DNA of 64,000 bases from assembly GCA_015069045.1 (NCBI GenBank), contig SVJJ01000003.1, forward strand, positions 44,802 through 108,801. The letters are read 5' to 3'. The position numbers were made by a program, and so were the translations under genes. Positions within the stretch are counted from its first letter, which is position 1. Each line of letters opens with the position of its first letter. The notes under the pieces were generated by a model, which saw only the letters and a program-made list of their open reading frames with translations, did not search any database and was not told the origin of the DNA. This DNA is from Oscillospiraceae bacterium (GTDB taxonomy: Bacteria > Bacillota > Clostridia > UBA1381 > UBA9506). This document shows positions 1 through 64,000 of the stretch, piece by piece.

Positions 1-19
1 CATTATTGGAAATCACAAC

Positions 20-40
20 GCGGCTGGCAAAGCCAGCCGC
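20..40 (-). terminator. Stem-loop downstream of kdgK (GCGGCTGGC-aaa-GCCAGCCGC)
   Basis: A perfect 9-bp GC-rich inverted repeat lies 18 nt past the kdgK stop. Only a weak T-run follows on the minus strand. Confidence 0.35.
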
Positions 41-57
41 ATCAAAATAAAGCCCTA

Positions 58-1080
58 TTAACGCTGCACACGGCCGGATCCATCGCCACCCATTAAGTTT
101 CTAACCTCCTGCACGCTCATCAAGTTAAAATCTCCTTCAATACTGTGTTTTAAGCAAGAAGCGGCTACAGCAAACTCAATGGTATCCTGCGTGCTATATT
201 GTTCTAAAAAACCGTAAATCAAGCCACCACCAAAAGAATCTCCGCCGCCAACTCGATCCACAATGTTAATGTGGTATTTTTTTGATTTATAAAATTCTTT
301 GCCATCATACAAAAGTGCAGACCAGTTGTTGATCGAGGCTGAAATACTCTCCCTTAAGGTAATCGCCACGTGGGAAAATCCAAACCTTTTTACAAGCTGC
401 CTGGCTACATCACGGTAACCTTCATCAGACAATTCTCCACTTGTAATATTGGTTGCCTTCGCACGAATGCCAAATACCCTGTCGGCATCCTCCTCATTGG
501 CTATTACCACATCCACATATTCCATTAAACCACCCATAACCTGGCCAGCCTTTTCACTTGTCCATAATTTTTTTCTGAAATTCAAGTCGCAACTAACGGT
601 CAATCCTTTATTCTTCGCCACCTTACACGCTTCTAAACACAGGGCTGCCGCCCCATCTGATAAGGCCGGTGTTATACCGGTAAAATGAAACCACACTGCA
701 TCGTTAAAAATTACATCCCAGTTAAAGTCCTCCGGTTGAGCCGTCGAAATGGAAGAATGCGCACGGTCGTAGGTGACGGTTGAGGCTCGCTGGGATGCTC
801 CTTTTTCCACATAGTAAACACCCAGTCGTTCGCCGCCTCTTGCAATATAATCAGTTTTTACATTATATTTTCTCAATTCAGATTGGCACCATGCACCAAC
901 TAAATTATCCGGTAATTTTGTTACAAAATAAGCATCATGTCCATAGCCGGCCAGGGATGCAGCCACGTTAGCCTCGCCACCGCCAAAAGTGGCTTCCAAC
1001 TCTGTTGCTTGTATTAATCGTTGATGATCGTAAGTCTGTAATCTCAGCATAATTTCGCCAAATGTGATAACTTTTGCCAT
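58..1080 (-). CDS. kdgK: 2-dehydro-3-deoxygluconokinase (PfkB-family sugar kinase)
   Basis: N-terminus MAKVITFGEIMLRL...FGGGEANVA and C-terminal DRVGGGDSFGGGLIYG are PfkB/KdgK signatures. The gene sits next to eda and uidA. ATG at 1080 is preferred over the ORF-track start at 1089. Confidence 0.85.
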   Translation of the reverse strand: MAKVITFGEIMLRLQTYDHQRLIQATELEATFGGGEANVAASLAGYGHDAYFVTKLPDNLVGAWCQSELRKYNVKTDYIARGGERLGVYYVEKGASQRASTVTYDRAHSSISTAQPEDFNWDVIFNDAVWFHFTGITPALSDGAAALCLEACKVAKNKGLTVSCDLNFRKKLWTSEKAGQVMGGLMEYVDVVIANEEDADRVFGIRAKATNITSGELSDEGYRDVARQLVKRFGFSHVAITLRESISASINNWSALLYDGKEFYKSKKYHINIVDRVGGGDSFGGGLIYGFLEQYSTQDTIEFAVAASCLKHSIEGDFNLMSVQEVRNLMGGDGSGRVQR

Positions 1081-1112
1081 GATATACACTCCAATCTACT
1101 ATACACTACAGT

Positions 1113-1757
1113 TTATAAACCTCTTGCTTCGCGAATCCGCTTAATAAATTCGCGACCCATGACTGTAATAGCCGCATAATCCCCAGTTTGGGCACCGGCC
1201 GTTAAAGCACTGCCTGCACCAACTGCCACAGCGCCGGCGCAGATCCATTCTGCCACATTGTCCACATCAACGCCGCCGGTAGGCATAACTTTTGCATAAG
1301 GAATAGGTCCTTTAATGGCCTTAATCATCTTAGGACCACTGGTTTCACCGGGGAACAGCTTTACAACATCGGCTCCTGCTTCCATAGCCTCTACTACTTC
1401 GTTAATTGTCATAGCGCCAGGCATACAAGCCACTCTATAGCGATTGCAGAGCTTCACCATGTCTAAATTAAAATAAGGACTCACAACATATTGAGCACCG
1501 GATAAAATGGAAATTCTGGCAGTCTCGGAATCCATAACCGTTCCTGCCCCCAAAATAATTTGTTCCGATGTATAACGTTTCGCAAGCTCTTCAATGACAT
1601 GGTGAGCACCGGGCACCGTAAAAGTAAGCTCAATTGCCGGCACACCACCTTCTATGCAGGCCTCTGCAATTTTAATAGCCTGTTCCGCATTTTCTGCACG
1701 AACAACAGCAACAACACCGGAATCGCAAATTTTGGTAATAACTTCTTCCTTGTCCAT
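1113..1757 (-). CDS. eda: KDPG / KHG aldolase
   Basis: MDKEEVITKICDSGVVAVVRAENAEQAIKIAEACIEGGVPAIELTF is typical of Eda. The first 86 codons of the ORF-track ORF are AT-rich junk, so the internal ATG at 1757 was chosen. Confidence 0.85.
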   Translation of the reverse strand: MDKEEVITKICDSGVVAVVRAENAEQAIKIAEACIEGGVPAIELTFTVPGAHHVIEELAKRYTSEQIILGAGTVMDSETARISILSGAQYVVSPYFNLDMVKLCNRYRVACMPGAMTINEVVEAMEAGADVVKLFPGETSGPKMIKAIKGPIPYAKVMPTGGVDVDNVAEWICAGAVAVGAGSALTAGAQTGDYAAITVMGREFIKRIREARGL

Positions 1758-2018
1758 ATTTGTATTCCTCTCTATAATTTTTTTATAAATCATAGATAGT
1801 ATAACACAAAATGCGACAATATATATTGTATCATAAGAATTTATTTTGGTCAAGAACACATCCTTAAAACTTTTAATTTCGTTGAAAATAAACAAAATTA
1901 ATAGTTTTTTCGTTTCTTTCTTAACATTAAACATCCATAACCAATTTATTTTTTGGTAAAAAAAGTGTTTATGGGTTACACTAACAGCAACCACATATTC
2001 ACAAAAGGAGTACACGGG

Positions 2019-3428
2019 ATGAAAAAATTTGGATTTAAAGATAAAATCGGCTATATGTTAGGGGATCTAGGTAACGATTTCTTCTTTATTTTGGCCAGTT
2101 CCTTTTTAATGGTATTTTACACAAAGGTTTTAGGTATTTCAGGTGGTGTTGTGGGAACGCTTTTCTTATTGGCACGTATACTGGATGCCTTTACGGACAT
2201 AACCATGGGACGAATTGTAGATATGGCTCCACTCCACAAAAACGGCCGTTTTCGGCCTTGGATTCTCCGTATGTGTGTGCCTGTTGTACTGACAGGTATT
2301 TTTATGTTTATTCCTGCTGCTAAAAACCTTCCCTATTGGGGTAAGCTGGTGTATATTTATGTCAGTTATTTGATCTGGGGCAGTATTTGTTATACCGGTA
2401 TTAACATCCCCTATGGTTCCATGGCCTCGGTTATTACCGATGACCCGGTGGAACGCACTGCTCTTTCTACCTTTCGCTCCATTGGTGCTGCCATTGCCGG
2501 TGTGGTGGTTGGAGCCGGCGTCCCCCTGATCATATACACCTATGATAGTCAAGGAAACCAGCTGATCGTTGGAGAACGATTTCTACCTATTGCAGTTGTG
2601 TTTGGTATTTTTGCCCTGGTTTGCTATCTGCTTTGCTATTACATGACTCAAGAGCGTGTTGTCATTCCTACGACAGTTCGTTCTAAACAGGGGATAAAAA
2701 AAAGTTTGGCCGCTATGAGCCACAACCGGGCACTATGGGCTATTATTGCTGCTGCTATCGTTTTGCTTCTCTCCACATTGCTGTCCGGCACTATGAATGT
2801 GTATTTGTTTATGGATTATTTTAAAAGCAAAGAGGCTATGAGCGTAGCCGGATTTTTGCAAACTGCCTGTACCTTAATTTTGGCGCCTTTCAGCGGAATT
2901 TTAACAAAAAAATTCGGTAAAAAGGAAGTCTCCGGTATTGCCGTATTGTTTGCCTCCGTTATATTCTTTTTGCTATTTTTACTCCGCATACAAAATCCAT
3001 GGATTTTTTGCCTGTTTCTTGCTTTGGGTAATTTTGGCTCCGGTCTTTTTAACCTTATGATTTGGGCCTTTATTACCGATGTAATTGATAACCAGGAGGC
3101 ACACACAGGCACAAGGAGCGACGGAACCATTTATGCCATGTACTCATTTGCCCGCAAAATAGGACAAGCCTTAGCAGGAAGTTTAGGTGGATATACTCTT
3201 ACCTTAATCGGCTATGTTTCCTCTACCGAAAATATAATACAAACGCCGGCAGTAACACAACGAATTTATACCGTATCCACTTTAGTCCCAGCTATTTGCT
3301 ATTTTTTGGTGGCCATAATTTTAATGTTTTGGTATCCCTTGACACGCAAAAAAATTGCTGAAAACCAACGACTAATTTCCCAACATCGCAGAGAAATTAA
3401 TGCCAATAGCACGCCCCAGAACCCTTAA
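2019..3428 (+). CDS. GPH-family glycoside-pentoside-hexuronide:cation symporter (glucuronide carrier-like)
   Basis: About 12 predicted TM segments. The LGDLGNDFFF...ARILDAFTD...GRFRPW motifs resemble UidB/MelB-type carriers. AAAGGAG lies 8 nt upstream of the ATG at 2019. The gene sits directly upstream of uidA. Confidence 0.8.
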   Translation: MKKFGFKDKIGYMLGDLGNDFFFILASSFLMVFYTKVLGISGGVVGTLFLLARILDAFTDITMGRIVDMAPLHKNGRFRPWILRMCVPVVLTGIFMFIPAAKNLPYWGKLVYIYVSYLIWGSICYTGINIPYGSMASVITDDPVERTALSTFRSIGAAIAGVVVGAGVPLIIYTYDSQGNQLIVGERFLPIAVVFGIFALVCYLLCYYMTQERVVIPTTVRSKQGIKKSLAAMSHNRALWAIIAAAIVLLLSTLLSGTMNVYLFMDYFKSKEAMSVAGFLQTACTLILAPFSGILTKKFGKKEVSGIAVLFASVIFFLLFLLRIQNPWIFCLFLALGNFGSGLFNLMIWAFITDVIDNQEAHTGTRSDGTIYAMYSFARKIGQALAGSLGGYTLTLIGYVSSTENIIQTPAVTQRIYTVSTLVPAICYFLVAIILMFWYPLTRKKIAENQRLISQHRREINANSTPQNP

Positions 3429-3454
3429 AAATTATGATAAGAAAGGACGTTTCT

Positions 3455-5251
3455 ATGCTGTATCCACAACTAAACCAGGCTCGCGCCTTAATTGACCTAT
3501 CCGGAATATGGGATTTTTCTCTCTGCCCGGACACAGACGAACCTCACATACAAGAAGATGACTCATTGACCAATCCAGAAACCATTGCCGTACCCGCCTC
3601 CTATAATGACCAAAAAGTGGGCGAGGCCTTTCGGGACCACTATGGTTGGGTCCTGTATCGTTGTTACTTTTCCATTCCCAAGGTTCTGTCATCTCAACGG
3701 ATTATGCTCCGTTTCGGTGCCGTTACCCATAGTGCAAAAGTCTATTTAAACCATCAATTAATATGTCAACACAAGGGAGGATTTTTACCATTTGAGGTGG
3801 AAATATCAGAAAGTCTAAAACCGGATCAGAATGTGTTGATCGTCGCTGTAGATAATCGAATTGATTACACAACCCTCCCCGTTGGAAGTGAACAAGGCGG
3901 TAACATGCTAACCGGCCTTTTGCCTGACACACCCGGCGTTACAGTTAAAAAACAAAACTATCCAAACTTCGACTTTTTTAATTATAGTGGTATTACGCGT
4001 CCCGTTATCATATACACTACACCTAAACAATACATTCGGGATATTACCTTAAATCCTTCTGTAAAAGGAACCAGCGCACAGGTAGATTATGTTATTGAAA
4101 CCGAAGGGTGTACACAGCCTACCCTGACCATTCGTGACGAAGCCGGAACCACAGTTGCTACCGCTCAAGGCTCATCCGGCTGTTTCACTATAGAAAACGT
4201 GCATCTTTGGGAACCAATGCATGCCTATTTATACCAAGCTCAAGTTTGTTGCGGACAAGATGTTTACACCGAATCCTTTGGCGTTCGCACAGTAGAAATA
4301 CAAGGTAAATCTTTTTTAATTAACGGTAAACCCTTCTATTTTAAGGGTTTCGGCAAACATGAAGATACGCCCTTTCGGGGACGCGGCTTGGATAATGTAG
4401 CGAATGTAAAGGATATTAGTTTAATGGATTGGATTGGTGCGAATTCTTTCCGTACCAGTCACTATCCTTATTCTGAAGAGATGATGCTTTTATGCGATCG
4501 AGAGGGTATTGTGGTCATAGATGAAACACCTGCCGTTGGTGTAAATTTAAATTTTGGTGCCGCTGCCGGTACAACACCACAGGACACATACAAAATTTTA
4601 CGCACCAAAGAACACCACGAAGCCGTAATCCGGGATATGATTAATCGGGATAAAAACAGGGCCTGCGTAGTCATGTGGTCAATTGCCAATGAATCCGATA
4701 CCACCACATATCCGGATAGCGCCCTTGATTACTACAAGCCTTTATATGATTTAGCTCATCAACAAGACCCTCAAAATCGCCCCGTAACTATCGTGGGCGT
4801 GCAAAACGACTATACGAAAGATAAAACCCTGCCCATAACCGACGTAATTTGCTTAAACCGCTATTACGGCTGGTATGTATATGGCGGGGACTTAAAAGCT
4901 GCAGGTCAGGCCCTTGATTTAGAGTTGCAATATTGGGAAAAATTAGGAAAACCTCTCATGTTTACAGAATATGGTGCCGATACAATCGCCGGGCTTCACG
5001 ATGCTACACCTACCATGTTTACTGAAGAATATCAGGTGGATTTTTATAAAGCCATTCACGAAATAACAGACCGCTATGACTACTTTATCGGTGAGCATGT
5101 TTGGAATTTTGCAGATTTTGCAACCATTCAAGGCATTATGCGGGTTGATGGCAATAAAAAGGGAATTTTTACCCGGGATCGGCGACCCAAATTGGCAGCT
5201 CATTATTTTAAAAAACGCTGGCATAATATTCCCAATTTTAATTACAAATAA
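3455..5251 (+). CDS. uidA: Beta-glucuronidase (GH2)
   Basis: The protein aligns by eye with E. coli GUS throughout (LSGIWDFSL, LRFGAVTHSAKVYLN, SHYPYSEEM, WSIANESD, FTEYGADT). The ATG at 3455 has an SD-like GAAAGGA. Confidence 0.9.
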   Translation: MLYPQLNQARALIDLSGIWDFSLCPDTDEPHIQEDDSLTNPETIAVPASYNDQKVGEAFRDHYGWVLYRCYFSIPKVLSSQRIMLRFGAVTHSAKVYLNHQLICQHKGGFLPFEVEISESLKPDQNVLIVAVDNRIDYTTLPVGSEQGGNMLTGLLPDTPGVTVKKQNYPNFDFFNYSGITRPVIIYTTPKQYIRDITLNPSVKGTSAQVDYVIETEGCTQPTLTIRDEAGTTVATAQGSSGCFTIENVHLWEPMHAYLYQAQVCCGQDVYTESFGVRTVEIQGKSFLINGKPFYFKGFGKHEDTPFRGRGLDNVANVKDISLMDWIGANSFRTSHYPYSEEMMLLCDREGIVVIDETPAVGVNLNFGAAAGTTPQDTYKILRTKEHHEAVIRDMINRDKNRACVVMWSIANESDTTTYPDSALDYYKPLYDLAHQQDPQNRPVTIVGVQNDYTKDKTLPITDVICLNRYYGWYVYGGDLKAAGQALDLELQYWEKLGKPLMFTEYGADTIAGLHDATPTMFTEEYQVDFYKAIHEITDRYDYFIGEHVWNFADFATIQGIMRVDGNKKGIFTRDRRPKLAAHYFKKRWHNIPNFNYK

Positions 5252-5320
5252 GAACCCCACCCAACAACTCAATTAAAGATTGCCGTTGGGTCCCCAGGAA
5301 CCCTGTTGTGTTCCACAATA

Positions 5321-5360
5321 AAAAAAGGATTGTGCATAGTTTTCATGCACAATCCTTTTT
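5321..5360. terminator. Bidirectional intrinsic terminator between uidA and the ygjV-like gene
   Basis: AAAGGATTGTGCAT-agttttc-ATGCACAATCCTTT forms a 14-bp stem flanked by an A-run and a T-run. Confidence 0.75.
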
Positions 5361-5867
5361 AATCTGCTTCCCTTTCCTATCATACCGAAGCATACCTACA
5401 AGAATGGAAATAATGTTAAAGGATTCCGTCATCACACCGCCGTAGGACTGATTAAGTGCGTTATAAATCAGCCACAATGGCGAAGATGGAATGGAAAACT
5501 GCCGTGTCCGTTTAGGATTATCCAGCCCAAAAGCTATGCTGGTGAACACCATAGCCACAGCCGGCAATAAGGAAATGGGACCCTCCCAACTTATAATGCA
5601 AACAATTACACATATAAAAGAGAAAAGAACAATCCACCAGGCAGAAGACGCCCACTTTTTCGCTTTAAACATATACACAACGCATCTAACTAAACCAACC
5701 GCATTTAAAATAGCGCCTGTATAGGCACCTAAGAGATAAAAATGGGTGGCAAAGGAGATGTTACCCAAAAGCTGTATAAAAACAATTCGTTTATGTGTAT
5801 TTTGCTGATAGGTTATGATGCTGAAAATAAATCCTAAAATACCAAATAATTGTGCTATCATATTCAT
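5343..5867 (-). CDS. YgjV-like inner membrane protein
   Basis: Small polytopic membrane protein with an N-terminus (IAQLFGILGFIFSIITYQ) resembling the YgjV family. The ATG at 5867 has GGAGA 5 nt upstream. The ORF track extends to 5900. Confidence 0.55.
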   Translation of the reverse strand: MNMIAQLFGILGFIFSIITYQQNTHKRIVFIQLLGNISFATHFYLLGAYTGAILNAVGLVRCVVYMFKAKKWASSAWWIVLFSFICVIVCIISWEGPISLLPAVAMVFTSIAFGLDNPKRTRQFSIPSSPLWLIYNALNQSYGGVMTESFNIISILVGMLRYDRKGKQIKKDCA

Positions 5868-5979
5868 AAATTCTCCACTCTGTAAAACTTTTTTTATCAT
5901 ACCACAGGGTCATTCTTTTGTCAACCGTTTTAACCAATGCACATGCCGAATATTTTTTTAAATTATTTTCAAAAACCTC

Positions 5980-6008
5980 TTTATTATTCCAGAAAAATTT
6001 GGTATAAT
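5980..6008 (+). promoter_or_regulatory. Putative sigma-A promoter of rnj (extended -10 TGgTATAAT)
   Basis: TGGTATAAT lies at 6000-6008. The -35 is poor (TTTATT). This leaves a leader of about 225 nt before rnj. Confidence 0.4.
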
Positions 6009-6238
6009 ATATATAGTTGGGTTTTTTGTAGCCATTTTACCGAAAATAGATAAGCATCCGGCAATATTTGGGGATTTTAAAAGGATATGGAACGTAATTT
6101 ACATTGAACGGAAAATCGTTGGTGAACGATTTTTATAAAGAACGCTTTTGACTTTAAAGCGGACGGATATAAACAGGCAGAACACAGAGAGCTTGTTCTG
6201 TACATACTACGTGTTAAAATTAAAACGGAGGTTAGATT

Positions 6239-7903
6239 GTGGCAAAAAATCAAAAATTGAAAATTATCCCATTAGGCGGGCTGAATGAGATCGGAAAAAA
6301 TTTAACTGTTTTCGAATTTGGAAACGACATCGTTGTCTTAGATTGCGGTATGGCCTTCCCTGATGACGATATGCCCGGTATTGACATTGTAATACCGGAC
6401 ATCACATACCTGGAAAAAAATCGGGACAAAATTCGGGGCATTGTGCTGACCCATGGTCATGAGGACCACATTGGCGGCATACCCTACTTTTTAAAGAAAA
6501 TCAATGTCCCTATTTACGGCACCAGATTAACCTTAGGTTTGGTTGAGTGTAAATTAAAAGAGCACCGCCTGCTTTCTAAAACCAAGCTCATGCGTGTAAA
6601 GGCAGGGGATACTGTTAAACTTGGCTCATTTCGGGTTGAATTTATTCACACTAATCACTCTATTGCTGATGCGGTGGCAATTGCATTACACACCCCTGTG
6701 GGTGTTGTGCTCCACTCCGGCGATTTTAAAATTGATACCACCCCCATTGAGGGAGGCATGTTGGATGTAGCTCGTTTCGGGGAGTTGGGACGAAAAGGTG
6801 TTTTAGCCTTGTTGTCTGATAGCACTAATGTAGAGCGTCCCGGTTTTACCATGTCTGAATCGACGGTAGGCGATACCTTTGATGAGCTGTTTCGCAACTG
6901 CAATAGGCGAATTTTAGTGGCAACCTTTGCTTCTAATATTCATCGTGTACAACAAATTATTAATGCTGCCTATCAATATGGTCGTAAGGTGGCTGTGTCT
7001 GGCCGCAGTATGGAAAATGTTGTAGAGGTTGCTATGAACTTGGGCTACATGACTGTACCTGAGGGTGTTTTAATCAGCATTGATGATATAAACAAATATC
7101 GCCCCAATCAGTTGTGTATTATTACAACCGGCAGTCAGGGTGAGGCTATGTCTGCTCTCTCCCGTATGGCTTTTTCAGACCATAAAAAAGTAGAAATCGT
7201 ACGGGGTGATATGGTCATTATTTCTGCCAGTCCCATCCCCGGAAATGAACGGTCCATTTCTAATGTTATCAATGAGTTGTTTAAAAAAGGTGCCGAGGTT
7301 ATTTATAAATCACTGGAGAATGTCCATGTGTCCGGTCACGCATGCCAGGAGGAGTTAAAATTGTTAATTTCACTGGTAAAACCAAAGTATTTCTTGCCGG
7401 TTCACGGGGAATATCGTCACCTAATGCTTCATGCAGCATTAGCTGAGCGGGCAGGTATTAATCCAAAAAATATTATGCTGCCTGAAATTGGCAGGGTCGT
7501 TGAAATAGGTCCCAACAGCATTCGTCAAAGCGGAACCGTTCCTTCCGGCGTTGTTTTGGTAGATGGTATTGGTGTAGGCGATGTTGGCAACATCGTTTTG
7601 CGTGACAGAAAGCATTTAGCGGAAGATGGTATCATTGTTGTCGTGGTCACCATAGCCAAACGAACAGGGGAAATTTTGGCCGGCCCCGATGTTTTATCTC
7701 GTGGTTTTGTATATGTAAGAGAGTCAGAGGATTTAATGGAAGAGGCCAAACTTGTGGCACACGCCGCACTGGATAAGTGCGCTGACAAAAAGGTTACGGA
7801 TTGGGGCGGCATAAAGAGCTGTTTAAAAAGCAGCATGAGTGATTATATGTATGCGAAAACCAAACGGAAACCTATGGTGCTGCCCATTATTATGGAAGTT
7901 TAA
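6239..7903 (+). CDS. rnj: Ribonuclease J
   Basis: Metallo-beta-lactamase motif [11 protein letters not shown] plus beta-CASP architecture, 554 aa. GTG start with GGAGGT 9 nt upstream. Confidence 0.9.
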
Positions 7904-7938
7904 AGCAAGGGAAAATATATTTTACGGGGGTTATAACA

Positions 7939-9129
7939 ATGGAACAAATGAAAAAGCTATTTACATCTGAATCTGTAACGGAGGGACATCCCGATAAAAT
8001 TGCAGATATTATTTCAGATGCTATCTTAGATGAAATTATGCGACATGACCCAATGGGTCGCGTCGCTTGTGAGGTAACCGTAACAACCGGTCTAGTTCTT
8101 GTTGTGGGGGAAATATCCACCAGCACATATGTGGATATTGCCAAAACGGTTCGTTCTTGCATCCGTGAGGTTGGCTACGACCGTGCTAAATATGGATTCG
8201 ACTGTGATACCTGCGCCGTATTGACCGCTATAGATGAACAATCGCCCGATATTGCCTTAGGTGTTGACAAAGCCTTAGAGGCCAAACATGGGAAAGAAGA
8301 CCCAGGGGCGATTGGTGCCGGCGATCAGGGTATTATGTTTGGTTATGCATGCAACGAAACCGAGGAATATATGCCTTTGGCTATCAATTTGGCTCACAAA
8401 TTAACACAACAACTTGCTGCTGTGCGTAAATCCGGAGAGGTTAATTTTATCCGTCCCGACGGTAAATCCCAGGTGACCATTTGCTACGATGAAAACGATA
8501 GACCGGTGGCCATTGATACGGTGGTTGTTTCTACACAACACAGCGAAGATGTATCACAAGAGGCATTGCATCAGGCTATCATGGAAAAGGTTATTCGTCC
8601 CGTGTTGCCGGCCTCACTGCTCACAAATGATACGAAATATTACATTAACCCCACTGGCCGTTTTGTGGTAGGAGGTCCCCAGGGTGATTCCGGTCACACC
8701 GGTCGCAAGCTGATTGTAGATACATATGGTGGTGCTGCCCGTCATGGTGGCGGCGCCTTTTCCGGAAAAGATCCCACAAAGGTAGACCGAAGTGCTGCCT
8801 ATGCCGCTCGTTATGTGGCTAAAAATGTTGTGGCTGCCGGTTTGGCAGATCGTTGTGAATTACAGTTAGCTTATGCCATTGGCGTGGCAAACCCTGTGTC
8901 CATTCGCGTGGATACCTTTGGCACGGCTAAAGTACCCGAATCAGTTATTGAATCCTTAATTACCAAGCATTTTGATTTGCGTCCGGCAGCTATTATTCGC
9001 GATTTGGATTTGCGCCGACCCATTTACAAACAGACTGCATCTTATGGTCATTTTGGCCGTAACGATATTACCCTTCCCTGGGAAAAAACTGACAAGGCTG
9101 CCCTTTTAGCAAAAGAAGCTGGCCTATAA
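7939..9129 (+). CDS. metK: S-adenosylmethionine synthetase
   Basis: [33 protein letters not shown] and [16 protein letters not shown] are canonical MetK motifs. Confidence 0.95.
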
Positions 9130-9184
9130 GTTCATCTGGGGAGACAATGAATGCGGTAAATAAAATGAAGGGAGTTTTTTGTTA

Positions 9185-9871
9185 ATGAAAATTTTAATTG
9201 TAGATGACGAAAAACTATTGGTCAAAGGAATTAAATATAATTTTGAGCAAGAGGGCTACACTGTCTTAGCCGCCTATGACGGAGAAGAAGCCATCAAAAT
9301 GGCTTATGATAAAACCATTGATTTAATTATTTTGGATTTAATGCTGCCAAAAATTGATGGCCTCAGTGTTTGTCAAAAAATTCGGGAATTTTCTAATGTG
9401 CCCATTGTCATGTTGACCGCTAAAAATGAGGATATGGATAAAATTTTAGGTCTTGAGTACGGTGCTGATGACTATTTGACCAAACCTTTTAACATTTTAG
9501 AGTTAAAGGCTCGTGTAAAAGCCGTTTTACGCCGCATGACGCCGGCTGATTCTACCAGCACAAAAGAAAGCATTGTCACCATTGGTGGTGTAAAATTAGA
9601 TTATAATCTGCGTCGTATCTCTATTAACGATAAAACCATTGATTTAACCGCCAAGGAATTTGATTTGATGGATTTATTTGTTTGTAATGCAGGCAAGGTT
9701 TATTCCCGTGAAAATCTGTTAGATATTGTTTGGGGCTATGATTATCCCGGTGATGTTCGCACTGTGGATGTCCATGTGAGAAGATTGCGGGAAAAGCTGG
9801 AGCCTAATCCCGCTGAGCCAACCTATATACATACAAAGTGGGGAGTGGGTTATTATTTTAAAGAAGCTTAA
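9185..9871 (+). CDS. OmpR-family response regulator
   Basis: REC domain (KILIVDDE...DLIILDLMLP) followed by a winged-helix output domain (VDVHVRRLREKL...GVGYYF). The ATG at 9185 follows GAAGGGAG. Confidence 0.9.
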   Translation: MKILIVDDEKLLVKGIKYNFEQEGYTVLAAYDGEEAIKMAYDKTIDLIILDLMLPKIDGLSVCQKIREFSNVPIVMLTAKNEDMDKILGLEYGADDYLTKPFNILELKARVKAVLRRMTPADSTSTKESIVTIGGVKLDYNLRRISINDKTIDLTAKEFDLMDLFVCNAGKVYSRENLLDIVWGYDYPGDVRTVDVHVRRLREKLEPNPAEPTYIHTKWGVGYYFKEA

Positions 9872-9929
9872 AATTCCATTTTTAAATATTCGCTGGAAAA
9901 TCGCCTCTACATATTTAATTATTATTGTA

Positions 9930-11288
9930 GTGGTGTTGGTTGTACTCAGTTCTTTTTTGTTGAACACACTCTATACGTATTTGTTTGACCAAAAGAAAAT
10001 GGAAGTTTTAACCAGCGCAAATATTATTGCCAGCATGATTTCCGAAAATTTTACAGATGAGTATATTAACCATCGTTTACCGCAAATGCCATTGGAAAAA
10101 AATGCCCGTGCCATTGTGGTGAATACGGAAAGTATTGTTATATATGACTCCTACAAGGAAACCAGCATCAAGGATAAAACCTTTATCAATTATGCCATTA
10201 CAGATGCTCTTTCATCTGATGCCAAAAATATCTCTAATGCATATAAAGAAAATGGCAGTTGGTTCATTGATGCAGCTGTTCCCATTATTAAAAATACCCG
10301 AACCATTGGTGCCGTTTACCTTATCCAATCCGGCGATTCCACTGAAAGCATCATTCTTCATATTCGAAATGCTCTTTTTATGTTGGGTGGTTTAATTGTT
10401 GTATTCGTGGGTATTTTCAGCGCTTCCATGGCCAGCATTTTAACGCTACCCATAGAGCGATTTACCAAATTTATTAACAACATGCCAAAGGAAAGCTTGC
10501 AACATGTACCCGTGAACTCGCGAGATGAAATTGGTCAATTGGCTATCGCCTTTAATAGTTTAATTGATCGCATGGCCGAACTGGAAGACAAACGTCGCAC
10601 CTTTGTGTCCAATGCCTCTCACGAGTTAAAGACTCCCTTATCAATCATTAAACTTTTATCCGATTCCTTAATCCAAACAGAAAACCCGGATCCGGATTTT
10701 ATTAAGGAATTTTTAAGTGATATGAATAAAGAGGTGGAGCGCTTAACTCGTATTATTGAAAAACTTCTTGATATGACACAAATGGACTCCAGTGCCTTAA
10801 GTATGCAATTTATTCATACAGATGTTCGTGAACTTGTTCAAGAGGTTTGCGATAAGCTTGTTCCTCTTGCAAAAAATAAAGGGATTACCCTAACCTTAAA
10901 CCAGCCGGATGGTGAAGTCATTCTGCCCATTGAACGAGATACCTTAACGGAAGCCATATATAATATTGCTGATAACAGCATTAAATATACTGAATCGGGC
11001 GGCAGTGTTACCATGAGCGTAAGCCGGGATTTAGGTAATGTGTATATCGCCGTCAGCGATACCGGCATTGGTATTCCAAAAGAGGAAGTACAAAAAATAT
11101 TCGATCGTTTTTACCGGGTTGATAAGGCACGAGCAAGAGAAACAGGCGGCACAGGCTTAGGTCTCTCCATTGCCTTAGATGCAGTTAAATTGCATAACGG
11201 CCACATTGAAGTAAAAAGTGAAGAGGAGGCCGGCAGCCGTTTTACCATCGCCTTACCTTATAGCGAGGAGCCCCAGGAGGAAGTATGA
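9930..11288 (+). CDS. Sensor histidine kinase (TM - sensor domain - TM - HAMP - HisKA - HATPase)
   Basis: H-box FVSNASHELKTPL, N-box YNIADNSIKYT and G-boxes DTGIGIP / GGTGLGLSI are present. The 5' end is uncertain. The frame stays open upstream with no ATG/GTG/TTG, and there are ATT codons at 9852/9855 downstream of GGAG. Confidence 0.85.
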   Translation: MVLVVLSSFLLNTLYTYLFDQKKMEVLTSANIIASMISENFTDEYINHRLPQMPLEKNARAIVVNTESIVIYDSYKETSIKDKTFINYAITDALSSDAKNISNAYKENGSWFIDAAVPIIKNTRTIGAVYLIQSGDSTESIILHIRNALFMLGGLIVVFVGIFSASMASILTLPIERFTKFINNMPKESLQHVPVNSRDEIGQLAIAFNSLIDRMAELEDKRRTFVSNASHELKTPLSIIKLLSDSLIQTENPDPDFIKEFLSDMNKEVERLTRIIEKLLDMTQMDSSALSMQFIHTDVRELVQEVCDKLVPLAKNKGITLTLNQPDGEVILPIERDTLTEAIYNIADNSIKYTESGGSVTMSVSRDLGNVYIAVSDTGIGIPKEEVQKIFDRFYRVDKARARETGGTGLGLSIALDAVKLHNGHIEVKSEEEAGSRFTIALPYSEEPQEEV

Positions 11289-12421
11289 TTTATTTAGATA
11301 ACAGCGCCACCACCCGCCCATTCCCTCAGGTGATGACACTTATGGCAGACATGCAGCAGAATATTTTTGGCAATCCCTCCTCCCTACACCATGCAGGTGT
11401 TTTAGCTGAACGAGCCATAATGCAGGCACGGGAACAAGTTTTGGAGGCCTTTGGGCAGGAAGATGGTAACTTTATTTTTACTGCCGGCGGAACAGAAGCC
11501 AATAACTTGGCTATTTTAGGCACGATGCTTAGCCGTATACATCGCAGTCCGCGCATTATTACATCTAAAATAGAACACCCCTCCGTTATGGAGACCGTGT
11601 TATATTGTAAGAATTTGGGCGCCGATTGTCATTTCGTTGAAGTAGACAGTCAAGGACAAATTGACGAAGAACACTTTTGCTCATTACTGAACGAAGAAAC
11701 GGCTTTAGTCAGCATTATGTCTGTTAATAACGAGGTTGGCAGCATGCAGAATATTGCCAGGCTGTCTGCCATAACTAAAGCTGCAAATCCCAAGGCACTG
11801 TTCCATACAGATGCCGTGCAGGCCTTAGGGAAAATGCCCCTTTTTGTAAAGGAAAGTGGTGCAGATTTGGTTTCTGTCAGCAGTCACAAAATACATGGAC
11901 CAAAAGGAGCCGGCGGTCTTTTTATTCGCCGTGGCATTCATGTAAAGCCTATACTATTTGGCGGCGGCCAGGAAAAAGGCCTTCGTAGCGGCACGCAAAA
12001 CACCCCTGCCATTGCAGGTTTTGGGTTGGCCACGCAAATGACACTTGCCACCATGAAGAAAGACATTGTACAGATGGAACAACTCCGCTTACACCTACAG
12101 GAAGGTCTTGCAACCATTGCAGGATGTCAAGTAATAAAGGTTGCCAATCCAGCCCCACACATTGTATGTGCCACTTTTCCGGGTATTCGTTCTGAAACCC
12201 TCCTACATGCTTTAGAGGCACAACAAGTTTATGTTTCCAGCGGTTCTGCCTGTTCCTCTAACAAGCCACAGCTTAGTCCCACCCTGCTTGCTTTGGGTTA
12301 TAACCGCAAGGAAATAGAAGGGGCTCTACGCTTTAGTCTCAGCCCGCAAACCACCCTGAATGATATTAACGCAGCCATTGCCGCTACAAAAGAGCAAGTT
12401 GCTTTCTTGCGTAATGTATAG
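11285..12421 (+). CDS. Cysteine desulfurase (NifS/IscS class-V aminotransferase)
   Basis: LDNSATT, GGTEANN, PLP-lysine context SSHKIHGPKGAGGLF and active-site SSGSACSS are present. The ATG overlaps the kinase stop (ATGA). Confidence 0.85.
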   Translation: MIYLDNSATTRPFPQVMTLMADMQQNIFGNPSSLHHAGVLAERAIMQAREQVLEAFGQEDGNFIFTAGGTEANNLAILGTMLSRIHRSPRIITSKIEHPSVMETVLYCKNLGADCHFVEVDSQGQIDEEHFCSLLNEETALVSIMSVNNEVGSMQNIARLSAITKAANPKALFHTDAVQALGKMPLFVKESGADLVSVSSHKIHGPKGAGGLFIRRGIHVKPILFGGGQEKGLRSGTQNTPAIAGFGLATQMTLATMKKDIVQMEQLRLHLQEGLATIAGCQVIKVANPAPHIVCATFPGIRSETLLHALEAQQVYVSSGSACSSNKPQLSPTLLALGYNRKEIEGALRFSLSPQTTLNDINAAIAATKEQVAFLRNV

Positions 12422-12504
12422 ATTTTACCAAAGCCGCACAGACTATAAAACCGACAATACTTTATTTTAAAAGTCAGTATATCGCACAAATTGAGGTGTT
12501 CAAC

Positions 12505-13017
12505 ATGAAAAACATCGTTTTAGTTGGGTTTACAGGTGTAGGTAAAACCACTGTAGGTCGGCGTGTTGCCGCTAAATTGAAAATTGATTTTTATGATACA
12601 GATGAGGCTATTTGTCGTTGCGAAAAAACACCGGCCCATGTTCTTTTACAAAAAAAAGGCCCAAAATATTTCGAAGGTGCCCAACGCTTTGCCGTTTCAA
12701 CCTTAGCACAAAATGATGGATGCTTAATCTCCACTGGCGGAGATACTGTCACCGATGCCTTTAATCTATCTGTTTTGCAAGAAAACGGCATTTTATTTTG
12801 GTTGCGTGCCGATAGTCAAACCGTCTATCAAAACACCCGCCACTCTATTTCCAGGCGGCCGGAGCTTAAAAATGCATCGCTTTCTGACATAGCCGCTATG
12901 ATGGATGCACGGAAACCATTTTATGAAAAAGCCCACGTGGTAGTTGATGTGAATCATAACGATATAGATGGTGTAGCCGATGAAATTATTAGACAATACA
13001 AAGAACTGACAAAATAA
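12505..13017 (+). CDS. aroK: Shikimate kinase
   Basis: Walker A in VLVGFTGVGKTTVGR followed by DTDEAI. Size about 170 aa. GAGGTG lies upstream of the ATG at 12505. Confidence 0.8.
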   Translation: MKNIVLVGFTGVGKTTVGRRVAAKLKIDFYDTDEAICRCEKTPAHVLLQKKGPKYFEGAQRFAVSTLAQNDGCLISTGGDTVTDAFNLSVLQENGILFWLRADSQTVYQNTRHSISRRPELKNASLSDIAAMMDARKPFYEKAHVVVDVNHNDIDGVADEIIRQYKELTK

Positions 13018-13035
13018 TAGAAAGGATAAAAGCAT

Positions 13036-13377
13036 ATGAATAACTGTATTTTTTGCAAGATAATAAAAGGAGAAATCCCCTCTCAAAAGATTTACGAGGA
13101 TGATTTAGTGTATGCCTTTCACGATATTGCACCGGCTGCTCCGGTACATATTTTAATTATTCCTAAAACGCACATCCCTTGTCTACAAGAAACAGAACCT
13201 ACGCATCAAGCTCTATTGGGGCATATTTTGCTTACCGCCAAAAAATTAGCTTCTGAATTGGGTGTTGCTGAAGAGGGGTATCGCATTGTAAACAATTGTG
13301 GCGAAAAATCCGGACAAACGGTATTTCATCTTCATTTTCACCTGTTAGCCGGTGATACTTTTTCAAAACTTGTATAG
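13036..13377 (+). CDS. HIT-family (HinT-like) nucleotide hydrolase
   Basis: CIFCKII...IAPAAPVHILIIPK...HLHFHLL is the histidine-triad pattern. Confidence 0.9.
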   Translation: MNNCIFCKIIKGEIPSQKIYEDDLVYAFHDIAPAAPVHILIIPKTHIPCLQETEPTHQALLGHILLTAKKLASELGVAEEGYRIVNNCGEKSGQTVFHLHFHLLAGDTFSKLV

Positions 13378-13532
13378 TAATGATAATAAGAGAAGAAAAT
13401 TACAAACAGGTTATGATTGAAATCGGAAACCCTGCGTGCTTTTTGCTCCATCGTGCCCGAGGAAACCGTTGAACATGCATATGCTGATTTGCGTATAAAA
13501 TCTATTTAACAGAGGATATCATTGAGAAAGCG

Positions 13533-14132
13533 GTGAACATTATGTCAATTAATAAAAAACGTTTGGTAGTGGCTACAGGCAACGCCGGTAAACTACGGGA
13601 AATAAAGGAAATCCTTTCAGAATATGAGGTGTTAGGTGCTTCTGAACTCGGTCTTGTCTTTGATGCTGAAGAGAACGGTAATAGTTTTTGTGCAAATGCC
13701 ACTATTAAGGCAGAGGCTCTTAGGCAATTGACAAGTTGTGCTGTTTTGGCCGATGATTCAGGCTTATGCGTAGATGCTTTAATGGGCGCTCCGGGCATTT
13801 TTTCAGCTCGCTATGCAGGAGAAAATGCCAGCGACCAAGACAATGTGGACAAACTGCTGACAATGCTGGATGGTGTCCCATTAGAAGAGCGAAGTGCCCG
13901 ATTTGTTTGCGCCATATGTCTAATTACGGAAGATGGGAAAAAGATATACGGCGAAGGAACCTGTGAGGGTCGTATTTTGCTCTCGCCTCAGGGAACCGGT
14001 GGTTTCGGCTATGACCCTATATTTTATTCTCTTGATTATCAAAAGAGTTTTGGTGTCCTTTTACCCGAGCAAAAAAATGCCATCAGTCATAGGCGGAGAG
14101 CATTAGAGGATTTAAAAAAGAAAATGAAATAA
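13533..14132 (+). CDS. rdgB: Non-canonical purine NTP pyrophosphatase (RdgB/HAM1)
   Basis: VVATGNAGKLREI...DDSGLCVDAL.GAPGIFSARY...GFGYDPIF are family signatures. The start is either GTG at 13533 or ATG at 13542. Confidence 0.9.
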   Translation: MNIMSINKKRLVVATGNAGKLREIKEILSEYEVLGASELGLVFDAEENGNSFCANATIKAEALRQLTSCAVLADDSGLCVDALMGAPGIFSARYAGENASDQDNVDKLLTMLDGVPLEERSARFVCAICLITEDGKKIYGEGTCEGRILLSPQGTGGFGYDPIFYSLDYQKSFGVLLPEQKNAISHRRRALEDLKKKMK

Positions 14133-14239
14133 ATACTATTACAGATGAATTTTGACAGATTCTATAAATAATAAATTGACAAATACACTTTTTTCTTGAC
14201 AAAGAAAAATAGATGTGGTAAAATGGGTGTAGTGAATAT

Positions 14240-14336
14240 CACACAAATAAATATCGGGGAGCCAATAGGCTGAGAGGAAACTTTGTTTCGACCCGCAACC
14301 TGATTTGGGTAATGCCAACGTAGGGAATATTTCATG
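14240..14336 (+). promoter_or_regulatory. TPP (THI-box) riboswitch aptamer
   Basis: CGGGGAGCC...GGCUGAGAGG...ACCCGCAACCUGAUUUGGGUAAUGCCAACGUAGGGAA matches the conserved THI-box cores (CUGAGA, ACCUGAU, UAAUGCC, GUAGGGAA). It lies directly upstream of thiT. Confidence 0.9.
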
Positions 14337-14346
14337 ATTGCTTTGC

Positions 14347-14390
14347 AACGGAAACAGTCTGCGCGTGGCTGTTTCCGTTTTTTATTTTTA
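14347..14390 (+). terminator. Riboswitch expression-platform terminator
   Basis: AACGGAAACAG-N11-CTGTTTCCGTT forms an 11-bp stem followed by TTTTTATTTTT, 20 nt before the thiT ATG. Confidence 0.85.
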
Positions 14391-14410
14391 ACTTTTAGGA
14401 GGAGATACAT

Positions 14411-15055
14411 ATGAAAACAAAAAAAATAGTAACAACAGCCATGTTAATTGCCGTTGCTGCGGTACTATCAATTTTTCAACCCTTTCAACTCCCCTTTGGC
14501 GGCGGTATAACGATTGCGTCTATGATGCCAATCATTATCATAGCCTATTGCTACGGCACAAAATGGGGGCTTTATTCTGCCTTCATATTCAGCTTGGTAC
14601 AACTGTTAATGGGCATGAAAACCGTAACTGCATTCTTCATGCCGGGGGATGAGCAAATGGCTTTTGGGAAAGCAATTTGCGTTTGTCTATTGGATTATAT
14701 TGTGGCCTATACTGTGCTTGGTTTTGGCGGCATATTTAAAAATAAGTTAAAACAGGGTCGCCATGGGGTCGCCATTTGCCTTGGTACAATTGTTGCGTTG
14801 CTGTTGCGCTATATCACTCACGTTGTATCCGGCGCTATCTTCTTTGGTGCCTGGGCTGATTGGTTTTTCGGTCAGGAGGGATTCTATTTAGGCGCAAAGA
14901 TTTTGGAAACTTTTTCTGGCGGTGGATTAGCTTGTATTTACTCTATAATCTATAACGGTACTTACATGATTCCCGAAATAATCATTACAGCTGTGATAAC
15001 ACCTATTGTATATAAGGCATTAGTCAGCGCTCAGTTAGTCGACCAAAATATGTAG
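14411..15055 (+). CDS. thiT: ECF-transporter S component for thiamine (ThiT-like)
   Basis: Six-TM small membrane protein. The LPFGGGITIASMMPIII pattern is typical of S components. Its control by a TPP riboswitch supports the thiamine assignment. Confidence 0.75.
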   Translation: MKTKKIVTTAMLIAVAAVLSIFQPFQLPFGGGITIASMMPIIIIAYCYGTKWGLYSAFIFSLVQLLMGMKTVTAFFMPGDEQMAFGKAICVCLLDYIVAYTVLGFGGIFKNKLKQGRHGVAICLGTIVALLLRYITHVVSGAIFFGAWADWFFGQEGFYLGAKILETFSGGGLACIYSIIYNGTYMIPEIIITAVITPIVYKALVSAQLVDQNM

Positions 15056-15065
15056 CTATAAACGT

Positions 15066-15116
15066 AAAGAAGGCTGCTACACAACAAATAAGTTATGTAA
15101 CAGCCTTCTTTTTATA
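15066..15116. terminator. Bidirectional terminator (thiT / M42 gene)
   Basis: AAAGAAGGCTG...CAGCCTTCTTT forms an 11-bp outer stem with partial inner pairing, followed by a T-run. Confidence 0.65.
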
Positions 15117-16101
15117 TGCCTTTTTCAATGAGCGCCGTTGTCAGCGCTACTACCTGTTCTAAATCATCTGCGTGTATCATTTCACCCGGTGTATGAATAT
15201 ATCGCGTGGGAATGGATATGCAACCTGAGGGTACGCCGCCACCGGATACATGAACAGCACCGGCATCCGTACCGCCCTTCTCCAGCACTTCCGCCTGCCA
15301 CTTAATGTTTCCTTCCTCGCACAGCAGTTTTAACCTGTCTTTAATAACAGGATGTGCGAGCATAGAGTGGTCCATGATTTTTATGGCCGCGCCATCTCCT
15401 AGCCGCACCGACATTTTAGGCCCCGAGGCTGTATCACCTGTTCGTGTTACATCAAGTGCCACAGCATAATCCGGTGCAATGCTGACGGCTACAGCCTTAG
15501 CGCCTCTTAATCCCAACTCTTCGCTTATGGTAAACACAGCATAAATATCTTGTTTGTTATCAGTGGCCTGTTGCATAGCTCTAATTAAAGCATAACAACC
15601 GGCTCGATTATCCAAAGCCTTAGATATAACGTAGCCGCCTTGGGTTGCAAACCCACCCACAAAAGCTGCTCCTTCTCCCAACGTAATACGCTCGGCCGCT
15701 TCGGTTTCATTTTTTGCACCAATATCCACATATAAATTGCCTAGTTTCAATTCCTTTAACACATCGCTTTCTTGGCCGTTTGGCACCAAAACACCCTCGG
15801 CACCGCCGACAAAACGAACACGTTGATAAAGAGCTGCATGGAGAGATACACCTCCCAGCGCCGAAACGTATACCTGTCCCTTTTCACCAAAACATGTAGC
15901 GACAAGACCAATTTCATCCATATGGGCACATAGCATTAGTTTTTTTCCATTTCCCTTTTTATACACAATTAAATTGCCTAAAGCATCTTGATACATATCA
16001 TCAGCATAGGGGGTAAGTTCCCGTTTAACAATCAATGACATAGCTTCCTCACAGCCGGAAGGCGCTATTGTTTCACAAAGCTCTTGTAATAATCTTAGCA
16101 T
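15112..16101 (-). CDS. M42-family metallo-aminopeptidase (paralogue 3)
   Basis: PSGCEE...LMLCAHMDEIG...KALDNRAGC...ISEELGLRGA...YIHTP matches the FrvX/YsdC/TET pattern. Confidence 0.85.
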   Translation of the reverse strand: MLRLLQELCETIAPSGCEEAMSLIVKRELTPYADDMYQDALGNLIVYKKGNGKKLMLCAHMDEIGLVATCFGEKGQVYVSALGGVSLHAALYQRVRFVGGAEGVLVPNGQESDVLKELKLGNLYVDIGAKNETEAAERITLGEGAAFVGGFATQGGYVISKALDNRAGCYALIRAMQQATDNKQDIYAVFTISEELGLRGAKAVAVSIAPDYAVALDVTRTGDTASGPKMSVRLGDGAAIKIMDHSMLAHPVIKDRLKLLCEEGNIKWQAEVLEKGGTDAGAVHVSGGGVPSGCISIPTRYIHTPGEMIHADDLEQVVALTTALIEKGI

Positions 16102-17110
16102 GATGTACCTCCTGTATCCATAATCGCGTCAAATCGCAAACTGCCTGATAGTCTGCCAGGGATATAACGCTTGATGGGGAATGAATATAACGAGCCGGCA
16201 CAGAAATAGATGCCGTAAGCACGCCACCTGCCGATACATGAATGCTCCCTGCATCATTTCCCCCTGTTGCGGTTTGTTTAAATTGTACCGGAATATTGTG
16301 GGATTGGGCCAATTGATATAAGGTCTGCGCCAATTCCCGATTATAACTGGTTGCGCCATCAACTAAGGAAATTGCCGCACCTCCTCCTAAATAGGTGGAT
16401 ACCATGTTCCGGTCCATTTGAGGTAAGTCCGAGCATGTTGTTGCCTCTAACACCAGCGCCATGGTGGGCTGAACCCGTCTTGCACAAAGCCGCGCTCCTC
16501 GCAGACCGGTTTCCTCCTGTACAGTAAAGGCAAAACAACAATTCCACACACAAGGCTCCTGTATCAGTTCCAGTAAAATAGAACACCCCACCCGATCATC
16601 TAACGCCTTTGCCTTAACGAGACCATCCCCAAAGGGAATATAGGCGCTGTCAAACACAACATAATCCCCAACAGCTACCCTTTTTTGGGCCTCTTCCTGA
16701 TTGCAAGCACCAATATCTATATATAAATCCTTCATCACAGGCGCTTTTTTTCGCTCTTCGGGCGTCAGAAGATGAATAGCTTTGCGGCCGATAACACCAA
16801 TAAAACCCCCAGTGCCGATTCGAACACGCTTGGAAACAAGAACTCTTGGGTCAAGACTACCAACAGCTTTAAATTTTAGAAAACCATCCTCTGTGATACG
16901 GCTAATAATAAGCCCAACCTCGTCCATATGGGCACAAAGCATGAGAGTTTTATCCACATTGCCTGTACCTCGTTTATAAGCCATAAGATTGCCCATAGAA
17001 TCCACTTCTATATTATCACAAAATGGAGCAATCCGTTCTTTAATATAGGCCCGTACAGCATTTTCGTTACCGGAAACGCCGGGGAGCTCTGTTAATTCTG
17101 ATAGGTACAT
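16073..17110 (-). CDS. M42-family metallo-aminopeptidase (paralogue 2)
   Basis: LPGVSGNE...LMLCAHMDEVG...KALDDRVGC...VQEETGLRGA...YIHSP. The internal ATG at 17110 was chosen. It overlaps the stop of the upstream paralogue by 19 nt. Confidence 0.85.
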   Translation of the reverse strand: MYLSELTELPGVSGNENAVRAYIKERIAPFCDNIEVDSMGNLMAYKRGTGNVDKTLMLCAHMDEVGLIISRITEDGFLKFKAVGSLDPRVLVSKRVRIGTGGFIGVIGRKAIHLLTPEERKKAPVMKDLYIDIGACNQEEAQKRVAVGDYVVFDSAYIPFGDGLVKAKALDDRVGCSILLELIQEPCVWNCCFAFTVQEETGLRGARLCARRVQPTMALVLEATTCSDLPQMDRNMVSTYLGGGAAISLVDGATSYNRELAQTLYQLAQSHNIPVQFKQTATGGNDAGSIHVSAGGVLTASISVPARYIHSPSSVISLADYQAVCDLTRLWIQEVHHAKIITRAL

Positions 17111-18135
17111 GCAAGAGCCTCCAAATCTAAATTTTGCAGCATAGCCGAAATAAGAGAACCAACCGCACACACATCATCATAGTGTAGGGTTTCCACCGTT
17201 GTATGCATATAACGTAAAGGAATAGAAAGAAGTAGCACGGGAATTCCGGCCTTCGCCACCTGCACAGCCCATGCGTCAGTTCCCGTATCCCCACCATCAG
17301 CATCATAGGAAACGGCAATATTCTCTTTTTTAGCCATATCTTTTGCCAAGGTTGACAAATACGGATGAATGTTAGGACCAAAGCTAATAACAGCTCCACT
17401 ACCCAGCTTAAAAATGCTTTCAGAACCACCATCCGGTGTATCCCCATGGCATACATCCACCACAAATGCGCAATCCGGTGCCAATCGCTCGCTGACCATA
17501 GCAGCACCGCGCAAGCCAACCTCCTCCTGCACAGCAGCAACAACATACAAGGTAAAAGGCAACGTTTTATCCTTAAGGGATTCTAAACATAAAAGTAAAG
17601 AGATGAATCCTGCTCTATCGTCAAAGCTTTTGCCAGATACAACCAAATCGTTTAATGATTCTGTTTTTTGGGCAAAGCATACCATGTCGCCCACGGCTAT
17701 TTTTTTCCGCACCGTTTCAGCTGAAAGCCCAACATCAATAACCATCTCCGAAATTTTGGTTGCCTCCTTAGCGCCACCAGTTTGTAAATGAGGCGGTTTA
17801 GCACCAATAACACCAAAAAGAATTTCCCTGCCGTAAACTCGCACCTCAGTTCCCGATAAAATAGCGCTATCCACACCGCCAACCGGCACAAAAGACAAAA
17901 AACCTTCCTCACTAATACCGGATACCATAAGACCAATACCATCTATGTGAGCCTCAAGCATAACTTTAGGTGCCTTAGGGTCAGCAGCCGGAATGATGCC
18001 CACCACGTTGCCCATAACATCCGCTTCGACTGATGTGCAATAGGATGATAACAGCTTACAAACCTGCTCCTGCAAAGAAAATTCAAAGCCAGATATACCA
18101 TCTGCGGCAGCTAAATTGAATAACGTATTCATCAT
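17092..18135 (-). CDS. M42-family metallo-aminopeptidase (paralogue 1)
   Basis: ADGISGFE...VMLEAHIDGIG...KSFDDRAGF...VQEEVGLRGA...YMHT. The start overlaps the murD stop (ATGA). Confidence 0.85.
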   Translation of the reverse strand: MMNTLFNLAAADGISGFEFSLQEQVCKLLSSYCTSVEADVMGNVVGIIPAADPKAPKVMLEAHIDGIGLMVSGISEEGFLSFVPVGGVDSAILSGTEVRVYGREILFGVIGAKPPHLQTGGAKEATKISEMVIDVGLSAETVRKKIAVGDMVCFAQKTESLNDLVVSGKSFDDRAGFISLLLCLESLKDKTLPFTLYVVAAVQEEVGLRGAAMVSERLAPDCAFVVDVCHGDTPDGGSESIFKLGSGAVISFGPNIHPYLSTLAKDMAKKENIAVSYDADGGDTGTDAWAVQVAKAGIPVLLLSIPLRYMHTTVETLHYDDVCAVGSLISAMLQNLDLEALACTYQN

Positions 18136-19487
18136 AAGCGGTTCACCAGTTCCTTAAATAAATTTCCTCGCTCCTCAAAATTACGAAACATATCAAAGCT
18201 TGTGCTGGCATTAGAAAGAAGAACAACATCGCTCTGTGTTGCTTGCTCTTTTGCTGTCTGCACCGCTTGTTCATAGGTATCTGCATAAATAATGGGCACA
18301 TTGGGTGCAAATTGTGCTGCTACCTTACTAATAACATCGGCTGTGGCGCCAATTAAAATGAGTGTTTTTACATGGTCACGAATGGCAGGCCCCAATTCAT
18401 CATAAGGAATTCCCTTATCCTTGCCGCCTGCAATAAGCACCACCGGTTGCGAAAAGACAGACAATGTATTTTTAGTGCGGTTTGGTGAAGAATCAATAGA
18501 ACTATTATAATAGCGAACCCCATTTAACTCACGAACAAATTCAATACGGTGGGCTACGCCCCCAAAGGTCGACCCACAATGTTGTATCTGTTTCTCCTCC
18601 ACCATTGGGTACACAGCCCCTATAGCGGCCATATAGTTTTCAATATTATGGTTGCCGGGTATACGAATTTGACGAGTATCTAAAATGGATTTATTGCCAT
18701 AAACAATTTCTGTACCCTGTAAGCAAATATCTGCCTGTTGCTGTCTTGAAAAGGTTATACAATCTCCCTTAAGCTCCGGAATAAAAGAGCGGGTCACTTC
18801 GTTATCTAAATTGAGTATTGCCAAATCTATGGGGTTTTGATGCATAAAAATATTCTTTTTAGCCTCAATATATTCCTGATAATCGGTGTGATAATCTAAA
18901 TGATTGGGACTAATGTTGGTTACAACTGCTGTTTGAGGACTTTTTGTCATGGTTTGCAACTGAAAGCTGGAAAGTTCCAAAACCACCCGGTCCTCAGACT
19001 GTATAGTATCAATTGCAGGCAAAAGAGGCTTGCCTATGTTACCACCAACATGGGTCGTAAAGCCTGCTGCCGATAAAAGCTGATAAATTAATGTGGTGGT
19101 GGTGGTTTTACCATCGCTCCCCGTTACCGCTGTTATATGAGCAGGACAGAGCTCCATAAACACATCCATCTCCGTTGTCACTGGAATACCCTGCTCCATA
19201 GCTGCAACCAATGCCGGTACGTCAGGCCTTAAACCAGGCGTTTTAAAGATAAGTTCGCCAGAAAGATTAGATAAATAGTTCTCTCCCAGGTGTAAGGAAA
19301 CACCCATGTTTTGCAATTGTGTTGCCGTTTCGCCCAGCTCTGCTTTACTTTTTCTATCACAAGCCGTAACGCGAGCACCCTGTTGTGCCAAATACGTAAT
19401 AAGAGGCAAATGACTAATGCCAATGCCCACAACGCATATTTCCTTATTATTTAAATCCTTTTTCCAGGCTGTAAGCTTTGTATTCAA
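18132..19487 (-). CDS. murD: UDP-N-acetylmuramoyl-L-alanine--D-glutamate ligase
   Basis: VVGIGISH...ITAVTGSDGKTTTTTL (Mur ligase P-loop), DYHTDYQEY and about 450 aa. TTG at 19487 follows AGAGGGG. The ORF track extends to 19637. Confidence 0.85.
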   Translation of the reverse strand: MNTKLTAWKKDLNNKEICVVGIGISHLPLITYLAQQGARVTACDRKSKAELGETATQLQNMGVSLHLGENYLSNLSGELIFKTPGLRPDVPALVAAMEQGIPVTTEMDVFMELCPAHITAVTGSDGKTTTTTLIYQLLSAAGFTTHVGGNIGKPLLPAIDTIQSEDRVVLELSSFQLQTMTKSPQTAVVTNISPNHLDYHTDYQEYIEAKKNIFMHQNPIDLAILNLDNEVTRSFIPELKGDCITFSRQQQADICLQGTEIVYGNKSILDTRQIRIPGNHNIENYMAAIGAVYPMVEEKQIQHCGSTFGGVAHRIEFVRELNGVRYYNSSIDSSPNRTKNTLSVFSQPVVLIAGGKDKGIPYDELGPAIRDHVKTLILIGATADVISKVAAQFAPNVPIIYADTYEQAVQTAKEQATQSDVVLLSNASTSFDMFRNFEERGNLFKELVNRL

Positions 19488-19668
19488 TAAAACCCCTCTT
19501 TTCGGTAGATAATTCTGGTAAATATGCCTGCCCAATCTTTCTTTATTATACAACATTTTATTACCATTGTAAAGAAAATTATACCAAGGGACTCCCTTAG
19601 AAAAATATGTTGAAAAACATCGAAAAATGCGGTACAATAATGGTATAAATTAAAAAAGGGAGAACACC

Positions 19669-21150
19669 ATGAAAAAGCTTTGCTTTATTTTAATTTTTTT
19701 ATTGACCCTATCTCCTCCCGTGGCTGCAACAGAAGGATATGATTTAGCCTATCCCTTTGATGAAAGCGGAATAGGTCGCATTGTTATAGAGAATCGGTGG
19801 GGACTTGTAAATCAGGATTTCAATATGATATTATCCCCTTCATGGGATTATGTAGGGGAGAATGTAGAAGGCTTTCGTTCTATACGTCAGGGAAATCTTT
19901 TTGGCTTTGCTGATGAAATGGGCAAGTTGGCTATTAAGCCTGTTTACGCCCAGGCTGAAGGCTTTTCTCAAGGTCTGGCCTGTGTAAAAAATGAAGAAGG
20001 AAAATGGGGATATATTAATACAAAGGGAACGTTAACCATTCCTTTTGCCTACGATAACGCCCACAGTTTTGCAGAAGGACTGGCCCTTGTGAAGATTGGG
20101 GAATTATATGGCTATATCGACCAGGGCGGTGTCCTTGTGATTCCCCCCATCTACGAAGAAGCCTATTCCTTCTCCGAGGGGTTGGCCTGTGTCAGAGTGG
20201 GAGAATTATATGGATATATAGACACTAAAGGTCAAATTGCAATAACACCTCAGTTTGAGTTAGCCTTTGATTTTCACGATGGTGTAGCGGTTATAAAAAA
20301 CAATGGCTACGGCGTGATTGATGCCACAGGCTCCCTTTTAATTGCACCAAATTGGGACCAACTGTCAACGCAAGTAAATAACGGCCTTTTAAAAGCTACC
20401 CGTGGTAACCGCATGGCTTTCATGAATACAAAGGGAATACTGAAAACAGAATTTATTTATTCACAGTTAGGCGATTTCAAAGAAGGACTTTGTCCCGTTG
20501 AAACTGAATCGGGTTGGGGCTACATCAACGAAGAATTTGATATGGTGATTCCCGCTGTTTGGGATGGTGCAAACCAATTTTCAAATGGGTATGCCGCTGT
20601 TTTGCGGAATCATCTTTGGGGCTACATCGATACAAGTGGTACCCCTGTGACCGCCATACAATATGCCGACTGCAGTTATGCTGTCGATGACTGGGTTTCT
20701 GTTTGCAATACAGATGGCATATATCAATATATATCCCTAAAAGATGCCCTGCCACCATCAATAGGTACAGATAGGCAAAACAATACGTTGTTGCTAACCA
20801 TTGGACACACTACCATGCAGCATGGGGATATGCAGGTCACCTTAGACGTTGCACCCAAGATTTATAATGGGCACACCCTGCTTCCCATCCGTTCCATAAC
20901 TGAGGAAATAGATGGCGTGGTTGAGTGGGCAGGTGACGAGCAAAAGATTACGCTGAAACGTAACGGCCATGTGGTCATTCTACATATTGGTGAAACTGCC
21001 GCCTTCATTGATGGACGCATCACCCTTCTACCCACGCCACCGATAATTGAAAACGAACGCACCTTACTGCCTCTTCGGTTCTGTGCCGAGTCATTAGACT
21101 GCATTGTTGATTGGAATCCGGACACAGAAGAAATTCAAATTACTTACTAA
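19669..21150 (+). CDS. Secreted WG-repeat protein with a C-terminal copper-amine-oxidase-N-terminal-like (stalk) domain
   Basis: Signal peptide MKKLCFILIFLLTLSPPVAA. At least 8 tandem units of about 35 aa of the type (K)WGYI(D/N)..G...I.P.Y..A..F.EGLA.V. The C-terminus has LLPIRSI...VEW...ITL / LLPLRF...VDW. Confidence 0.7.
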   Translation: MKKLCFILIFLLTLSPPVAATEGYDLAYPFDESGIGRIVIENRWGLVNQDFNMILSPSWDYVGENVEGFRSIRQGNLFGFADEMGKLAIKPVYAQAEGFSQGLACVKNEEGKWGYINTKGTLTIPFAYDNAHSFAEGLALVKIGELYGYIDQGGVLVIPPIYEEAYSFSEGLACVRVGELYGYIDTKGQIAITPQFELAFDFHDGVAVIKNNGYGVIDATGSLLIAPNWDQLSTQVNNGLLKATRGNRMAFMNTKGILKTEFIYSQLGDFKEGLCPVETESGWGYINEEFDMVIPAVWDGANQFSNGYAAVLRNHLWGYIDTSGTPVTAIQYADCSYAVDDWVSVCNTDGIYQYISLKDALPPSIGTDRQNNTLLLTIGHTTMQHGDMQVTLDVAPKIYNGHTLLPIRSITEEIDGVVEWAGDEQKITLKRNGHVVILHIGETAAFIDGRITLLPTPPIIENERTLLPLRFCAESLDCIVDWNPDTEEIQITY

Positions 21151-21225
21151 AAAAGGAATTGACAAAAATACATATGCCATATATACTTATAAGAGCATAG
21201 TCACTGAAATAAGGAGTTGAAATCT

Positions 21226-22233
21226 ATGTCAATTTTAGTCACCGGTGGTGCCGGTTTTATTGGTTCACATACCTGTGTGGAGCTGATTGAAAGCGGATAT
21301 GAAATTGTTGTTGTAGATAATTTTTTAAATTCTAAGCCGAAAGCCTTAGAACGTATTAAACAGATTACAGGTCGCGACTTTCCCTTTTACGAGGTAGATT
21401 TGTTAGATAGAGAATCTTTAGAAGGCGTTTTCGCAGAAAATAAAATTGATGCCGTTATTCACTTTGCAGGCTTAAAAGCCGTCGGTGAATCTGTACAAAA
21501 ACCATTGTGGTATTATCACAACAACATTACTGGCACACTTATTTTGTGTGAAAGCATGGCAAAATATAATGTGAAAAAGATTGTCTTCAGTTCGTCGGCC
21601 ACTGTTTACGGCAACCCGGCTAGTGTGCCGATTCGGGAAGACTTTCCCCTCTCAACCACAAACCCCTACGGCAGCACAAAATTAATGATTGAAAATATCC
21701 TTCGGGATGTGGTCGTAGCTGACCACGATTGGAGCGTTGCCCTGCTTCGTTACTTTAATCCCATTGGTGCCCACGAATCCGGCTTAATCGGAGAAGATCC
21801 TAACGGCATTCCCAACAACTTAATGCCTTACATTGCCCAGGTAGCTGCCGGCAAGTTGGAAATGCTGAGTGTATTCGGTAACGATTACAACACGCCGGAT
21901 GGCACAGGTGTGCGCGACTATATTCATGTTGTGGATTTGGCTAAAGGCCACATTAAAGCCGTGGAAAAGGTACTTTCCTCTACCGGCGTAGATGCTTATA
22001 ATTTAGGTACAGGTCACGGTTACAGTGTGCTGGAAATGGTGCAGGCCTTTTCAAGAGTCAACAATGTAAAGGTTCCTTACAAAATTGCGCCCCGCCGCCC
22101 CGGCGACATTGCACAATGCTATGCTGACCCAACCAAGGCGAAAGAGCTTTTGGGATGGGAAGCTGTATACGGTCTTGATACAATGTGCCGTGATGCTTGG
22201 AACTTTATGGTGCAAAACCCTAACGGTCTATAA
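21226..22233 (+). CDS. galE: UDP-glucose 4-epimerase
   Basis: [21 protein letters not shown] and YGSTKLMIE (YxxxK) are present. AAGGAG lies upstream of the ATG at 21226. Confidence 0.9.
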
Positions 22234-22247
22234 AAACATACAAAAAT

Positions 22248-22305
22248 AGCCTGCAGGATGAGTGGTACTTGGAAGAACACTACTCATGCTGCAGGCTGTT
22301 TTTTA
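22248..22305. terminator. Bidirectional terminator (galE / prsA-like)
   Basis: AGCCTGCAG.ATGAGT.GTA ... TACTCATGCTGCAGGCT forms a long stem followed by GTTTTTTAT. Confidence 0.8.
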
Positions 22306-22312
22306 TGGTAAA

Positions 22313-23362
22313 TTATTTAACTTTAATGTTATCTACAACATTCTGATGAATTTCAATGGTCAGATCCGATTTATAGGAATCCAAAATAGCGTTGTATTTA
22401 TCCTGAGATAAATTAGCTGTAATACTCTCTATAGCAGCATCATAGTCTGTTCCTTGAGTGGGCAACGGATATTTTTTAATGATGTGCCAACCATAAGATG
22501 TTTCGACTAAGTCAGAAATTTCACCAACAGCCAACGCAAAGGAGGCATCCTCAAATTCTGCCACCATGGAACCGGTTGTGAAAGTATAACCCTCAGGATT
22601 ATTTGTCATGCCGGGATCCTCACCATACTCTTTAACTAAAGAATCAAAATTAGCACCAGCTTTGGCTTTCTTTAACACATCCTCAGCCTTAGCCTTTTGT
22701 GCAGCCTGGTAAGCCTCTGCAGCTGCTGCAGGATCCTCTTCCGTTGTCACCTCTGTTGCTGTACCATCACTTTCTTCTGTATTACCTATCAGGATATGCT
22801 TAACATGTACATACTCCTGCTGATATGCCGCATTAATCTCCTCCTTAGTAGGTACTAAGGCAGCCGGATCATTGGCGCTAATATCACTGGCATAAACACT
22901 TGTTAACATGGTTTTGGTTAAAAGATCAATCAACTGCTCATCATTCAGGCCTGTTACCTCTTTCAATGCATCTACCTGCGCTTTTTGTTCCGCATCTGTA
23001 GATTTAACCATGGTACGAATTTGTGCAAGACTACTTTCCGGAACGGACAAGCCCTTTTCTGCAGCTTTTACGCAAGCAATTTCAACTCGCAGCATTTCCT
23101 CTAACGCCTTATTTTTTGCTGCTTCACTGGCTTTTTTACCATCAATTTCTGCATTCCAAAAACTTTCTGAATCCTGGGTGCCGGATTCAGACAACATTTG
23201 TTCTTTAACATTTTCCAGATAATATAAATATTCCGCCTTTGTAACAACCTGTCCATCCACCTTGGCAATTTCTCTGGAAATTTGAAGCTTTCCGCAACCC
23301 GTCATGCTGAACAATAACAATAGCATGCAAATAATAGCAGCGACTTTTTTCATTGTTTTCAT
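22313..23362 (-). CDS. PrsA/SurA-like parvulin peptidyl-prolyl isomerase lipoprotein
   Basis: Lipobox LFSMTGC. Parvulin core VHVKHILI...GWHIIK. Position downstream of mfd is common in Clostridia. Confidence 0.75.
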   Translation of the reverse strand: MKTMKKVAAIICMLLLLFSMTGCGKLQISREIAKVDGQVVTKAEYLYYLENVKEQMLSESGTQDSESFWNAEIDGKKASEAAKNKALEEMLRVEIACVKAAEKGLSVPESSLAQIRTMVKSTDAEQKAQVDALKEVTGLNDEQLIDLLTKTMLTSVYASDISANDPAALVPTKEEINAAYQQEYVHVKHILIGNTEESDGTATEVTTEEDPAAAAEAYQAAQKAKAEDVLKKAKAGANFDSLVKEYGEDPGMTNNPEGYTFTTGSMVAEFEDASFALAVGEISDLVETSYGWHIIKKYPLPTQGTDYDAAIESITANLSQDKYNAILDSYKSDLTIEIHQNVVDNIKVK

Positions 23363-23449
23363 CTTCTACACTCCTTTAACATGATCATAAGTATAATTCT
23401 GTTACAAATATTAAACTACACATCTGTAGAAATTCAATATTATTATACA

Positions 23450-26400
23450 CTACTTTTCATGATTGCGCAAGTCTTTAAAGGCCTGTAACAAACTTTTAAT
23501 ACAGTTCGCAATATTATTTACATCCTCTGCCGTTAGCCGATAGGAAAAATAGGGCTTTTGTCCCGCCGAAAGTAAAATGCGACCATTATACTTGCCAATT
23601 AATGCCGCGATGTGGGCCGGATCAAAGCTCTCCTTAAAATAACACAATATACTTCCTTCTCGAACTGTAATCTGTGCAATATTCATTTCTTTAGCAATTC
23701 CTCGGCATTGTGCAGACAAAAGCAGGTTTTCCACGCTTTTAGGATAATCCCCAAAACGGTCAATCATTTCCTCGGCAACCTCTTGGGCATCGGATTCGGT
23801 CACCGCTGCACCAATTTTTTTATAAAACTCCAATCGTAACCTATGACTGCGAATATACGTTGCAGGAATATAAGCATCTACCTCAAAATCCAGCTGCGGC
23901 TCCCATGCTGTTTCCTGGGGTGGTTTTCCCTGCAATTCGTTAACGCTCTCTTCTAGCAAACGACAATACATATCATAACCAACAGTTTCCATGTGTCCAT
24001 GTTGTTCTGCCCCCAGCAGATTGCCGGCACCACGAATTTCTAAATCACGCAAGGCAATTTTAAAGCCGGAGCCAAACTCTGTAAATTCACGAATGGCAGT
24101 TAATCGTTTCACCGCATCCTCTCGTAAGGATTTATTCCGCCGATAGGTTAGGTAACAGTATGCCCGTCTGTTGCTTCGCCCCACCCGACCTCTAAGCTGA
24201 TAAAGTTGAGAAAGGCCTAAACGGTCAGCATCCTCAACAATCATTGTGTTTACATTTTGGATATCCAGTCCTGTCTCAATGATGGTGGTACAAACCAAAA
24301 TGTCCACATCGCCCTCTTGCATAGCCAGCATAACATCCTCCAATTCCTCCGGATCCATCTGACCATGAGCAACCCGAATGCGTGCCTCCGGTAAATCCTT
24401 CTGTAGTGTTCTGGCTGTGGCTGCTATACTTTGTGTTTGGTTATGCAAATAATAAACCTGTCCTCCTCGGGACAACTCTTTTTTTATTGCATCTATTACA
24501 ATAACCGGATTATACTCTACAACATAGGTGGAAACAGGGTAGCGGTCCTGTGGTGGCTCGGATAGTAAACTCATATCTTTAATGTTCACCATAGACATGT
24601 GTAATGTCCGCGGAATGGGAGTGGCAGATAGAGTAAGTACATCCACGTTATTTTTCATTTCTTTGATGCGCTCTTTATGGCGAACACCGAATCGTTGCTC
24701 CTCATCCACTACCAAAAGTCCTAAATCCCTAAACTCTATATCTTTGCCCAATAGCTTATGGGTACCAATAATAACATCTGTTTCCCCTGTCCTTAATCGT
24801 TTCAAAATTGCCTTTTGCTCTTTAGGAGACACTAAGCGGCTAAGTAATTCAACCTTCACAGGGAAAAACCGCATTCGCGCAGCAAAGGTGTTATAATGTT
24901 GTAGTGCCAACACGGTTGTGGGCGCTAAATAGGCCACCTGTTTAGAATCCTGCACAGCTTTAAAAGCCGCACGAAGGGCTACCTCTGTTTTTCCATACCC
25001 CACATCACCACACAACAATCTATCCATAGGGCGTGTACTTTCCATATCCGCCTTAACCTCTGCTATGGCCGTTAGTTGGTCTTCTGTTTCCTCATAGGGA
25101 AAATGGTCCTCAAATTCCTTTTGCCATGCTGTATCTGCGCCAAAAGCATAGCCCTGAGCGCTTTTACGGGCCGCATAGAGCTGCAGCAAGCCTTGGGCCA
25201 TTTCCATGGTGGACTTTTTAACTTTAGCCTTTTGGCGGGCAAAATCTGCGCCACCCATTTTGGAAAGACGAACGCGGGCCTCCTTGCCGATGTATTTCTG
25301 CAAAAGGTCCAGCTGGTCACAGGGAACATATAAAAAATCGTCCCCGGCATATTTTATTTTTAAATAGTCCTTGTAATGCCCTTCAACCGTCAAGGTATCC
25401 AGTCCCACATATTGTCCAATACCATGGGTGTTGTGCACTACATAATCACCAATATCCAAATCGTCAAAACTCTTTAGTTTGTTGCCCCGGACAGCCTTTT
25501 TTCTACGTCCTTTTTTTGTTTCACGGCCAAAAATTTCACTATCGGACAAGATCACCAACCCGCTATCAAGACAAGAAAAACCTTTTTTTAAGGAACCCTC
25601 CATAACAAGAATTTGCCCCGGCACGGCTCCATTCATATTTTGGCTAATAAAAACCGGAAAACCTTCTTCAGACAGCTCTCTAAACAATGCCTCACATTGT
25701 AAGGTTGTGGCCCCTGCAATCACAACTGCCCATTGCTTTTCCAGCCATTCACGTAAATCTGCAAACAACAGTTCCCGGTGACCGGAATACATATTGATAC
25801 CGCCGGTGGTTAAATTAACTGTCATCTTCGGCTGATAGTCTCGGGTTGATTGGGGTAACGTAAAAAGCCCCATGAGGGGATGAGAAAGAAGCCCTTTCAT
25901 CACCTGTTCGTAATCGTGAATATAACTTTTCTCTGCCTGTTCTATAATACCCTTTTCTAAAAGGGCTGTCACCGTTTCTTGAATATCCCACAAAAGCCCC
26001 TCGGCTCGTTCCCTAATTCGCTCCGGCTCATTCAAAAAAACTAACGCATCCTGTGGCATGTAATCTGCCACAAGGGGGTGCCCATCTTGGTTGGAAATTT
26101 GTTCGCGAGCCGCTTCAATCCGTATCGTATCCAACCGTTGTATTGAAGTTTGCATAATGGGGTCAAATTCACGAATAGAATCAATATCCTCGCCAAAAAA
26201 TTCAATACGATATGGATTATATGCCCCTGGAGGAAACACATCGACAATACCGCCACGAGCCGAAAATTGCCCCTTGGCTTCTACTAACTCTTCACGTACA
26301 TAACCTAAAGACTCCAACTGTTCCAAGAGCTTTACGCTGTTATATTGTCCCCCATCTGTCAAGGTGATACGAGAGCTGGTAAAGGCAGAAAAATCTGCAG

Positions 26401-26788
26401 CAAATTGCAGGAGTGCATCAACGCTGAGCACAAAGAAAACACCACTTTCTGCCTCTGCCAGGCGACCTAATGCCGCCAAACGTTGGGCTTCGAGTTCATT
26501 GCTCTTAGCATCCACACGATAGTATTCAATTTCCTTAGACGGATAAAAAATGACCTCCTGTCCCCCAAAAAAGCAAATATCCTCACACAATCGTTTGGCC
26601 GTATAATCACTTTCACACACGACCATACAGTGCTTTTGATACTGTTGGCAAAAATGTGCAACCAAAAAAGCCTTAGCTTGCTCTGTTACGCCTGTAACAG
26701 AAAGAGGCGTAACACCTTGGCTAAAGCCATCTAGAAGGGTTTTCCATTGGGCATTTTGTAATAAGATAGATTCAAACAATATATTCAC
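23450..26788 (-). CDS. mfd: Transcription-repair coupling factor
   Basis: 1112 aa. CarD-like segment, helicase motifs LLCGDVGYGKTEVA, VVDEEQRFGV, TLSATPIPRTL and QLRGRVGRS. Confidence 0.95.
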   Translation of the reverse strand: MNILFESILLQNAQWKTLLDGFSQGVTPLSVTGVTEQAKAFLVAHFCQQYQKHCMVVCESDYTAKRLCEDICFFGGQEVIFYPSKEIEYYRVDAKSNELEAQRLAALGRLAEAESGVFFVLSVDALLQFAADFSAFTSSRITLTDGGQYNSVKLLEQLESLGYVREELVEAKGQFSARGGIVDVFPPGAYNPYRIEFFGEDIDSIREFDPIMQTSIQRLDTIRIEAAREQISNQDGHPLVADYMPQDALVFLNEPERIRERAEGLLWDIQETVTALLEKGIIEQAEKSYIHDYEQVMKGLLSHPLMGLFTLPQSTRDYQPKMTVNLTTGGINMYSGHRELLFADLREWLEKQWAVVIAGATTLQCEALFRELSEEGFPVFISQNMNGAVPGQILVMEGSLKKGFSCLDSGLVILSDSEIFGRETKKGRRKKAVRGNKLKSFDDLDIGDYVVHNTHGIGQYVGLDTLTVEGHYKDYLKIKYAGDDFLYVPCDQLDLLQKYIGKEARVRLSKMGGADFARQKAKVKKSTMEMAQGLLQLYAARKSAQGYAFGADTAWQKEFEDHFPYEETEDQLTAIAEVKADMESTRPMDRLLCGDVGYGKTEVALRAAFKAVQDSKQVAYLAPTTVLALQHYNTFAARMRFFPVKVELLSRLVSPKEQKAILKRLRTGETDVIIGTHKLLGKDIEFRDLGLLVVDEEQRFGVRHKERIKEMKNNVDVLTLSATPIPRTLHMSMVNIKDMSLLSEPPQDRYPVSTYVVEYNPVIVIDAIKKELSRGGQVYYLHNQTQSIAATARTLQKDLPEARIRVAHGQMDPEELEDVMLAMQEGDVDILVCTTIIETGLDIQNVNTMIVEDADRLGLSQLYQLRGRVGRSNRRAYCYLTYRRNKSLREDAVKRLTAIREFTEFGSGFKIALRDLEIRGAGNLLGAEQHGHMETVGYDMYCRLLEESVNELQGKPPQETAWEPQLDFEVDAYIPATYIRSHRLRLEFYKKIGAAVTESDAQEVAEEMIDRFGDYPKSVENLLLSAQCRGIAKEMNIAQITVREGSILCYFKESFDPAHIAALIGKYNGRILLSAGQKPYFSYRLTAEDVNNIANCIKSLLQAFKDLRNHEK

Positions 26789-26825
26789 GTCGTTTCCGCA
26801 GTATTATAAAACTTTGCGCAATGTT

Positions 26826-27389
26826 CTATCGACCATTAAAGCGATTCATGGCACTCTGCACCCCATTTATCATAATTTCTTCCACCATATCAGGAATAGC
26901 ATCTACCGCCTTGGCCATCACCTTAATTTCCTCATCAGTAAATTTGGAGAGAACCCAATCAGCCAAATCATAAGTTGATGGCTTTTGACCCACACCTAAG
27001 CGGATGCGTGGAAAAGCATCACTCTGCAAATGATAAATAATTGATTTCATTCCATTATGGCCCCCATCAGACCCCTTAGAACGAATCCGTATACGACCGG
27101 CATCTAAATTAACGTCATCATAAACCACAATTAATTGTTCCGGAGACAGTTTATAAAACCGCATAATCTCACCAATACTTTCGCCTGAAAGGTTCACAAA
27201 AGTCTGGGGTTTAACCAGAATAACCCGCTCACCCTTGTGCTGACCCTCTCCTATAAGAGCCTTATGTTTAATTTTTTGAATGGGAATATTCCAGGCTGCC
27301 GATAAAAAGTCTAGGCTGATAAACCCTATATTATGCTTTGTATTTTCATACTGTCTGCCGGGATTTCCAATTCCCAAAATAACGTACAT
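26826..27389 (-). CDS. pth: Peptidyl-tRNA hydrolase
   Basis: LGIGNPG..Y..TKHNIGF...GGHNGMKSI are canonical Pth motifs. Confidence 0.95.
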   Translation of the reverse strand: MYVILGIGNPGRQYENTKHNIGFISLDFLSAAWNIPIQKIKHKALIGEGQHKGERVILVKPQTFVNLSGESIGEIMRFYKLSPEQLIVVYDDVNLDAGRIRIRSKGSDGGHNGMKSIIYHLQSDAFPRIRLGVGQKPSTYDLADWVLSKFTDEEIKVMAKAVDAIPDMVEEIMINGVQSAMNRFNGR

Positions 27390-27438
27390 TTTATTTCTCC
27401 CCTTTATTTATCCGTATAAAGCAAAACTAACAACCACA

Positions 27439-28086
27439 TTAACGAACCAGCGTTAAAGCCACGCCATCCCCCACAGGGAGTACTGCCGTGTAAAATCGAG
27501 GGTCATGGCATAAATAATCCAAATACGCCCGCATGGCCTTAACACCGGTTCGATGCTTATGTTCCGGTTCGCCCGGCATGGCTGTTCGACCACCATAGAG
27601 CACATTATCGGTTATAACGAGTCCACCGGATATAACCTTGGGTAACACCGCATCAAAATAATGGCGACTAGCCCCTTTTGCTGCATCTATAAAAACCATA
27701 TCAAAGGATTCTTCTAACGTTGTAATAATTTCTTCCGCATCACCGCAGATGGGTTTAATGCTACCTAACGCCCCATATTGACGCATATGCTGCCTTGCTA
27801 ACAAAAACCGCTCCTCGTCCTTCTCAATGGTAACAATTTGGACGTTACCGCCGGCAGCTTGATACATGGTTAAAGCGGAATAGCCTGCCGCTGTGCCAAT
27901 TTCTAAAATTCGTTTCGGATGATGAATCCCAACTAAAACATATAAAAGCCTAGCTGTTGTCCGTACAGCAGCTGGAATATTTTCTGCCCGGCAAAGGGTT
28001 TCAATATCACGCAAAAACCCGTCCTCCGAAGGCTGAAGGGCGTTTAGAAATGCATCAATATAAGGGTATGTAATCTGATTATCCAT
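27439..28086 (-). CDS. Class I SAM-dependent O-methyltransferase (YrrM/TrmR-like)
   Basis: ILEIGTAAGYSAL (SAM motif I), FDMVFIDAAK and about 215 aa match the family-3 O-MT pattern. Confidence 0.75.
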   Translation of the reverse strand: MDNQITYPYIDAFLNALQPSEDGFLRDIETLCRAENIPAAVRTTARLLYVLVGIHHPKRILEIGTAAGYSALTMYQAAGGNVQIVTIEKDEERFLLARQHMRQYGALGSIKPICGDAEEIITTLEESFDMVFIDAAKGASRHYFDAVLPKVISGGLVITDNVLYGGRTAMPGEPEHKHRTGVKAMRAYLDYLCHDPRFYTAVLPVGDGVALTLVR

Positions 28087-28096
28087 AGTTCCCCCA

Positions 28097-30316
28097 TCAT
28101 TCTGCGCCTATAAAGGCAGGCAGTGCAGAATATCGTTTTTCCTCAAAATCATTTTGAATCATAGTTTCCACGGCGCTTTTTTGTCCCACTAAAATAACCA
28201 ATTGCGAGGCTCGTGTAACAGCTGTGTACAGCAAATTTCTTGTCATCAGTCTGGGCACACCATGAAAAACAGGCATCACCACAGCGGGAAACTCGCTTCC
28301 TTGGCTTTTATGCACTGTAACCGCGTAAGCATGCTCCAGCTCCTCTAACATGGGTGGCTTATATTGCACCCGATGTTCACCATCAAATACAACAAAGATG
28401 CCCTCTTGCTCAATGCTTTCAATAATACCCATATCTCCATTATAGACACCCACCCCTTCTTCTTTCCCATCTAAGGATTGCCAAGGCAGGTCATAATTAT
28501 TTTTTATTTGCATCACTTTATCACCCTCGCGCAGTGTACGCAAAGCGCCTGTTCGTTCTTTTCTGCTTTTTTTAGCAGGATTCAATACATCTTGTAACAG
28601 CTTATTTAAATGCAACACACCTACCGTTGTCTTTTTCATAGGAGATATAACTTGAATATCTCGCAAGGGGTCTAACCCGTAAGCTGTTGGCAGGCGATGG
28701 CTGACCAGTTCTTTCAGTTGATCACAAATGTCCATAGCATCCTGAGCGGAAAGAAAAAAGAAATCTTTATCCTTTTGGTTATAGATGGGCGTTTCTCCAT
28801 GATTAATTCGATGGGCATTTAAAACAATCATACTTTCCTGAGCCTGACGAAACACTGTGTCAAGTCGCACGACGGGAATGGTGCCCAAGGAAACCACATC
28901 CTTTAAAACATTACCTGCACCAACAGGAGGCAACTGGTCTGAATCACCCACCAAAATTAATTGAGCCGTAGGGCGCATAGCCTCCGAAAGAGCCGAAAGT
29001 AAAAGCACATCTGCCATGCTGGCTTCATCTACAATAATCACATCCTCAGAAAGAGGGTCCTCTGCATTTTTACTATATTCACGCAACAGTTCATCATCTG
29101 CAGCATAGCCTACCTCTAAAAGACGATGGATGGTTTTAGCTTCCTGACCTGCTAGTTGGCTCATACGCTTGGCTGCCCGCCCTGTTGGGGCACAAAGGGC
29201 AATTTTCTTTTTTCTTTGTTTAAATGCCTCAATTAAAAAACGAATGGTGGTGGTTTTACCTGTGCCCGGCCCCCCTGTAATAATAGAGCATCCCGATACA
29301 AGAGCAGTTAGAACGGCTTCTTGTTGAAGTGGCGCCAGTTGAATTCTTTGCTCGCCTTCCAATATTTTAATTTCTTTTTCTACCTGATGACGTTCCTCTA
29401 AATCGACTTCTCCGGTTCTGGCTGCCATTTGAGTTAATCGCTTGCCTAACTGCTTTTCAGCCCGATATAGAGCCAGCAAAAATATACCCTCTTCTCCATT
29501 AATTTGGGCGCAAATTAGGGCGCCACTAGACAGCAAAGATACCAACGCATTTTCTACAAGTAAGGCCTCTGCCTCTAGTAGCTTAGCTGCAGTGCCAACT
29601 AAAATTTGCCGTGGTAAATATGTGTGACCGCCGGAAAAGGCGCTGTAGGTTAAGGTGTGCTTTACCCCGGCTCGAATTCGATGCTCATCTTCCGGATGCA
29701 CACCTAAGTTTCTGGCAACGCCATCGGCTGCTCGAAAACTAACACCCCGTAGGTATTCACATAGGAGATAGGGATTATCCTCTATTCTATCCACAGCTCG
29801 GCTGCCAAATAATTCATATAAACGCATGGCATGACTTGTGGCAATACCATGTTTTTGCATAAACATAATAAGCTGCTCTAAATCCCGCGTTTCTAGATAG
29901 GCTGCTTTGATTTCATGGGCACGTTTAACCGTAATGCCTTTAAGTTCTGCCAGCCGTTCCGGCGTATCGGCAATCACCCGCAGGGTGTCAACACCAAAAC
30001 GATTCACTATTTTTTCAGCTGTGGCATGGCGCACGCCGGGAATAACGCCCGAAGAAAGAAAGTTTAAAATTTCAGCTTCACCATCGGGAGCATGGCGCAC
30101 AAACCCTGTAAGCTTTAGCTGTTTTCCATAGCTGGGATGGTAATGCCAGCCACCCATAACCGTCAAACTTTCTCCGGGATTTATAAAAGGTACTGTTCCC
30201 GTGCAGGTAATGACCTCTTTTTCCTCAGTGAGCAGGTCAAAAATACTATAACCGTTTTCTTTATTAAAATATATTACCTCTGTAACAGAACCATTTATTT
30301 TCAGGGCTTCTTCCAT
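28097..30316 (-). CDS. recD2: RecD2-type SF1 ATP-dependent DNA helicase
   Basis: ITGGPGTGKTT, IIVDEASM, LVGDSDQLPPVGAG and AVTVHKSQGSEF. The N-terminal HhH region is typical of RecD2/YrrC. Confidence 0.9.
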   Translation of the reverse strand: MEEALKINGSVTEVIYFNKENGYSIFDLLTEEKEVITCTGTVPFINPGESLTVMGGWHYHPSYGKQLKLTGFVRHAPDGEAEILNFLSSGVIPGVRHATAEKIVNRFGVDTLRVIADTPERLAELKGITVKRAHEIKAAYLETRDLEQLIMFMQKHGIATSHAMRLYELFGSRAVDRIEDNPYLLCEYLRGVSFRAADGVARNLGVHPEDEHRIRAGVKHTLTYSAFSGGHTYLPRQILVGTAAKLLEAEALLVENALVSLLSSGALICAQINGEEGIFLLALYRAEKQLGKRLTQMAARTGEVDLEERHQVEKEIKILEGEQRIQLAPLQQEAVLTALVSGCSIITGGPGTGKTTTIRFLIEAFKQRKKKIALCAPTGRAAKRMSQLAGQEAKTIHRLLEVGYAADDELLREYSKNAEDPLSEDVIIVDEASMADVLLLSALSEAMRPTAQLILVGDSDQLPPVGAGNVLKDVVSLGTIPVVRLDTVFRQAQESMIVLNAHRINHGETPIYNQKDKDFFFLSAQDAMDICDQLKELVSHRLPTAYGLDPLRDIQVISPMKKTTVGVLHLNKLLQDVLNPAKKSRKERTGALRTLREGDKVMQIKNNYDLPWQSLDGKEEGVGVYNGDMGIIESIEQEGIFVVFDGEHRVQYKPPMLEELEHAYAVTVHKSQGSEFPAVVMPVFHGVPRLMTRNLLYTAVTRASQLVILVGQKSAVETMIQNDFEEKRYSALPAFIGAE

Positions 30317-31224
30317 GTAAATTCCTCCAACACCACATCTATGGCATTTTCCTCTAGGGGATTAATCCAACGATATCTTGCATCCCGCCGAAACCACGTT
30401 AATTGCCGTTTAGCATAATGGCGTGTGGCTTTTTTTATTTCTTCTATGCACATTTCCCGTGTGATAGTGCCCTCTAAATAAGCAAAGACCTCTTTATAAC
30501 CAATGCCTTGCATAGACTGTATTTCCTTAGTTAAACCCATATCCCGAAGGCGCCGACTCTCCTCAAACAGTCCTTGTTGCACCATGGAGTCAACTCGTTT
30601 TTCAATCCGTTCATATAATATTTCCCGCGGGGGGCAGAGGGCAACCATATAAGGCTCATAAGGGGAGGGATTTCGTTTGGATATGGCGTTTTGTTGACTT
30701 AATGTTAACCCTGTTGTTTCATAAATTTCCAGAGCACGTATCACGCGTTTTACATTATTTGGATGAATCCCCTCCGCTCCTTCCGGATCAAGGTTTTTAA
30801 GCCGCTCATATAATAGTTCTCCTCCATTTTCATTTGCCTCTTCCCATAATCTGTTTCGCACAGATGTATCCTGTTGTTCTTCAGCAAAACTAATATTGTC
30901 AACTAGAGAGGAAATATAAAGTCCTGTGCCCCCCGCTACAATCGGCAACGCCCCACGGGAAAGAATGTCCTGAATACAGCCGTTTGCTCGTTTTACGTAT
31001 TCCGCTACTGAAAACCGCTCAAAAGGAGAAATAATATTTAACAAATGATGGGGAATACCCTGCATTTCTGCCTTGCTGGGTTTCGCGCTGGCAATATCCA
31101 GTTCCTGATAGATTTGTATTGAATCGGCAGAAATCACTTCGCCGCCAAAATGTTTAGCCAACCGAATGGCAAAATCAGTTTTACCGCTTGCTGTTGGGCC
31201 AGCCACCACCATAATCTGATTCAT
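30301..31224 (-). CDS. miaA: tRNA dimethylallyltransferase
   Basis: VVAGPTASGKTDFAI...DSIQIYQELDI.SAKP...GGTGLY. The ATG at 31224 follows GGGAGG. Confidence 0.9.
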   Translation of the reverse strand: MNQIMVVAGPTASGKTDFAIRLAKHFGGEVISADSIQIYQELDIASAKPSKAEMQGIPHHLLNIISPFERFSVAEYVKRANGCIQDILSRGALPIVAGGTGLYISSLVDNISFAEEQQDTSVRNRLWEEANENGGELLYERLKNLDPEGAEGIHPNNVKRVIRALEIYETTGLTLSQQNAISKRNPSPYEPYMVALCPPREILYERIEKRVDSMVQQGLFEESRRLRDMGLTKEIQSMQGIGYKEVFAYLEGTITREMCIEEIKKATRHYAKRQLTWFRRDARYRWINPLEENAIDVVLEEFTWKKP

Positions 31225-31247
31225 ACATTCCTCCCACAAGATAATCC

Positions 31248-33209
31248 CTACACAATTCTTTTAAACTGCTTTTCAATAAAACCTTTTGTCATAGATACGG
31301 TAATGGGCCTGCCATGAGGGCATGTATTAATGGCCTCCAGAGCAAACACTGCATCTAAAAGGCTGCGAATTTCTGCCTCCTGCAGTTTGTTCCCTGCCTT
31401 AATGGCACTCCTGCAGGCTATTGTGTACAAAGCTCTCTGTGTTCTTTGACTGCGAGCATCCTTTCTCTTGTTGTCCAAATGTCCTAATACCTCAAGAAAT
31501 AAGCTCTTTAGCCCTTCTTCATCTAATGCCTCTGGGGCGCCACGGAGTAAAACTGTTTTTTCTCCAAAACTTTCAGCTTCAAATCCCATGGCCGAAAGAG
31601 TTTCTGCATATTCTAAAAACAAGGCCTCCTCTGCTGCCGTAAGCCGAATCGAAATAGGCAGCAACAGCATTTGAGACTCTACCTGCCGTCCTTCAAATTG
31701 TTTTAAAAGGGTTTCATAACGCAAACGTTCATGAGCGGCATGCTGGTCGATTAGCAGCATTTGCCCTGCCTTTTCTACAATAATGTATGTATCAAATATT
31801 CTGCCGCAAATTCGATAGTCCTCTGTTTTTGCAGAGGATGCCGTGACGGTTTGCTCTGTAGAATAGAGTGATATTTCTGCTTGTTCCGCTACCGGAACAT
31901 TTGTAAAAATATGTTGTTTAAAAGTTTTCTCTGAAGATCCCCCCCGGGGAAAACCCCGGTCCATACTTGGTTGTGTTTTCTCGTTGATTGGCTCCTGCTT
32001 TTGAGGAGCACCAAAAGCTACCTCTTCTCCTTTCTGTTTTCTCATGGAAAGTCCTTGCCAAACAGAAGGCGTCATATTTTGTCTTGCCAGCGGAGGCTCT
32101 TGCATAACCGGTATTGAGGTTGAAAAAACATTTCTTTTAGCTGCAAAATCAACCCCGCCGGTTACTTGTTTGGAATCTGTATCCTCTTCTTCGCTCCTCA
32201 AGGTAACGGCCGGAATCTCCTGCTTTTGATATAACGCATTTTTCGCCGCCCAGTATACGCAATGATACACCGCTTTTTCATCAGCAAATTTTGCCTCTAA
32301 CTTGGTAGGATGCACATTGATATCCACCATTGCCGGCGACAGTGTAACAAGAAGAACGCAGGCAGGGAATTTACCCCCCATAATTTCGTTCTTATAAGCC
32401 TCCTCTACCGCGTGGGATAAAAGAGGACTCTTAATATATCGTCCATTGACAAAAAAGCTTTGCATGCTACGATTAGGTCGGGCTCCTGCACCAGTGGCAC
32501 AAAATCCTGTAACACCTACACCGCCTTCTTCATAAGACGCCGGTTGCATGGTACTTTTTAAATCCTTTCCATAAATGGCATAAATACAGCCTAATAACGA
32601 CGAATCTCCGGTTGTAAATAACGTTTCCTTTCCATCTGTCAATAATCGAAAAGACACTTCAGCATGGGCTAATGCTAATCGATTCACAATATCTCCCACA
32701 TAGCCTGCCTCTGTATAATTTTTTTTAAGAAACTTCATACGCGCCGGTGTGGTTACAAATAAATCCCGCACCACCACCGTTGTTCCTACGGGACAGCCTG
32801 CTTCACTACATTCTGTTACATGGCCATCCTGTGCCACCAAATGAGTGCCGATTTCCTCTTCACGGGTACGCGTATATATTTCCATTTTGCTAACTGCTGC
32901 AATACTGGAAAGAGCCTCACCTCGAAATCCCAGGGTCTCAATTTTTTCCAGGTCCGATGCCTGACTGATTTTACTGGTGGCATGTCGTAATAGTGCCACA
33001 GAAACTTCATCATGAGGGATGCCGCAACCGTTATCTGTGACACGAATGTAGGTAATACCCCCATTCTTAATTTCCACAACAACATTGGTTGCGCCTGCAT
33101 CCAATGCATTCTCTAAAAGCTCCTTAACAACAGAAGCAGGCCGCTCTACAACTTCACCAGCGGCTATTTTGTTGGAAACTGATTTATCCAATACCTGAAT
33201 TTTTCCCAT
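31248..33209 (-). CDS. mutL: DNA mismatch repair protein MutL
   Basis: IAAGEVVERPASVVKELLENALDAG, DNGCGI, GFRGEAL and C-terminal DQHAAHER...CPHGRP. The internal ATG at 33209 was chosen. Confidence 0.95.
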   Translation of the reverse strand: MGKIQVLDKSVSNKIAAGEVVERPASVVKELLENALDAGATNVVVEIKNGGITYIRVTDNGCGIPHDEVSVALLRHATSKISQASDLEKIETLGFRGEALSSIAAVSKMEIYTRTREEEIGTHLVAQDGHVTECSEAGCPVGTTVVVRDLFVTTPARMKFLKKNYTEAGYVGDIVNRLALAHAEVSFRLLTDGKETLFTTGDSSLLGCIYAIYGKDLKSTMQPASYEEGGVGVTGFCATGAGARPNRSMQSFFVNGRYIKSPLLSHAVEEAYKNEIMGGKFPACVLLVTLSPAMVDINVHPTKLEAKFADEKAVYHCVYWAAKNALYQKQEIPAVTLRSEEEDTDSKQVTGGVDFAAKRNVFSTSIPVMQEPPLARQNMTPSVWQGLSMRKQKGEEVAFGAPQKQEPINEKTQPSMDRGFPRGGSSEKTFKQHIFTNVPVAEQAEISLYSTEQTVTASSAKTEDYRICGRIFDTYIIVEKAGQMLLIDQHAAHERLRYETLLKQFEGRQVESQMLLLPISIRLTAAEEALFLEYAETLSAMGFEAESFGEKTVLLRGAPEALDEEGLKSLFLEVLGHLDNKRKDARSQRTQRALYTIACRSAIKAGNKLQEAEIRSLLDAVFALEAINTCPHGRPITVSMTKGFIEKQFKRIV

Positions 33210-33275
33210 GTTCTTTTCCCCTTTTGTGTGTTTTAGGTGCCGGGTACAACGCACTTTTTTACCTAAACCTATTAC

Positions 33276-34310
33276 CTAAACCAATAGTTTAATAACATCC
33301 ATATAGGCAACCACTAAGGATAAAAGTAGAAGCAATGCAAGACCCACCATGTGCACTATGCCCTCTTTTTCCGGTGGCAAGGGTTTCCTTCTCACAAGCT
33401 CCACAAACACAAAAAATATGCGTCCACCATCTAAGGCAGGAATCGGCAATAAATTAAATACCCCTAAGTTAATGGTCAACAAAATCGTAAGCTGTAATAA
33501 ACTTAAAAACCCAGGCCAACCGGTTTTGGCTGTTTGCTCAACCGCCGTACCAATTTCAGATACAATTCCAATAGGCCCAGACATGTTCTGCACACTAACT
33601 TTCCCGCGCAGTAAATCAATAAAAGTTTCCAATACAACCTTCCCATAGAAAACTGTATTATAAAAGCTCGTTTTAACAGTAAGACCAAAACTGTTTTCCC
33701 GTTGCGATAGTCTTATCCCCAAACTAAGCCCTTGTTCCGTCTTCTTGGGTAAAATGGTAATCTTTTGTTGTTCACCATTGCGTCTAATTGTTATGTCTGC
33801 AGGCGATGCTGTCAGTTTAGATTTTTCCCAATACAAATCGGCGGCAATATGAATGCGATTACCATTCACAGCAATGATTTCATCACCTACAGAAAGGCCT
33901 GCCGTTCCGGCTGCCCCACCTGCATCCACAGCACCAATTTCAGGAACAACCACAGACTTTGCCGAACTATACAATAAAAGCAGTAAAAGAAGACCCAGTA
34001 AAAGATTCATAAAAGAGCCGGCTACCAACACAATAAACTTGATCCAGGCAGGCTTATTGGAAAGCGCCCGTTCATCTGTCGAGCTGTTGTCCTCCCCTTC
34101 CAACGCACAAAATCCACCAATAGGCAGTGCCCGCACGGAATATAAGGTTTCCCCCTTTTGCTTCCCAAACAGCTTGGGACCCATACCAATAGCAAACTCG
34201 TGAACACGAATTCGCAAAAGCTTAGCCGTTATAAAATGGCCCAATTCATGAACAAAAACAAGAATGCAAAAAATTAAAATTGCTGCAATGGCAGTCCAAA
34301 ATCCAGTCAT
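33276..34310 (-). CDS. rseP: RIP site-2 metalloprotease RseP (M50)
   Basis: HELGHF zinc motif in TM1, a central PDZ-like segment and NLLPIPALDGG. Confidence 0.9.
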   Translation of the reverse strand: MTGFWTAIAAILIFCILVFVHELGHFITAKLLRIRVHEFAIGMGPKLFGKQKGETLYSVRALPIGGFCALEGEDNSSTDERALSNKPAWIKFIVLVAGSFMNLLLGLLLLLLLYSSAKSVVVPEIGAVDAGGAAGTAGLSVGDEIIAVNGNRIHIAADLYWEKSKLTASPADITIRRNGEQQKITILPKKTEQGLSLGIRLSQRENSFGLTVKTSFYNTVFYGKVVLETFIDLLRGKVSVQNMSGPIGIVSEIGTAVEQTAKTGWPGFLSLLQLTILLTINLGVFNLLPIPALDGGRIFFVFVELVRRKPLPPEKEGIVHMVGLALLLLLSLVVAYMDVIKLLV

Positions 34311-34394
34311 TATAATGCCCTCTGTCTTTCTGCCCACATATCACAAAATTGACCTTGTGCCTATCTGCGGGCAGATAGGCACAAGTAAATTTAT

Positions 34395-35561
34395 CTATTG
34401 ATTTGTTAGAGCCAACACCTGTTCTCTGGCCCATTGATCCGCTTCAAAAATATCCTCTAATGTTGGATTTAAAATAATATGATGGTTCTGCATGACCTGA
34501 GCAAGCAAGTCGCCAATCCTTAAAAATTTTATTTTATTTTGTAAAAATAAGGATACTGCCGCCTCGTTAGCTCCGTTTAGCACGCAGGGCATAGTATGCC
34601 CAGTTTTAGCGGCCTCATACGCCAGTGCTAAAGGCCTGAAGGTTTCCATATCTGGTTTTTCAAATGTTAATGAGCCTATCGCTGCTAAATCGAGAGTATT
34701 GTCTGTCATCGGCATACGTTTTGGATATGTCAAAGCATACTGAATAGGTAGTTTCATATCCGGCACACCCATTTGTGCCAACACAGCCCCGTCTGTTAGT
34801 TCTATCATAGAATGGATAATACTTTGTCGATGAATCACCACATCAATTTTTTCTGCAGAAACACAAAAAAGCTGGGCTGCTTCCAGCACCTCCAGCCCTT
34901 TATTCATAAGTGTTGCTGAATCAATCGTAATTTTAGCACCCATATCCCAATTGGGATGGCGCAAAGCCACGGCTGGTGTAATGTCCCTTAATTCCTCTCT
35001 GGTTTTACCGGCAAATGGCCCACCGGAAGCTGTTAAAATAATGCGCTTAACCTCTGCCGATCGCCTTGTTTGTGCAACTGCCTCTAAACATTGAAACACG
35101 GCGCTATGTTCACTATCCACCGGAATGAGCTCTGCTCCCGATATTTGCAACTCCCGCCGCATAATATCACCGGCAGCCACCAGGGTTTCTTTATTGGCTA
35201 ATGCCAACCGTTTTCCGGTCCTAACTGCAGCCAAAGATGGCCGCAAACCTGCAATACCAACAATGGCGCCAACCACCGTGTGCGCTGTTGGTTCTGCCGC
35301 TAATGCCTCCATGCCCTTCACACCGCTTAAAACCTGTGTGTCAGTATCGGCAACCCTGATGGTTAGTTCACGGGCAGCTTCCTCCTCCGCCACGCAAGCA
35401 TACTGCGGATGAAATTCTCTGATTTGTTTCTCTAAAAGTTCAATATTTCGTCCGGCTCCAAGACCAACGACCCGAATATCTCCCCGACTCCTCACAATGT
35501 CTAAGGTTTGCGTGCCAATTGAGCCTGTAGAACCAAGGATTACGATGTTCATCATTTGCAT
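34395..35561 (-). CDS. dxr: 1-deoxy-D-xylulose-5-phosphate reductoisomerase
   Basis: ILGSTGSIGTQTLD, LANKE, DSEHSA and HPNWDMG. The start may be one of the ATGs at 35561, 35555 or 35552. Confidence 0.95.
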   Translation of the reverse strand: MQMMNIVILGSTGSIGTQTLDIVRSRGDIRVVGLGAGRNIELLEKQIREFHPQYACVAEEEAARELTIRVADTDTQVLSGVKGMEALAAEPTAHTVVGAIVGIAGLRPSLAAVRTGKRLALANKETLVAAGDIMRRELQISGAELIPVDSEHSAVFQCLEAVAQTRRSAEVKRIILTASGGPFAGKTREELRDITPAVALRHPNWDMGAKITIDSATLMNKGLEVLEAAQLFCVSAEKIDVVIHRQSIIHSMIELTDGAVLAQMGVPDMKLPIQYALTYPKRMPMTDNTLDLAAIGSLTFEKPDMETFRPLALAYEAAKTGHTMPCVLNGANEAAVSLFLQNKIKFLRIGDLLAQVMQNHHIILNPTLEDIFEADQWAREQVLALTNQ

Positions 35562-36385
35562 ACAACCTCAAATATCATTAAAAAATAATATACAACCGGC
35601 GCAATAAAAAGCAGACTGTCCACCCGGTCTAAAATGCCACCATGGCCGGGTATTAAATTACCAAAATCTTTCATGTTGTACTCCCGTTTAATGACAGAGG
35701 CTGTCAAATCGCCAAATTGGGCAACAATACTACATAAAAGGGACAAGCCTATAAGAGCCGGATAACAAACCTGCAAATGAAAGCCATAGGTAAGGATGAA
35801 CCCATACAGAGTAAAGGTAACAATAGAACCAAAAACTGCGCCCGCAGCACCCTCTATCGTTTTGTTAGGGCTAACCCCGGGAATCAGCTTATGTTTGCCA
35901 AATCGGCATCCTATAAAATAAGCAAAGGTGTCGGGCATCCATGCACCCAAAAAGGGTAAAAACACTAATGCAACGCCCCATTCCATACTCCTTATGTAGG
36001 TCAGGTATAAAGGAAAAATAACTCCGTAAATAACTGCAAAAAAGGAGACCAATGCATCCGCAAATTTGACGGATTCATGCCAAATAACGGAACATATTAA
36101 AAGTAACATTAAATACGCTGTTAAAAGAAAAACCGTCAATTCCTGTCGAATGCCGGAGTGAATAAAGGGCACCAATAAAAGAGCAACAGCAAAGGCATAC
36201 TGCAAAACAACAAGCTGCCATTTTTTCCCTTGTTTAAAGGTTGCCTGTAGCTCGTGTAACACAATAAAGCATGCCACCGCTACCCCAATATGAAAAACCG
36301 TTGGTTTTGAAAAAATCATGCCCAGTACAAAAATTGCGCCAATTAGTGCACTGATCAATCGAATTTTCAGTTTTGACACACCCAT
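35552..36385 (-). CDS. cdsA: Phosphatidate cytidylyltransferase
   Basis: Polytopic membrane protein with the C-terminal signature SVIKREYNMKDFGNLIPGHGGILDRVDS. The ATG at 36385 follows AAGGGAG. Confidence 0.9.
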   Translation of the reverse strand: MGVSKLKIRLISALIGAIFVLGMIFSKPTVFHIGVAVACFIVLHELQATFKQGKKWQLVVLQYAFAVALLLVPFIHSGIRQELTVFLLTAYLMLLLICSVIWHESVKFADALVSFFAVIYGVIFPLYLTYIRSMEWGVALVFLPFLGAWMPDTFAYFIGCRFGKHKLIPGVSPNKTIEGAAGAVFGSIVTFTLYGFILTYGFHLQVCYPALIGLSLLCSIVAQFGDLTASVIKREYNMKDFGNLIPGHGGILDRVDSLLFIAPVVYYFLMIFEVVCK

Positions 36386-36416
36386 TGCTCCCTTCTGCAA
36401 GCAAACGGATAGATGC

Positions 36417-37169
36417 TCAGGCACCAAATCGTCGATTTCGTTGCTGATAATCTAAAATAGCTTGCGTAAAGTCCTTTGTAGTAAAATCTGGCCAGTTAAT
36501 GTCTGAAAACCAAAATTCACTATAGGCCGATTGCCACAGTAAAAAATTTGATAAACGAAGTTCTCCGCTAGGGCGAATAATTAAATCAGCCTCCGGCATA
36601 TCATTGGTATATAAATAGTCAGATACAAGCCCTTCCGTAATCTGATTCGGCAGGAGGGTACCCTCTTGAACCTGCTGGCACAACTGATTGACCGCCCGAA
36701 CAATCTCCTGTCGGCCACCATAGTTGATTGCCAAATATAATACCATACCGTCACGGTCCTTGGTATATGCCTCCACCTCATCAATTTCATGATTGATTTC
36801 ATCAGAAAGAGCGCTGCGGTCACCAATAATACGAACCGCTACGTTTTTCCCGGCTAATTCATCTTTATCATGTAAATATTCCAGCAAAAGTTCCATCAAA
36901 GAGTCAACCTCTGCCTTAGGCCTTTTCCAGTTTTCTGTACTGAAGGCATAGGCAGTTAAACAAGCAATACCCATGTTGTTGGCAAACTCGGTAATGGTTT
37001 TTAAATTTTGTGCACCGGCTCGATGACCGGCGCTGCGGGGCAAACCACGTTTTTTTGCCCAGCGTCCGTTACCATCCATAATAATCCCTACGTGGTTGGG
37101 CAAATTATTGGGGTCTACCTTTTCAATTAGTTTTGATTTTGAACGAAATCTATCCAAAGCCTTTAGCAT
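36417..37169 (-). CDS. uppS: Isoprenyl transferase (undecaprenyl-diphosphate synthase)
   Basis: HVGIIMDGNGRWA, FSTENWKRP and RPSGELRLSNFLLWQ. Confidence 0.95.
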   Translation of the reverse strand: MLKALDRFRSKSKLIEKVDPNNLPNHVGIIMDGNGRWAKKRGLPRSAGHRAGAQNLKTITEFANNMGIACLTAYAFSTENWKRPKAEVDSLMELLLEYLHDKDELAGKNVAVRIIGDRSALSDEINHEIDEVEAYTKDRDGMVLYLAINYGGRQEIVRAVNQLCQQVQEGTLLPNQITEGLVSDYLYTNDMPEADLIIRPSGELRLSNFLLWQSAYSEFWFSDINWPDFTTKDFTQAILDYQQRNRRFGA

Positions 37170-37210
37170 ATAGTTCCCCTTACCAAATCCCAAACTTTAG
37201 TTGGAATTTC

Positions 37211-37756
37211 TCAGATTTCCATAATTTCTTTATCCTTCTTAGCAGCAATGCTGTCAATATCTTTAGTGTATTGGTCGGTTAGTTTTTGAATATCGGTTTC
37301 AGCATTCTTTAAATCATCTTCCGTAATTTCACCTTGTTTTTTCTGCGCTTTAAAGGTTTCAATAGCGTCCCGACGAACACCGCGGATAACAACCTTCGCC
37401 TCTTCCGCACGTTTAGAAATACCTTTTACCAGCTCTTTGCGACGTTCCTCTGTAAGGGCCGGAAAATTAATGCGAATGACCTTACCATCATTATTAGGCG
37501 TAAGTCCTAAATCTGATTTTAAGATTGCTTTTTCAATATCTCCTAAAATAGTAGCATCCCAAGGCTGAATAATCAACATCCGCGCTTCAGGTACAGAAAC
37601 AGACCCAACCTGAGGAATAGGGGTGGGTGTTCCGTAATAATCCACTGTTATCTTATCCAAAACAGCAGGATTAGCACGACCGGCACGAATGGCCGCATAA
37701 TCATTTTCTAAAGAGGCAATCGCCTTATCCATTCTTCCTTTTACATCTTCATACAT
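37211..37756 (-). CDS. frr: Ribosome recycling factor
   Basis: [11 protein letters not shown]...YG..TP......P.....[15 protein letters not shown] and about 181 aa. Confidence 0.95.
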
Positions 37757-37777
37757 AGTTTGAACCGTCCTTTCAAA

Positions 37778-38488
37778 TTATCCGTTTGAAACAATAGTGC
37801 CAATTTTTTCGCCCGAAAGTACGCGAATGATATTGCGAGGGTCATCCAAACCAAACACCAAAATGGGAATATCGTTATCCATACACAGGGAGGTTGCTGT
37901 GGAGTCCATAACGCCCAAGCCACGATTTAATACATCTATATATGTCAAACTTTCAAACCGCTTTGCATCAGGGTTTTTTGCCGGATCGCTGTCATAAACG
38001 GCATCCACCTTCTTAGCCAAGAAAATGGCTTCTGCCTCAATTTCCGCTGCCCGCAAAGCCGCTGCTGTATCCGTTGAAAAGAAGGGATTGCCTGTACCAC
38101 AACCAAAAACCACAACCCGACCCTTTTCCATATGACGAATAGCCTTGCCTCGTATGTACGGTTCCGCAATTTGACGCATCTCAATAGCAGTTTGCACCCG
38201 TGTAGGTACACCGGCTGCCTCCAATGCGCTCTGCATAGCCAGGGAATTAATAACAGTAGCCAACATACCCATATGGTCAGCACGGGTTCTATCCATATCA
38301 CCACCGGAGCGTCCACGCCAAAAATTGCCCCCACCTACCACAATGGCCATTTCTACGCCGGCTTCATTACACTCTTTAACAACCGATGCAATCCGACCTA
38401 ATGTTTCAAAATCCAGCCCTGTTCCTTTAGCACCAGCCAAGGCTTCTCCGCTGACTTTAAGCAAAATTCTCTTATATCGCTTTGTCAT
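37778..38488 (-). CDS. pyrH: UMP kinase
   Basis: [40 protein letters not shown]. The ATG at 38488 follows GGAGGT. Confidence 0.95.
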
Positions 38489-38819
38489 AAGAACCTCCAA
38501 AATTTTAATGCTTTTGTACATGTTTATTACTATAATTATATATTGTTTTCCTTGAATATTCAAGTCTATTCCCAAAAATAATCATAGAATTTTTAGCATT
38601 TTTCCAACAACTCACTTAAATTAACATGTAAATAATAAGGGAGTTATTAACATTTTCCACAGGGTTATTAACAGTTCTATGCTATTTTTCCGCATAAAAT
38701 CAGCATTTACCTGTTTATTATAACTAAAATATACACAAAAACTGTTGATAACTTTCTTTTAATTTATTCTCATTTTATGTTTATGTAACCATATGAGTAA
38801 ACAACAACTAAACACAAAA

Positions 38820-39761
38820 TTATTTCTCCTCAGTAAACCCTTTTTTCTCGCGAATGACATATAATGGTCTGTTCTTTGTTTCGTCATAAATACGGCCAAT
38901 ATATTCACCGATAATACCCAGCATCATTAAAATTACACCATTAAAGATTAAAGAAACGCTCAAGGCCGATGCCCAACCTGCTACCGTTTGGTCGGTAAAG
39001 ATTCTCAAACACAATACAACCAAAAGATAGAGAAAACTGAGCAGGGATACCAAAAATCCTACATAGGTAGAAATTTTTAATGGTTTATAGGAAAAAGTGG
39101 TGATACCATCTAAAGCAAATTTAAGCATTTTCTTTAAAGGATATTTAGTTTCTCCCGCAAACCGCTCCTTTCGATGGAATAAAACTGCTGTTTGACGAAA
39201 ACCCACCCAACTGACAAGACCGCGAACATAGCGATTTTTTTCCGTCAGGGAGCTGAGCACGTCACATACCTTTCGGTCAATCAACCTGAAATCCCCCGTA
39301 TCTACAGGAATATCTACGCTGGTCAACCCTTTCATTATACGATAAAATGCCTTAGCCGTTACCTTTTTAAAGGCCGTTTCTCCCTCTCGGGAAATGCGTT
39401 GACCATAAACTACATCATAACCCTCTTTCCACTTATCAATCATTTCCAAAATCACCTCAGGGGGATCTTGCAAATCTGCATCAATGACCACAATAGCTTG
39501 ACCGCTTGCGGCGTCCATGCCCGCGGTAATTGCCGTTTGATGACCAAAATTACGAGAAAAGCTAAGCAACCGCACATTAGAATCTTCGTCACACAACCCA
39601 CTAACTAACTCTTCCGTTTTATCCCGACTACCGTCATTGACAAAAATCAGCTCATAGCTCTCACCTGTTTGGTCCATGACAGTCTTAAGCCGTCGATAGC
39701 TTTCCTCCACCACAAGTTCCTCATTATAAACAGGAACAACAATAGAATACCGAATTGACAT
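38820..39761 (-). CDS. GT2 polyprenyl-phosphate glycosyltransferase (GtrB/ArnC/DPM1-like)
   Basis: SIVVPVYNEE...FVNDGSRD...IDADLQDPPE, followed by two C-terminal TM helices. Confidence 0.8.
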   Translation of the reverse strand: MSIRYSIVVPVYNEELVVEESYRRLKTVMDQTGESYELIFVNDGSRDKTEELVSGLCDEDSNVRLLSFSRNFGHQTAITAGMDAASGQAIVVIDADLQDPPEVILEMIDKWKEGYDVVYGQRISREGETAFKKVTAKAFYRIMKGLTSVDIPVDTGDFRLIDRKVCDVLSSLTEKNRYVRGLVSWVGFRQTAVLFHRKERFAGETKYPLKKMLKFALDGITTFSYKPLKISTYVGFLVSLLSFLYLLVVLCLRIFTDQTVAGWASALSVSLIFNGVILMMLGIIGEYIGRIYDETKNRPLYVIREKKGFTEEK

Positions 39762-39869
39762 AACAACCCCTCCAATAATTTTATTATAATATTTTAATTA
39801 TATAACAAGCGAGCACGATGCACACCTATTAAAACAAATTATATTGCAAAGCCTAAGAAATGCTATGTT

Positions 39870-41012
39870 TTACAGGTAAACTTTAATTAACCTAAACACC
39901 TGCTGTGCAGTATCTCTTAGATTTTTATATGCAGTATCATAAACCATTGCTTCTTGCAACGAACAAGGAGACCTTAAAATCGGGAAAAAGGCGTCAATAC
40001 CGTGTTCATTGCAAATTACAGCATCATCTGTCACACAACCTGAAAAAGCAACGACCAACTTATGATATTTTTTTGCAAGCTTTGCAACACCAACGGGCGC
40101 TTTACCCATATATGACTGTCCATCCAACCTTCCTTCACCGGTAACAACAACATCAGCATCTTTTATGTGATTTTCTAATTCGGTTTCTTTAATCACTATG
40201 TCAATACCAGATGCAAGCGTTGCATGCAAATATGATAAAAACGCAAAACCTAATCCCCCTGCAGCACCTGTGCCCGGGGTATTCGCATCAGATTCAGGAA
40301 AAACCTTTTTTGTCAGCTTAGCATAGTTACCTAGCCAAACATCCATATCCTCTATCATCGATGGAGTCGCACCCTTTTGCGGTCCGTAAATTGCACTGCA
40401 GCCATTTTCTCCACACAGTGTATTATTCACATCACAGGCTACACAGAAGGTACATTCGTTAAGTTGTTCAGCTGCTTTATTTGTGCGAATTTCCACAATT
40501 TCTTTTAACCCTTTTGCTCCAAATGTCACCTGATTGCCTTGGTCATCCAAAAACTCAAATCCTAATGCCTGAAGCATACCTATGCCGCCATCATTGGTTG
40601 CACTGCCACCTATTCCCACAACAAACTTACGACACCCCTTTGAAATAGCATCTAAAATCAGTTCACCCACACCGAAGGTTGTTGTGTTCAAGGGATTTCT
40701 GTCCTTTTCATCTATAAGCGTAATGCCTGCAGCTGCTGACATTTCTATAATCGCCGTTTTTGTATGGGGAACGATTCCGTAATGGCTCTTTATCAAATTT
40801 CCTATGGGATCATGAACAACAACCTCAACCATTTCACCGCCTGCACCCGCAATAATAGCGTCAACGGTACCTTCACCTCCATCAGCAATTGGGGATATAA
40901 CGACCTCTGCATCTTTATATACTTCATTGGCAGCTTCCTTTATTGCCTTTCCTGCCTCAAAAGTAGAAAGGCTTCCTTTGAACGAATCAATAGCAACTAC
41001 AATTTTCTTCAT
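39870..41012 (-). CDS. glxK: Glycerate kinase
   Basis: KIVVAIDSFKGSLS...PIADGGEGTVD...GIGGSATNDGGIGMLQALG...TGEGRLDGQS is the GlxK/GarK family pattern. Confidence 0.85.
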   Translation of the reverse strand: MKKIVVAIDSFKGSLSTFEAGKAIKEAANEVYKDAEVVISPIADGGEGTVDAIIAGAGGEMVEVVVHDPIGNLIKSHYGIVPHTKTAIIEMSAAAGITLIDEKDRNPLNTTTFGVGELILDAISKGCRKFVVGIGGSATNDGGIGMLQALGFEFLDDQGNQVTFGAKGLKEIVEIRTNKAAEQLNECTFCVACDVNNTLCGENGCSAIYGPQKGATPSMIEDMDVWLGNYAKLTKKVFPESDANTPGTGAAGGLGFAFLSYLHATLASGIDIVIKETELENHIKDADVVVTGEGRLDGQSYMGKAPVGVAKLAKKYHKLVVAFSGCVTDDAVICNEHGIDAFFPILRSPCSLQEAMVYDTAYKNLRDTAQQVFRLIKVYL

Positions 41013-41025
41013 TGAATTATCTCCT

Positions 41026-41041
41026 TTCGCAAAATTCGACA
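41026..41041 (-). promoter_or_regulatory. Degenerate pair of Spo0A-box-like heptamers next to the glxK RBS
   Basis: The minus strand reads TGTCGAAttTTGCGAAAGGAG. One box is perfect and one matches 5/7. The period is 9 nt, which is weaker than in the other copies. Confidence 0.3.
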
Positions 41042-41068
41042 AAGTTCGTGTCAAGACCAGCCGAAAAA

Positions 41069-42505
41069 TTATGCATTAACCGAATAGTCTTTTTTAAATC
41101 CATGCGCTCCAAAAATTTGCCAATCACCCACACCAAGTCTTTGCATAATTGCTTTTCGTTCTTCCATACATAACGCAGGGGCAGTATCAACAGATGTCAT
41201 AAGTATAGGAGCGTACTGATTGTATTCTGCCTGCTGCGGTGTTAGTCCGTGAGTGTTTATGTAAATATCTCCCGTAATTGCAATATGATTCTGATAGTCG
41301 ATAAGAACAATTTCACCAGGAAGATGACCACCCTTACCCTCATACACTTCAAAGTGTAATTCCCCAAAATTATAAAACCCAATTTGAGTAAGGGGTTCTG
41401 TGGGATTTTCTACATCTTTCCACAAAACTGTAATTTTTTCAGGATTTGTGCATTTATATGAAGTGAGTAATTTACAAATACTGATATAAGGTCTATGCAG
41501 TGGGTTTTCCTCTCGATAACCATTTTCCTCACTATACTCATTTTTCAAACACAATGCAGTTTTATGACTTGAAATAATCTCGTCAAATATTGGCAAGAGT
41601 CCACAGTGATCAACATCAGCATGTGTTATAAGTATAGTCTTTTTAATTTCGTCATAATCCGGAATAATTCTTCTGAAGATATTTTTCATTTCTTCTTTAT
41701 AACAAGCATATCCACTATCTATAAACAGAATATTACCGTTACTTTTTATAATAATGGTATTACTTCCGCAAGGCGGTTCTACCAAGATTATTTCTGTATT
41801 TTCAGTAATTTTATGTGTGCTTATGCGTGGCGAAAAGTTCTCACCTTTAGAAGCACCGAGCAACTCAGCAAATTTGCTAATGCTATCAAATGTTCGGTAT
41901 GGAGACAACCCTTGTTCATCCAAGGTCTGCATTGCAAGGTTTACATTAACCAAAAGCCCCTTACTCACGTCAGGAGTCAGCCCCATGGTTTGCGACAACC
42001 CCATAACGTATGTATTATAAAAAATACTGTTATCATATACCTTTTCAGAACTGTTATAATCTATGACACGAACTTTGCATAATTTTTCCGCTTCAATTAA
42101 AAATTCAGATATTTTTTCTGAATCATCAACGTACAATCCCATTTTAAAATACTGATAATCTGTTCCGTTTTCCTGCGAACTTATATATGATATATTAAAG
42201 TTGAATTCGTCAATAAGTGTCAAAACATCCATAACACTTCCAGGAACATCCTTTAGGCAAAATTCAAGTAAAACAATGCTTGTTTGTGCATTGGTAGTCT
42301 GAAGATAACCTATCTTCTCCAGTTCTGCATCTGCTTTTCTCAGTTGTTCCTCTGTTCCCTCTGCATCAATAAACAAAGTATGCGAATCAACTGCCTTATT
42401 GTAACTTACGCGGGTGATGTTAATTCCCAATACCGAAAAACATTTACTTGCCTTTAAAAAAGCACCAATACGATTTGGCATTGATGTCACATATGTTTTT
42501 CTCAT
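41069..42505 (-). CDS. ACT-domain / MBL-fold metallo-hydrolase fusion protein
   Basis: The N-terminal ~170 aa contain two ACT-like units (MPNRIGAFLKASKCF..., KDVPGSVMDVLTLIDEF...). The C-terminal half carries ILITHADVDHCG, an HxDxDH variant of the MBL motif HxHxDH. The ATG at 42505 was chosen. Confidence 0.65.
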   Translation of the reverse strand: MRKTYVTSMPNRIGAFLKASKCFSVLGINITRVSYNKAVDSHTLFIDAEGTEEQLRKADAELEKIGYLQTTNAQTSIVLLEFCLKDVPGSVMDVLTLIDEFNFNISYISSQENGTDYQYFKMGLYVDDSEKISEFLIEAEKLCKVRVIDYNSSEKVYDNSIFYNTYVMGLSQTMGLTPDVSKGLLVNVNLAMQTLDEQGLSPYRTFDSISKFAELLGASKGENFSPRISTHKITENTEIILVEPPCGSNTIIIKSNGNILFIDSGYACYKEEMKNIFRRIIPDYDEIKKTILITHADVDHCGLLPIFDEIISSHKTALCLKNEYSEENGYREENPLHRPYISICKLLTSYKCTNPEKITVLWKDVENPTEPLTQIGFYNFGELHFEVYEGKGGHLPGEIVLIDYQNHIAITGDIYINTHGLTPQQAEYNQYAPILMTSVDTAPALCMEERKAIMQRLGVGDWQIFGAHGFKKDYSVNA

Positions 42506-42517
42506 AAAATTCCCCTT

Positions 42518-42534
42518 TTCGACATAATTCGGCA
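42518..42534 (-). promoter_or_regulatory. Tandem Spo0A-box-like heptamers (TGCCGAA-N3-TGTCGAA) next to the RBS of the ACT-MBL gene
   Basis: The minus strand reads TGCCGAAttaTGTCGAAAAGGGG. Both heptamers fit TGNCGAA and repeat with a 10-nt period. Confidence 0.5.
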
Positions 42535-42544
42535 AAATATCCGT

Positions 42545-42570
42545 AAAATTAGTGCACAATTTAGATGCCA
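42545..42570. repeat. Direct repeat copy R1 (TAAAATTAGTGCACAATTTAGATGCC)
   Basis: 25/26 identical to 46971-46996. Its core is related (15/19) to the ACTGTATAATCTGGATGCC core of the leader modules. It overlaps the stop codon of the four-helix-bundle gene. Confidence 0.8.
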
Positions 42571-42920
42571 CTATTATCTTGATTTTTCTTTGCGGTTGTA
42601 ATTGATGATATTAGCTTTCTGCGGATTGTTCCACACTTGTTGTTCAAATTATCATATGTCATCTTATCTATTGCATTTACTTTAAACAAAATTTCTAACC
42701 AATATTCTGTTTCGAAACACTCTTTGAGGGCAATTTCAAGTTTATGTATAAAATCCGCCCTGCTCTGTGCATGCTTTGCTTCATGTGAATTTGCACCTAT
42801 TGACGAGCAAGACCTCAAAAGTTGGTTTGTAAATACCGCTCTCCCCTTTATGTTATCACATGTTGCTGTTGTTTCAACGGTCAATTCAACTGCCAATTCC
42901 TTAATAGTCTTATCGTTCAT
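42561..42920 (-). CDS. Four-helix-bundle protein (23S rRNA intervening-sequence protein / Avd-like family)
   Basis: About 119 aa. LLRSCSSIGANSHEA....SRADFIHKLEIALKECFETEYWLEIL is the family signature. Confidence 0.8.
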   Translation of the reverse strand: MNDKTIKELAVELTVETTATCDNIKGRAVFTNQLLRSCSSIGANSHEAKHAQSRADFIHKLEIALKECFETEYWLEILFKVNAIDKMTYDNLNNKCGTIRRKLISSITTAKKNQDNSGI

Positions 42921-42935
42921 AGTAACCTCTTTCCA

Positions 42936-43116
42936 GCGATATACTCACTTCGTTCGTGCGATATATTTTCACTATGTTCAAATGCGATATAACCTCATTT
43001 CATTCGGTTGCGATATGATATAAATTCCTTTTCTCGTCCCGAAGGGACATATCGCACCTTTAGGTATATCGCTTCCGCAAGGATATATCGCAAATTCCGT
43101 CAGGAATTTATATCGC
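42936..43116. repeat. Convergent 4+4 array of the heptamer GCGATAT / ATATCGC with hairpin spacers
   Basis: GCGATAT occurs at 42936, 42958, 42984 and 43010. ATATCGC occurs at 43049, 43066, 43085 and 43110. The right-half spacers are hairpins, for example 43036-43048, 43092-43109 (7 bp) and 43117-43139 (10 bp). Confidence 0.85.
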
Positions 43117-43142
43117 TGATTTCATCTTCGATGAAATCATTA

Positions 43143-43169
43143 TATAAAGACTGTATAATCTAGATGCCA
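43143..43169. repeat. Leader-module copy D (core only)
   Basis: TATAAAGACTGTATAATCTAGATGCCA differs at one position from the 27-mer at 43740-43766 and 44139-44165. In this copy the Spo0A-box part is replaced by the GCGATAT array. Confidence 0.85.
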
Positions 43170-43210
43170 ATGTTTTTCATTTGTAATCACATCAAGTCAG
43201 AGCTAAAAAA

Positions 43211-43702
43211 TTATCTATCTTTCAGATAACTCTTTATTTCTTCAGAAGAAACTTTTACAAAATTATTTTTTAATTCTTCATTAGCAAAATGTATTTCTAA
43301 AAATTCTATATCCCTTATTTCTTCACCATTTCGATAAACTGTTATGGCTCCATTGCCGGTTGTACCTCTCCCAGCCGGATATGTACGAACATATAAAAAT
43401 TCCTTGTTAAACTGCAAATCCCTTCCGTCTGGACACCACAAATATGTTTGTTTCTCACTATATATACCGTTACAAATAACAATTGTATATTCGTTTCCAT
43501 CATTAAATGCAATATCTATCAATGGATAATCCAATTGCCCAATTGCTTCATCAATAGGAGTATCATCAAGTATCTCAATTTCTTTTTCTAATTTAAATTC
43601 GTATTCTCTTTTTGCATTCTCAAATCCCGTATGATAAAAAATACCACTCGCGACAACAGTACAAAACACACATAAAACTATTAGGATTATAATTTTTTTC
43701 AT
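43211..43702 (-). CDS. Hypothetical signal-anchored / secreted protein (163 aa)
   Basis: N-terminal hydrophobic segment MKKIIILIVLCVFCTVVASG. AGGAAG RBS. Very AT-rich. No family recognised. Confidence 0.6.
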   Translation of the reverse strand: MKKIIILIVLCVFCTVVASGIFYHTGFENAKREYEFKLEKEIEILDDTPIDEAIGQLDYPLIDIAFNDGNEYTIVICNGIYSEKQTYLWCPDGRDLQFNKEFLYVRTYPAGRGTTGNGAITVYRNGEEIRDIEFLEIHFANEELKNNFVKVSSEEIKSYLKDR

Positions 43703-43709
43703 TTAAGCA

Positions 43710-43768
43710 CTTCCTTTCGACAGCATTCGACAATCTTTATATAAAGACTGTATAATCTGGATGCCAAT
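43710..43768. promoter_or_regulatory. Leader-module copy A: RBS, tandem Spo0A boxes, palindrome, promoter-like core
   Basis: The minus strand reads TTGGCA-N18-TATATA, then TGTCGAAtgcTGTCGAA (43716-43732), then AGGAAG. The plus strand reads TCGACA-N18-TATAAT (43727-43756). The palindrome TCTTTATATAAAGA lies at 43734-43747. Confidence 0.6.
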
Positions 43769-43812
43769 CTTATTAGCATCAGGTTAGTGTCAAGTTAGAA
43801 CAAAAATTGTCA

Positions 43813-44100
43813 TCAATATTTCATAACAAAATTTTCATAAAACTCGTACTCTTCGTCGTCAGTTAAGTCACTGTCAATAAACTCTTGTAATTCCTCTTTC
43901 ATTTTTTCATATACCTCATTACAATCATCAGGACCACAAAACGCAGTATGAACCATTGCCCCATAAACTCCACAAGTGATTGCATAATATTTAGGACATT
44001 TTTCCAGAGTTATTCTACAAGATTCCATATACTCTTCATCCTTAATAACAATGCCATTCTCACTTCCGATTGCGACATTCACATATAAATCTTTCCACAT
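43813..44100 (-). CDS. Hypothetical small acidic cytoplasmic protein (95 aa)
   Basis: GGAAGGAG RBS. Acidic C-terminus (DSDLTDDEEYEFYENF). The look is immunity-protein-like, but no family was recognised. Confidence 0.55.
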   Translation of the reverse strand: MWKDLYVNVAIGSENGIVIKDEEYMESCRITLEKCPKYYAITCGVYGAMVHTAFCGPDDCNEVYEKMKEELQEFIDSDLTDDEEYEFYENFVMKY

Positions 44101-44110
44101 TGTAGTTTAC

Positions 44111-44166
44111 TCCTTCCGACAAAATTCGACATCCTTACTATAAAGACTGTATAATCTGGATGCCAT
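44111..44166. promoter_or_regulatory. Leader-module copy B
   Basis: The minus strand reads TGTCGAAtttTGTCGGA (44115-44131) next to the RBS. The 27-mer at 44139-44165 is identical to copy A, and identity to copy A is 37/41 from box 2 outwards. Confidence 0.6.
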
Positions 44167-44222
44167 TGTTTTTTATTGGCGTTAATATTAAGTATGGACT
44201 AAAAAAACAATTAGTTAGTTAG

Positions 44223-44759
44223 TTACTTACTTTCTTTTTTAAGTTTCACAAATTCAATAATTTGTATGATAAATAATACTATATGTGCTGTTCCTGCAAT
44301 TCCTGATACTATCCAAGCCACATCTGTAAAAACCTCATTACGAACTAAATTAAACAAACCATATGTAGGGCCTATATCACCACCATCTGGCAACAAAACC
44401 CAGAAAATCAAATATGTAGCAATAAAAAGATAATTTGTTATCCTTAATCCCGGAGAATCAACAAATAATTTTGATGCATATAAATTTGTCAACAAAAACA
44501 ATATTGGATGTATAATAGGTATTAACATAATTATCATACAAAACCTAATCCAGCCTATATTAAGCACCAACGATAGAGTAGCAATAACAATGCAAATTAC
44601 AGATAGAAGTAATGGTTTGTTTTTTGTTAGATTATTCTTTTTAAATAATTTAATTAATTTTGCAATTCCCCAGATAATAAGTCCAATAATTGCTATAATT
44701 TGTGCTATTCCAAAAATCGTAGAAAAAATATAATAACCCGTTTTTAATATATTCGTCAT
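44223..44759 (-). CDS. Hypothetical polytopic membrane protein (178 aa, about 5 TM)
   Basis: Alternating hydrophobic stretches and an AAAGGAG RBS. About 20% G+C by hand count of one 60-nt line. Confidence 0.55.
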   Translation of the reverse strand: MTNILKTGYYIFSTIFGIAQIIAIIGLIIWGIAKLIKLFKKNNLTKNKPLLLSVICIVIATLSLVLNIGWIRFCMIIMLIPIIHPILFLLTNLYASKLFVDSPGLRITNYLFIATYLIFWVLLPDGGDIGPTYGLFNLVRNEVFTDVAWIVSGIAGTAHIVLFIIQIIEFVKLKKESK

Positions 44760-44771
44760 ACTCTATCTCCT

Positions 44772-44788
44772 TTCGCCAAATTTCGACA
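44772..44788 (-). promoter_or_regulatory. Leader-module copy C (Spo0A-box pair only)
   Basis: The minus strand reads TGTCGAAattTGGCGAAAGGAG with a 10-nt period. The GATGCC core is absent from this copy. Confidence 0.5.
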
Positions 44789-44833
44789 ATCTTACTATGA
44801 TTTTGTCAAGTTAGGGACAAAAAAATTTATTCT

Positions 44834-45043
44834 TTATACAGCAACTTGTCTTGCTTCAATATACAAATCTATATCGTTGATAATATAGTTTGTTCCGGTG
44901 GTATGCAATGCACCATAACATTCCATAATATATTCACACACATTATATTTTTGAAACAACTGTATAACTTCTTTTCCTTTTAGATTTTTTGCAGTCCTAT
45001 ATATCTCAATGCAAAAAATCAAAAATCTTCCCTCTTTGCTCAT
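44834..45043 (-). CDS. DUF3791-like small protein
   Basis: FLIFCIEIYR...GKEVIQLF.KY.V.EYI..CYGALHTTG..YI..DIDLYI matches my memory of DUF3791 proteins. Confidence 0.6.
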   Translation of the reverse strand: MSKEGRFLIFCIEIYRTAKNLKGKEVIQLFQKYNVCEYIMECYGALHTTGTNYIINDIDLYIEARQVAV

Positions 45044-45076
45044 AATATCCCTACTTTAGTTATCTCTATGATTATT

Positions 45077-45946
45077 CTAGATATTTTCAATTTCACTTTC
45101 TTCAATATCTTTCAATGTAATTCCGTCTTTATTTCTCCACTCTGTTCTACCGTTCGCATTTCTTCCCATGACAATAGCCGCAGCTAAAGATGGGCTGGTA
45201 AAAACATAATCTTTCACAAAAGTTTCACTCACAACTGTACCACTTTCAATTAACTTGTTTCTAAGTTTAATTAGGTATTCTGACATACTAGGCGTAGTAG
45301 ACATCGCAATTTTAGAATTTCTCAATACTGCAAAGCCATCAGATGTAACAAATCCTAATGCTTCTGCACCACGAGCTGCTTTAATATGAAAAATTTCTTT
45401 TTCATCATTTAATCCATCTTCTGCATTTGCTGTAAGAACATCAAAAGATTTATAACCCAATGTATTAACTAACAACCTTGCATTTTCAATAAACTCGTCA
45501 AGCATAGCAACATCGTATTCAGAAATAGAGGGACAGGTTGGTATTGTACTATTTATAACATCTGTTCTATTTGCATCTTTTGCCAATTGATAAAATTTAT
45601 TTTCAAGGAATTTCACATGAGCTTTGTTCAATAAATTGTCTTTACTGATTACTGCAATACAATCATTCCAATACTCTTTATCTTTTAAATGTTGCTTTAA
45701 TCGTGTAACAATTCTTTCTGCCTCACCAATATAAATCGTGTCATTTCCATCCGTGCTCTTACCAAATAAGAAATACACGCCGGTATTATCTGCATCCTCT
45801 CTCTGTGCAAATTCAGAAATATCACTACGAGAAATTTTATATACTCTGCCATTCCAATTTGAAAGTTCACACATAATTCTTCCATTTGGATTTCCCTCAA
45901 ATATGTACATCTGAATTGTTTTATCAAAATTTTTCATATAACTCAT
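45077..45946 (-). CDS. GIY-YIG nuclease-domain protein with a DUF4357-like C-terminus
   Basis: GVYFLFG-N12-IYIGEAERIVTRLKQH (nt 45713-45781). C-terminus FTSPSLAAAIVMGRNANGRTEWRNKDGITL. The ATG overlaps the upstream stop (ATGA at 45943-45946). Confidence 0.7.
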   Translation of the reverse strand: MSYMKNFDKTIQMYIFEGNPNGRIMCELSNWNGRVYKISRSDISEFAQREDADNTGVYFLFGKSTDGNDTIYIGEAERIVTRLKQHLKDKEYWNDCIAVISKDNLLNKAHVKFLENKFYQLAKDANRTDVINSTIPTCPSISEYDVAMLDEFIENARLLVNTLGYKSFDVLTANAEDGLNDEKEIFHIKAARGAEALGFVTSDGFAVLRNSKIAMSTTPSMSEYLIKLRNKLIESGTVVSETFVKDYVFTSPSLAAAIVMGRNANGRTEWRNKDGITLKDIEESEIENI

Positions 45947-46869
45947 TCCCCTTTATGATTCTTTTCGCTTACAGAAAGCACAAAATCCGCCATAGTCATC
46001 GCACTATTAACAAACAAGCGAGCATGATGCTCTGCTATGTTAATTCTTTTTGTACCAACACCATGAGAATCGCTACCTTTATTGCGCATTTCAGAAATTG
46101 CTGTTAGAATCTTTTCTAACCCAGAAAGCAATCCGTTTATTCTCTTGTCGATATCTTTGTTTTGGTGCATATTATATAGTGTTTTTACTTGGTTATATAA
46201 CTTTCCGACATCTCCGCTCTCGGATGGTTGTTCCCCTTTTTTCTCTATTACATAACAAAAAACCTCTTCAAGTAGTGTTCTAGATTTAGTTATTGCGCTA
46301 TCAAAAAAACCATCAGTTACATCCTTCATAGCACGATCCGACAATCCTACTATGTATGATCTATCTATTTTTTTAACGGATGGTGCAACAATTTTTACCG
46401 TCTCTCCTTTTTTATCTATAACAAAACGGCCATCAACAATTACAAGTTCAAAACCACTAAAATACAACACTCCATTTATTTGATCAATTATTGTTGAAAT
46501 AATTCTTTTGTGGGCATAATCAATATCTTTTGGAGTGCATCCTCTAAGTTTATTTGCAAACTGTTCTTTAGAAAACAAAAACGACAACAAGTCAGAAACT
46601 CTATTATTATCAATACAAAACTTCAGCAAATTATCAAGATATTCCCAACGGCTTTTTGCCCCACCACTCCACTTGTAAGCAACCGGCAGTCCAAAATTCG
46701 TTGATATTTCGCATAAATCCGGTCCATTTAAGTATGGAAGAGAAATCTTAATAATATCGTCAATGGATTCAACTTTAAACTCACCGAAATCGGTATCGCC
46801 ATCCAAAATCGCTATTATTGTTTTTGTTCTTAACAACCCAAAATTGTTATCAATTGTTTTCATTATCAA
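45943..46869 (-). CDS. AbiJ-like protein with a C-terminal Abi_C/HEPN domain
   Basis: C-terminal ...ISEMRNKGSDSHGVG...AEHHARLFVNSA contains an Rx6H motif (R262-H269, nt 46063-46086). The N-terminal SLPYLNGPDLCEISTNFG...WSGGAKSRWEYL resembles AbiJ N-terminal domains. Confidence 0.65.
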   Translation of the reverse strand: MIMKTIDNNFGLLRTKTIIAILDGDTDFGEFKVESIDDIIKISLPYLNGPDLCEISTNFGLPVAYKWSGGAKSRWEYLDNLLKFCIDNNRVSDLLSFLFSKEQFANKLRGCTPKDIDYAHKRIISTIIDQINGVLYFSGFELVIVDGRFVIDKKGETVKIVAPSVKKIDRSYIVGLSDRAMKDVTDGFFDSAITKSRTLLEEVFCYVIEKKGEQPSESGDVGKLYNQVKTLYNMHQNKDIDKRINGLLSGLEKILTAISEMRNKGSDSHGVGTKRINIAEHHARLFVNSAMTMADFVLSVSEKNHKGE

Positions 46870-46970
46870 TCCTTCTTTTTGTTTTTCAATATTATTTCAC
46901 ATCAAAATATTTATGATTATCTCAAAGGAGCTCCATGCGTTTTAATTTTTGTCCCTTGTATATCAAACTT

Positions 46971-46996
46971 TAAAATCAGTGCACAATTTAGATGCC
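46971..46996. repeat. Direct repeat copy R5 (TAAAATCAGTGCACAATTTAGATGCC)
   Basis: 25/26 identical to 42545-42570, about 4.4 kb away in the same orientation. Confidence 0.8.
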
Positions 46997-47018
46997 GAGA
47001 AATCATTTTACCAGGAGC

Positions 47019-47125
47019 AAAAATCTTTGCTCGCAAGGAGATTTTTGCGACGCCGTCAATTGACACAGTGCTCGAAAGAGCACAAAGGAGCGTTAGCTCC
47101 TAAGAATTTTATGAAATAAAATTCT
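47019..47125. other. Cluster of four consecutive stem-loops plus a 10-bp palindrome
   Basis: GCAAAAATCT-N12-AGATTTTTGC (47019-47050); GTCAATTGAC palindrome; GTGCTC-gaaa-GAGCAC; GGAGC-gtta-GCTCC; GAATTTTA-tgaaa-TAAAATTC. Confidence 0.6.
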
Positions 47126-47218
47126 GTATGTGTCAATTATATCATATCCTCTTTCCTTTATCAATAAAAAGAATTTCTATTAACTATATTTATATTTTTT
47201 TGATATACCTCTCCGTAT

Positions 47219-47251
47219 TTGACATTTTTTTCCATCTTGCTGTGTTATAAT
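47219..47251 (+). promoter_or_regulatory. Putative spoIIGA-sigE promoter with an over-long spacer
   Basis: TTGACA (47219-47224), a 21-nt spacer, then TATAAT (47246-47251), 38 nt upstream of the spoIIGA start. TTTGACA resembles an inverted Spo0A box (6/7). Confidence 0.55.
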
Positions 47252-47289
47252 ACCACTCATAGAGAAATCAGTTTGCGGAGGATAGAAAA

Positions 47290-48201
47290 TTGGAAATCAA
47301 AATTTATGTGGATGTGTTATTTGTAACAAATCTACTGTTTAACTACCTGTTATTGTGGCTTACGGGCCTTCTGTTACGCCAGCACGCAAACACACTACGA
47401 CTTTTGTTCGTAACATTATTAGGCGCCCTATATGCTGTTTGGGCATTTTTTCTGCCCAATTTACCGCTATACACAAATATTGGCAAGTTAATAATCGGCG
47501 CTGTAATGACCATAATTGCCTATCGCCCTCATTGCCTGCGGGTTTGTCTTAAATACATATGTGTGTTCTATGCCGCTGTATTTATTCTGGGCGGTGCTGC
47601 CTTTTGTCTTTTCTGGTTTATCCGCCCATCAGAACAGGTTGGAACCATTTACCGAAATGGAACCTTATATATGAATTTACCTATATATCTCTTGTTGTTA
47701 CTCACGGCTTTGTGTTATGGCATATTAAAGGTTGCTATGAGTGTAGGGGCAAAGATCTCCGTCTCAGGAAAGGAAATCATTCCTATACACGTTGTCTATC
47801 ACGGACGAACTGTTTGTCTCCGTGGATTTTATGATAGCGGCAACAGATTACAAGCCGCCAACGGTCGCGGTATTATAATTGTTCAAAAAAGTGTCATAAA
47901 ACCTTTATTCAAAAAAGAGGAACTGGTGCAAACAGAGGTTTTTACAACCTTAAACTATCACACCCTGCAAGGGGAGGGGCAGTTAAAGGCGTTTCTGCCG
48001 GATGCCATTTACTACAAGCGCGGTCACCATGCAATACCTATTCACCCGGTTTATATTGCCTTGGTGGATGAACCGCTGAACTATTATAACAATTGGGATG
48101 CAATTTTGCCCCATGATTTTGAAGGAGTGGAACACCATGAACCAACCATTGATGCAAAAGCTGTTCAGGTTTTCAAAAAACACGGGCCAATCTGTTTTTA
48201 A
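47290..48201 (+). CDS. spoIIGA: Sigma-E processing peptidase SpoIIGA
   Basis: N-terminus [22 protein letters not shown], 5 TM segments and the aspartic-protease motif GFYDSGN. TTG start 7 nt after GGAGGA. The gene is followed by sigE. Confidence 0.85.
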
Positions 48202-48877
48202 ATGGCTTGCCAGAATTGATAACAATCTTGTTTTATATATTGGTGGCAACGATGCCCTGCCTCCACCACTATCATCTCAAGAAGAAGCCGACCTGCTTAG
48301 CCGTTTATCTCCCACCGCTATGGAGGTTAAACAAACACTAATCGAGCGCAATTTACGATTGGTTGTGTATGTGGCGCGAAAATTCGAAAATACAGGCATT
48401 AATATTGAGGACCTGATTTCAATCGGGTCGATAGGTCTCATTAAAGCCATCAATACCTTTGATACAAGTAAAAATATTAAATTGGCCACCTATGCCTCTC
48501 GATGTATAGAAAATGAAATTTTAATGTATTTGCGAAAAAACCACAATATTAAAACCGAGGTTTCTATTGATGAACCTTTAAATACGGATTGGGATGGAAA
48601 CGAATTATTACTGTCGGATGTTTTGGGAACAGAGAATGACGAAATTTCTCGTCGTATTGAGGACGAGGTTGACCGCCAACTACTGTACAGCGCCATTAAG
48701 CGTCTCTCCCTGCGCGAACGGCAAATTATGGAAATGCGTTTTGGCCTCCATGCCGGAAACGAAAAAACCCAAAAAGAGGTGGCCGATATGCTGGGAATTT
48801 CTCAATCCTATATTTCACGGCTGGAAAAAAGAATTATTGAACGATTAAGAAAGGAATTTGCAAAATTAGCTGATTAA
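48137..48877 (+). CDS. sigE: Sporulation sigma factor SigE (pro-sigma-E)
   Basis: [13 protein letters not shown] follows a pro-sequence of about 30 aa. Sigma-70 regions 2-4 are present ([46 protein letters not shown]). The ATG at 48137 follows GAAGGAG and overlaps the spoIIGA 3' end by 65 nt. Confidence 0.9.
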
Positions 48878-48895
48878 GCATGATAGAATTGCGGC

Positions 48896-49744
48896 TTACA
48901 AACCTAGTTGTGTGGCAATATGTTCCACGTACATATCAATAATATCCAAATTAGTCAAATGATACACCATGCGGGCTCCCACCACATCCTCTATTTCACT
49001 CAGAACAGGTTGGCCCTCATGGTAGAGCAAATCAATGCCTGCAAAATCCATAGGCAGAGCTTCTGTAATTTTCCCAACTATGGTTTGTTCCTCCGGTGTC
49101 AAAGAGTGAATGGATGCGTGACCTCCCAGACAATAATTACTGCGAAAATCGTCGTCACGGCTCCTGAGCATGGCAACCACCACTTGCCCCCCAATAACAT
49201 ACACCCTCAAATCCTGTCCCAAAGAAGAAACAGGCTTTTGAAGCAAAAAACTTTCATGGTGAAATGTTGGTAAGATTTTCACAAGCATGGCTTCGCTATC
49301 AATCCAAAGCACATCCTGACCACCATGCCCGTCACGGGGTTTCATAACCAAAGGATATCCCAGTCTTGCACCAACAGCAACAGCATCCGTTTTTGTGGCA
49401 ACACAGGTTATCGGAGTGGCTATGCCTAATGACTTCGCCATTTGTATGGTTTTTAACTTATCATTAGCAAGAGCCGATACCTGGGCGCTGTTAAATACGC
49501 GGCAGCCCGATTTTTCTAAGGTAGCTGAAAAAAAAGGAGCGTCTGCCCTCATAATAACAAAATCCGGCAATGAGGTTTTTTTGTTGTTAAAAGCGGAAAC
49601 GGAACCTGCTGTCTCCGGTGATAATTCTTCTAAATACTTAAGTTGAATATGGATTTTTCTTCGTGCACAAGCCTTATGATACATGGTAACAGCAAATTTG
49701 TTTCTTTCGGCCTCCTGTTTTCGATAAATCAGCCAACCCTTCAT
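48896..49744 (-). CDS. RimK-type ATP-grasp ligase (paralogue B)
   Basis: YPLVMKPRDGHGGQDV...LLQKPV....DLRVYVIGG...R....DFRSN...GG......FAGIDLL matches the ATP-grasp pattern. Confidence 0.7.
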   Translation of the reverse strand: MKGWLIYRKQEAERNKFAVTMYHKACARRKIHIQLKYLEELSPETAGSVSAFNNKKTSLPDFVIMRADAPFFSATLEKSGCRVFNSAQVSALANDKLKTIQMAKSLGIATPITCVATKTDAVAVGARLGYPLVMKPRDGHGGQDVLWIDSEAMLVKILPTFHHESFLLQKPVSSLGQDLRVYVIGGQVVVAMLRSRDDDFRSNYCLGGHASIHSLTPEEQTIVGKITEALPMDFAGIDLLYHEGQPVLSEIEDVVGARMVYHLTNLDIIDMYVEHIATQLGL

Positions 49745-49745
49745 C

Positions 49746-50639
49746 TCACATACTCCTATTGACCTTTTTTAAACTCTCGGCCACATATGACAAAATAGTT
49801 TCTGCCACATTTACACCGGTACACGTATATAAATTTTTAAAATGAGCATTAGAATTAACCTCGCATAATAGCGGTGTCCCCCCCGGTCCATGTAAAAAAT
49901 CTACGCCTGCAAAATCCAAACCCAAACGTTGGCATGCCAAAAGAGCCATTTCTTTTTCCTGCTCCGTAGGCTCATAGAACTCCATATTACCGCCCGCCGT
50001 TATGTTGGCACGAAAATCCCCTGTTGTATTATAGCGTTTCATAGCTGCTACCACCTGATTACCAACCACCTGCAAGCGCACATCGCAACTCCTGCTTTCT
50101 TCCACAAACTGTTGAAATAAAAAGGCTCTGCCGGCAAGGCTAATAACACGGTCTTCGGCCTCTTTTATATCATGAACCAAATAGACTTGACCTCCAAAGG
50201 AGCCAAAGCATTCCTTAATGACCATAGGCCATCCAAGTACATCCCCTGCTTCTTTAACAAAATTCATATCAGGATACCCAACATTTGGATAGGTCATAGG
50301 AGCACAAATAGTCTGTGGCATGGGGATATGCCCGGCAAGAGTCAAATGTGTCAGGCTCTTATCGTCACAAAGAGCAACAGCGCGGGCTGCATTAAATAAA
50401 CGCAGTCCTTTTCGCTCTAAAGCCATTGCTAACCGAATGTCCTTATCCCAAAACAATCCAAAATCAGGCAGAGGTTCCTGATTGACCATACCGCCATCAA
50501 TACTTTGCATTAAGTCACAGCCGGTTTTAATTTTTAACGTAAAACCAATTTGTTCTGCTGCCTCCTGAAGCCATTCGTAATGCTCTTCAAATTTATCTGA
50601 TTGTAAAAAGTGATTGATAATCAGCCAACCATTTTTCAT
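49746..50639 (-). CDS. RimK-type ATP-grasp ligase (paralogue A)
   Basis: WPMVIKECFGSFGGQVYLV...FQQFV....CDVRLQVVG...DFRANITAGG...FAGVDFL. A 1-nt gap separates it from paralogue B. Confidence 0.7.
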   Translation of the reverse strand: MKNGWLIINHFLQSDKFEEHYEWLQEAAEQIGFTLKIKTGCDLMQSIDGGMVNQEPLPDFGLFWDKDIRLAMALERKGLRLFNAARAVALCDDKSLTHLTLAGHIPMPQTICAPMTYPNVGYPDMNFVKEAGDVLGWPMVIKECFGSFGGQVYLVHDIKEAEDRVISLAGRAFLFQQFVEESRSCDVRLQVVGNQVVAAMKRYNTTGDFRANITAGGNMEFYEPTEQEKEMALLACQRLGLDFAGVDFLHGPGGTPLLCEVNSNAHFKNLYTCTGVNVAETILSYVAESLKKVNRSM

Positions 50640-50729
50640 TTTTACACCTTCCGTTTTTAACTTAAAAAAACTGCAACGCCATATAGATAAAATCCTACAG
50701 CGCTACAGTTAAAACAGCTATCAAGTGAA

Positions 50730-51356
50730 TTACAGAGTGCCAAACAACCTGTCACCTGCATCACCAAGACCGGGTAAAATGTATCCATTTTCATTCAGTT
50801 TTTCATCTAAAGCTGCTATATAAATATCAACATCTGGATGTTGCTCCTGCACCGCTTTAACGCCTTCCGGTGCACCAATAATACACATGAGCTTAATCCG
50901 CTTGGCACCCCGTTGTTTAATAAAATCAATGGCGGCTGCTGCACTGCCACCGGTAGCCAGCATGGGGTCTAAAACCAGAACCTGGCGTTTTTCAATGTCT
51001 GTTGGCAGTTTACAATAGTATTCAACAGGTTGCAATGTTTCGTGGTCACGATATAGACCAATATGGCCAACCTTTGCAGCAGGAATCAGGCTGGTTAATG
51101 CATCGACCATACCGAGGCCGGCACGCAAAATCGGCACTAATGCCACCTGTTTTTCAATACTGTAGCCAATCGTTTCCATTAAGGGGGTTTCCACCTTCAT
51201 TTCGGAGAGTTGTAAATCTTTTGTAGCCTCATAACCCATAAGCAAAGCAATTTCGTTAATCAATTCACGAAAGTCCTTAACAGATGTGTCCTTACTTCTT
51301 AAAATAGAAACCTTATGCTTAATTAAAGGATGTTCCATTACGCACAGTTGACTCAT
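50730..51356 (-). CDS. upp: Uracil phosphoribosyltransferase
   Basis: HPLIKHK...LR...T....FRELI.E...L..YE and the PRPP motif [14 protein letters not shown]. Confidence 0.95.
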
Positions 51357-51608
51357 GCTACCCCTCTTTTCTTAATTGTAAACTATTAGAAACAATCATG
51401 TTGTACGATACATATTATATAACATTTTTTTTTGTTTGTCCACATAAAAATTAAGAAAAATAAAATACTTTGTCAAAATGAAGCAATGAGTATGACACCA
51501 CAAACGAATACCGCCTACCTTATCTATTGTTTTTTGCGGCATTTTCCGTAAAAAATAATAATGCAACAAAAAAAGATTAATTTTTTGTGAAATGTCGAAA
51601 AAAATTTG

Positions 51609-51637
51609 TTGACATTTACACCAAATTTCGGTATAAT
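51609..51637 (+). promoter_or_regulatory. Consensus sigma-A promoter upstream of rpsU
   Basis: TTGACA (51609-51614), a 17-nt spacer, then TATAAT (51632-51637). A single TGTCGAA lies at 51593-51599. Confidence 0.75.
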
Positions 51638-51795
51638 ATACTTCGTAGTTTTGTATAGCGAGGAATTTTCCGTGAGGCAAAAACCGTCTCGCACATTGCC
51701 CTGTCGCATAGTTCGTATGGTTCTGCGGCTTTTGGGCCACCCATCATTTAGCATGATGAAACCCAACGCAAAGTACCGGAGGGAGGGAATATTAC

Positions 51796-51972
51796 ATGTC
51801 CGAAATCAGACTTAAGGATCACGAGTCTTTAGATAGTGCCCTACGTCGTTTTAAGCGTTCCTGCGCAAAAGATGGCGTTCTTTCAGAACTTAGAAAAAGA
51901 GAGCATTATGAAAAGCCCAGTGTAAAAAGAAAAAAGAAATCCGAAGCTGCCAGAAAAAGAAAGTTTAAGTAA
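51796..51972 (+). CDS. rpsU: 30S ribosomal protein S21
   Basis: My own translation gives [58 protein letters not shown] (58 aa). GGAGGGAGGG RBS. The ORF is below the ORF-track size cutoff. Confidence 0.9.
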
Positions 51973-51996
51973 TTCTGGTTTAACACATGGCTTATC

Positions 51997-52033
51997 GCAG
52001 CAAGACGAAGTTTGTCTTGCTGCTTTCTTTTTG
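51997..52033 (+). terminator. rpsU intrinsic terminator
   Basis: GCAGCAAGAC-gaagttt-GTCTTGCTGC followed by TTTCTTTTT. Confidence 0.85.
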
Positions 52034-52038
52034 TAAAC

Positions 52039-52069
52039 CAATGGAACTGTAAAAATAACAGTTCCATTG
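52039..52069. terminator. Second stem-loop between rpsU and the convergent membrane-protein gene
   Basis: CAATGGAACTGT-aaaaata-ACAGTTCCATTG forms a 12-bp stem. There is no clear U-run on either strand. Confidence 0.4.
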
Positions 52070-52093
52070 TAACATTGTAAAGCCTAACTTCTG

Positions 52094-52480
52094 TTACTGA
52101 CGACACAAACAATTAGTAAAGCAAACAACTGTAGCCAAAACAAACACTGCCAAAAACGTGGCAATCCCCAACACAATAGCCACAGTAACAGTCGATGCTA
52201 CCGTACGAATAATCAATCCAACAGTTGCAACAATGGTTGTACCGATAGATACAGCCGTCAATAATCTCCTGTGCTTGCAAAAACAACCTTCTCCATCACC
52301 TGCACCCTGTTGGCTGTAAAGGGGTGCTAAAAAGATAGCCGCAATACCTATAGCAAGGTATGCCCAAAAGATAAGGCTTGTTGTTACAAAACCCAAAGCA
52401 TATAAAACACTTAGGGCAACGCCTGCTAGTATGCTCACGATTGCTGCTACGCAGGTGCACTTACATTGATAACATCTCAT
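52094..52480 (-). CDS. Hypothetical Cys-rich 4-TM membrane protein (128 aa)
   Basis: AAGGAGGTG RBS. N-terminus MRCYQCKCTC, internal GCFCKH and C-terminus CFTNCLCRQ flank four hydrophobic helices. Confidence 0.55.
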   Translation of the reverse strand: MRCYQCKCTCVAAIVSILAGVALSVLYALGFVTTSLIFWAYLAIGIAAIFLAPLYSQQGAGDGEGCFCKHRRLLTAVSIGTTIVATVGLIIRTVASTVTVAIVLGIATFLAVFVLATVVCFTNCLCRQ

Positions 52481-52670
52481 ATATATTCACCTCCTTTATT
52501 ATCAGTATATGTATATGGTGATTTTGGGTGCATAGGGGTAAAGGTCTGCAGGGAACATGCATTTCCCATTGTCACATACGAATTAACAGCCATTGCAAAC
52601 CCAAAAGGCACAACGATAAAAAAGAAAGTGTTATACTTTTGATATAACATAAAGACACCGTAAATAAAGC

Positions 52671-52714
52671 AACAAAGGGTCCCCACACAAATAACTACAT
52701 GGGGACCCTTTGTT
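52671..52714. terminator. Perfect 14-bp inverted repeat downstream of the nitroreductase gene
   Basis: AACAAAGGGTCCCC-N16-GGGGACCCTTTGTT. On the minus strand it is followed by GCTTTATTT. Confidence 0.6.
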
Positions 52715-52780
52715 ATTCATTCAACATTCTGGCGATTCGAAAAGCGTGCATCAATCTATCCATGTATTGCTGCACTTACC

Positions 52781-53326
52781 TTACCATGTCTGAAAACACC
52801 GTGTTTCCTCGGCAGGCTTTCTTATTTTTTCTCGCACGCCGGGCTGTTCTGCATATCCAACTGCCACAATTAAACGAATTGGAATAGATGCCGGTATTTG
52901 CAGAACACTTCTAACTGCCTCCTCGTCAAAGCATCCTAAAATACAAGTCGAAAGTCCTTTCTCTGTGGCAGCTAAAGTGAGGAGCATGGTAGCCATACCG
53001 AGATCCATTTTTGCAAAATATTGCTCATCTGTACAAACACCGGGCTTTAAGGTTGCCTGGGTTTCACAAATTACCACAAAAGCACCTGCTTTATCTACAA
53101 AATTATTGCGGCCGCTTTTTTTAATCATTTGAGCCAAAGCCTCAGTATGTTCCCCATAAACACCAATCATACGCCAAGGTTGAGAGTTACAGGCCGAAGG
53201 GGCAAGGCAGGCGGTTTCCATAATATCCTGTAACAGTTCATAAGAAACTGTCCGTCCGTCATAGGCTCGGCAACTTTCTCGTTTACAAGCTAATTCTTTT
53301 ACTGTCATTCTGCTCATCTCTTTCAA
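52781..53326 (-). CDS. Nitroreductase-family protein
   Basis: R.S.RAY.......L..I.E.A.LAPSACNSQPWR and about 180 aa. Confidence 0.8.
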   Translation of the reverse strand: MKEMSRMTVKELACKRESCRAYDGRTVSYELLQDIMETACLAPSACNSQPWRMIGVYGEHTEALAQMIKKSGRNNFVDKAGAFVVICETQATLKPGVCTDEQYFAKMDLGMATMLLTLAATEKGLSTCILGCFDEEAVRSVLQIPASIPIRLIVAVGYAEQPGVREKIRKPAEETRCFQTW

Positions 53327-53412
53327 ATAAATTTTTTCATTTTTTTACTTCGTATGGAACTTCATCTTTCGGCAATACTGAAAACGAAACCAATTAGGAG
53401 GCGTTTTCATAC

Positions 53413-54663
53413 ATGAATACATTTGTTATACAAGGCGGAAAACCTTTATGCGGCACTGTAGCCGTAACGGGGTCTAAAAATGCTGCTCTTCCCATTTTAG
53501 CATCCTCTCTTTTATCCGGTGACAAGGTGTTGCTAAAGGAAATTCCTGCCTTAACCGATGTCAAAATTATGTGCGAAATCTTATCAGTACTGGGTTGCAG
53601 GATGGACCAGAAAAATGTAAATGAAGTAATCGTTGATACCCGAAAGCTAAATCATTGCATTGTACCCTATGAATTAGCCGGTCTCCTGCGGGGCTCTATT
53701 TTAGTAATGGGACCCTTGTTGGCACGGTTGGGGCAAGTGCAGATTGCTATGCCCGGCGGTTGCCCCATTGGGGCCCGTCCTGTAGATTTGCATATTAAAG
53801 GTTTTGCTGCTTTGGGCGCATCCATTACAACCGCAGAAGGTTGTATCATTGCCACAGCAAAAAAACTGCATGGGGCTAAAATATATTTAGATTTCCCCAG
53901 TGTAGGCGCAACTGAAAATATTATGTCCGCTGCCGTATTAGCGCAAGGAGATACTATCATTGAAAACGCCGCCGTTGAACCGGAGGTTGTGGACCTGGCC
54001 AACTTTTTATGCAGCATGGGGGCCAAAATAAGTGGTGCAGGCACCGATACCATTAAAATTACCGGTGTTACATCCCTTCACGGCACACAGTACACCATTA
54101 TGCCCGACCGCATCGAGGCTGGCACCCTCCTTGTTGCCGCAGCCGCCACCGGTGGTTGCGTAACGGTAACAAATATTTTACCTGAATATAGCAAGCCTAT
54201 GACCGCCAAATTACTCGAAATGAATGTGCCGATAACCATGGGCGAAAATACTATTTCCATTCATGGTGGGGGCGCCTTACAAGCCGTTGATGTAAAAACG
54301 CTGCCTTTCCCGGGTTTTCCCACCGATATGCAGGCACCTATGACCGCCCTTTTATCCATAGCTCGGGGTATTGCCCTGGTGACAGAAACTATTTTTGAAA
54401 ATCGATTTATGCATGTTGCTGAACTCTGTCGTATGGGTGCTTCTATTAAAGTGGCAGGTCGTTGTGCAATGATTGAGGGATGTAATCATTTAACCGGCGC
54501 CAAGGTAACTGCCACGGATTTGCGTGCTGGTGCAGCCCTGGTGATTGCAGGCCTGGCAGCCCGCGGCGACACCGAAATCTCTGATATTCATCACATCGAC
54601 CGAGGTTATGCCGCTTTAGAGAAAAAATTGCAACAGTTAGGAGCAGATATAAGGCGTAAATAA
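53413..54663 (+). CDS. murA: UDP-N-acetylglucosamine 1-carboxyvinyltransferase
   Basis: GSKNAALPILA, MPGGCPIGARPVDLHIKG (catalytic Cys) and FPGFPTDMQAP. Confidence 0.95.
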   Translation: MNTFVIQGGKPLCGTVAVTGSKNAALPILASSLLSGDKVLLKEIPALTDVKIMCEILSVLGCRMDQKNVNEVIVDTRKLNHCIVPYELAGLLRGSILVMGPLLARLGQVQIAMPGGCPIGARPVDLHIKGFAALGASITTAEGCIIATAKKLHGAKIYLDFPSVGATENIMSAAVLAQGDTIIENAAVEPEVVDLANFLCSMGAKISGAGTDTIKITGVTSLHGTQYTIMPDRIEAGTLLVAAAATGGCVTVTNILPEYSKPMTAKLLEMNVPITMGENTISIHGGGALQAVDVKTLPFPGFPTDMQAPMTALLSIARGIALVTETIFENRFMHVAELCRMGASIKVAGRCAMIEGCNHLTGAKVTATDLRAGAALVIAGLAARGDTEISDIHHIDRGYAALEKKLQQLGADIRRK

Positions 54664-54758
54664 TAATCAAAAAACAGGTTGCGCGCAAATATAAGTACAC
54701 ATCGCAACCAACCTCGCCTCACACGCTGATACCCACCATTATACCACAAACAAAAATA

Positions 54759-55334
54759 TTACAATTCTATAGGCTCCCTGTCTTCCTTTATTTCCAAAAG
54801 GCCAATTATATTTTCATAAAAACCATAAGGATCCTCGCGAAAACGACGACACATTAAAAGGCCATGCTGTTTACTGCCGGCAAACAACTCTAAGGATAAC
54901 AATATCTTTTTCCCTTCTCTTAATTCTAATTCCACATTGTACAAATTATCCCCCAAGGGTTGTACATCACAGCGCAAAGATTTACGGCTGCGTTCATTAC
55001 GATAATATTGGTCAACCGATTGCTTTAATCCCTTTTTTACGCTGGGAAGGAGCTTATTGGCAAACATAGAAATCATATCCTCACCGGAAGGGGTTAACAC
55101 ATACTTATCCATTTCATCACGCCATACCGTTTTGATATGATTTTCTCCCAATAGCTGTTCTAAAACATTACATAATTCCATGAAATCTACCCGCGTAGCC
55201 TCAATCATACAATGTTTTAATTCTACATCACTAACAGGAATATCTGCATAAGAAAGTGTATATAAAACTGCCAGCTTAATTTCCACAGGGTCATTAAGCC
55301 TATAGTATACATTTTCCCAAATATTTTTTTCCAT
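54759..55334 (-). CDS. DUF4364-like (PadR-like winged-helix) protein
   Basis: N-terminal KLAVLYTLSYADIPVSDVELKHCMIE resembles DUF4364 proteins of Clostridia. The assignment is weak and made by eye. Confidence 0.45.
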   Translation of the reverse strand: MEKNIWENVYYRLNDPVEIKLAVLYTLSYADIPVSDVELKHCMIEATRVDFMELCNVLEQLLGENHIKTVWRDEMDKYVLTPSGEDMISMFANKLLPSVKKGLKQSVDQYYRNERSRKSLRCDVQPLGDNLYNVELELREGKKILLSLELFAGSKQHGLLMCRRFREDPYGFYENIIGLLEIKEDREPIEL

Positions 55335-55385
55335 ACCCGACGCCTTCTTTCGCCTTTTTCGGCTTTATTTTATCCACGCTAAGCT

Positions 55386-56243
55386 CTATATAAACATACA
55401 GGTTCCTACAAAACACAAAATCAATCCAAAAACAAATCTTTTATTAACACGCTCTCTCAGACAAAGCCATCCTAAAATTGTCGTAGATACAATTGTTGCG
55501 CCTGTAATGACCGGATAACCCGCCGATGCAGCAATGTTTATAGAACCTAAAAGCTGTAAAAAATATGCCAAGCCGCTGGCAGCCGCAACCGAGGCAATAA
55601 TCAAAAAAGAGCGACAATTAAAGATTTTTTGTTTCTCCTTATGTCCCTTGTCACGATAAAACTGAGTTAAAGCAAACCCTGCAACACCTAGAATCAAATT
55701 GGCAACAATAACAAAATCCGTTGCCGAAACCGCCAGAGGATTGATTTGATGTTCCTTGGTAATAATACCCACAATCCCATTAAAGCAAAAAACAGCTAAA
55801 CACATAAGTGTCATTTTCAGAGACACCTTTTTATCGTCATAATGTAAAATAATCATGGATACAGTCATTAAAGAAAGACCTATTACACCCAAGGGGGAAA
55901 AGGGTTCATGTAAAAAGGCAATTCCCCAAACATAGGGCAACATCATACCGCCTGCCATTAAAAAAACAGTATAAAGTGCCGTTTGTCCCTTGCCCATAAT
56001 GCGAAACCCAAGAAGCCGATATAAAGTGACAAAAATAGCATAGATGGCACCCATAATAACAGAATATAAGCTAAGTTCCAGTTGAAAACCATTGACAACA
56101 AAAAAGAGTAAAGCTGTCAAAAGGCCGACCAAATAATTAAATGTCATAAATGCTTGTTTCCCTGTGTGACCATCTTTTTGGTAATAGCTTGTAAGGGTGT
56201 AATTCAAACCATACATAACCGCAGACAAAATTAATAAAATCAT
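55386..56243 (-). CDS. DMT-superfamily (EamA-like) transporter
   Basis: About 10 TM helices arranged as two similar halves, 285 aa. Confidence 0.65.
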   Translation of the reverse strand: MILLILSAVMYGLNYTLTSYYQKDGHTGKQAFMTFNYLVGLLTALLFFVVNGFQLELSLYSVIMGAIYAIFVTLYRLLGFRIMGKGQTALYTVFLMAGGMMLPYVWGIAFLHEPFSPLGVIGLSLMTVSMIILHYDDKKVSLKMTLMCLAVFCFNGIVGIITKEHQINPLAVSATDFVIVANLILGVAGFALTQFYRDKGHKEKQKIFNCRSFLIIASVAAASGLAYFLQLLGSINIAASAGYPVITGATIVSTTILGWLCLRERVNKRFVFGLILCFVGTCMFI

Positions 56244-56415
56244 AGTATATCCCTTCCTGTTAATTTTGCAACAGCCGCAATATCAACAAGGATAATACGC
56301 ATATTGTATATGAATTAATTGTATCATATGCAAAAAGGAAAATCAATAAAAACAAGAATATCGGTTGAATTTTTTTATAAGCTATGCTACAATAGAGCCA
56401 TAGGAGTGGATGGAG

Positions 56416-57195
56416 ATGATACATAAAATTACAGCCACAGACCATAAGGTTGTCAAAGAAATTTCTGCATTAAAAGAAAAAAAATATAGGGAACGATATG
56501 GCGCTTTTTTAGTGGAGGGTGCCATGTCTGTTTTGTGGGCTTTAGACTCTGCTTATCAGGTAAAATCTATTGTCATCAGTCAGGATTTTTCGCTCCCGCA
56601 AACTATTTCTGCCTTGTTGGCTAATATCCCCGTTTATCGGGTCCCCGACCGGTTATTCACCAAGATGTCTGACACAAAAACGCCCCAGGGTATTCTGTGT
56701 GTTTGTGCCTTGCCCCAAACTCCTCCCTTGCCAACAAAAGGCATGTATCTATATTGTGATAAAGTGCAGGACCCTGGTAATGTGGGAACCATGATTCGCA
56801 CAGCAGATGCAATGGGTTTTAGCGGTGTTATGCTTTCCCCGGAATGTGTAGATCCATATAACCCTAAATTGGTCCGTTCTACTATGGGTTCCTTATTCCA
56901 CATACAAATTTTTACAGACATAACGCCGGAAGTACTGACCACTATGCAAGGGTGTGGATTTACTTTGGTTGTTTCTGCCCTGCATACAAGGAGCCTTTCT
57001 GTGGAAAATTGGCAGCCTATGGCCAACACGATAGTGGCTGTGGGTAACGAAGCAAAAGGGGTTTCTGACCCCATTCTGCATCTTGCTGATACCATTGTAA
57101 AAATCCCCATGGCCGGAAGTGCTGAATCTTTAAATGTGGCAGCTGCCGCCTCTATATTAATGTATGAGGCTGCACAAAAAGGAGGGCTTTTGTGA
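56416..57195 (+). CDS. TrmH/SpoU-family RNA 2'-O-methyltransferase (RlmB-like)
   Basis: DPGNVGTMIRTADAMG, VAVGNEAKG and ESLNVAAAASILMYE. The ATG at 56416 is better spaced from TAGGAG than the ATG at 56410. Confidence 0.85.
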   Translation: MIHKITATDHKVVKEISALKEKKYRERYGAFLVEGAMSVLWALDSAYQVKSIVISQDFSLPQTISALLANIPVYRVPDRLFTKMSDTKTPQGILCVCALPQTPPLPTKGMYLYCDKVQDPGNVGTMIRTADAMGFSGVMLSPECVDPYNPKLVRSTMGSLFHIQIFTDITPEVLTTMQGCGFTLVVSALHTRSLSVENWQPMANTIVAVGNEAKGVSDPILHLADTIVKIPMAGSAESLNVAAAASILMYEAAQKGGLL

Positions 57196-57659
57196 CCAAT
57201 TTTTTTATGCAGGAGGCCCTTTCAGAAGCAAAAAAAGGAGCCCAAACAGGCGAAGTCCCTGTAGGGGCCATATTAGTACATAATAAAAAAATAATCTGCC
57301 GTGCCCATAACCTAACAGAAAGCGGTTCCGGTATTTTAGCCCATGCTGAAATGTTAGTACTATCTGAGGGGTTACATCTCTTAGGCTCTCGCCGTTTGGA
57401 AAATTGCACCTTATATGTAACCTTAGAGCCTTGCCCCATGTGCGCGGGAGCAATTTTGCTTGCCAAGCCTGGCCAGCTATATTTCGGTGCCTACGATGCT
57501 GTTGCAGGTGCTTGCGGCGGAAAAAATGATTTGCTACGTAACACCTCCATAGAAGTTTATGGTGGCATTATGGAAGAAGAATGTACCGCCCTATTAAAAG
57601 AGTTTTTCAAAAATCTGCGGAAAAAGGATTATGAACAAACCCGCTCTGCTCGATTGTAA
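57192..57659 (+). CDS. tadA: tRNA adenosine(34) deaminase
   Basis: GEVPVGAILV, HAEMLVL and TLEPCPMCAGA. The GTG start follows AAGGAGGG and overlaps the trmH stop. Confidence 0.9.
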   Translation: MTNFFMQEALSEAKKGAQTGEVPVGAILVHNKKIICRAHNLTESGSGILAHAEMLVLSEGLHLLGSRRLENCTLYVTLEPCPMCAGAILLAKPGQLYFGAYDAVAGACGGKNDLLRNTSIEVYGGIMEEECTALLKEFFKNLRKKDYEQTRSARL

Positions 57660-58012
57660 GAGCAAGATTTCACATGAAATTTTTCCTCCACGGCTTGTGC
57701 TATTTTCATAACATCTGTTTGGCTTGTAGCCCATAAAGCATATGTAAAGGTCTCAAACTGACTTTTAGAATGGATGTTGCCACCGGCTACGGCGCATGAT
57801 CTCTCTTTGGCCAGTTCTTTTATGTAAGCCGTAACTTCCTCCTCCATCAGCCAATGGTTTTCCTGATTTTGACAAGGAACACAAAATTGATAAAGTGTTC
57901 CCCTTTTTTTGCCTCCTCGGTCATAGGTAGCTAAAATAGCTAACGCGGATAATACTGCAAGTACACAGGACAGCCATTTGCCCCTGCTATTTTTCTTCTT
58001 CGCCAAGCACAT
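57629..58012 (-). CDS. Hypothetical membrane-anchored protein
   Basis: One N-terminal TM helix (WLSCVLAVLSALAILA). The ATG at 58012 follows GAGAGGGG. The 3' end overlaps tadA convergently by 31 nt. No family recognised. Confidence 0.4.
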   Translation of the reverse strand: MCLAKKKNSRGKWLSCVLAVLSALAILATYDRGGKKRGTLYQFCVPCQNQENHWLMEEEVTAYIKELAKERSCAVAGGNIHSKSQFETFTYALWATSQTDVMKIAQAVEEKFHVKSCSYNRAERVCS

Positions 58013-58194
58013 CGCCCCTCTCTTTTCCACAGTTCCATATTAACATACTCGCATATGTTTGTCAAGAAATCTCCATCGCTGCAAATGATGCAAACTTTAT
58101 AAAAAAAGGCTGGAAAAAAATTAGATTTTATGATACAATGAAAGATAGTGTAATAAAATGTCTATAGATTCTTAAAAGGAGACTTGATATACAT

Positions 58195-60663
58195 ATGGCA
58201 GCTGCAAAGAAGAAATCAACAAAAAAATCAAAAAAGGCAACCCAGCAGACCATCGCTTCGCCCATGAAAAGTGAATTAAAATCCCTATTAATTGTAGTGG
58301 GCGGTCTTTTATTGGCTGTTTTCCTCTATGCTCCCAGTGGCATTGTAGGGGAATGGGTTCGCGCGCTATGTTGCGGTCTTTTAGGCTTTCCTGCATTTTT
58401 AACGCCACTATTATGTTTAGCCTTCGGCATTCATCGTGCTATTGGGCGGCAATACGAAGAAAATAAAACGAAATATATGCAGTGCGGTCTCATTATTTTA
58501 TCCCTGTCCTCTCTGTTTCAATTATTCTCAGGCATTAAAGCAATGAATCCTATTTTGCTCGCAAGCCTGGGAGAGTATTGGTGGAACGGCACCATGGGAT
58601 ACGGCGGCGGTGTAGTTGGCGGCATCATTTGTGATATTTTTGCCAATACGGTTGGCTCTATTGCCGCCGGCATTATTCTCATTACAATCTTGCTAATACT
58701 CATCATGATTTTAACAAAATGGTCACCCTTAAAAGCCCTACTGAGACTGTTAGTACGTTGCTTTATGGATGTTAAAACCATACAAATGGAAGCTGTTCGC
58801 GAGGCACAGGAAAGCAAAGCCGAACTGATGCGTAAGCGTAGCCTGCCAAACTTTAGTGATGACGAAGTTGTTTGTGATAAATTGGAAGGCACCAATAAAT
58901 CCACTCAGGTTATAAAAAAGCCCTACGATGACGAAAGTTATATTCCCGAAGCCATTCGCAACATTTCTATTGATGACCAAACCGAGCTTGATTATAATTT
59001 TAAAGATTTAGATGCCATTTTAGATAAGGTACTTCCCGAATCAGAAGGCTCATTGATTCCCGCAACAGCCCCCACCGATATGGACACTGCCTCACAAGAA
59101 AATCAGGAGGAAGGCGCCTCCCATACCCCTATTGTGACAAAGGCAGAATCTCTCTCCCAAGAAGAAACTGATGAAATCGCCCAAGAAATAGAGGATGCTT
59201 TTGAGAAAATTCCGTATACCTGTCCTGATGTATCCCTACTTAATCCTCCCGCCACCGGAATAAACACTGCTGATTCACGAGCAGAATTAAAGGAAACTGC
59301 CTCCAAATTAATCGCTACTCTAAAAAGTTTTAACGTAGAGGCAAGGCTGTTAAACGTTAGCAAGGGTCCAACCGTTACGCGCTATGAGCTGAAACCGGGC
59401 GATGGTGTAAAAGTAAGTAAAATTGTGGGTCTTGCCGATGATATTGCCCTACGACTGGCAGCTACAGGTGTGCGAATTGAGGCACCCATTCCGGGGCGAG
59501 AAGCTATTGGCATTGAAATCCCCAATAAATCCATCGACGTAGTGAGCATTCGCGAAGTGCTGGATTCGGAGGACTTTACTTCTTTTCCCTCTAAACTGGC
59601 CTTTGCTTTGGGGAAAGATATTGCCGGAAAGAATGTGGTGGTGGATTTAGGAAAAATGCCCCACTTATTGATTGCAGGCACAACCGGTTCCGGTAAGAGT
59701 GTTTGTATTAACACCTTAATTGCCAGCATCATTTACAAAGCTGACCCTAACGATGTCAAATTGCTCATGGTTGACCCCAAGGTGGTAGAACTGAATGTGT
59801 ATAACGGGATACCCCACTTAATGATTCCCGTTGTGACAGATCCCCGCCGTGCCTCCGGTGCACTTTATTGGGCTGTTCAAGAAATGACACGCCGTTATGC
59901 CTTGTTTGCTGAATGTAATGTTCGAGACGTAAAGGGATATAACAACATGATAATTGAATCCGGCGGTGAAAATACCTTACCCCATATTGTGATTATCATT
60001 GATGAGTTGGCAGACTTAATGATGGTAGCGCCCGGGGAAGTGGAAGACTCTATTTGCCGTCTAGCCCAAATGGCACGGGCTGCCGGCATGCACTTAGTTG
60101 TGGCAACCCAACGTCCTTCCGCCGATGTCATCACCGGATTAATTAAAGCCAATATTCCCTCTCGCATTGCTTTTGCTGTATCTTCAAACATTGATAGTCG
60201 TGTTATCTTAGATGCAGTCGGCGCTGAAAAACTGATGGGTCGAGGCGATATGCTCTTTTCTCCTGTCGGTTCTTCTAAGCCTACTCGCCTGCAAGGCGCA
60301 TTTATCTCTGATAAGGAAGTTGAACGTGTGGTTGAATTTATTAAAAGCGGTTCTGTAACGCGCTATGATGAAGATATTATTGAAAAAATAGAAAACGGAA
60401 AAACCGTTACCATAAATGATGGAAACAACCACGATGCCGGAGATAATGATGAATTGTTGCCTCGTGCCATTGAAATAGCTGTAGACACAGGTAAAATTTC
60501 TGCATCCTATCTCCAACGTCGGTTAAAAATTGGTTTTTCCCGTGCCGCTCGCATTGTAGACCAAATGGAGGAACGAGGATGGATTGGCCCTCAGGACGGC
60601 AGCAAACCTCGTGAGGTGCTTTTATCGAAAGAAGATTATTTAGAAATGAGCATTCGGTCATGA
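58195..60663 (+). CDS. ftsK: DNA translocase FtsK/SpoIIIE
   Basis: N-terminal TM helices, an acidic linker, the motor with [16 protein letters not shown] and [13 protein letters not shown], and a C-terminal gamma domain ([24 protein letters not shown]). Confidence 0.95.
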
Positions 60664-62642
60664 TGGGAATAAACTCCGGATTTTTGCCGGTTTCCCGCAG
60701 GGAAATGGATGCTTTAGGTTGGGATGCTCCTGATTTTATTTATATTTCAGGTGATGCTTATGTGGACCACCCCTCCTTTGCCGTGTCGGTAGTGACAAGA
60801 GTGTTAACCGCCGCCGGCTATCGAGTGGGGGTTATTGCACAACCTGATTGGCAAAGCCCGGAACCCTTTACTGTGTTAGGGCGACCAAAATTAGGTGCCT
60901 TTATCGGCGCTGGTAATTTAGACTCTATGGTATCCCATTATACTGCCGCAAAGAAACCAAGGCGACAGGATTTATATTCCCCCGGTGGCATTGCCGGCAA
61001 GCGACCGGACCGAGCTACCATTGTTTATGCAAACCGTGTTCGGGAAGCCTTTCCCGATTTGCCTATTATGATTGGCGGCATTGAAGCCAGTCTGCGTCGT
61101 TTGGCTCATTATGATTACTGGCAAGATAACGTGCGACGTTCCCTTTTGTTAGATAGCCGTGCCGATTTATTGATTTACGGCATGGGAGAATCCGCTGCCG
61201 TAGAAATTGCAGATGCTTTGGCAAAGGGCAACGCCGTTTCACAGCTAAAAAATATTCGTGGCACTTGTTATGTTACAAGCCATCTGGAGGATATAAAATC
61301 TGAGTATATTTGTCTTCCCTCCTACGAAGCAGTTGCAACTGACAAGGTCCAGTATGCCAAAGCCACCTGCATTGCCTTCTATGAACAGGACCATGTGCGA
61401 GGCAAAACCCTGGTGCAAGCCCACAATAATCGATATGTGGTGCAAAATCCACCTATGCCCCCTCTGTGCGGCACAGCCTTAGATGCAGTCTATGAACTGC
61501 CATATGTCCGTAGCGCTCACCCCATGTATGATGATGCAGGTGGTGTGCCTGCCCTGGCTGAGGTGCAGTTCAGCATTGCCTCTTCCCGAGGCTGCTTTGG
61601 CTCTTGTAATTTTTGTTCACTCACCTTTCACCAAGGTCGAGTTGTAACAGCCCGGAGCCACGAATCTATTTTAAAAGAAGCTTCTGTTATAAAGGATTTA
61701 GCCGGCTTTAAAGGCTATATTCACGATGTAGGCGGGCCAACAGCTAACTTTTACCATGCTGCCTGCAAAAAACAACAAAAAAAAGGCATCTGTCGGGATA
61801 AACGCTGTTTATTTCCCAAGCCCTGTGCCGCTATGGATGTAAACCATGAGGATTATATAAATCTGCTGAAAAAATTGCGGGCCCTACCCTATGTTAAAAA
61901 GGTTTTTATTCGTTCTGGCATTCGTTTTGACTATGTTATGGCCGATAAGGATGACAGCTTTTTTTATGAACTTTTAGCCCATCATGTTAGCGGACAACTT
62001 AAGGTAGCGCCGGAACACATTGCCGATACCGTTTTAGCCGCTATGGGAAAACCGGAGCATAAAGTATACGAGGCCTTTCGTAAGAAATTTAAGAGGATAA
62101 ACGAATCCTTGGACAAGGAGCAGTATTTAGTGCCTTATTTAATGTCCGGTCACCCCGGCTCTACATTAAAGGAGGCTATTGAGCTGGCTGTTTACCTGCG
62201 TCGGGAAAAAATAAAACCGGAGCAAGTACAGGATTTTTATCCTACCCCCGGCTCCATTTCTACCGCTATGTATTACACAGGCTTAGATCCCTTTACTATG
62301 AAGCCTGTCTATATACCAAAAGGCGAAGACAAAGCAATGCAACGGGCATTATTGCAAGCTTTTTTACCTGAAAACAGAGTCCTGGTCATGAAGGCACTGC
62401 AAAAAGCCAACCGCACCGATTTAATCGGTTATGGCCCCGACTGCCTAATTCCGCCCAACCATATCAAACCAAAAAATAAAATAAACAAGACGGATAAAAC
62501 TGGAGGAAACCAACATGACAAACGCAAAAATTCTGGACGGCAAGGCCGTATCACAAAGAATCAAGGAAGAACTGAGGCAAGAGGTGGCCGTACTGCAGAC
62601 AAAGGGCGTTCATCCCAGTCTGGCCGTCATTATCGTGGGTGA
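60660..62642 (+). CDS. ygiQ: YgiQ-family radical SAM protein (UPF0313)
   Basis: FLPVSRREM...[17 protein letters not shown]-terminus, radical-SAM CFGSCNFC and a basic C-terminal tail. The ATG overlaps the ftsK stop. Confidence 0.85.
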
Positions 62643-63372
62643 TGACCCCGCCTCCCGCATTTATGTAAATAATAAAAAGAAGGCTTGTGAATATATCGGT
62701 ATTCGTTCTGAGGAGTATGCTCTCCCCGGTAATACCACACAGGAAGAGCTTTTAACCTTAATTGAAACCCTGAACGAAAGTAACATTGATGGCATCCTTT
62801 GTCAATTACCTCTCCCCTCTCACTTAGATGAAAAAGCGGTGATAAATGCCATTCGCCCCGATAAGGACGTGGATGCCTTTCACCCTGTTAATGTGGGTAA
62901 AATCATGATTGGAGATTACGATTTCCTGCCATGCACCCCTGCCGGTGTTATGGAGTTAATTAAGGAAAGCGGCATTAGCATTGTCGGCAAGGAATGCGTG
63001 GTTATTGGTCGCAGCAATATTGTAGGCAAGCCCATGTCAATGCTATTGCTCCATGCCCATGGCACAGTCACAATTTGTCATTCCAAAACCCGTGATTTAG
63101 CTGAAACAGTCCGGCAGGCCGATATTGTGGTGGCGGCTGTTGGTGTGCCTGAACTCATTACCGGTGATATGATTAAAGAGGGCGCCGTTGTAATTGATGT
63201 TGGCATGAATCGTTTGCCAAACGGCAAATTGGTTGGCGATGTAGCCTTTGATGCCGCAATTGAAAAAGCCTCGGCTATAACACCTGTTCCCGGTGGCGTT
63301 GGTCCCATGACCATTGCCATGCTGATGAAAAACACAGTTAAAGCCAGCCTTTTGCATCAAGAGCTTAAATGA
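62515..63372 (+). CDS. folD: Bifunctional methylene-THF dehydrogenase / methenyl-THF cyclohydrolase
   Basis: ILDGK......I........L......[29 protein letters not shown] and [20 protein letters not shown]. Confidence 0.95.
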
Positions 63373-63430
63373 CTAGAATCCCTGTCAAAGAGCATTCTCT
63401 CAAATAATTGAAAAAACATGCAAAAAACTC

Positions 63431-63459
63431 TTGCTTTTAGCAAAATAATTTGTTATAAT
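63431..63459 (+). promoter_or_regulatory. Putative sigma-A promoter of rpmB
   Basis: TTGCTT, a 17-nt spacer, then TATAAT preceded by TGt (extended -10). Confidence 0.6.
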
Positions 63460-63549
63460 ATAGGTTGTCAATTTATTGGTTGGGTTTTATTGCTGACCAA
63501 AAAACATATAATTAGTATAATGTACCTGAATATGGGAGGTGTACGATAG

Positions 63550-63738
63550 ATGGCAAAATGTGCAGTTTGTGGAAAAAGTATGGTGTTTGGCATTAAGGTT
63601 AGCCATTCTCACAGAAGATCCAACAGAACCTGGAAGCCCAATATCAGAAAGGTTAAGGCATTAGTGAACGGAACTCCGAAAACCATTAGTGTATGTTCCA
63701 GATGTCTTCGTTCCGATAAAGTGACTAGAGCAATCTAA
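63550..63738 (+). CDS. rpmB: 50S ribosomal protein L28
   Basis: MAKCAVCGK....G..VSHS.RRSNRTWKPN...V. 62 aa. GGGAGGTG RBS. Confidence 0.95.
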   Translation: MAKCAVCGKSMVFGIKVSHSHRRSNRTWKPNIRKVKALVNGTPKTISVCSRCLRSDKVTRAI

Positions 63739-63755
63739 TGAACAAGCAAAAAAAA

Positions 63756-63797
63756 TTGGAGGCCAGTACTTTGAAAGTATGGGTCTCCAATTTTTTA
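63756..63797 (+). terminator. rpmB intrinsic terminator
   Basis: TTGGAGGCC-N17-GGGTCTCCAA followed by TTTTTTAT. Confidence 0.75.
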
Positions 63798-63843
63798 TAA
63801 AATAATGCATACAAAATGAGTTGTATTAAAAATGATTGTTTAC

Positions 63844-64000
63844 CTACATCTCATGCTTTTTAAAATGTTTTTTCATATAGACCAAAAGAATCAAACCCAA
63901 AACAGGGAAAAGGGTTGCAATGAGCACGCCAACTTTAAATCCCACCTGTTCAGGGGTTAGCGACAATGCCTGCCCAAATGTTTTGGCCCACTCCGTAAGA
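63844..64000 (-). CDS. 3' end of an unidentified membrane-protein gene (5' end lies outside the window)
   Basis: An open minus-strand frame runs to the window edge and ends ...VGFKVGVLIATLFPVLGLILLVYMKKHFKKHEM*. Confidence 0.35.
   Translation of the reverse strand, partial: LTEWAKTFGQALSLTPEQVGFKVGVLIATLFPVLGLILLVYMKKHFKKHEM

Follow-up and report, generated by a model that had tools for sequence, protein, structure and literature searches.

A modular linker with tandem Spo0A-box-like heptamers between small accessory genes in same-direction arrays of uncultured gut Clostridia

Pneumococcal BOX elements are scattered repeats of the form boxA-boxB(n)-boxC, which fold into strong hairpins and are not fixed in position relative to stop or start codons. 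The DNA box of the sporulation regulator Spo0A has the core TGTCGAA, which is contacted at G2, C4 and G5 (PMC3485338), and a head-to-tail arrangement of such boxes with 3-bp spacing is known (PMC3485338, PMC2731898). The phages phi29 and Nf are mobile elements wired to host Spo0A through 0A boxes, which shut transcription off as Spo0A~P rises, and the variant TGTTGAA was footprinted by Spo0A in phage Nf (PMC2731898). The rAID-1 arrays of Bacteroidales are defined by a XerD-family recombinase encoded at the array head (10.1101/471110). In the locus described here, a modular spacer separates small accessory genes, and pairs of Spo0A-box-like heptamers show the highest conservation within it; such genes stand in same-direction arrays in many uncultured gut Clostridia. 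No description of a linker with an apparent Spo0A site adjoining the ribosome-binding site (RBS) in front of successive cassettes was found in the literature.

In the window, which is the whole 64-kb stretch of DNA that was analysed, six co-directional minus-strand genes (39870..44759) are joined by linkers. They encode a 178-aa membrane protein (44223-44759), a 95-aa protein (43813-44100), a 163-aa protein (43211-43702), a 119-aa four-helix bundle of the 23S_rRNA_IVP family (42561-42920), a 478-aa protein with ACT and metallo-beta-lactamase-fold (MBL) domains (41069-42505), and a 380-aa glycerate kinase (39870-41012). The island is headed by three minus-strand genes without boxes in front of them (44834..46869), namely those for Abi_C (45943-46869), GIY-YIG/DUF4357 (45077-45946) and DUF3791 (44834-45043). 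SpoIIGA and a sigma factor are encoded beside the island. A spo0A gene was seen neither in the window nor in any other locus that bears the module.

The window has five pairs on the TGNCGAA-N3-TGNCGAA pattern, four exact and one decayed, all on the minus strand and directly 5' of the AGGAG-type Shine-Dalgarno sequences of consecutive minus-strand genes. All four exact pairs were verified at the positions given in the original prediction, each with a period of exactly 10 nt, followed by AGGAG or AAGGGG and, 6-10 nt further on, by the ATG. They read TGTCGAAattTGGCGAA at 44772..44788, then AGGAG, before the membrane protein gene (ATG at 44759); TGTCGAAtttTGTCGGA at 44115..44131, then AGGAG, before the 95-aa gene (44100); TGTCGAAtgcTGTCGAA at 43716..43732, then AGGAAG, before the 163-aa gene (43702); and TGCCGAAttaTGTCGAA at 42518..42534, then AAGGGG, before the ACT-MBL gene (42505). 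The weaker pair that had also been noticed is present at 41026..41041 as TGTCGAAtttTG-CGAA, in which box 2 has lost one base; AGGAG and the glycerate kinase ATG (41012) come next, and the gap between the upstream conserved element and the boxes is only 2 nt. The pairs are non-random in the window: TGNCGRA-N3-TGNCGRA with at most one mismatch has 5 matches in the window against 0.72 expected, a number reached in 0 of 100 shuffles, and the island holds all four exact tandem matches, with no other pairs elsewhere in the 64 kb. Six of the eight perfect TGTCGAA copies of the window likewise fall within these 4 kb.

The boxes are part of a composite linker that runs, in order, through the stop codon of the preceding gene, an element A, zero, one or two B units, a 10-nt -10-like piece (TATATGGATA / TATAGTAAGA), box1-N3-box2, the Shine-Dalgarno sequence, a gene-specific spacer and the ATG. 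Element A, which had been missed in the earlier reading, follows directly on each upstream stop codon; its consensus is TTTTT-RG-TYCTAAC-TTGAYA-YGAAC and it begins 0-2 nt past the stop. Its minus-strand copies in the window are tttttttgtccctaacttgacaaaa (44801..44825), shortly 3' of the DUF3791 stop in a linker of the short form, where 10 nt separate A from box 1; the diverged gtttttttagtccatacttaatattaac (44182..44208) 3' of the 178-aa gene; tttttgttctaacttgacactaac (43783..43806) 3' of the 95-aa gene; and ttttttagctctgacttgatgtgatt (43185..43210) and tttttcggctggtcttgacacgaac (41044..41068), which begin at the stops of the 163-aa and ACT-MBL genes, respectively. The box pair fused to the Shine-Dalgarno sequence constitutes element C. 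The B units are promoter-like and exactly 40 nt long, B1 being the commonest. The gap between A and box 1 is quantised at 10, 49-51 or 89-92 nt; about one third of modules have no B unit. The 27-mer described in the original prediction forms the core of unit B2 and was found as reported, exact at 43740-43766 and 44139-44165 and with one mismatch at 43143-43169 (all on the minus strand). The palindrome said to extend two of the copies held in part, since the perfect TCTTTATATAAAGA occurs only at 43734-43747, none is present in the 44115 module, and the copy at 43137-43150 carries one mismatch. A variant, B3 (GCATCTAAATTGTGCAC), lies at 42552..42568 on the minus strand, and its TAA serves the four-helix-bundle gene as stop codon; a second minus-strand copy, at 46979..46995, lies at the island head in the leader of Abi_C. 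In front of the four-helix-bundle gene, the one-mismatch B2 unit is followed by element H (42925..43135, minus strand), a 200-nt ladder-like structured repeat of four hairpin + GCGATAT units and then four ATATCGC units, which replaces the boxes.

Two promoter readings of the module had been offered. The minus-strand promoter TTGGCA-N18-TATATA fits the B units: the sense strand reads TTGGCA-N18-TATATA at 43740..43766 and aTGGCA-N18-TATAGT at 44139..44165. However, on the sense strand B2 matches TTGACA/TATAAT at 9 of 12 positions and B1 at only about 7 of 12 by manual count, so the predicted transcription start is weakly founded. The short modules, which make up the roughly one third without B, lack a promoter altogether, and a model with a promoter-proximal operator cannot be applied to them directly. 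The best sigma-70-like sense promoter is found at the island head (47136..47164, minus strand; TTGATA-17-TATAAT with TG). The second reading, a Spo0A-activated antisense promoter on the plus strand (TCGACA-N18-TATAAT, present in both exact B2 cores), was rejected as a general function because it is confined to B2-bearing modules, two of the five here, and has no equivalent in the commoner B1, whose reverse strand reads CATAAG.

Since short linkers lack a promoter, their boxes are certainly transcribed, and the arrays are probably polycistronic: beyond the 47136..47164 promoter, every linker is free of terminator-like sites, the few that were called being inside coding sequence. The boxes could therefore act in the mRNA, either as a shared leader that sets translation initiation, with an extended Shine-Dalgarno sequence GAAAGGAG and an upstream enhancer or protein-binding repeat, or as a processing site at which polycistronic transcripts are cut. 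The fusion of the Shine-Dalgarno sequence to box 2 and the fixed short distance to the ATG would suit such a role. We nevertheless consider it quite unlikely, because a search of the linkers against Rfam matched no family, no stable RNA fold was found (short linkers fold like shuffled sequence, mean z about 0), box 1 is the most conserved element and yet lies outside any Shine-Dalgarno pairing, and the exact 7+3+7 motif is a known DNA operator.

Conservation was computed on 118 module copies that had not been picked by the search pattern. Box 1 is conserved at T.95 G.91 T.94 C.89 G.93 A.96 A.96 and box 2 at T.91 G.92 T.69 C.68 G.91 A.94 A.94, whereas the 3-nt spacer is free to vary. TGGCGAA, TGACGAA and TGTTGAA are frequent variants of box 2, in which the C4 contact base is thus kept at only 68%. 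Part of the box-2 conservation may be translational, because an extended Shine-Dalgarno sequence can also be read in GAAAGGAG, and some of the conservation overall reflects recent spread rather than selection, because copies share descent and pass between genomes. The 27-nt identity of adjacent B2 units in the window points to recent copying or gene conversion, and the box pairs could be functionless passengers of a duplicated intergenic segment. This seems very improbable, as conservation among the 118 diverged copies from many species is position-specific, high in the boxes and low in spacer and flanks, the 10-bp phasing is kept, and boxes are retained in short, B1 and B2 contexts alike.

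The identification of the heptamers as Spo0A boxes is supported by their canonical TGTCGAA core and head-to-tail, 3-bp-spaced arrangement (PMC3485338, PMC2731898). Moreover, a 21-mer of the linker also occurs upstream of spo0A in two Clostridial MAG loci (L084, whose gene matches Pfam Spo0A_C at E = 6e-46, and L048) and abuts the abrB RBS in a third (L093), and it can therefore be regarded as a canonical Spo0A operator; at spo0A it lies about 100 nt from the ATG, which makes an mRNA-leader role unlikely there. Each spacer appears to place a strong Spo0A-binding site beside the ribosome-binding site. Sites of response regulators are typically direct repeats with a 10-11-bp period, and box 1 fixes T at position 3, which is free in the TGNCGAA consensus; both features would also suit another direct-repeat regulator, such as an OmpR-family response regulator or a clade-specific protein. 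Given the exact core, the Spo0A-type spacing and the presence of the motif at spo0A and abrB of related MAGs, binding by such a protein instead of Spo0A is judged improbable.

The original prediction treated the module as a feature of one accessory island, but the linker is clade-wide. Among the matches listed, 193 confirmed copies of the composite linker occur in 84 loci of species-representative genomes, almost all of uncultured animal-gut Clostridia, with a median module spacing of 573 bp; in all 49 loci with more than one module, the modules lie on one strand. A genome scan for the tandem motif returned at least 119 stretches against about 17 expected by chance (uniform-composition arithmetic), and the roughly ten matches in unrelated phyla were all without the module. 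Where Blautia, Lachnospiraceae and other lineages encode homologues of the 95-aa protein, the module is absent; it is thus tied to the clade and not to the gene.

The proposal that genes are wired cassette by cassette was substantiated in that boxes are co-inherited with the downstream ORF. The 10-mer, boxes, Shine-Dalgarno sequence, ORF and A element form the unit that is inherited and exchanged together: the excess identity of homologous cassettes in different contexts begins near position -10 relative to box 1, persists until A ends and drops to background beyond it. From one species-representative MAG to another, the coding sequences of cassettes show 93-100% identity amid neighbours that differ, and at locus L035 the DUF3791 3' end and its A element precede a different cassette.

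These properties could also indicate that the linker, or the A|C junction, is the recombination site of an integron-like or rAID-like system, with the boxes and the inverted TTGACA of A as recombinase-binding arms and the Spo0A-box match as a secondary matter. The cassettes carry short and extremely varied genes (175 ORFs, median 149 aa, in 121 protein clusters), their contents resemble integron or poly-immunity arrays (WapI, DUF4279, DUF3916, beta-lactamase, VanY), and identical ones recur in different species and contexts with sharp homology boundaries and quantised junction spacing. In addition, the non-coding units B, H and R all occupy the interval from A to the 10-mer, the CTTGACA within A is the box in inverted and imperfect form, and some ORFs end inside A, B1 or B2. 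On the other hand, the 999 locus ORFs that reach 120 aa or more show no recurrent recombinase family, none is present among the best 25 of 113 Pfam families in the window, and the linkers contain neither an attC-type R''/R' pair (RYYYAAC...GTTRRRY) nor a stable hairpin. Crossover cores are rarely direct repeats, the arrays are unchanged in about 23 contigs of the window's own species, and homologous recombination between conserved blocks could also yield the mosaic. A recombination site is therefore regarded as unlikely.

The best explanation, to which we give about an even chance, is that the arrays consist of portable cassettes, each with an abrB-like Spo0A~P operator, that are silenced at the onset of sporulation. 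The tandem boxes would act as a high-affinity operator of the abrB type for phosphorylated Spo0A. Where a B unit is present, it would bring in an A-tract and a -35-like hexamer, at 17-18 nt on the 5' side of the resident -10-like piece. The transcript would then begin near the first bases of box 1, with the boxes at about +1 to +17, and Spo0A~P bound there would block initiation. In short linkers without B, bound Spo0A~P may instead form a roadblock to read-through from upstream. Because operator or roadblock would act at every linker, each cassette would carry its own switch, being on in growing cells and off at entry into sporulation wherever it stands in the array. Cassettes may move through homologous exchange between conserved linkers or through a site-specific enzyme.

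Like BOX elements, the linker is a composite in which internal units, variable in number, stand between a 5' and a 3' module, and from its intergenic position it may influence expression; in contrast, it runs from stop codon to RBS and is without a stable fold. Integron arrays and CALINs (PMC4889954) share co-oriented, small, diverse and mostly promoterless ORFs, whose function is mostly not known, a conserved element between ORFs, and the occurrence of one cassette in several arrays and species. Here, however, neither IntI nor any imperfect palindrome of the attC kind with R''/R' cores was seen, the RBS and operator of the downstream gene are part of the linker, and the host belongs to Bacillota. 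The rAID-1 arrays (10.1101/471110) are likewise long orphan immunity-type gene arrays of gut bacteria with repetitive intergenic sequences and signs of horizontal acquisition, and WapI-like and other immunity-type families are represented among the cassettes here. They differ in phylum and in their XerD-family recombinase, of which none was seen among the same locus ORFs and top window families; moreover, many cassettes here encode enzymes or membrane proteins, and the intergenic repeat carries a predicted Spo0A-type operator. Phages phi29 and Nf also represent non-core DNA with consensus or near-consensus 0A boxes, including 3-bp-spaced pairs and the TGTtGAA variant (PMC2731898), whereas the modules are chromosomal (only four matches fell on viral contigs, all without A and B) and serve many independent cassettes rather than a phage's few promoters and origins. 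The abrB promoter and leader, which Spo0A~P represses, also carry two head-to-tail TGNCGAA boxes, 3 bp apart, between promoter and RBS, and the boxes of the L093 abrB abut AGGAGG exactly as in the modules. Unlike at abrB, the operator of the linker is repeated before hundreds of unrelated accessory genes instead of one regulator gene, is set in a larger conserved linker with A and B units, and is co-inherited with an exchangeable gene unit.

Four exact TGNCGAA-N3-TGNCGAA pairs are present on the minus strand of the window, at 42518-42534, 43716-43732, 44115-44131, and 44772-44788, as first observed, and each is followed by AGGAG or AAGGGG and then by ATG. A fifth pair, at 41026-41041, has a second box that is short by one base. 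When up to one mismatch was allowed, five tandem pairs were found in the window against 0.72 expected, and no shuffled sequence reached five. Six of the eight perfect TGTCGAA copies in the window lie inside the 4 kb of the island, a minus-strand array of linker-joined small genes headed by Abi_C, GIY-YIG/DUF4357, and DUF3791 genes. Behind the box pairs lie genes for a membrane protein of 178 aa, two proteins of 95 and 163 aa that match no Pfam family, an ACT and metallo-β-lactamase-fold protein, and, behind the decayed pair, glycerate kinase. The box series is interrupted by a 23S_rRNA_IVP-type four-helix-bundle gene, and the island is flanked on one side by spoIIGA and a sigma-factor gene, probably sigE, and on the other by a glycosyltransferase gene followed by a UMP-kinase-type gene (pyrH). 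The palindrome described next to the boxes has one perfect 14-nt copy, at 43734-43747, and no other, and the repeated 27-mer occurs in two exact copies and in a one-mismatch copy at 43143-43169. Elsewhere in the window, a TPP riboswitch (Rfam RF00059, 73.7 bits) is located at 14245-14343 on the plus strand.

The box pair (element C) is the last part of a linker that runs from the upstream stop codon through an element A, zero to two B units, and a 10-mer to the boxes, the Shine-Dalgarno (SD) sequence, and ATG. A scan of one genome per species for the exact 21-nt tandem-box motif TGTCGAANNNTGTCGAAAGGA returned at least 119 stretches, against about 17 chance stretches expected by uniform-composition arithmetic. 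About 10 of the matches listed belong to unrelated phyla and lack the module; nearly all the remaining ones belong to uncultured Clostridia of ruminant and other animal guts, where the same full linker stands upstream and an ATG just downstream. The module-bearing taxa are Congzhengia, Aphodoplasma, Ructibacterium, Ornithomonoglobus, and MAGs labelled "Oscillospiraceae" or "Clostridia bacterium". A profile search of the loci from the matches listed (numbered L below) gave 248 box-bearing sites, 193 of which, in 84 loci, have A and/or B upstream. In all 49 multi-module loci the modules lie on one strand, with a median spacing of 573 bp and a density of up to 7 per 8 kb, and the arrays are surrounded by ordinary housekeeping genes at differing chromosomal sites. 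Of unit B2, to which the 27-mer belongs, a 26-mer is exact in 17 loci of other species. The distribution of the module is clade-wide. A phage origin was rejected because all four viral-contig matches lack both A and B, and a plasmid origin because PLSDB gave no match.

The conservation of the boxes was profiled in 118 copies not chosen by the search pattern. Box 1 is conserved at 0.89-0.96 at each of its seven positions, box 2 at more than 0.9 at T1, G2, G5, A6, and A7 with positions 3 and 4 relaxed, and the 3-nt spacer is unconstrained. TGTCGAA is the 7-bp core recognized by Spo0A through contacts to G2, C4, and G5 (PMC3485338); these predicted contact bases are conserved at.91,.89, and.93 in box 1 and at.92,.68 (relaxed), and.91 in box 2. 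The chief box-2 variants are TGGCGAA, TGACGAA, and TGTTGAA, and TGTtGAA variants are bound by Spo0A (PMC2731898). The boxes are more conserved than their 10-nt flanks and than the GG of the RBS in a fixed register, the GG register shifting by 1 base among the copies, and high conservation in boxes with low conservation in flanks is the pattern expected from protein-DNA contacts. A comparison of box quality between B-bearing and short modules carries no information, since the search was seeded with the best copies. The original assignment of the heptamer to the Spo0A core (TGTCGAA/TGNCGAA) holds in the window and in the 118 copies, as does the direct repeat of boxes 3 bp apart with a 10-bp period, which is the spacing of the Nf/phi29 footprints. 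Two boxes 3 bp apart give one footprint of 25-30 bp (PMC2731898), and Spo0A binding in C. difficile is predicted by a perfect box (PMC3485338). Among the exact matches outside modules, the 21-mer lies some 100 nt 5' of spo0A in L084 (Pfam Spo0A_C, E = 6e-46), upstream of spo0A in L048, and beside the RBS of abrB in L093, where the box arrangement is identical to that of element C; two XRE-type regulators are also preceded by it. Its occurrence at spo0A and abrB in related MAGs indicates that the motif marks bona fide Spo0A targets in this class. Sporulation genes of the hosts include spoIIGA and the adjacent, probable sigE gene of the window and Spore_YunB (L142), and no spo0A gene was found in the window or in any module-bearing locus.

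Several further sites were observed. Upstream of spoIIGA (47290), the plus strand at 47219-47251 carries TTGACA, 21 nt, and TGtTATAAT; such an over-long spacer is reminiscent of spoIIG of B. subtilis, a Spo0A-dependent promoter whose spacer is 22 bp, and no perfect 0A box lies in this region. On the minus strand of L042, an Oscillospiraceae MAG, four successive TGTCGAA boxes with a 10-bp period (~2355-2395 in reverse-complement coordinates) directly precede the RBS of a gene for a 4Fe-4S ferredoxin-domain protein of 306 aa. In two different MAGs (L085, 6715-7139; L100, 3884-4288), an exact tandem operator adjoins the RBS of homologous 131-135-aa proteins without a Pfam match (MVDGQKTLKEYCREAKKRMKQGFW... 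and MSNRNEIKSLAKLAKQRLKSGFW...), which may represent a conserved uncharacterised Spo0A target. In the viral contigs L125-L128 (IMG/VR 3300045988, 135-163 kb), a terminator is followed by aaaaaTGTCGAATTTTGTCGAAAGGAGG and then by ATG (MRISY...); this is a predicted abrB-like tandem Spo0A operator beside the RBS of a phage gene, recalling the use of 0A boxes by phi29.

Alignment of the six spacers of the window showed a second conserved block, A (TAATTTTTnGTYCTaACTTGACA), directly after each upstream stop codon, and in some spacers an inserted block containing the 27-mer. Element A is present after 87 of 170 stop codons of cassettes (the ORFs behind modules), and its T-run starts 0-2 nt past the stop in 61 of the 87. 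Measured from where A ends (YGAAC), box 1 is 10 nt away in 37 of the 48 short linkers, 49-51 nt away in some 70 others, and 89-92 nt away in 4; this quantisation indicates that the inserted blocks are exact 40-nt units present in 0, 1, or 2 copies. The units are B1 (aaaaaGGTTTGCATCTAAACCTTATGcCTCGC), B2 (aaaaaCATTGGCATCyAGATTATACAGTCTT, which contains the 27-mer), and B3 (GCATCTAAATTGTGCAC, with 2 copies in the window), the TAA of B3 serving as the stop codon of the four-helix-bundle gene. Judged by inspection of TCCTAAC versus ATCTAAAC, A itself resembles a diverged copy of the 40-nt repeat unit.

Each B unit contributes an A-tract and a -35-like hexamer (TTGCAT or TTGGCA) 17-18 nt 5' of the resident 10-mer, which reads cAATAT, TATAGT, or TATATA in the -10 register; short linkers read CTATAT in this register, without A at -11. 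From this geometry, transcription from the B promoter is predicted to start near the first bases of box 1. A sigma-70 scan (-35 and -10 hexamers 16-18 nt apart, -10 with A at position 2 and T at 6) accepted a single sense-strand B2 copy, at 44166-44137 (9/12); the B2 copy at 43766, with the minus-strand TTGGCA-N18-TATATA put forward earlier, fails these rules. By inspection, B1 matches the sigma-70 consensus at about 7/12, and the best sense promoter at the head of the window array lies at 47164-47136. The proposed antisense promoter, TCGACA-18-TATAAT, scores 11/12 in two box-followed B2 modules; B1 offers no equivalent, which limits this promoter to a subtype feature at most. Alternative sigma factors were rejected, since by inspection the boxes and B units fit no register of sigma-H, ECF, or sigma-E/F/G/K at their consensus spacings, and a sigma-54 reading of TGGCAT-N5-TTATA has the wrong -12 element. 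The linkers of the window array contain no terminator-like site, and the few calls made by the scan fall within coding sequence.

The best-supported reading is that each cassette would carry its own abrB-like Spo0A~P operator, binding being predicted from the boxes. Once bound, the operator would mask the start site at B promoters and act as a roadblock to read-through in short linkers, and the array would be on during growth and off as Spo0A~P accumulates. Action of the boxes at the RNA level, for which it speaks that GAAAGGAG doubles as an extended SD, appears quite improbable, as 21 short linkers fold with a mean z of 0.02 versus shuffled sequence and neither the island nor 16 loci gave an Rfam match. 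An anti-SD hairpin (TCCT...AGGA with TTGACA...TGTCgAA) occurs in some minimum-free-energy folds and was rejected because the energies equal those of shuffles (mean z 0.02); the boxes being invariant, it is beyond covariation support.

Behind the modules stand 175 complete ORFs, of median length 149 aa, which form 121 clusters, and most of them lack a Pfam match. The families found include WapI (4 members), DUF5412, DUF4279, DUF3916, DKNYY, beta-lactamase, VanY, GDSL lipase, aldo-keto reductase, ion channels, HAD hydrolases, and DUF559. Within a single cluster, members may follow a short, a B1, or a B2 linker and have differing neighbours, and cassette coding sequences are often 93-100% identical between species-representative genomes. 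When 38 homologous cassette pairs were compared with the module background, excess identity began about 10 nt 5' of box 1, spanned the boxes, RBS spacer, ORF, and A, and then fell to background; the inherited unit thus comprises the 10-mer, boxes, SD, ORF, and A. Between such units lie B units and other miniature elements, and the stop codon of some ORFs falls within A, B1, or B2. A role of the linker as a recombination site would account for the exchange of cassettes, the quantised junction, and the sharp boundaries of the units, but is considered unlikely. No recombinase is recurrent among the 999 ORFs of the loci from the matches listed or present among the first 25 of the 113 Pfam families of the window, no attC-like structure was found, the arrays are invariant within the window's own species (the same array in all of ~23 contigs), and homologous exchange between conserved blocks can yield the same mosaics. 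L147, considered as an array variant of this species, is only a contig break.

No module accompanies the homologues of the 95-aa protein from Blautia, Lachnospiraceae, and other lineages, so the linker belongs to the clade and not to the gene. One in-clade species carries this gene singly, with a promoter of its own and with A, B1, B2, and half of element H (a structured repeat) between it and malQ. In Blautia producta and related contigs (L132-L134), the homologue lies in a tightly packed co-directional array of diverse small genes, with Macro, ADP-ribosylglycohydrolase, SIMPL, PNPOx, DUF4186, glyoxalase, DUF188, and YccF genes; this array has no Spo0A-box linkers and in L134 is directly behind a large serine recombinase. 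In another genus, a Ructibacterium MAG (L036) likewise has glycerate kinase preceded by decayed boxes (TGTTGAAtatTGATTGA) and a B2 unit. Eroded linkers seem to persist in front of housekeeping-type genes at array ends, the glycerate kinase gene of the window included.

Other miniature elements were found in the arrays. Element H, of ~200 nt (42925-43135, minus strand), is placed between the A/B units and the gene, in the window the 23S_rRNA_IVP-family gene, and recurs in L014, L025, L044, L053, L056, L069, L073, L095, L116, L117, and L140/L142. It consists of four (hairpin + G/T-CGATAT) units followed by four hairpin-bearing ATATCG units, adopts a ladder-like fold (MFE -62 kcal/mol, z = -4.4), and exists in two sequence variants with compensatory changes in the 7-9-bp rungs and side hairpins; no Rfam family matches it. 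Element R, a conserved leader of 230-300 nt (TTTACTTGTGTCAAGTC...TAGTTTGCCGATTT...GCGAGAAAATCCAGTATTCTCGCGGGTTCTAAGG...AGGTCCTATTAT...TCACTGTTC), is found in L038, L060, L063, L067, L078, L081, L103 (two copies), L116, and L122 (two copies), with partial copies in L090 and L118. It is inserted within element A just 5' of CCTGACTTGACA, optionally contains a 70-nt hairpin between GGTYCTTATTAT repeats, and has no Rfam match even at E = 1. DUF559 (endonuclease-like) genes recur within arrays at 9 loci, including L015, L037, L076, L077, and L092, each between GC-rich hairpins (AAAGCCTCCCTTGCCTAAAGGGAGG... and ...CAGCTCCCTTTACACAAGGGAGCC); copies of these flanks without the ORF in L061 and L092 suggest a small selfish element with miniature derivatives.

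A broader proposal, held only tentatively and rather doubtful as a whole, is that sporulating gut Clostridia own a cassette platform parallel in function to integrons and rAID arrays and distinct in mechanism. The 5' end of a cassette would be a Spo0A operator with an RBS and its 3' end the A element, interspecies exchange would occur at the A|C junction by a putative recombination activity, the 40-nt promoter cartridges, H, R, and the DUF559 unit would enter the same junction, and the whole accessory pool would be coupled to the sporulation decision. If so, a large and mobile fraction of the accessory genes in an abundant gut clade of uncultured bacteria, with immunity-type proteins, membrane proteins, beta-lactamase, VanY, and defence genes as cargo, would be organised into plug-and-play units, each with its own link to the master regulator of development. 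This would be a new route by which horizontally acquired genes come under immediate, uniform regulation, and the Spo0A regulon would widen beyond a fixed set of genes to take in an open-ended pool of cassettes. Together with the consensus sequences of A and B, the 21-mer offers a ready probe for such arrays in metagenomes, and the same sequences define short DNA fragments for direct Spo0A-binding tests.

The tandem operator itself is already known from abrB, spo0A, and phi29, and no prior description of a Spo0A operator built into an exchangeable cassette linker was found in the literature. Among array-type systems, those closest to the present arrays are integrons/CALINs and, in Bacteroidales, rAID-1 clusters. 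Integron cassette arrays share with the present arrays co-oriented small ORFs that are shuffled between arrays. An integron was rejected because no IntI tyrosine recombinase was found by the array (none recurrent in 999 locus ORFs; none in the first 25 of 113 window Pfam families); TYCTAAC of A resembles R'' (RYYYAAC) of attC, but the R' partner GTTRRRY is absent, and linker folding gives z ~0, against an attC hairpin. In rAID-1, an XerD-family recombinase heads an array with repetitive intergenic sequences and immunity genes (10.1101/471110); repetitive linkers and some immunity families are shared with the present arrays, but no recombinase recurs among the 999 locus ORFs. Since neither a defining recombinase nor attC was found, the arrays are classed with neither system, and, should the platform proposal hold, they would constitute a Bacillota counterpart of integron and rAID arrays.

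Follow-up and report, generated by a model that had tools for sequence, protein, structure and literature searches.

A Conserved Heptamer-Repeat RNA Element Found Upstream of PF05635 Genes, a Probable Full-Length Form of the Gut-1 Motif

Why should eight copies of one heptamer, four direct and four inverted, stand in front of a small four-helix-bundle gene, and is it as DNA or as RNA that they act? This question arises within a 64-kb stretch of DNA, hereafter called the window, for which a sequence-only reading offered two possibilities, namely an RNA leader bound by a multimeric protein in the manner of TRAP or HutP, and a DNA iteron, centromere-like or operator array. A motif search of the window located GCGATAT starting at 42936, 42958, 42984, and 43010 on the plus strand and at 43049, 43066, 43085, and 43110 on the minus strand (ATATCGC when read on the plus strand), which reproduces the four direct copies and four complements of that reading. 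The array spans 181 bp with heptamer spacings, from left to right, of 22/26/26, then 39, then 17/19/25, and the exact symmetry claimed for the innermost pair, centred at 43032.5, was borne out. Recomputation gave the same expectation as before, approximately 0.02 copies per 181 bp against the 8 present, which excludes a chance origin of the array; across the entire window, 14 copies were counted where 7.1 would be expected from the two strands together. No second array of this kind emerged when all 7-mers of the window were scanned.

Architecture of the element and its gene

The five hairpins described earlier for the right half of the array (43036-43048, 43056-43065, 43073-84, 43092-43109, and 43117-43139) were all found, and the left-half spacers (42943-57, 42965-83, and 42991-43009) form hairpins as well, and all three contain tandem G·A/A·G pairs; every spacer between heptamers is a hairpin in both halves. 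A perfect long-range complement of 12-13 nt was also observed between 43017-43029 and 43102-43114. Read on the minus strand, 42936-43139 constitutes a single copy of a structured RNA element that is conserved and measures approximately 205 nt. It begins with the hairpin P0, continues with four 5' GCGAUAU heptamers flanked by the hairpins P1-P4, passes through R0 to four 3' AUAUCGC heptamers split by the hairpins P5-P7, and stops at the ribosome-binding site that precedes a PF05635 gene. The features are listed below in the RNA sense, with the basis of each call in parentheses.

43142-43169 (-), promoter-like module D, TTGGCA 20 nt upstream of the -10-like box (sequence)
43139-43144 (-), -10-like box TATAAT, end of module D (sequence)
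43117-43139 (-), P0, 10-bp hairpin abutting the first heptamer (sequence varies between loci)
43110-43116 (-), L1, 5' heptamer GCGAUAU (motif; covaries with R0 in relatives)
43092-43109 (-), P1 hairpin AAAUUCC-UGAC-GGAAUUU (99% paired vs 70% in permuted controls)
43085-43091 (-), L2 heptamer GCGAUAU (motif)
43073-43084 (-), P2 hairpin (pairing conserved across relatives, RNAalifold)
43066-43072 (-), L3 heptamer GCGAUAU (motif)
43056-43065 (-), P3 hairpin (pairing conserved across relatives)
43049-43055 (-), L4 heptamer GCGAUAU (motif)
43029-43048 (-), P4 hairpin GUCCC-UUC-GGGAC (43036-43048) and linker GAGAAAA (43029-43035) (coverage of the Rfam Gut-1 model ends here)
43017-43028 (-), R0, GGAAUUUAUAUC, partial fifth repeat (AUAUC) and second complement of the P1 5' arm
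43010-43016 (-), R1, 3' heptamer AUAUCGC (motif)
42991-43009 (-), P5 hairpin AACC-GA-AU-GAA-AU-GA-GGUU, tandem G·A/A·G (pairing counts)
42984-42990 (-), R2 heptamer AUAUCGC (motif)
42965-42983 (-), P6 hairpin, tandem G·A (pairing counts, RNAalifold)
42958-42964 (-), R3 heptamer AUAUCGC (motif)
42943-42957 (-), P7 hairpin, tandem G·A (pairing counts)
42936-42942 (-), R4 heptamer AUAUCGC (motif)
42921-42935 (-), ribosome-binding site AAAGAGG (42926-42932) and spacer to the ATG (sequence)
42561-42920 (-), PF05635/TIGR02436 four-helix-bundle gene, 119 aa (profile searches)

The promoter-like module copy D is real, as the earlier reading held, and so are two further copies. A TGnTAnAAT box stands 0-1 nt before P0 in six relatives (loci L045, L241, L057, L004, L072, and L099), with TTGATA or TTGATT 17 nt upstream of it in L045 and L241. 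Such a position of the -10 box, in the window and in these relatives, places a normal start, approximately 7 nt further on, inside the 5' arm of P0. Several loci show -10 boxes immediately before the element and intrinsic terminators immediately after it, both oriented as the element is; no terminator was found in the window sequence between the array and the PF05635 ORF. In tRNA-linked relatives, the position of P0 is occupied by the upstream terminator. The element at these loci (L244-L246, L326, and L328) lies between an intrinsic terminator and an apparent PF05635 promoter, so that its transcription would need read-through. A sigma-70 promoter on the plus strand of the module (TCGACA-18-TATAAT) was rejected, as it points away from the genes, and was taken as a by-product of the palindromic module. 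An integron attC or cassette recombination site was likewise rejected, the unit repeated between cassettes being the promoter-like modules and not the array. At locus L144, an 18-nt direct repeat flanks the element, which prompted the idea, not adopted here, that the 3' arm of P0 might be copied from the flanking target.

The four-helix-bundle gene proposed downstream proved to encode a PF05635/TIGR02436 protein (23S rRNA intervening-sequence protein/Avd family; E 1.1e-22 and 6.5e-26). The 119-aa product is homologous to PDB 2RLD with E 1.6e-23, which fixes its fold. PF05635 proteins are pentameric toroids (PDB 2RLD; PMC4990558), and the PF05635/TIGR02436 family is very large, comprising thousands of clusters. 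No match for the protein was obtained with PADLOC, and the literature searched gave no support for a HEPN relationship of PF05635. Among homologues at 50-86% identity, the element was present upstream in all that were examined; in one set, a crude detector found it in 70 of 79, and 4 more were recognized by eye. The pair of element and gene appears in differing contexts, such as a defence island and positions after tRNA genes, rumA-like genes, and ABC transporter genes. Of the 26 full elements, approximately 20 are not directly followed by a PF05635 gene, a point against the reading proposed below.

Recurrence, covariation and relation to Gut-1

A search of 185,579 species genomes by pattern gave at least 120 matching stretches, and many of the listed matches come from Clostridia, Oscillospiraceae, Ruminococcaceae, and Acutalibacteraceae MAGs. 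The element recurs, with its spacing retained, in at least 26 Clostridia genomes from rumen and gut; 26 full-length elements, the window copy included, reach an nhmmer profile score of at least 85 bits, and their RNA-sense spacings are approximately 25/19/17, then 39, then 26/26/22. In each of the six spacer hairpins, the positions of the three closing pairs can pair in 92-99% of cells; permuted controls gave 50-70%, 0 of 500 permutations attained the observed value, and 3-5 pair types occur per position. Non-canonical pairs within the stems are distributed as 55 G·A/A·G, 12 G·U, 1 A·C, and 6 of C/U type. RNAalifold on a MAFFT alignment of 24 elements detected both-sided changes at 19 of 27 pairs; as the L3-L4 region of this alignment is partly misaligned, the counts anchored on heptamer positions were used instead. 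Enrichment of UNCG or GNRA loops was discarded as evidence for an RNA, since most loops are UNC triplets with a closing C-G pair, which is not diagnostic. The covariation of the hairpins, together with the confinement of G·U and G·A to one strand, indicates that the element is an RNA whose sense is that of the gene, on the minus strand. Conservation, a preserved spacing, and hairpin covariation, the features for which the sequence-only reading looked to relatives, are thus all present.

The heptamers themselves also covary. All eight change together across relatives while the two halves stay complementary, giving GCGAUAU, UCGAUAU, GUGAUAU, GUGAAAU, GUGAAGU, and AUGAAAU; with GUGAAGC there are seven types, each complementary between its 5' and 3' half. 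The nested complementarity is 0.95 within an element against 0.75 across types. G3 and A4 are constant in all heptamer types, and U7 in all but GUGAAGC. Furthermore, R0 is complementary to L1 (positions 3-7) and the P1 5' arm at 10-12 of 12 positions in 27 of 29 relatives, with compensatory changes. This covariation-supported helix, denoted P_alt, suggests that the RNA may switch between two folds. At L244, L245, and L325, L1 covaries with R0 and not with R4, which means that the full four-rung ladder of heptamer pairs is not conserved and competes with P_alt. Pairing partners among the 5' and 3' heptamers are not assignable because the copies are identical, and the existence of elements consisting of the 5' half alone indicates that heptamer pairing is not obligatory. 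The association of heptamer type with protein lineage is inseparable from simple co-inheritance.

No Rfam family reaches its gathering threshold at the locus, the only such match in the window being a TPP riboswitch. The covariance model of Gut-1 (RF01706; Weinberg et al. 2010, PMC2864571), which Rfam lists as an sRNA of unknown function, matches 43024-43118(-) at 29.0 bits and E 0.0011, below the 50-bit gathering threshold. The same model gives 52-73 bits for the sister elements L244, L245, L246, L325, L326, and L120b, and the bona fide Gut-1 matches at L244, L245, L246, L325, and L326 lie directly upstream of PF05635 genes, the position also taken by the window element. Shared with Gut-1 are an upstream hairpin followed by heptamers that alternate with covarying hairpins, a gut habitat with Clostridia-type sequences, and a complementary 3' half that is visible in the seed flanks as AUAUCAC x4 downstream, although some seed sequences lack this half. 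The window element differs in its heptamer, which is GCGAUAU and not the consensus GUGAWAU, the C at position 2 being offset by a G in all 3' heptamers; it has one hairpin more than the model; and it is full length, whereas the Rfam model covers the 5' half only. Since an nhmmer profile of GCGAUAU-type elements did not reach GUGAUAU-type Gut-1 at E<0.01, the link rests on the architecture, the weak covariance-model match, and the homologous downstream gene. These comparisons show the window element to be, in its architecture and sequence, a full-length form of Gut-1 with C for U at heptamer position 2, and a sub-threshold relative of the Rfam family; the earlier statement that the array fits no known element class was hence wrong. 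The searchable literature yielded no mention of a Gut-1 3' half or of a link to PF05635. What appears to be new is therefore a variant of a known, unexplained motif together with its protein link.

Heptamer arrays at distant PF05635 genes

Plain tandem arrays of heptamers also accompany more distantly related PF05635 genes from several phyla, mostly as inverted sets that flank the ORF, as in the 23S rRNA intervening sequence. In Bacteroides, the arrangement is (AUUGACA)4 - ORF - (UUGUCAA)4, placed inside operons, and L073 contains inverted arrays of AGAUGCC x5. Heptamer arrays were also found at PF05635 genes of Geoalkalibacter, Methylomarinum, Chryseobacterium, and Anaerolineae and on the viral contigs L329-L333, while at L334 and L335 they lie upstream of the gene only. 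These cassettes, which occur in Bacteroides, Clostridia, Chloroflexota, Proteobacteria, and phage contigs, resemble the window element in having 4-9 tandem 7-nt units, mostly with a complementary set, a lineage-specific heptamer, and the same protein family. They differ in that the units are contiguous without hairpins and that the ORF usually lies between the two sets. No description of such cassettes was found in the searchable literature.

The 23S rRNA intervening sequences of Leptospira and Coxiella, which carry an S23p/PF05635 ORF, present a similar case: the protein family is that of the window, heptamer repeats lie directly upstream of the ORF in Coxiella (GACAGAT x3-4), and terminal complementary sequences form the stem of a selfish element inserted in transcribed DNA (PMC4990558). 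In Coxiella, RNase III cuts at the first of these repeats, the copy number of which differs between strains (PMC4990558). The window locus encodes the same kind of protein, but no rRNA match was found in the window, which places the element outside an rRNA gene; its hairpins are interleaved with the repeats, and terminal complementary sequences enclosing the ORF are absent, both repeat sets being 5' of it. Such enclosing sequences are present in L322, L323, L073, L330, and L331. A possible 10-nt target-site duplication was noticed at L322, and none at L323, L330, L331, or L073.

Candidate mechanism and rival explanations

The window element has a predicted folding energy of -64.5 kcal/mol with the 5' and 3' heptamers paired, -30.7 with the heptamers forced unpaired, and -52.5 with P_alt enforced, and its folding z-score against shuffles is -4.35. 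We regard it as somewhat probable that the pentameric PF05635 protein has this segmented heptamer-repeat RNA helix as its cognate RNA. What is observed is the element itself and its linkage to the gene; binding and purpose we infer from these. The 5' and 3' heptamers would pair into four identical 7-bp helices, and these could stack, as the closing pair of every hairpin directly adjoins a heptamer, into a helix of approximately 28 bp interrupted by perfect four-way junctions. The stacked helix would be the hairpin-studded counterpart of the continuous heptamer-repeat stem in the relatives that resemble intervening sequences. Each protomer or crevice of the pentameric ring may then recognize one 7-nt unit; that four repeats do not fit a pentamer exactly counts against the proposal. 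The resulting ribonucleoprotein might control processing and/or translation of the PF05635 mRNA, either by autoregulation or by an RNase III-type excision as in rRNA intervening sequences.

Several known systems bear on this proposal. The short motif reiterated in RNA for a ring-shaped or oligomeric protein is shared with the TRAP-trp leader and with CsrB/RsmZ. PF05635 is not homologous to TRAP, CsrA, or Rop; the window motif lies between hairpins and not in loops; and its complementary copies are in one molecule. A further analogy, and no more than that, is the kissing of ColE1 RNA I and RNA II with Rop, in which a four-helix-bundle protein reads 7-nt complementary segments flanked by helices. 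Closer in protein is Avd of diversity-generating retroelements (DGRs), a homologous pentameric four-helix-bundle ring, for which cryo-EM revealed that each of the five protomers uses the same residues to contact one stem-loop, that of the Sp RNA (preprint 10.1101/2023.10.23.563531). The RNA bound by Avd consists of one 11-bp stem-loop rather than a repeat array, and, unlike DGRs, the window locus has no reverse transcriptase in a Pfam scan of the eight neighbouring ORFs and no template/variable repeat pair in a repeat search. A type III toxin-antitoxin RNA array was rejected, as those consist of approximately 36-nt direct repeats beside a toxin gene, a different architecture. Of the two possibilities raised from sequence, the RNA leader for a multimeric RNA-binding protein hence gives the best fit, being strand-specific, abutting the ribosome-binding site, and preceding a gene of a pentamer-forming family of which Avd binds RNA; the TRAP/HutP part of the analogy holds for the reiterated motif, whereas the terminator/antiterminator of such attenuation leaders is absent, and binding is presumed.

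The heptamers might alternatively function while single-stranded, as in TRAP or CsrB, with GCGAUAU between hairpins binding one subunit of an oligomer (PF05635 or another protein) and the 3' half serving as an optional antisense decoy or switch. Elements of the 5' half alone before ORFs or terminators (L109, L099, L077, L113, and L071) and Gut-1 seeds without a 3' half speak for this, as do the folding prediction, by which the 5' half folds first during transcription and leaves the heptamers free, and the conservation of G3, A4, and U7 in the main types (GUGAAGC being the exception, at position 7), a constraint that pairing alone would not impose. We nevertheless consider it rather unlikely, for in all PF05635-linked elements the 3' half is present, exactly complementary, and co-changing, the pairing is worth approximately 34 kcal/mol in silico, and the plain complementary arrays of the distant relatives must form a duplex. 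It is also doubtful, though conceivable, that there is no specific protein partner and that the arrays are simply the stem of a selfish insertion resembling intervening sequences, which is processed by RNase III or insulates the PF05635 cassette from host transcripts and owes its 7-nt periodicity and the identity of the heptamers within an element to slippage or gene conversion. The strain-variable heptamer number and the RNase III cut of the Coxiella sequence agree with such an origin, and so do the PF05635 genes placed between inverted arrays inside operons, in Bacteroides and elsewhere, and the many ORF-less elements, which recall most rRNA intervening sequences. Slippage leaves unexplained, however, why non-adjacent heptamers, with unrelated hairpins between them, stay identical while the hairpins diverge, and the conserved G3-A4 core (with U at position 7 except in GUGAAGC) is not accounted for either; moreover, four-way junctions every 7 bp would be poor substrates of RNase III.

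A function in double-stranded DNA, as iterons, an operator, centromere-like or transposon-end sites, or MITE ends, appears very unlikely, despite identical short sites in convergent arrays upstream of a small gene, distant arrays that flank the gene like terminal inverted repeats of a clearly mobile unit, the direct repeat around L144, and the placement between terminator and promoter at the tRNA-linked loci. Against it, the spacer hairpins covary, and the asymmetry between G·U and A·C and between G·A and C/U-type mispairs would be meaningless in a DNA duplex; profile scans of the eight neighbouring ORFs detected neither a recombinase nor a Rep or Par gene, and L323, L330, L331, and L073 showed no consistent target-site duplication. 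The iteron, centromere, or operator proposed earlier is hence disfavoured, and the hairpin constraint on the spacers and their strand asymmetry set the window apart from DNA arrays such as parC or the omega heptads. Least credible of all is that GCGATAT represents decoy or real sigma-D/FliA-type -10 elements (consensus GCCGATAT), an idea to which TAAA 15 nt upstream of L2 and the hexamer CGATAT, which we take to match the core of the sigma-28 -10 consensus, gave rise. TAAA-N15-GCGATAT is present once, from L1/P1 to L2, so that TAAA accompanies only 1 of the 8 copies, the spacing deviates by one nucleotide, and the sister heptamers GUGAAAU, GUGAAGU, and AUGAAAU are unlike the consensus. Sigma-54 and sigma-D readings of the module or heptamer were rejected for such misfits of consensus and spacing and because the sister heptamers differ.

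If the cognate-RNA reading is extended beyond Clostridia, a broader proposal can be made, which we put forward tentatively and hold to be possible rather than probable. PF05635 proteins and 7-nt repeat arrays might constitute a previously unrecognized, phylum-spanning RNA-protein class, in which each protomer of the pentamer would read one heptamer and the heptamer would be a lineage-specific address co-evolving with the protein. Gut-1, the ORF-bearing rRNA intervening sequences, the Bacteroides operon cassettes, and possibly the cyanobacterial STRR heptanucleotide repeats would then belong to one system, the role of which may be to excise, insulate, or mobilise its cassette at the RNA level. 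An orphan among RNA motifs since 2010, Gut-1 now corresponds to no more than the 5' half of an element with 4+4 heptamers, which travels with PF05635 genes; it thereby acquires a candidate protein partner, as the protein acquires a candidate RNA. The founding PF05635 members, ORFs in 23S rRNA intervening sequences, have lacked a known function since 1993, and the DGR accessory protein Avd is the only characterised member of PF05635/TIGR02436. The Gut-1 half-element, the PF05635 linkage, and the distant plain arrays converge on one question, namely whether the pentamer binds its cognate heptamers with a specificity that can be swapped along with the heptamer. Should the heptamer be a readable address, a small and naturally modular RNA-protein recognition code would be at hand. 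The element architecture can also serve as a rule by which to annotate intergenic elements of Clostridia from gut and rumen, hundreds of which lack an annotation.

The heptamer element and its strand

A sequence-only reading of this region had reported four direct and four complementary copies of GCGATAT, with about 0.02 copies expected by chance in ~200 bp, with small hairpins between the copies of one half, and leading into a four-helix-bundle gene. All of this was recovered: the eight copies occupy 181 bp in which ~0.02 are expected, every listed hairpin is present, and the ORF encodes a PF05635/TIGR02436 four-helix-bundle protein, for which the closest solved structure is 2RLD (Bacteroides, five chains; E 1.6e-23). 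That reading had not picked up that the three remaining spacers, in the opposite half, also form hairpins, each with tandem G·A/A·G, nor a perfect long-range complement.

42561-42920 (-), PF05635/TIGR02436 gene
42936, 42958, 42984, 43010 (+), GCGATAT
43049, 43066, 43085, 43110 (-), GCGATAT
43017-43029 with 43102-43114, perfect 13-nt long-range complement
43117-43144, -10 box abutting hairpin P0

The 64-kb window holds 14 copies of GCGATAT on both strands against 7.1 expected, and a scan of every 7-mer together with Tandem Repeats Finder gave no second array of this kind within it. Both strands of the array folded far better than shuffled sequences (z-scores -4.35 and -5.57).

The sequence-only reading had proposed a search of related genomes for clustered arrays, and the array proved not to be unique. 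The pattern GCGATAT-N(8-30)-GCGATAT-N(8-30)-GCGATAT, scanned in one genome per species, matched at least 120 stretches; among the matches listed, many were rumen or gut MAGs of Clostridia, Oscillospiraceae, Ruminococcaceae and Acutalibacteraceae, and many had a + array followed by a - array. Motif clustering showed that the ++++---- order recurs in relatives with the asymmetric spacing of the window, as in loci L008 and L120 (L-numbers denote loci or contigs of relatives carrying the element, a PF05635 gene or both). An nhmmer profile found 26 full-length copies at ≥85 bits and many copies of the 5' half only; the L144 copy sits on an IMG/VR viral contig.

Spacing of GCGATAT copies
Window, read on the minus strand: 25,19,17,39,26,26,22
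L008: 25,18,18,39,24,26,23
L120: 25,20,17,36,24,26,25

An 18-nt direct repeat, CCCGGCTAAGCGAGCCGC, stands on both sides of the L144 element (about 4310-4560). Its left copy forms the 5' arm of P0, as though the P0 3' arm were a copy of the insertion target. An insertion of ~170 nt separates P4 from R0 in L078 (1128-1614), and elements are duplicated in tandem in L325 (1057-1471) and L027 (1-250).

In the sense of the gene, the alignment gave the order P0, L1, P1, L2, P2, L3, P3, L4, P4, linker, R0, R1, P5, R2, P6, R3, P7, R4, RBS, ATG, where L1-L4 and R1-R4 are the 5' and 3' heptamers, P0-P7 the hairpins and R0 a partial fifth repeat. Hairpin sequences vary by locus, and their closure exactly at the heptamer borders is kept. 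Covariation of the hairpins, also proposed as a check, was found: at the three closing positions of the spacer hairpins, 92-99% of cells were paired across 29 parsed elements, compared with 50-70% when the 3' arms were permuted; the observed level was reached in 0/500 permutations, and 3-5 pair types occurred per position; RNAalifold on 24 elements gave 19/27 predicted pairs changed on both sides. Non-canonical positions within stems comprised 55 G·A/A·G, 12 G·U, 1 A·C and 6 C/U-type. Since the G·U and G·A pairs are mismatches on the opposite strand, the structure is read on the gene strand only. The element is thus a strand-specific structured element in the sense of the gene, and regulatory signals share this orientation: a TGnTAnAAT box lies directly upstream in the window and in L004, L045, L057, L072, L099 and L241 (with good -35 boxes in L045 and L241), and intrinsic terminators lie directly downstream in L093, L097, L113 and L120. 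The -10 box abuts P0 in the window and in six relatives, which places the predicted start site inside the P0 5' arm. P0 may be an RNA 5' hairpin, a DNA feature or an upstream terminator; in tRNA-linked loci it is the tRNA terminator, so that transcription of the element there would need read-through.

Gut-1, PF05635 and the concerted change of heptamers

The Gut-1 model (Rfam RF01706) matched 43024-43118 (-) at 29 bits (E 0.0011, relaxed threshold, 501-nt search), below the Rfam cut-off of 50 bits. Gut-1 was described as an sRNA candidate from human-gut metagenomes only, its function not being addressed (Weinberg et al. 2010, PMC2864571); no later paper on it was found in the literature searched. 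In the published seed alignment with flanks, several seeds go on downstream with four AUAUCAC copies, hairpins between them and an R0-like segment, which indicates that the Rfam model stops at the 5' half of one and the same 4+4 architecture. The sequence-only reading could not assign the array to any known class; the array is real and conserved, and represents a variant below the Rfam threshold, as well as the full-length form, of a known, unexplained RNA motif. The 5' halves of L244, L245, L246, L325 and L326 are bona fide Gut-1 (52-73 bits). L120 carries two convergent elements ~160 nt apart, separated by a terminator: one of the GCGAUAU type (2346-2553, +) and one of the GUGAUAU/AUAUCAC type (about 2715-2915, -), the latter being bona fide Gut-1 (57 bits); hence one genome can hold two "specificities".

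Scanning metagenomes with the 119-aa protein gave 80 loci, and a 4+4 element stood directly upstream of every homologue examined, with differing heptamers.

Heptamers (5' / 3') upstream of PF05635 homologues
L241 (86% identity): GCGAUAU / AUAUCGC
L242, L243: UCGAUAU / AUAUCGA
L244: GUGAAAU / AUUUCAC
L245: GUGAAGU / ACUUCAC
L246-L320: GUGAUAU / AUAUCAC
L247: AUGAAAU / AUUUCAU
L325, L326 (viral contigs): GUGAAAU
L328 (viral contig): GUGAAGC / CCUUCAC

Complementarity between the nested halves was 0.95 within an element and 0.75 across heptamer types. The consensus pairs were fully complementary (7/7 positions) in six of seven types, GUGAAGC/CCUUCAC reaching 6/7 positions. The main types all share G3, A4 and U7; GUGAAGC is the sole exception, at position 7. 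GCGATAT resembles a sigma-D -10 box, but the sister heptamers do not, which speaks against such a reading.

Heptamer complementarity thus changes in concert, and the element is physically linked to PF05635 genes. The unit of the two occurs in unrelated neighbourhoods, namely the defence island of the window, after tRNA genes, and after a rumA-like gene or ABC transporter genes. A PF05635 gene lies directly downstream of only ~6/26 full GCGAUAU elements, and 5'-half-only elements exist. Overall, we consider it very likely that a Gut-1-type structured RNA is linked to PF05635. This tight link appears to be new, as does the complementary 3' half with its concerted change. The unit often follows immediately on a tRNA gene and its intrinsic terminator (L244, L245, L246-L320, L326, L328, L329), and a promoter-like sequence lies between element and gene in L244 and L246.

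Proposed pairing, a possible reader and rival explanations

The 5' and 3' heptamers would pair with each other; the in silico fold is -64.5 kcal/mol with heptamers paired and -30.7 with heptamers blocked. Hairpin closure at the heptamer borders would allow the four 7-bp helices to stack into a ~28-bp helix interrupted by perfect four-way junctions, a putative counterpart of the continuous repeat stem in IVS-like relatives. R0, too, complements L1 together with the P1 5' arm (10-12/12 positions in 27/29 elements, with compensatory changes), and in L245, L325 and L087 L1 covaries with R0, not R4. Only one of this alternative helix (-52.5 kcal/mol for the fold in which it is enforced in silico), P1 and the L1:R4 rung can form at a time, so that the RNA probably has two states.

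The eight heptamer copies change together and the intervening hairpins drift freely, which argues for a common reader of the heptamer over pairing alone. This reader would probably be a PF05635 pentamer: pentamers of toroidal shape have been described for the family (Lin et al. 2006, as cited in PMC3936711 and PMC4990558), and in the cryo-EM structure of its homologue Avd all five protomers contact one RNA stem-loop via the same residues (10.1101/2023.10.23.563531). Reading of the heptamers by the pentamer is proposed tentatively and with some doubt. The purpose is the least certain part. One option is that the PF05635 mRNA is autoregulated in its translation or processing, given that R4 directly adjoins the RBS and array and ORF have no terminator between them. 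Another is that a selfish cassette is insulated or undergoes excision of the RNase III type. The account as written seems to us somewhat favoured.

The duplex-DNA operator, iteron or centromere of the sequence-only reading is contradicted by the covarying spacer hairpins and the strand asymmetry of the non-canonical pairs. No Rep, Par or recombinase gene was found among the eight neighbouring ORFs. Single-stranded heptamers could instead be the working units, as in TRAP, a possible arrangement that is favoured by the 5'-half-only elements. A purely structural IVS stem without a specific protein is also possible, but it leaves unexplained why separated heptamers stay identical and why the constant G3-A4 core persists.

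Distant PF05635 genes and the surrounding island

More distant PF05635 genes also had 7-nt-periodic arrays, without hairpins, and the search was extended to four further phyla (L334-L337).

Arrays at distant PF05635 genes
Bacteroides (2RLD type): (ATTGACA)4 upstream, (ATTGTCA)4 downstream of the gene
L073, typical NIAEG-type member: five AGATGCC-like units upstream, five GGCATCT-like downstream
L330 (viral contig): (ATTGACA)n - ORF - (TTGTCAA)n
L331 (viral contig): (GAGTTAG)n - ORF - (CCTAACT)5
L332/L333 (viral contigs): GATTTTT / AAAAATC
L329 (viral contig): plain heptamer-periodic stem of ~35 bp, upstream
L337 (Anaerolineae): 8-9 units each side
L336 (Chryseobacterium): AGGT- and ACCT-phased arrays
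L334 (Geoalkalibacter, CP010311) and L335 (Methylomarinum, CP157743): long GGGGCGA-type array upstream only; gene in BREX / restriction-modification-type operons

At L334 and L335, where the PF05635 genes are part of BREX (PglY-like) and methyltransferase/AAA operons, no complementary downstream set was seen. For the intervening sequence of Coxiella 23S rRNA, tandem GACAGAT repeats are reported immediately ahead of the S23p (PF05635) ORF; strains differ in their number (3-4), and the first repeat is where RNase III cleaves (PMC4990558). That heptamer arrays accompany PF05635 genes across the family appears to be new; no paper generalising the pattern was found in the literature searched. Cyanobacteria carry STRR heptanucleotide tandem repeats, which are present inside helix P12 of RNase P RNA. 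They may represent the same phenomenon, a connection made by no paper in the literature searched. The Bacteroides genes are inserted between araD-like and araA genes or between aminotransferase and DAHP synthase genes. A possible 10-nt target-site duplication (CAATAAATTA) borders the araD-araA cassette (L322, 1437-1500 and 1880-1930); none was seen at L323, L330, L331 or L073.

In the window, the element is part of an apparent defence island, which would have been inserted upstream of the ACT/metallo-beta-lactamase gene. A TPP riboswitch at 14245-14343 (+) (73.7 bits) has no relation to the array.

42544-46996, low-GC (29-34%) island
42544-42569 and 46971-46996, bordering 26-nt direct repeats, 96% identical
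44834-45043, PDC-M13/DUF3791 gene
45077-45946, PDC-S14 GIY-YIG/DUF4357 gene
45943-46869, AbiJ
43143-43210, 43740-43807, 44139-44206, promoter-like module of ~68 nt (also at the bordering repeats)

Each small cassette ORF is preceded by the promoter-like module and then an RBS module (TGTCGAAnnnTGTCGAAAGGAG); the latter also occurs by itself ahead of a 178-aa ORF and of the glycerate kinase gene. GGCATCT or GGCATCC is found in the modules; in reverse complement this corresponds to AGATGCC, the heptamer on either side of the different PF05635 gene of L073. The modules could be the scars that another cassette of the heptamer type has left, or its targets.

Follow-up and report, generated by a model that had tools for sequence, protein, structure and literature searches.

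AbiJ is a single-gene lactococcal abortive-infection (Abi) system with a HEPN domain (PMC3710099, PMC13064643). The protein from Lactococcus lactis (pND859, abi-859) is one polypeptide of ~280-310 aa that ends in a HEPN (Abi_C) domain with an Rx4-6H motif, and the N-terminal domains of AbiJ proteins have been proposed to act as a built-in inhibitor and sensor (PMC3710099). Linkage of HEPN/Abi genes to R-M systems, as a second layer, is common (PMC3710099, PMC13064643), and a two-layer defence has been proposed where a HEPN Abi gene and a DNA-targeting nuclease share one operon (Anantharaman et al. 2013, PMC3710099). PDCs are untested candidates embedded in R-M, BREX or DISARM systems (bioRxiv 10.1101/2024.01.29.577857). 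Among them is PDC-S14, a single-gene entry of PADLOC-DB v2 in which a GIY-YIG nuclease is joined to DUF4357. The PDC-S14 family is widespread, with thousands of 90%-identity clusters, and the literature that we searched reports no experimental test or validation of it. Fusions of DUF4357 to GmrSD, GIY-YIG, T5orf172 and McrB have been described, and the fusion partners of the RAMA domain are URI, T5orf172, ParB, HNH and McrB (PMC4738411).

Here we analyzed two adjacent genes, ORF1 and ORF2, in a 64,000-nt stretch of an Oscillospiraceae genome (the window; Table 1). An earlier note on this DNA had placed both minus-strand ORFs correctly and had put them forward as a candidate for an undescribed two-gene defence module. 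The defence context of the pair was borne out, but each gene belongs, over its full length, to a single-gene family that is already catalogued, AbiJ for ORF1 and PDC-S14 for ORF2 (PADLOC), and the two were joined recently in one narrow lineage. Thus, the locus is a small defence island rather than a new two-gene system: most probably, two independent single-gene immune modules that share one promoter, together with an orphan DUF3791 gene. Both genes retain intact motifs and lie in an operon-like layout; the two families are distributed separately and share recent mobility in one clade.

Table 1. Features of the ORF1-ORF2 locus (positions in the window)
Feature	Position	Strand	Basis
ORF1, AbiJ-family abortive-infection gene, 306 aa	45943..46863	-	PADLOC AbiJ profile and Pfam Abi_C
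Abi_C (HEPN) domain, ORF1 residues 221-296	45976..46203	-	Pfam PF14355
HEPN Rx6H motif R-NKGSDS-H, R260..H267 (306-aa numbering)	46063..46086	-	Read from sequence
ORF1-ORF2 junction: Shine-Dalgarno AAAGGGG in last ORF1 codons, TGA stop, 5 nt, ATG	45938..45960	-	
ORF2, PDC-S14-family gene, 286 aa	45077..45937	-	PADLOC PDC-S14 profile
Candidate GIY-YIG core, ~residues 50-135, GVY55...Y69IGE...R79..H83...E112...N129	45533..45790	-	Motifs, model
DUF4357 domain, conserved motif ...FTSPSxAA..v.GR.ANG..EW...	45113..45262	-	Pfam PF14267
ORF3, orphan DUF3791 gene, 69 aa, 33 nt 3' of ORF2	44834..45043	-	Pfam DUF3791, 1.5e-22
Promoter-like site 5' of ORF1, TTGATA-17-TATAAT with extended TG	47136..47164	-	Consensus scan, 11/12 matches
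Low-GC island, ~6 kb, carrying the cassette	41100..47200	.	G+C 0.33 vs 0.42 for the window

ORF1 shares the layout of lactococcal AbiJ. It matched the PADLOC AbiJ profile PDLC02347 from end to end (1.4e-80; residues 5-302 on profile positions 3-280 of 281) and Pfam Abi_C PF14355 with 70.2 bits (1.7e-19; cut-off 24). The most likely start of the gene is the ATG at 46863, which gives 306 aa instead of the 308 aa first listed; database protein P0001, named 'abortive phage infection protein [Ruminococcaceae bacterium]', has exactly this sequence. The previous identification of R-NKGSDS-H as a HEPN Rx4-6H motif holds. The same R..H pair is R262..H269 when counted from a TTG start and R260..H267 from the ATG, and R260, N261, K262, S264, D265, S266 and H267 are invariant among 31 ORF1 homologues (70-96% identity). 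An alpha+beta N-terminal domain (~residues 1-165) precedes the C-terminal HEPN/Abi_C helical domain, and the AlphaFold2 model, with a mean pLDDT of 66.9, reaches ~80-90 in the alpha+beta domain over residues 10-140. The N-terminal half had been described as AbiJ-type. The PADLOC AbiJ profile does cover it, but it matched none of the Pfam AbiJ_NTD models, even at E up to 10. In this respect ORF1 differs from lactococcal AbiJ, as it does in being chromosomal and in belonging to gut Clostridia. A Lactococcus plasmid Abi protein, whose gene adjoins an hsdS gene, is 28% identical to residues 42-304 of ORF1 (263 residues, E 2e-24). ORF1 had no match in NCBIfam, and its family profile matched no PDB sequence at E up to 1. 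Foldseek with the ORF1 model, a whole-chain multi-domain query that probably dilutes the signal, found nothing in the PDB at E up to 1e-3; its weak, non-significant matches included the HEPN/four-helix-bundle structures 2rld, 1o3u and 2hsb. ORF1 homologues occur without any conserved partner gene, which provides genomic support for the view that a single gene may suffice for abortive-infection phage resistance.

ORF2 matched PADLOC PDC-S14 model PDLC04925 over its full length (4.3e-107; residues 3-284 on profile positions 12-296 of 301) and a second PDC-S14 model, PDLC04923, at 2.3e-93. Its architecture is that of PDC-S14: a beta region at the N-terminus leads into a predicted GIY-YIG nuclease core, which a helical linker connects to the DUF4357 domain at the C-terminus. 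The GIY-YIG core proposed earlier is backed by its catalytic residues, with Y55, Y69, R79, H83, E112 and N129 invariant among 37 ORF2 homologues, and by a weak match to the NCBIfam UvrC N-terminus (6e-4), but the Pfam GIY-YIG match (2.8e-4 to 7.5e-4, 20.2-21.6 bits) stays under the gathering score of 22.6. In the AF2 model (mean pLDDT 79.9), the predicted elements beta53-60, beta66-73, alpha76-84, beta90-98 and alpha105-122 fit the beta-beta-alpha-beta-alpha order of a GIY-YIG core. Moreover, hhalign of the ORF2 family against an approximate sequence of the I-TevI N-terminus aligned YIG-R-H over 24 columns (E 1.7e-4). The family profile had no match among PDB sequences at E up to 1, and Foldseek with the whole multi-domain chain returned nothing from the PDB at E up to 1e-3, its matches being irrelevant and including no GIY-YIG structure. 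Plasmid homologues of ORF2 are annotated 'GIY-YIG nuclease family protein'.

The DUF4357-like tail of ORF2, also recognized earlier, scored 70-72 bits against PF14267 (1.6e-19; cut-off 38.4) and is a probable reader of DNA or of modified bases. Among the profiles that the earlier note had put forward for checking, Abi_C and DUF4357 thus stand above threshold, and AbiJ_NTD and GIY-YIG do not. One PDC-S57 model weakly matches the tail as well (2.5e-10, PADLOC). Pfam RAMA was not reported there even at E up to 10, so the idea that DUF4357 corresponds to RAMA draws solely on their matching fusion partners. By its domains, ORF2 shares the nuclease-plus-reader logic of the Type IV DUF4357 enzymes (GmrSD, McrB) and of RAMA nucleases. 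Unlike these enzymes, it has no NTPase, and its catalytic domain is GIY-YIG rather than HNH or ParB.

How are the two genes joined? Translational coupling through a shared ATGA had been suggested. The ATGA is present at 45943-45946 and linkage of the genes is tight; even so, their 4-nt overlap is probably incidental, and ORF2 most likely begins at the ATG at 45937, 5 nt past the ORF1 stop, with 286 instead of 289 aa. This start is favoured because all ORF2 homologues begin M-x-F-x-KTIQ, gene callers give 286 aa, homology to the nuclease of another locus (L110) begins exactly at 45937, and the junction of locus L191, GAATAAGACATATG, lacks the ATGA and has TAA as its stop. The 5-nt spacing is common to all four loci that carry the pair (L030, L190, L191 and L192). 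A scan found no terminator-like site between ORF1, ORF2 and ORF3.

The third gene, ORF3, had been missed: it encodes a 69-aa DUF3791 protein and lies 33 nt downstream of ORF2. It matched PADLOC PDC-M13C (5.3e-34) and PDC-M13A, and no other PDC-M13 model matched any neighbouring ORF, which leaves the PDC-M13 component set incomplete. A DUF3791 gene also trails the pair in L192 (73% nt identity), and neither L030 nor L191 has one; ORF3 is an optional addition to the two genes of the cassette. The island that carries these genes is flanked by a glycerate-kinase gene on one side and by spoIIGA-sigE on the other. The low G+C of the genes, previously counted by hand, was confirmed (ORF1, 0.34; ORF2, 0.33; whole window, 0.42). 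So was the lack of a nearby MNT, methylase or NTPase: the island holds no methyltransferase, and in profile searches neither ORF2 and ORF3 nor the remaining ORFs of the island matched an MNT/NTase family. Rfam gave only a sub-threshold Gut-1 match on the island, and the consensus fold of an intergenic repeat showed no convincing RNA structure (-2.5 kcal/mol).

Does the pairing persist in other genomes? We collected 96 AbiJ loci, 89 of them informative (at least 900 nt downstream), and 96 nuclease-seeded loci, 78 of them informative (at least 950 nt upstream). The nuclease follows AbiJ in 4/89 informative AbiJ loci, and these four form one shallow clade with AbiJ at least 88% identical. Neither AbiJ nor any HEPN match lies upstream of the nuclease in the informative nuclease-seeded loci (0/78). 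On viral contigs, which contributed five AbiJ loci and three nuclease loci, co-occurrence was 0/8. Narrow HMMs (full length, GIY core, DUF4357, HEPN and AbiJ N-terminus) run against all ORFs of all loci revealed no hidden co-occurrence, and close homologues (~70-80% identity) of either gene were found without the other in dozens of loci. The L110 nuclease, 98% identical to ORF2 in protein and 93% in DNA, sits behind an unrelated 312-aa gene and has no AbiJ. The claim of a two-gene module is therefore not supported: homologues of the two genes are rarely neighbours, and when they are, it is within one shallow clade, although homologues of each gene do lie near R-M or defence genes.

Within this clade, the pair travels as one 1.9-kb unit and is found in four different flanking contexts. 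It is therefore a co-inherited cassette in that lineage, which lends weak support to functional dependence of the genes. In L191, the two genes have diverged discordantly from the window, with AbiJ 86% and the nuclease 93% identical in DNA. A 1.9-kb unit with a constant 5-nt junction is also what would be expected of a functional unit, and to that extent it counts against our preferred reading. A second lineage, L047/L048 (AbiJ 64% identical), carries a different GIY-YIG-superfamily nuclease, T5orf172 (PDC-S57, 2.9e-62), 6-8 nt downstream of AbiJ. Adjacency of AbiJ and a URI-type nuclease has thus arisen at least twice. ORF2 belongs to another nuclease family than PDC-S57, however, and the C-terminal region of the L047 protein has no significant similarity to it; a candidate assignment of the L047 tail as DUF4357 was dropped (hhalign against the ORF2 family, E 0.34). 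The L047 nuclease more plausibly pairs with the Eco57I-type methylase upstream, with AbiJ embedded between them.

The usual neighbours of the two families are different. Most AbiJ relatives trail R-M operons, those of type II/III systems among them, whereas ORF1 forms the 5' end of its cassette. The genes upstream of AbiJ include HsdR (12 loci), HsdS (9), AlwI/HNH REase (10), ResIII, Eco57I-type MTases and LlaJI, and homologues at 79% and 71% identity lie behind type II R-M genes on mobilizable elements, with the nuclease absent. Upstream of the nuclease we found XRE-HTH genes with overlapping stop and start codons (38 loci), HTH-cupin genes (10) or nothing. Distant nuclease homologues are located next to GmrSD or within type I R-M operons, the latter being the kind of location on which the PDC definition rests: a Rhodococcus PDC-S14 homologue has hsdS on one side and hsdR on the other, with overlapping ends, and an Acinetobacter homologue lies directly 3' of hsdS. 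Others are near genes for SLFN-like helicase, SMODS/SLATT, Pycsar-like and type III R-M systems. R-M embedding holds for these distant members and not for the window copy, which follows AbiJ. The locus resembles the HEPN/Abi-restriction linkage of Anantharaman et al. (PMC3710099) in joining a HEPN Abi gene to a DNA-targeting nuclease, but here the nuclease is a GIY-YIG/DUF4357 protein that stands alone, with no methyltransferase, and the two genes come in the opposite order.

Could the two genes nevertheless depend on each other? The GIY-YIG/DUF4357 protein might detect or cleave phage DNA and pass a signal on to AbiJ; alternatively, AbiJ might guard the nuclease and release its own HEPN RNase once a phage inhibits that nuclease. 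The conserved junction with its internal Shine-Dalgarno sequence, kept in four contexts as the unit moves, would suit such a system, as would the lack of a terminator-like site and the independent AbiJ-T5orf172 adjacency in L047/L048. Against this, AbiJ is known as a single-gene system, the co-occurrence is confined to one shallow clade, a nearly identical nuclease does without AbiJ in L110, the two genes diverge discordantly in L191, and the methylase is the more plausible partner of the L047 nuclease. We therefore regard interdependence as quite unlikely. An equally doubtful extension holds that AbiJ is functionally wired to a URI-type nuclease (GIY-YIG or T5orf172) both here and independently in L047/L048. 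In such a compact restrict-then-abort unit, the HEPN RNase would answer to the state of the DNase, for instance to whether it is inhibited by a phage anti-restriction protein or engaged with modified DNA. If true, this would represent guard-type coupling of DNA-level and RNA-level effectors within ~600 residues.

Two other readings give the neighbours of AbiJ a different role. GIY-YIG homing endonucleases are well known, and ORF2 could be a selfish, free-standing gene of this kind inserted 3' of AbiJ with no part in defence. Its homology edges are ORF-precise (L110 shares 45937-45077 alone), many unrelated genes lie upstream of the nuclease across loci, and homologues occur in three phage records. 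However, the C-terminal DUF4357, reported in fusions with GmrSD and McrB, is not a DNA-binding module of homing endonucleases; the family is found within type I R-M operons and defence islands and is often preceded by a controller-like XRE-HTH gene; and we saw no intron, intein or conserved target-site flanks. This origin is very unlikely. HEPN toxins often have a cognate neutraliser, and the AbiJ HEPN domain might likewise be a toxin neutralised by ORF2 or by the DUF3791 protein, which is small, predicted to be co-transcribed and recurrent in L192. ORF1 shares its Rx4-6H effector with the HEPN-MNT type II/VII toxin-antitoxin systems, but it carries a large N-terminal domain ahead of HEPN in the same polypeptide, and the locus lacks an MNT or other nucleotidyltransferase. 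Moreover, neither neighbour accompanies AbiJ homologues at 60-80% identity, L030 and L191 lack DUF3791, and the N-terminal domains of AbiJ are themselves the proposed inhibitor and sensor (PMC3710099). A toxin-antitoxin pair is accordingly extremely improbable.

How would two independent modules protect the cell? We infer RNase activity for ORF1 and DNase activity for ORF2. By analogy with other HEPN Abi proteins, the N-terminal domain of ORF1 would sense a phage component and hold the C-terminal HEPN RNase silent before infection; once triggered, the Rx6H RNase would degrade RNA and abort the infection. The scheme needs no separate antitoxin. ORF2 is most likely a stand-alone restriction-like enzyme that would act directly on invading DNA, its predicted GIY-YIG endonuclease being joined to the DUF4357 DNA-reader. 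Since no methyltransferase is linked to it, it may conceivably be modification-dependent in the manner of Type IV enzymes. Restriction would come first and HEPN suicide would serve as the backup, the same layering as where HEPN/Abi genes ride R-M operons, with ORF1 and ORF2 biochemically independent and neither needing the other.

The locus is an ordinary defence-island juxtaposition and an example of how single-gene immune cassettes are exchanged among gut Clostridia, with boundaries that fall exactly at ORF ends. At 1.9 kb and with its predicted native promoter, the pair is a compact natural construct for a first experimental test of PDC-S14. The same construct could show whether protection by an AbiJ HEPN protein and by a GIY-YIG/DUF4357 nuclease that stands alone is additive or synergistic. 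Finally, should DUF4357 turn out to read modified bases, PDC-S14 would amount to a Type IV-like enzyme in minimal form.

ORF1 and ORF2, the AbiJ-family and GIY-YIG/DUF4357 genes, are members of families that each already have a catalogue entry of their own, and the two genes are adjacent only in a restricted lineage. An earlier note, made from the sequence alone, had taken them for an undescribed two-gene HEPN plus GIY-YIG defence system. For these two reasons that claim does not hold; what the note observed is for the most part correct, and its call of a defence role and context was right, as judged by family assignments and defence-gene neighbours. The profile and PADLOC checks it proposed returned Abi_C, DUF4357, AbiJ and PDC-S14 (a single-gene phage defence candidate), with GIY-YIG just below the Pfam cut-off.

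ORF1 matches the PADLOC AbiJ profile end to end (1.4e-80), and Pfam Abi_C covers residues 221-296 (1.7e-19). The Rx4-6H motif of its HEPN/Abi_C domain, recognised in the note, is R260-NKGSDS-H267 and is invariant in 31 homologues. The N-terminal half had also been called AbiJ-type; the end-to-end profile match favors this, but the N-terminal 165 residues do not match the Pfam AbiJ_NTD models. A structure model predicts an alpha+beta fold for this region. A Lactococcus 'abortive infection family protein', encoded beside hsdS on a 7.4-kb plasmid, is 28% identical to ORF1 residues 42-304. AbiJ is a single-gene lactococcal Abi with escape mutations in phage ssDNA-annealing proteins; RNase activity is expected of its HEPN domain, and a role as sensor and inhibitor of its N-terminal domain (PMC13064643, PMC3710099).

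ORF2 matches PDC-S14 end to end (4.3e-107) and carries the DUF4357-like tail that the note described (Pfam DUF4357, 1.6e-19). Its GIY-YIG core, also noted, scores slightly below the Pfam cut-off (20.2-21.6 against 22.6 bits), but the assignment is corroborated by a match to the UvrC N-terminal family, by residues invariant among homologues (Y55, Y69, R79, H83, E112, N129), by a beta-beta-alpha-beta-alpha core in the predicted model, and, tentatively, by hhalign alignment of YIG..R..H with I-TevI (E 1.7e-4). Neither protein had a significant match in PDB sequence searches or with Foldseek. PDC-S14 belongs to a set of 145 untested candidates whose defining feature is that they lie within R-M, BREX or DISARM operons (bioRxiv 10.1101/2024.01.29.577857), and the literature reports no experimental test of the family. 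DUF4357 has been reported fused to GmrSD and as a McrB-associated domain; the partners to which it is fused match those given for RAMA, a proposed 6mA reader (PMC4738411).

The note had the two minus-strand ORFs translationally coupled through a shared ATGA at 45943-45946. Both frames and the ATGA are present in the raw sequence (a TTG-started ORF1, also in the ORF listing, at 45943..46869; an ORF2 open frame at 45077..45946), but this 4-nt overlap is incidental and is not the conserved start. The ORF1 ATG at 46863, preceded by AGAAGGA, yields 306 aa identical to database protein P0001. For ORF2, the predicted conserved start is the next ATG, at 45937, because several features agree: the M-x-F-x-KTIQ N-terminus of all homologues, the 286-aa length assigned by gene callers in four related loci, nucleotide homology to the AbiJ-free locus L110 that starts exactly there, the junction of locus L191 (GAATAAGACATATG, with a TAA stop and the ATGA absent), and a Shine-Dalgarno AAAGGGG inside the final ORF1 codons. 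The tight linkage stands, since the gap is 5 nt and a scan of the interval found no terminator-like site. The G+C content is 0.34 for ORF1, 0.33 for ORF2 and 0.42 for the window.

Do the two genes form one system? Neighbourhood surveys were seeded separately from each. For AbiJ, scanning a single genome from each species yielded 80 loci (45-96% identity), and the total was 96, of which 89 include 900 nt or more of downstream sequence. A GIY-YIG/DUF4357 gene follows AbiJ in just four of these 89: L190 (the window over again), L030, L192 and L191, where AbiJ is at least 88% identical to ORF1 in protein and 86-97% in DNA. Directly upstream of other AbiJ copies are mostly restriction genes, namely HsdR (12 loci), HsdS (9), AlwI/HNH REase (10), and also ResIII, Eco57I-type methylases and LlaJI. 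Homologues P0007 (79% identity) and P0059 (71%) are carried by small mobilizable elements that lack the nuclease, and lie directly behind type II R-M genes there. At L047 (3357-6601) and L048 (116-1716), an Eco57I-type N6A methylase, AbiJ (64% identity) and a T5orf172 protein of the single-gene candidate PDC-S57 (2.9e-62) follow in this order on the same strand, only a few nucleotides apart; the simplest reading is that AbiJ sits inside an R-M pair of methylase and nuclease.

Two other kinds of AbiJ neighbour were seen. On a mobilizable element in L001-L005 and L031 (e.g. L001 5166-5948), a 260-aa predicted membrane/coiled-coil protein of no Pfam family is placed between an AlwI-type REase and the 79%-identical AbiJ. 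Large proteins with many treble-clef zinc-ribbon repeats (WHPTKNG...CPxC) adjoin AbiJ homologues in L055 (5924-8212), L057 (5939-8227) and L052 (1913-2611).

The nuclease survey comprised 16 loci from exact-protein look-up and another 80 from metagenomes (65-98% identity), 78 of the nuclease-seeded loci having at least 950 nt upstream. None of the 78 has AbiJ upstream, nor did family-built HEPN and AbiJ N-terminal HMMs match; the neighbour check that the note had suggested thus went against a general pairing. Viral contigs carry five AbiJ loci and three nuclease loci, with zero overlap. The commonest upstream gene, present in 38 loci (including L115-L131 and L022-L029; e.g. L117 4461-4991, L022 5521-5979), encodes an XRE-type HTH protein (150-190 aa), and its stop overlaps the start of the nuclease gene. 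The protein has a conserved C-terminal ...EEYDKWRYNYP... region and a weak likeness to R-M controller proteins (PADLOC Control_protein, 3.4e-8), and may serve PDC-S14 as a controller or antitoxin. An HTH-cupin gene is upstream in 10 loci; many nuclease genes lack any neighbour on their own strand. SLFN-like helicases, SMODS/SLATT, a PycTM/cyclase pair and type I/III R-M genes are found beside close homologues. Distant homologues, at 31-45% identity, are plasmid-borne in Actinomycetota, Pseudomonadota and Bacteroidota; they sit between hsdS and hsdR, immediately follow hsdS, or have a DUF262-HNH (GmrSD-like) gene nearby.

Within a shallow clade, four flanking contexts carry the pair with an identical 5-nt junction, and L030 shares with the window a clean 1.9-kb homology block (46994-45078); therefore both genes move together there. 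The L110 nuclease is 98% identical to ORF2 in protein and 93% in DNA, the homology being exactly the ORF (45937-45077). Immediately upstream of it lies an unrelated gene (L110 3739-4677) for a 312-aa protein matching neither Pfam nor PADLOC, a possible uncharacterised defence-island gene. DNA identity in L191 is discordant (AbiJ 86%, nuclease 93%) and, together with the AbiJ-free L110 copy, this indicates that the nuclease has been exchanged independently of AbiJ.

Both genes lie in a low-GC island (see table). ORF3, the third gene of the cassette, is an orphan, with no other component of the multi-gene candidate PDC-M13 present; a DUF3791 gene accompanies the pair in two of four contexts (L192 copy, 1932-2141). 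The island also encodes a TIGR02436 four-helix-bundle protein (23S_rRNA_IVP, 1e-22) and three small ORFs (163, 95 and 178 aa) of no family match. An intergenic repeat precedes almost every island gene (consensus ..ACTTGAC..TTGGCATCYAGATTATACAGTCTTTATA..AGATTGTCGAAnnnTGTCGAAAGGAG-ATG), and both core motifs are absent elsewhere in the 64-kb window and in shuffled controls. Its sequence resembles a promoter and leader that have been duplicated (TTGGCA-N17-TTATAT). In L030 and L191, pieces of it flank the AbiJ-nuclease cassette as well, and the L030 homology starts at one copy (46994); the repeat may be a recombination substrate for cassette shuffling.

Features of the low-GC island in window coordinates
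Feature	Position	Strand	Remarks
Low-GC island, 6 kb	about 41.1-47.2 kb		contains ORF1 and ORF2; flanked by a glycerate-kinase gene and spoIIGA-sigE
ORF3, 69-aa DUF3791 protein	44834-45043	minus	33 nt downstream of ORF2; matches PDC-M13C (5e-34) and PDC-M13A
Other island genes	41069-42920	minus	500-aa protein with HxHxDH-like motif THADVDHCG (faint ACT match; metallo-beta-lactamase-like by eye); TIGR02436 four-helix-bundle protein
Putative Gut-1 RNA (RF01706)	43024-43118	minus	sub-threshold Rfam match over full model length (29 bits, gathering score 50, E 0.014); between four-helix-bundle gene and 163-aa ORF
Intergenic repeat, about 60-110 nt	43112-43210, 43700-43812, 44098-44206	minus	
Intergenic repeat, partial copies	44757-44800, 41010-41057, 42513-42569, 46971-46996	minus	

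The best-supported model is that AbiJ and PDC-S14 are two autonomous effectors, stacked and transcribed together. AbiJ would act as a HEPN RNase that its N-terminal domain, also the sensor, inhibits. Since the island has no methyltransferase, the most economical inference is that PDC-S14 is a putative DNase, modification-dependent or otherwise self-limited. HEPN genes within R-M operons have already been described as a 'two-layer' theme (PMC3710099), and the ORF1 HEPN gene beside a restriction-type nuclease follows the same theme. The AbiJ-nuclease locus offers a convenient case on which to test the PDC-S14 family.
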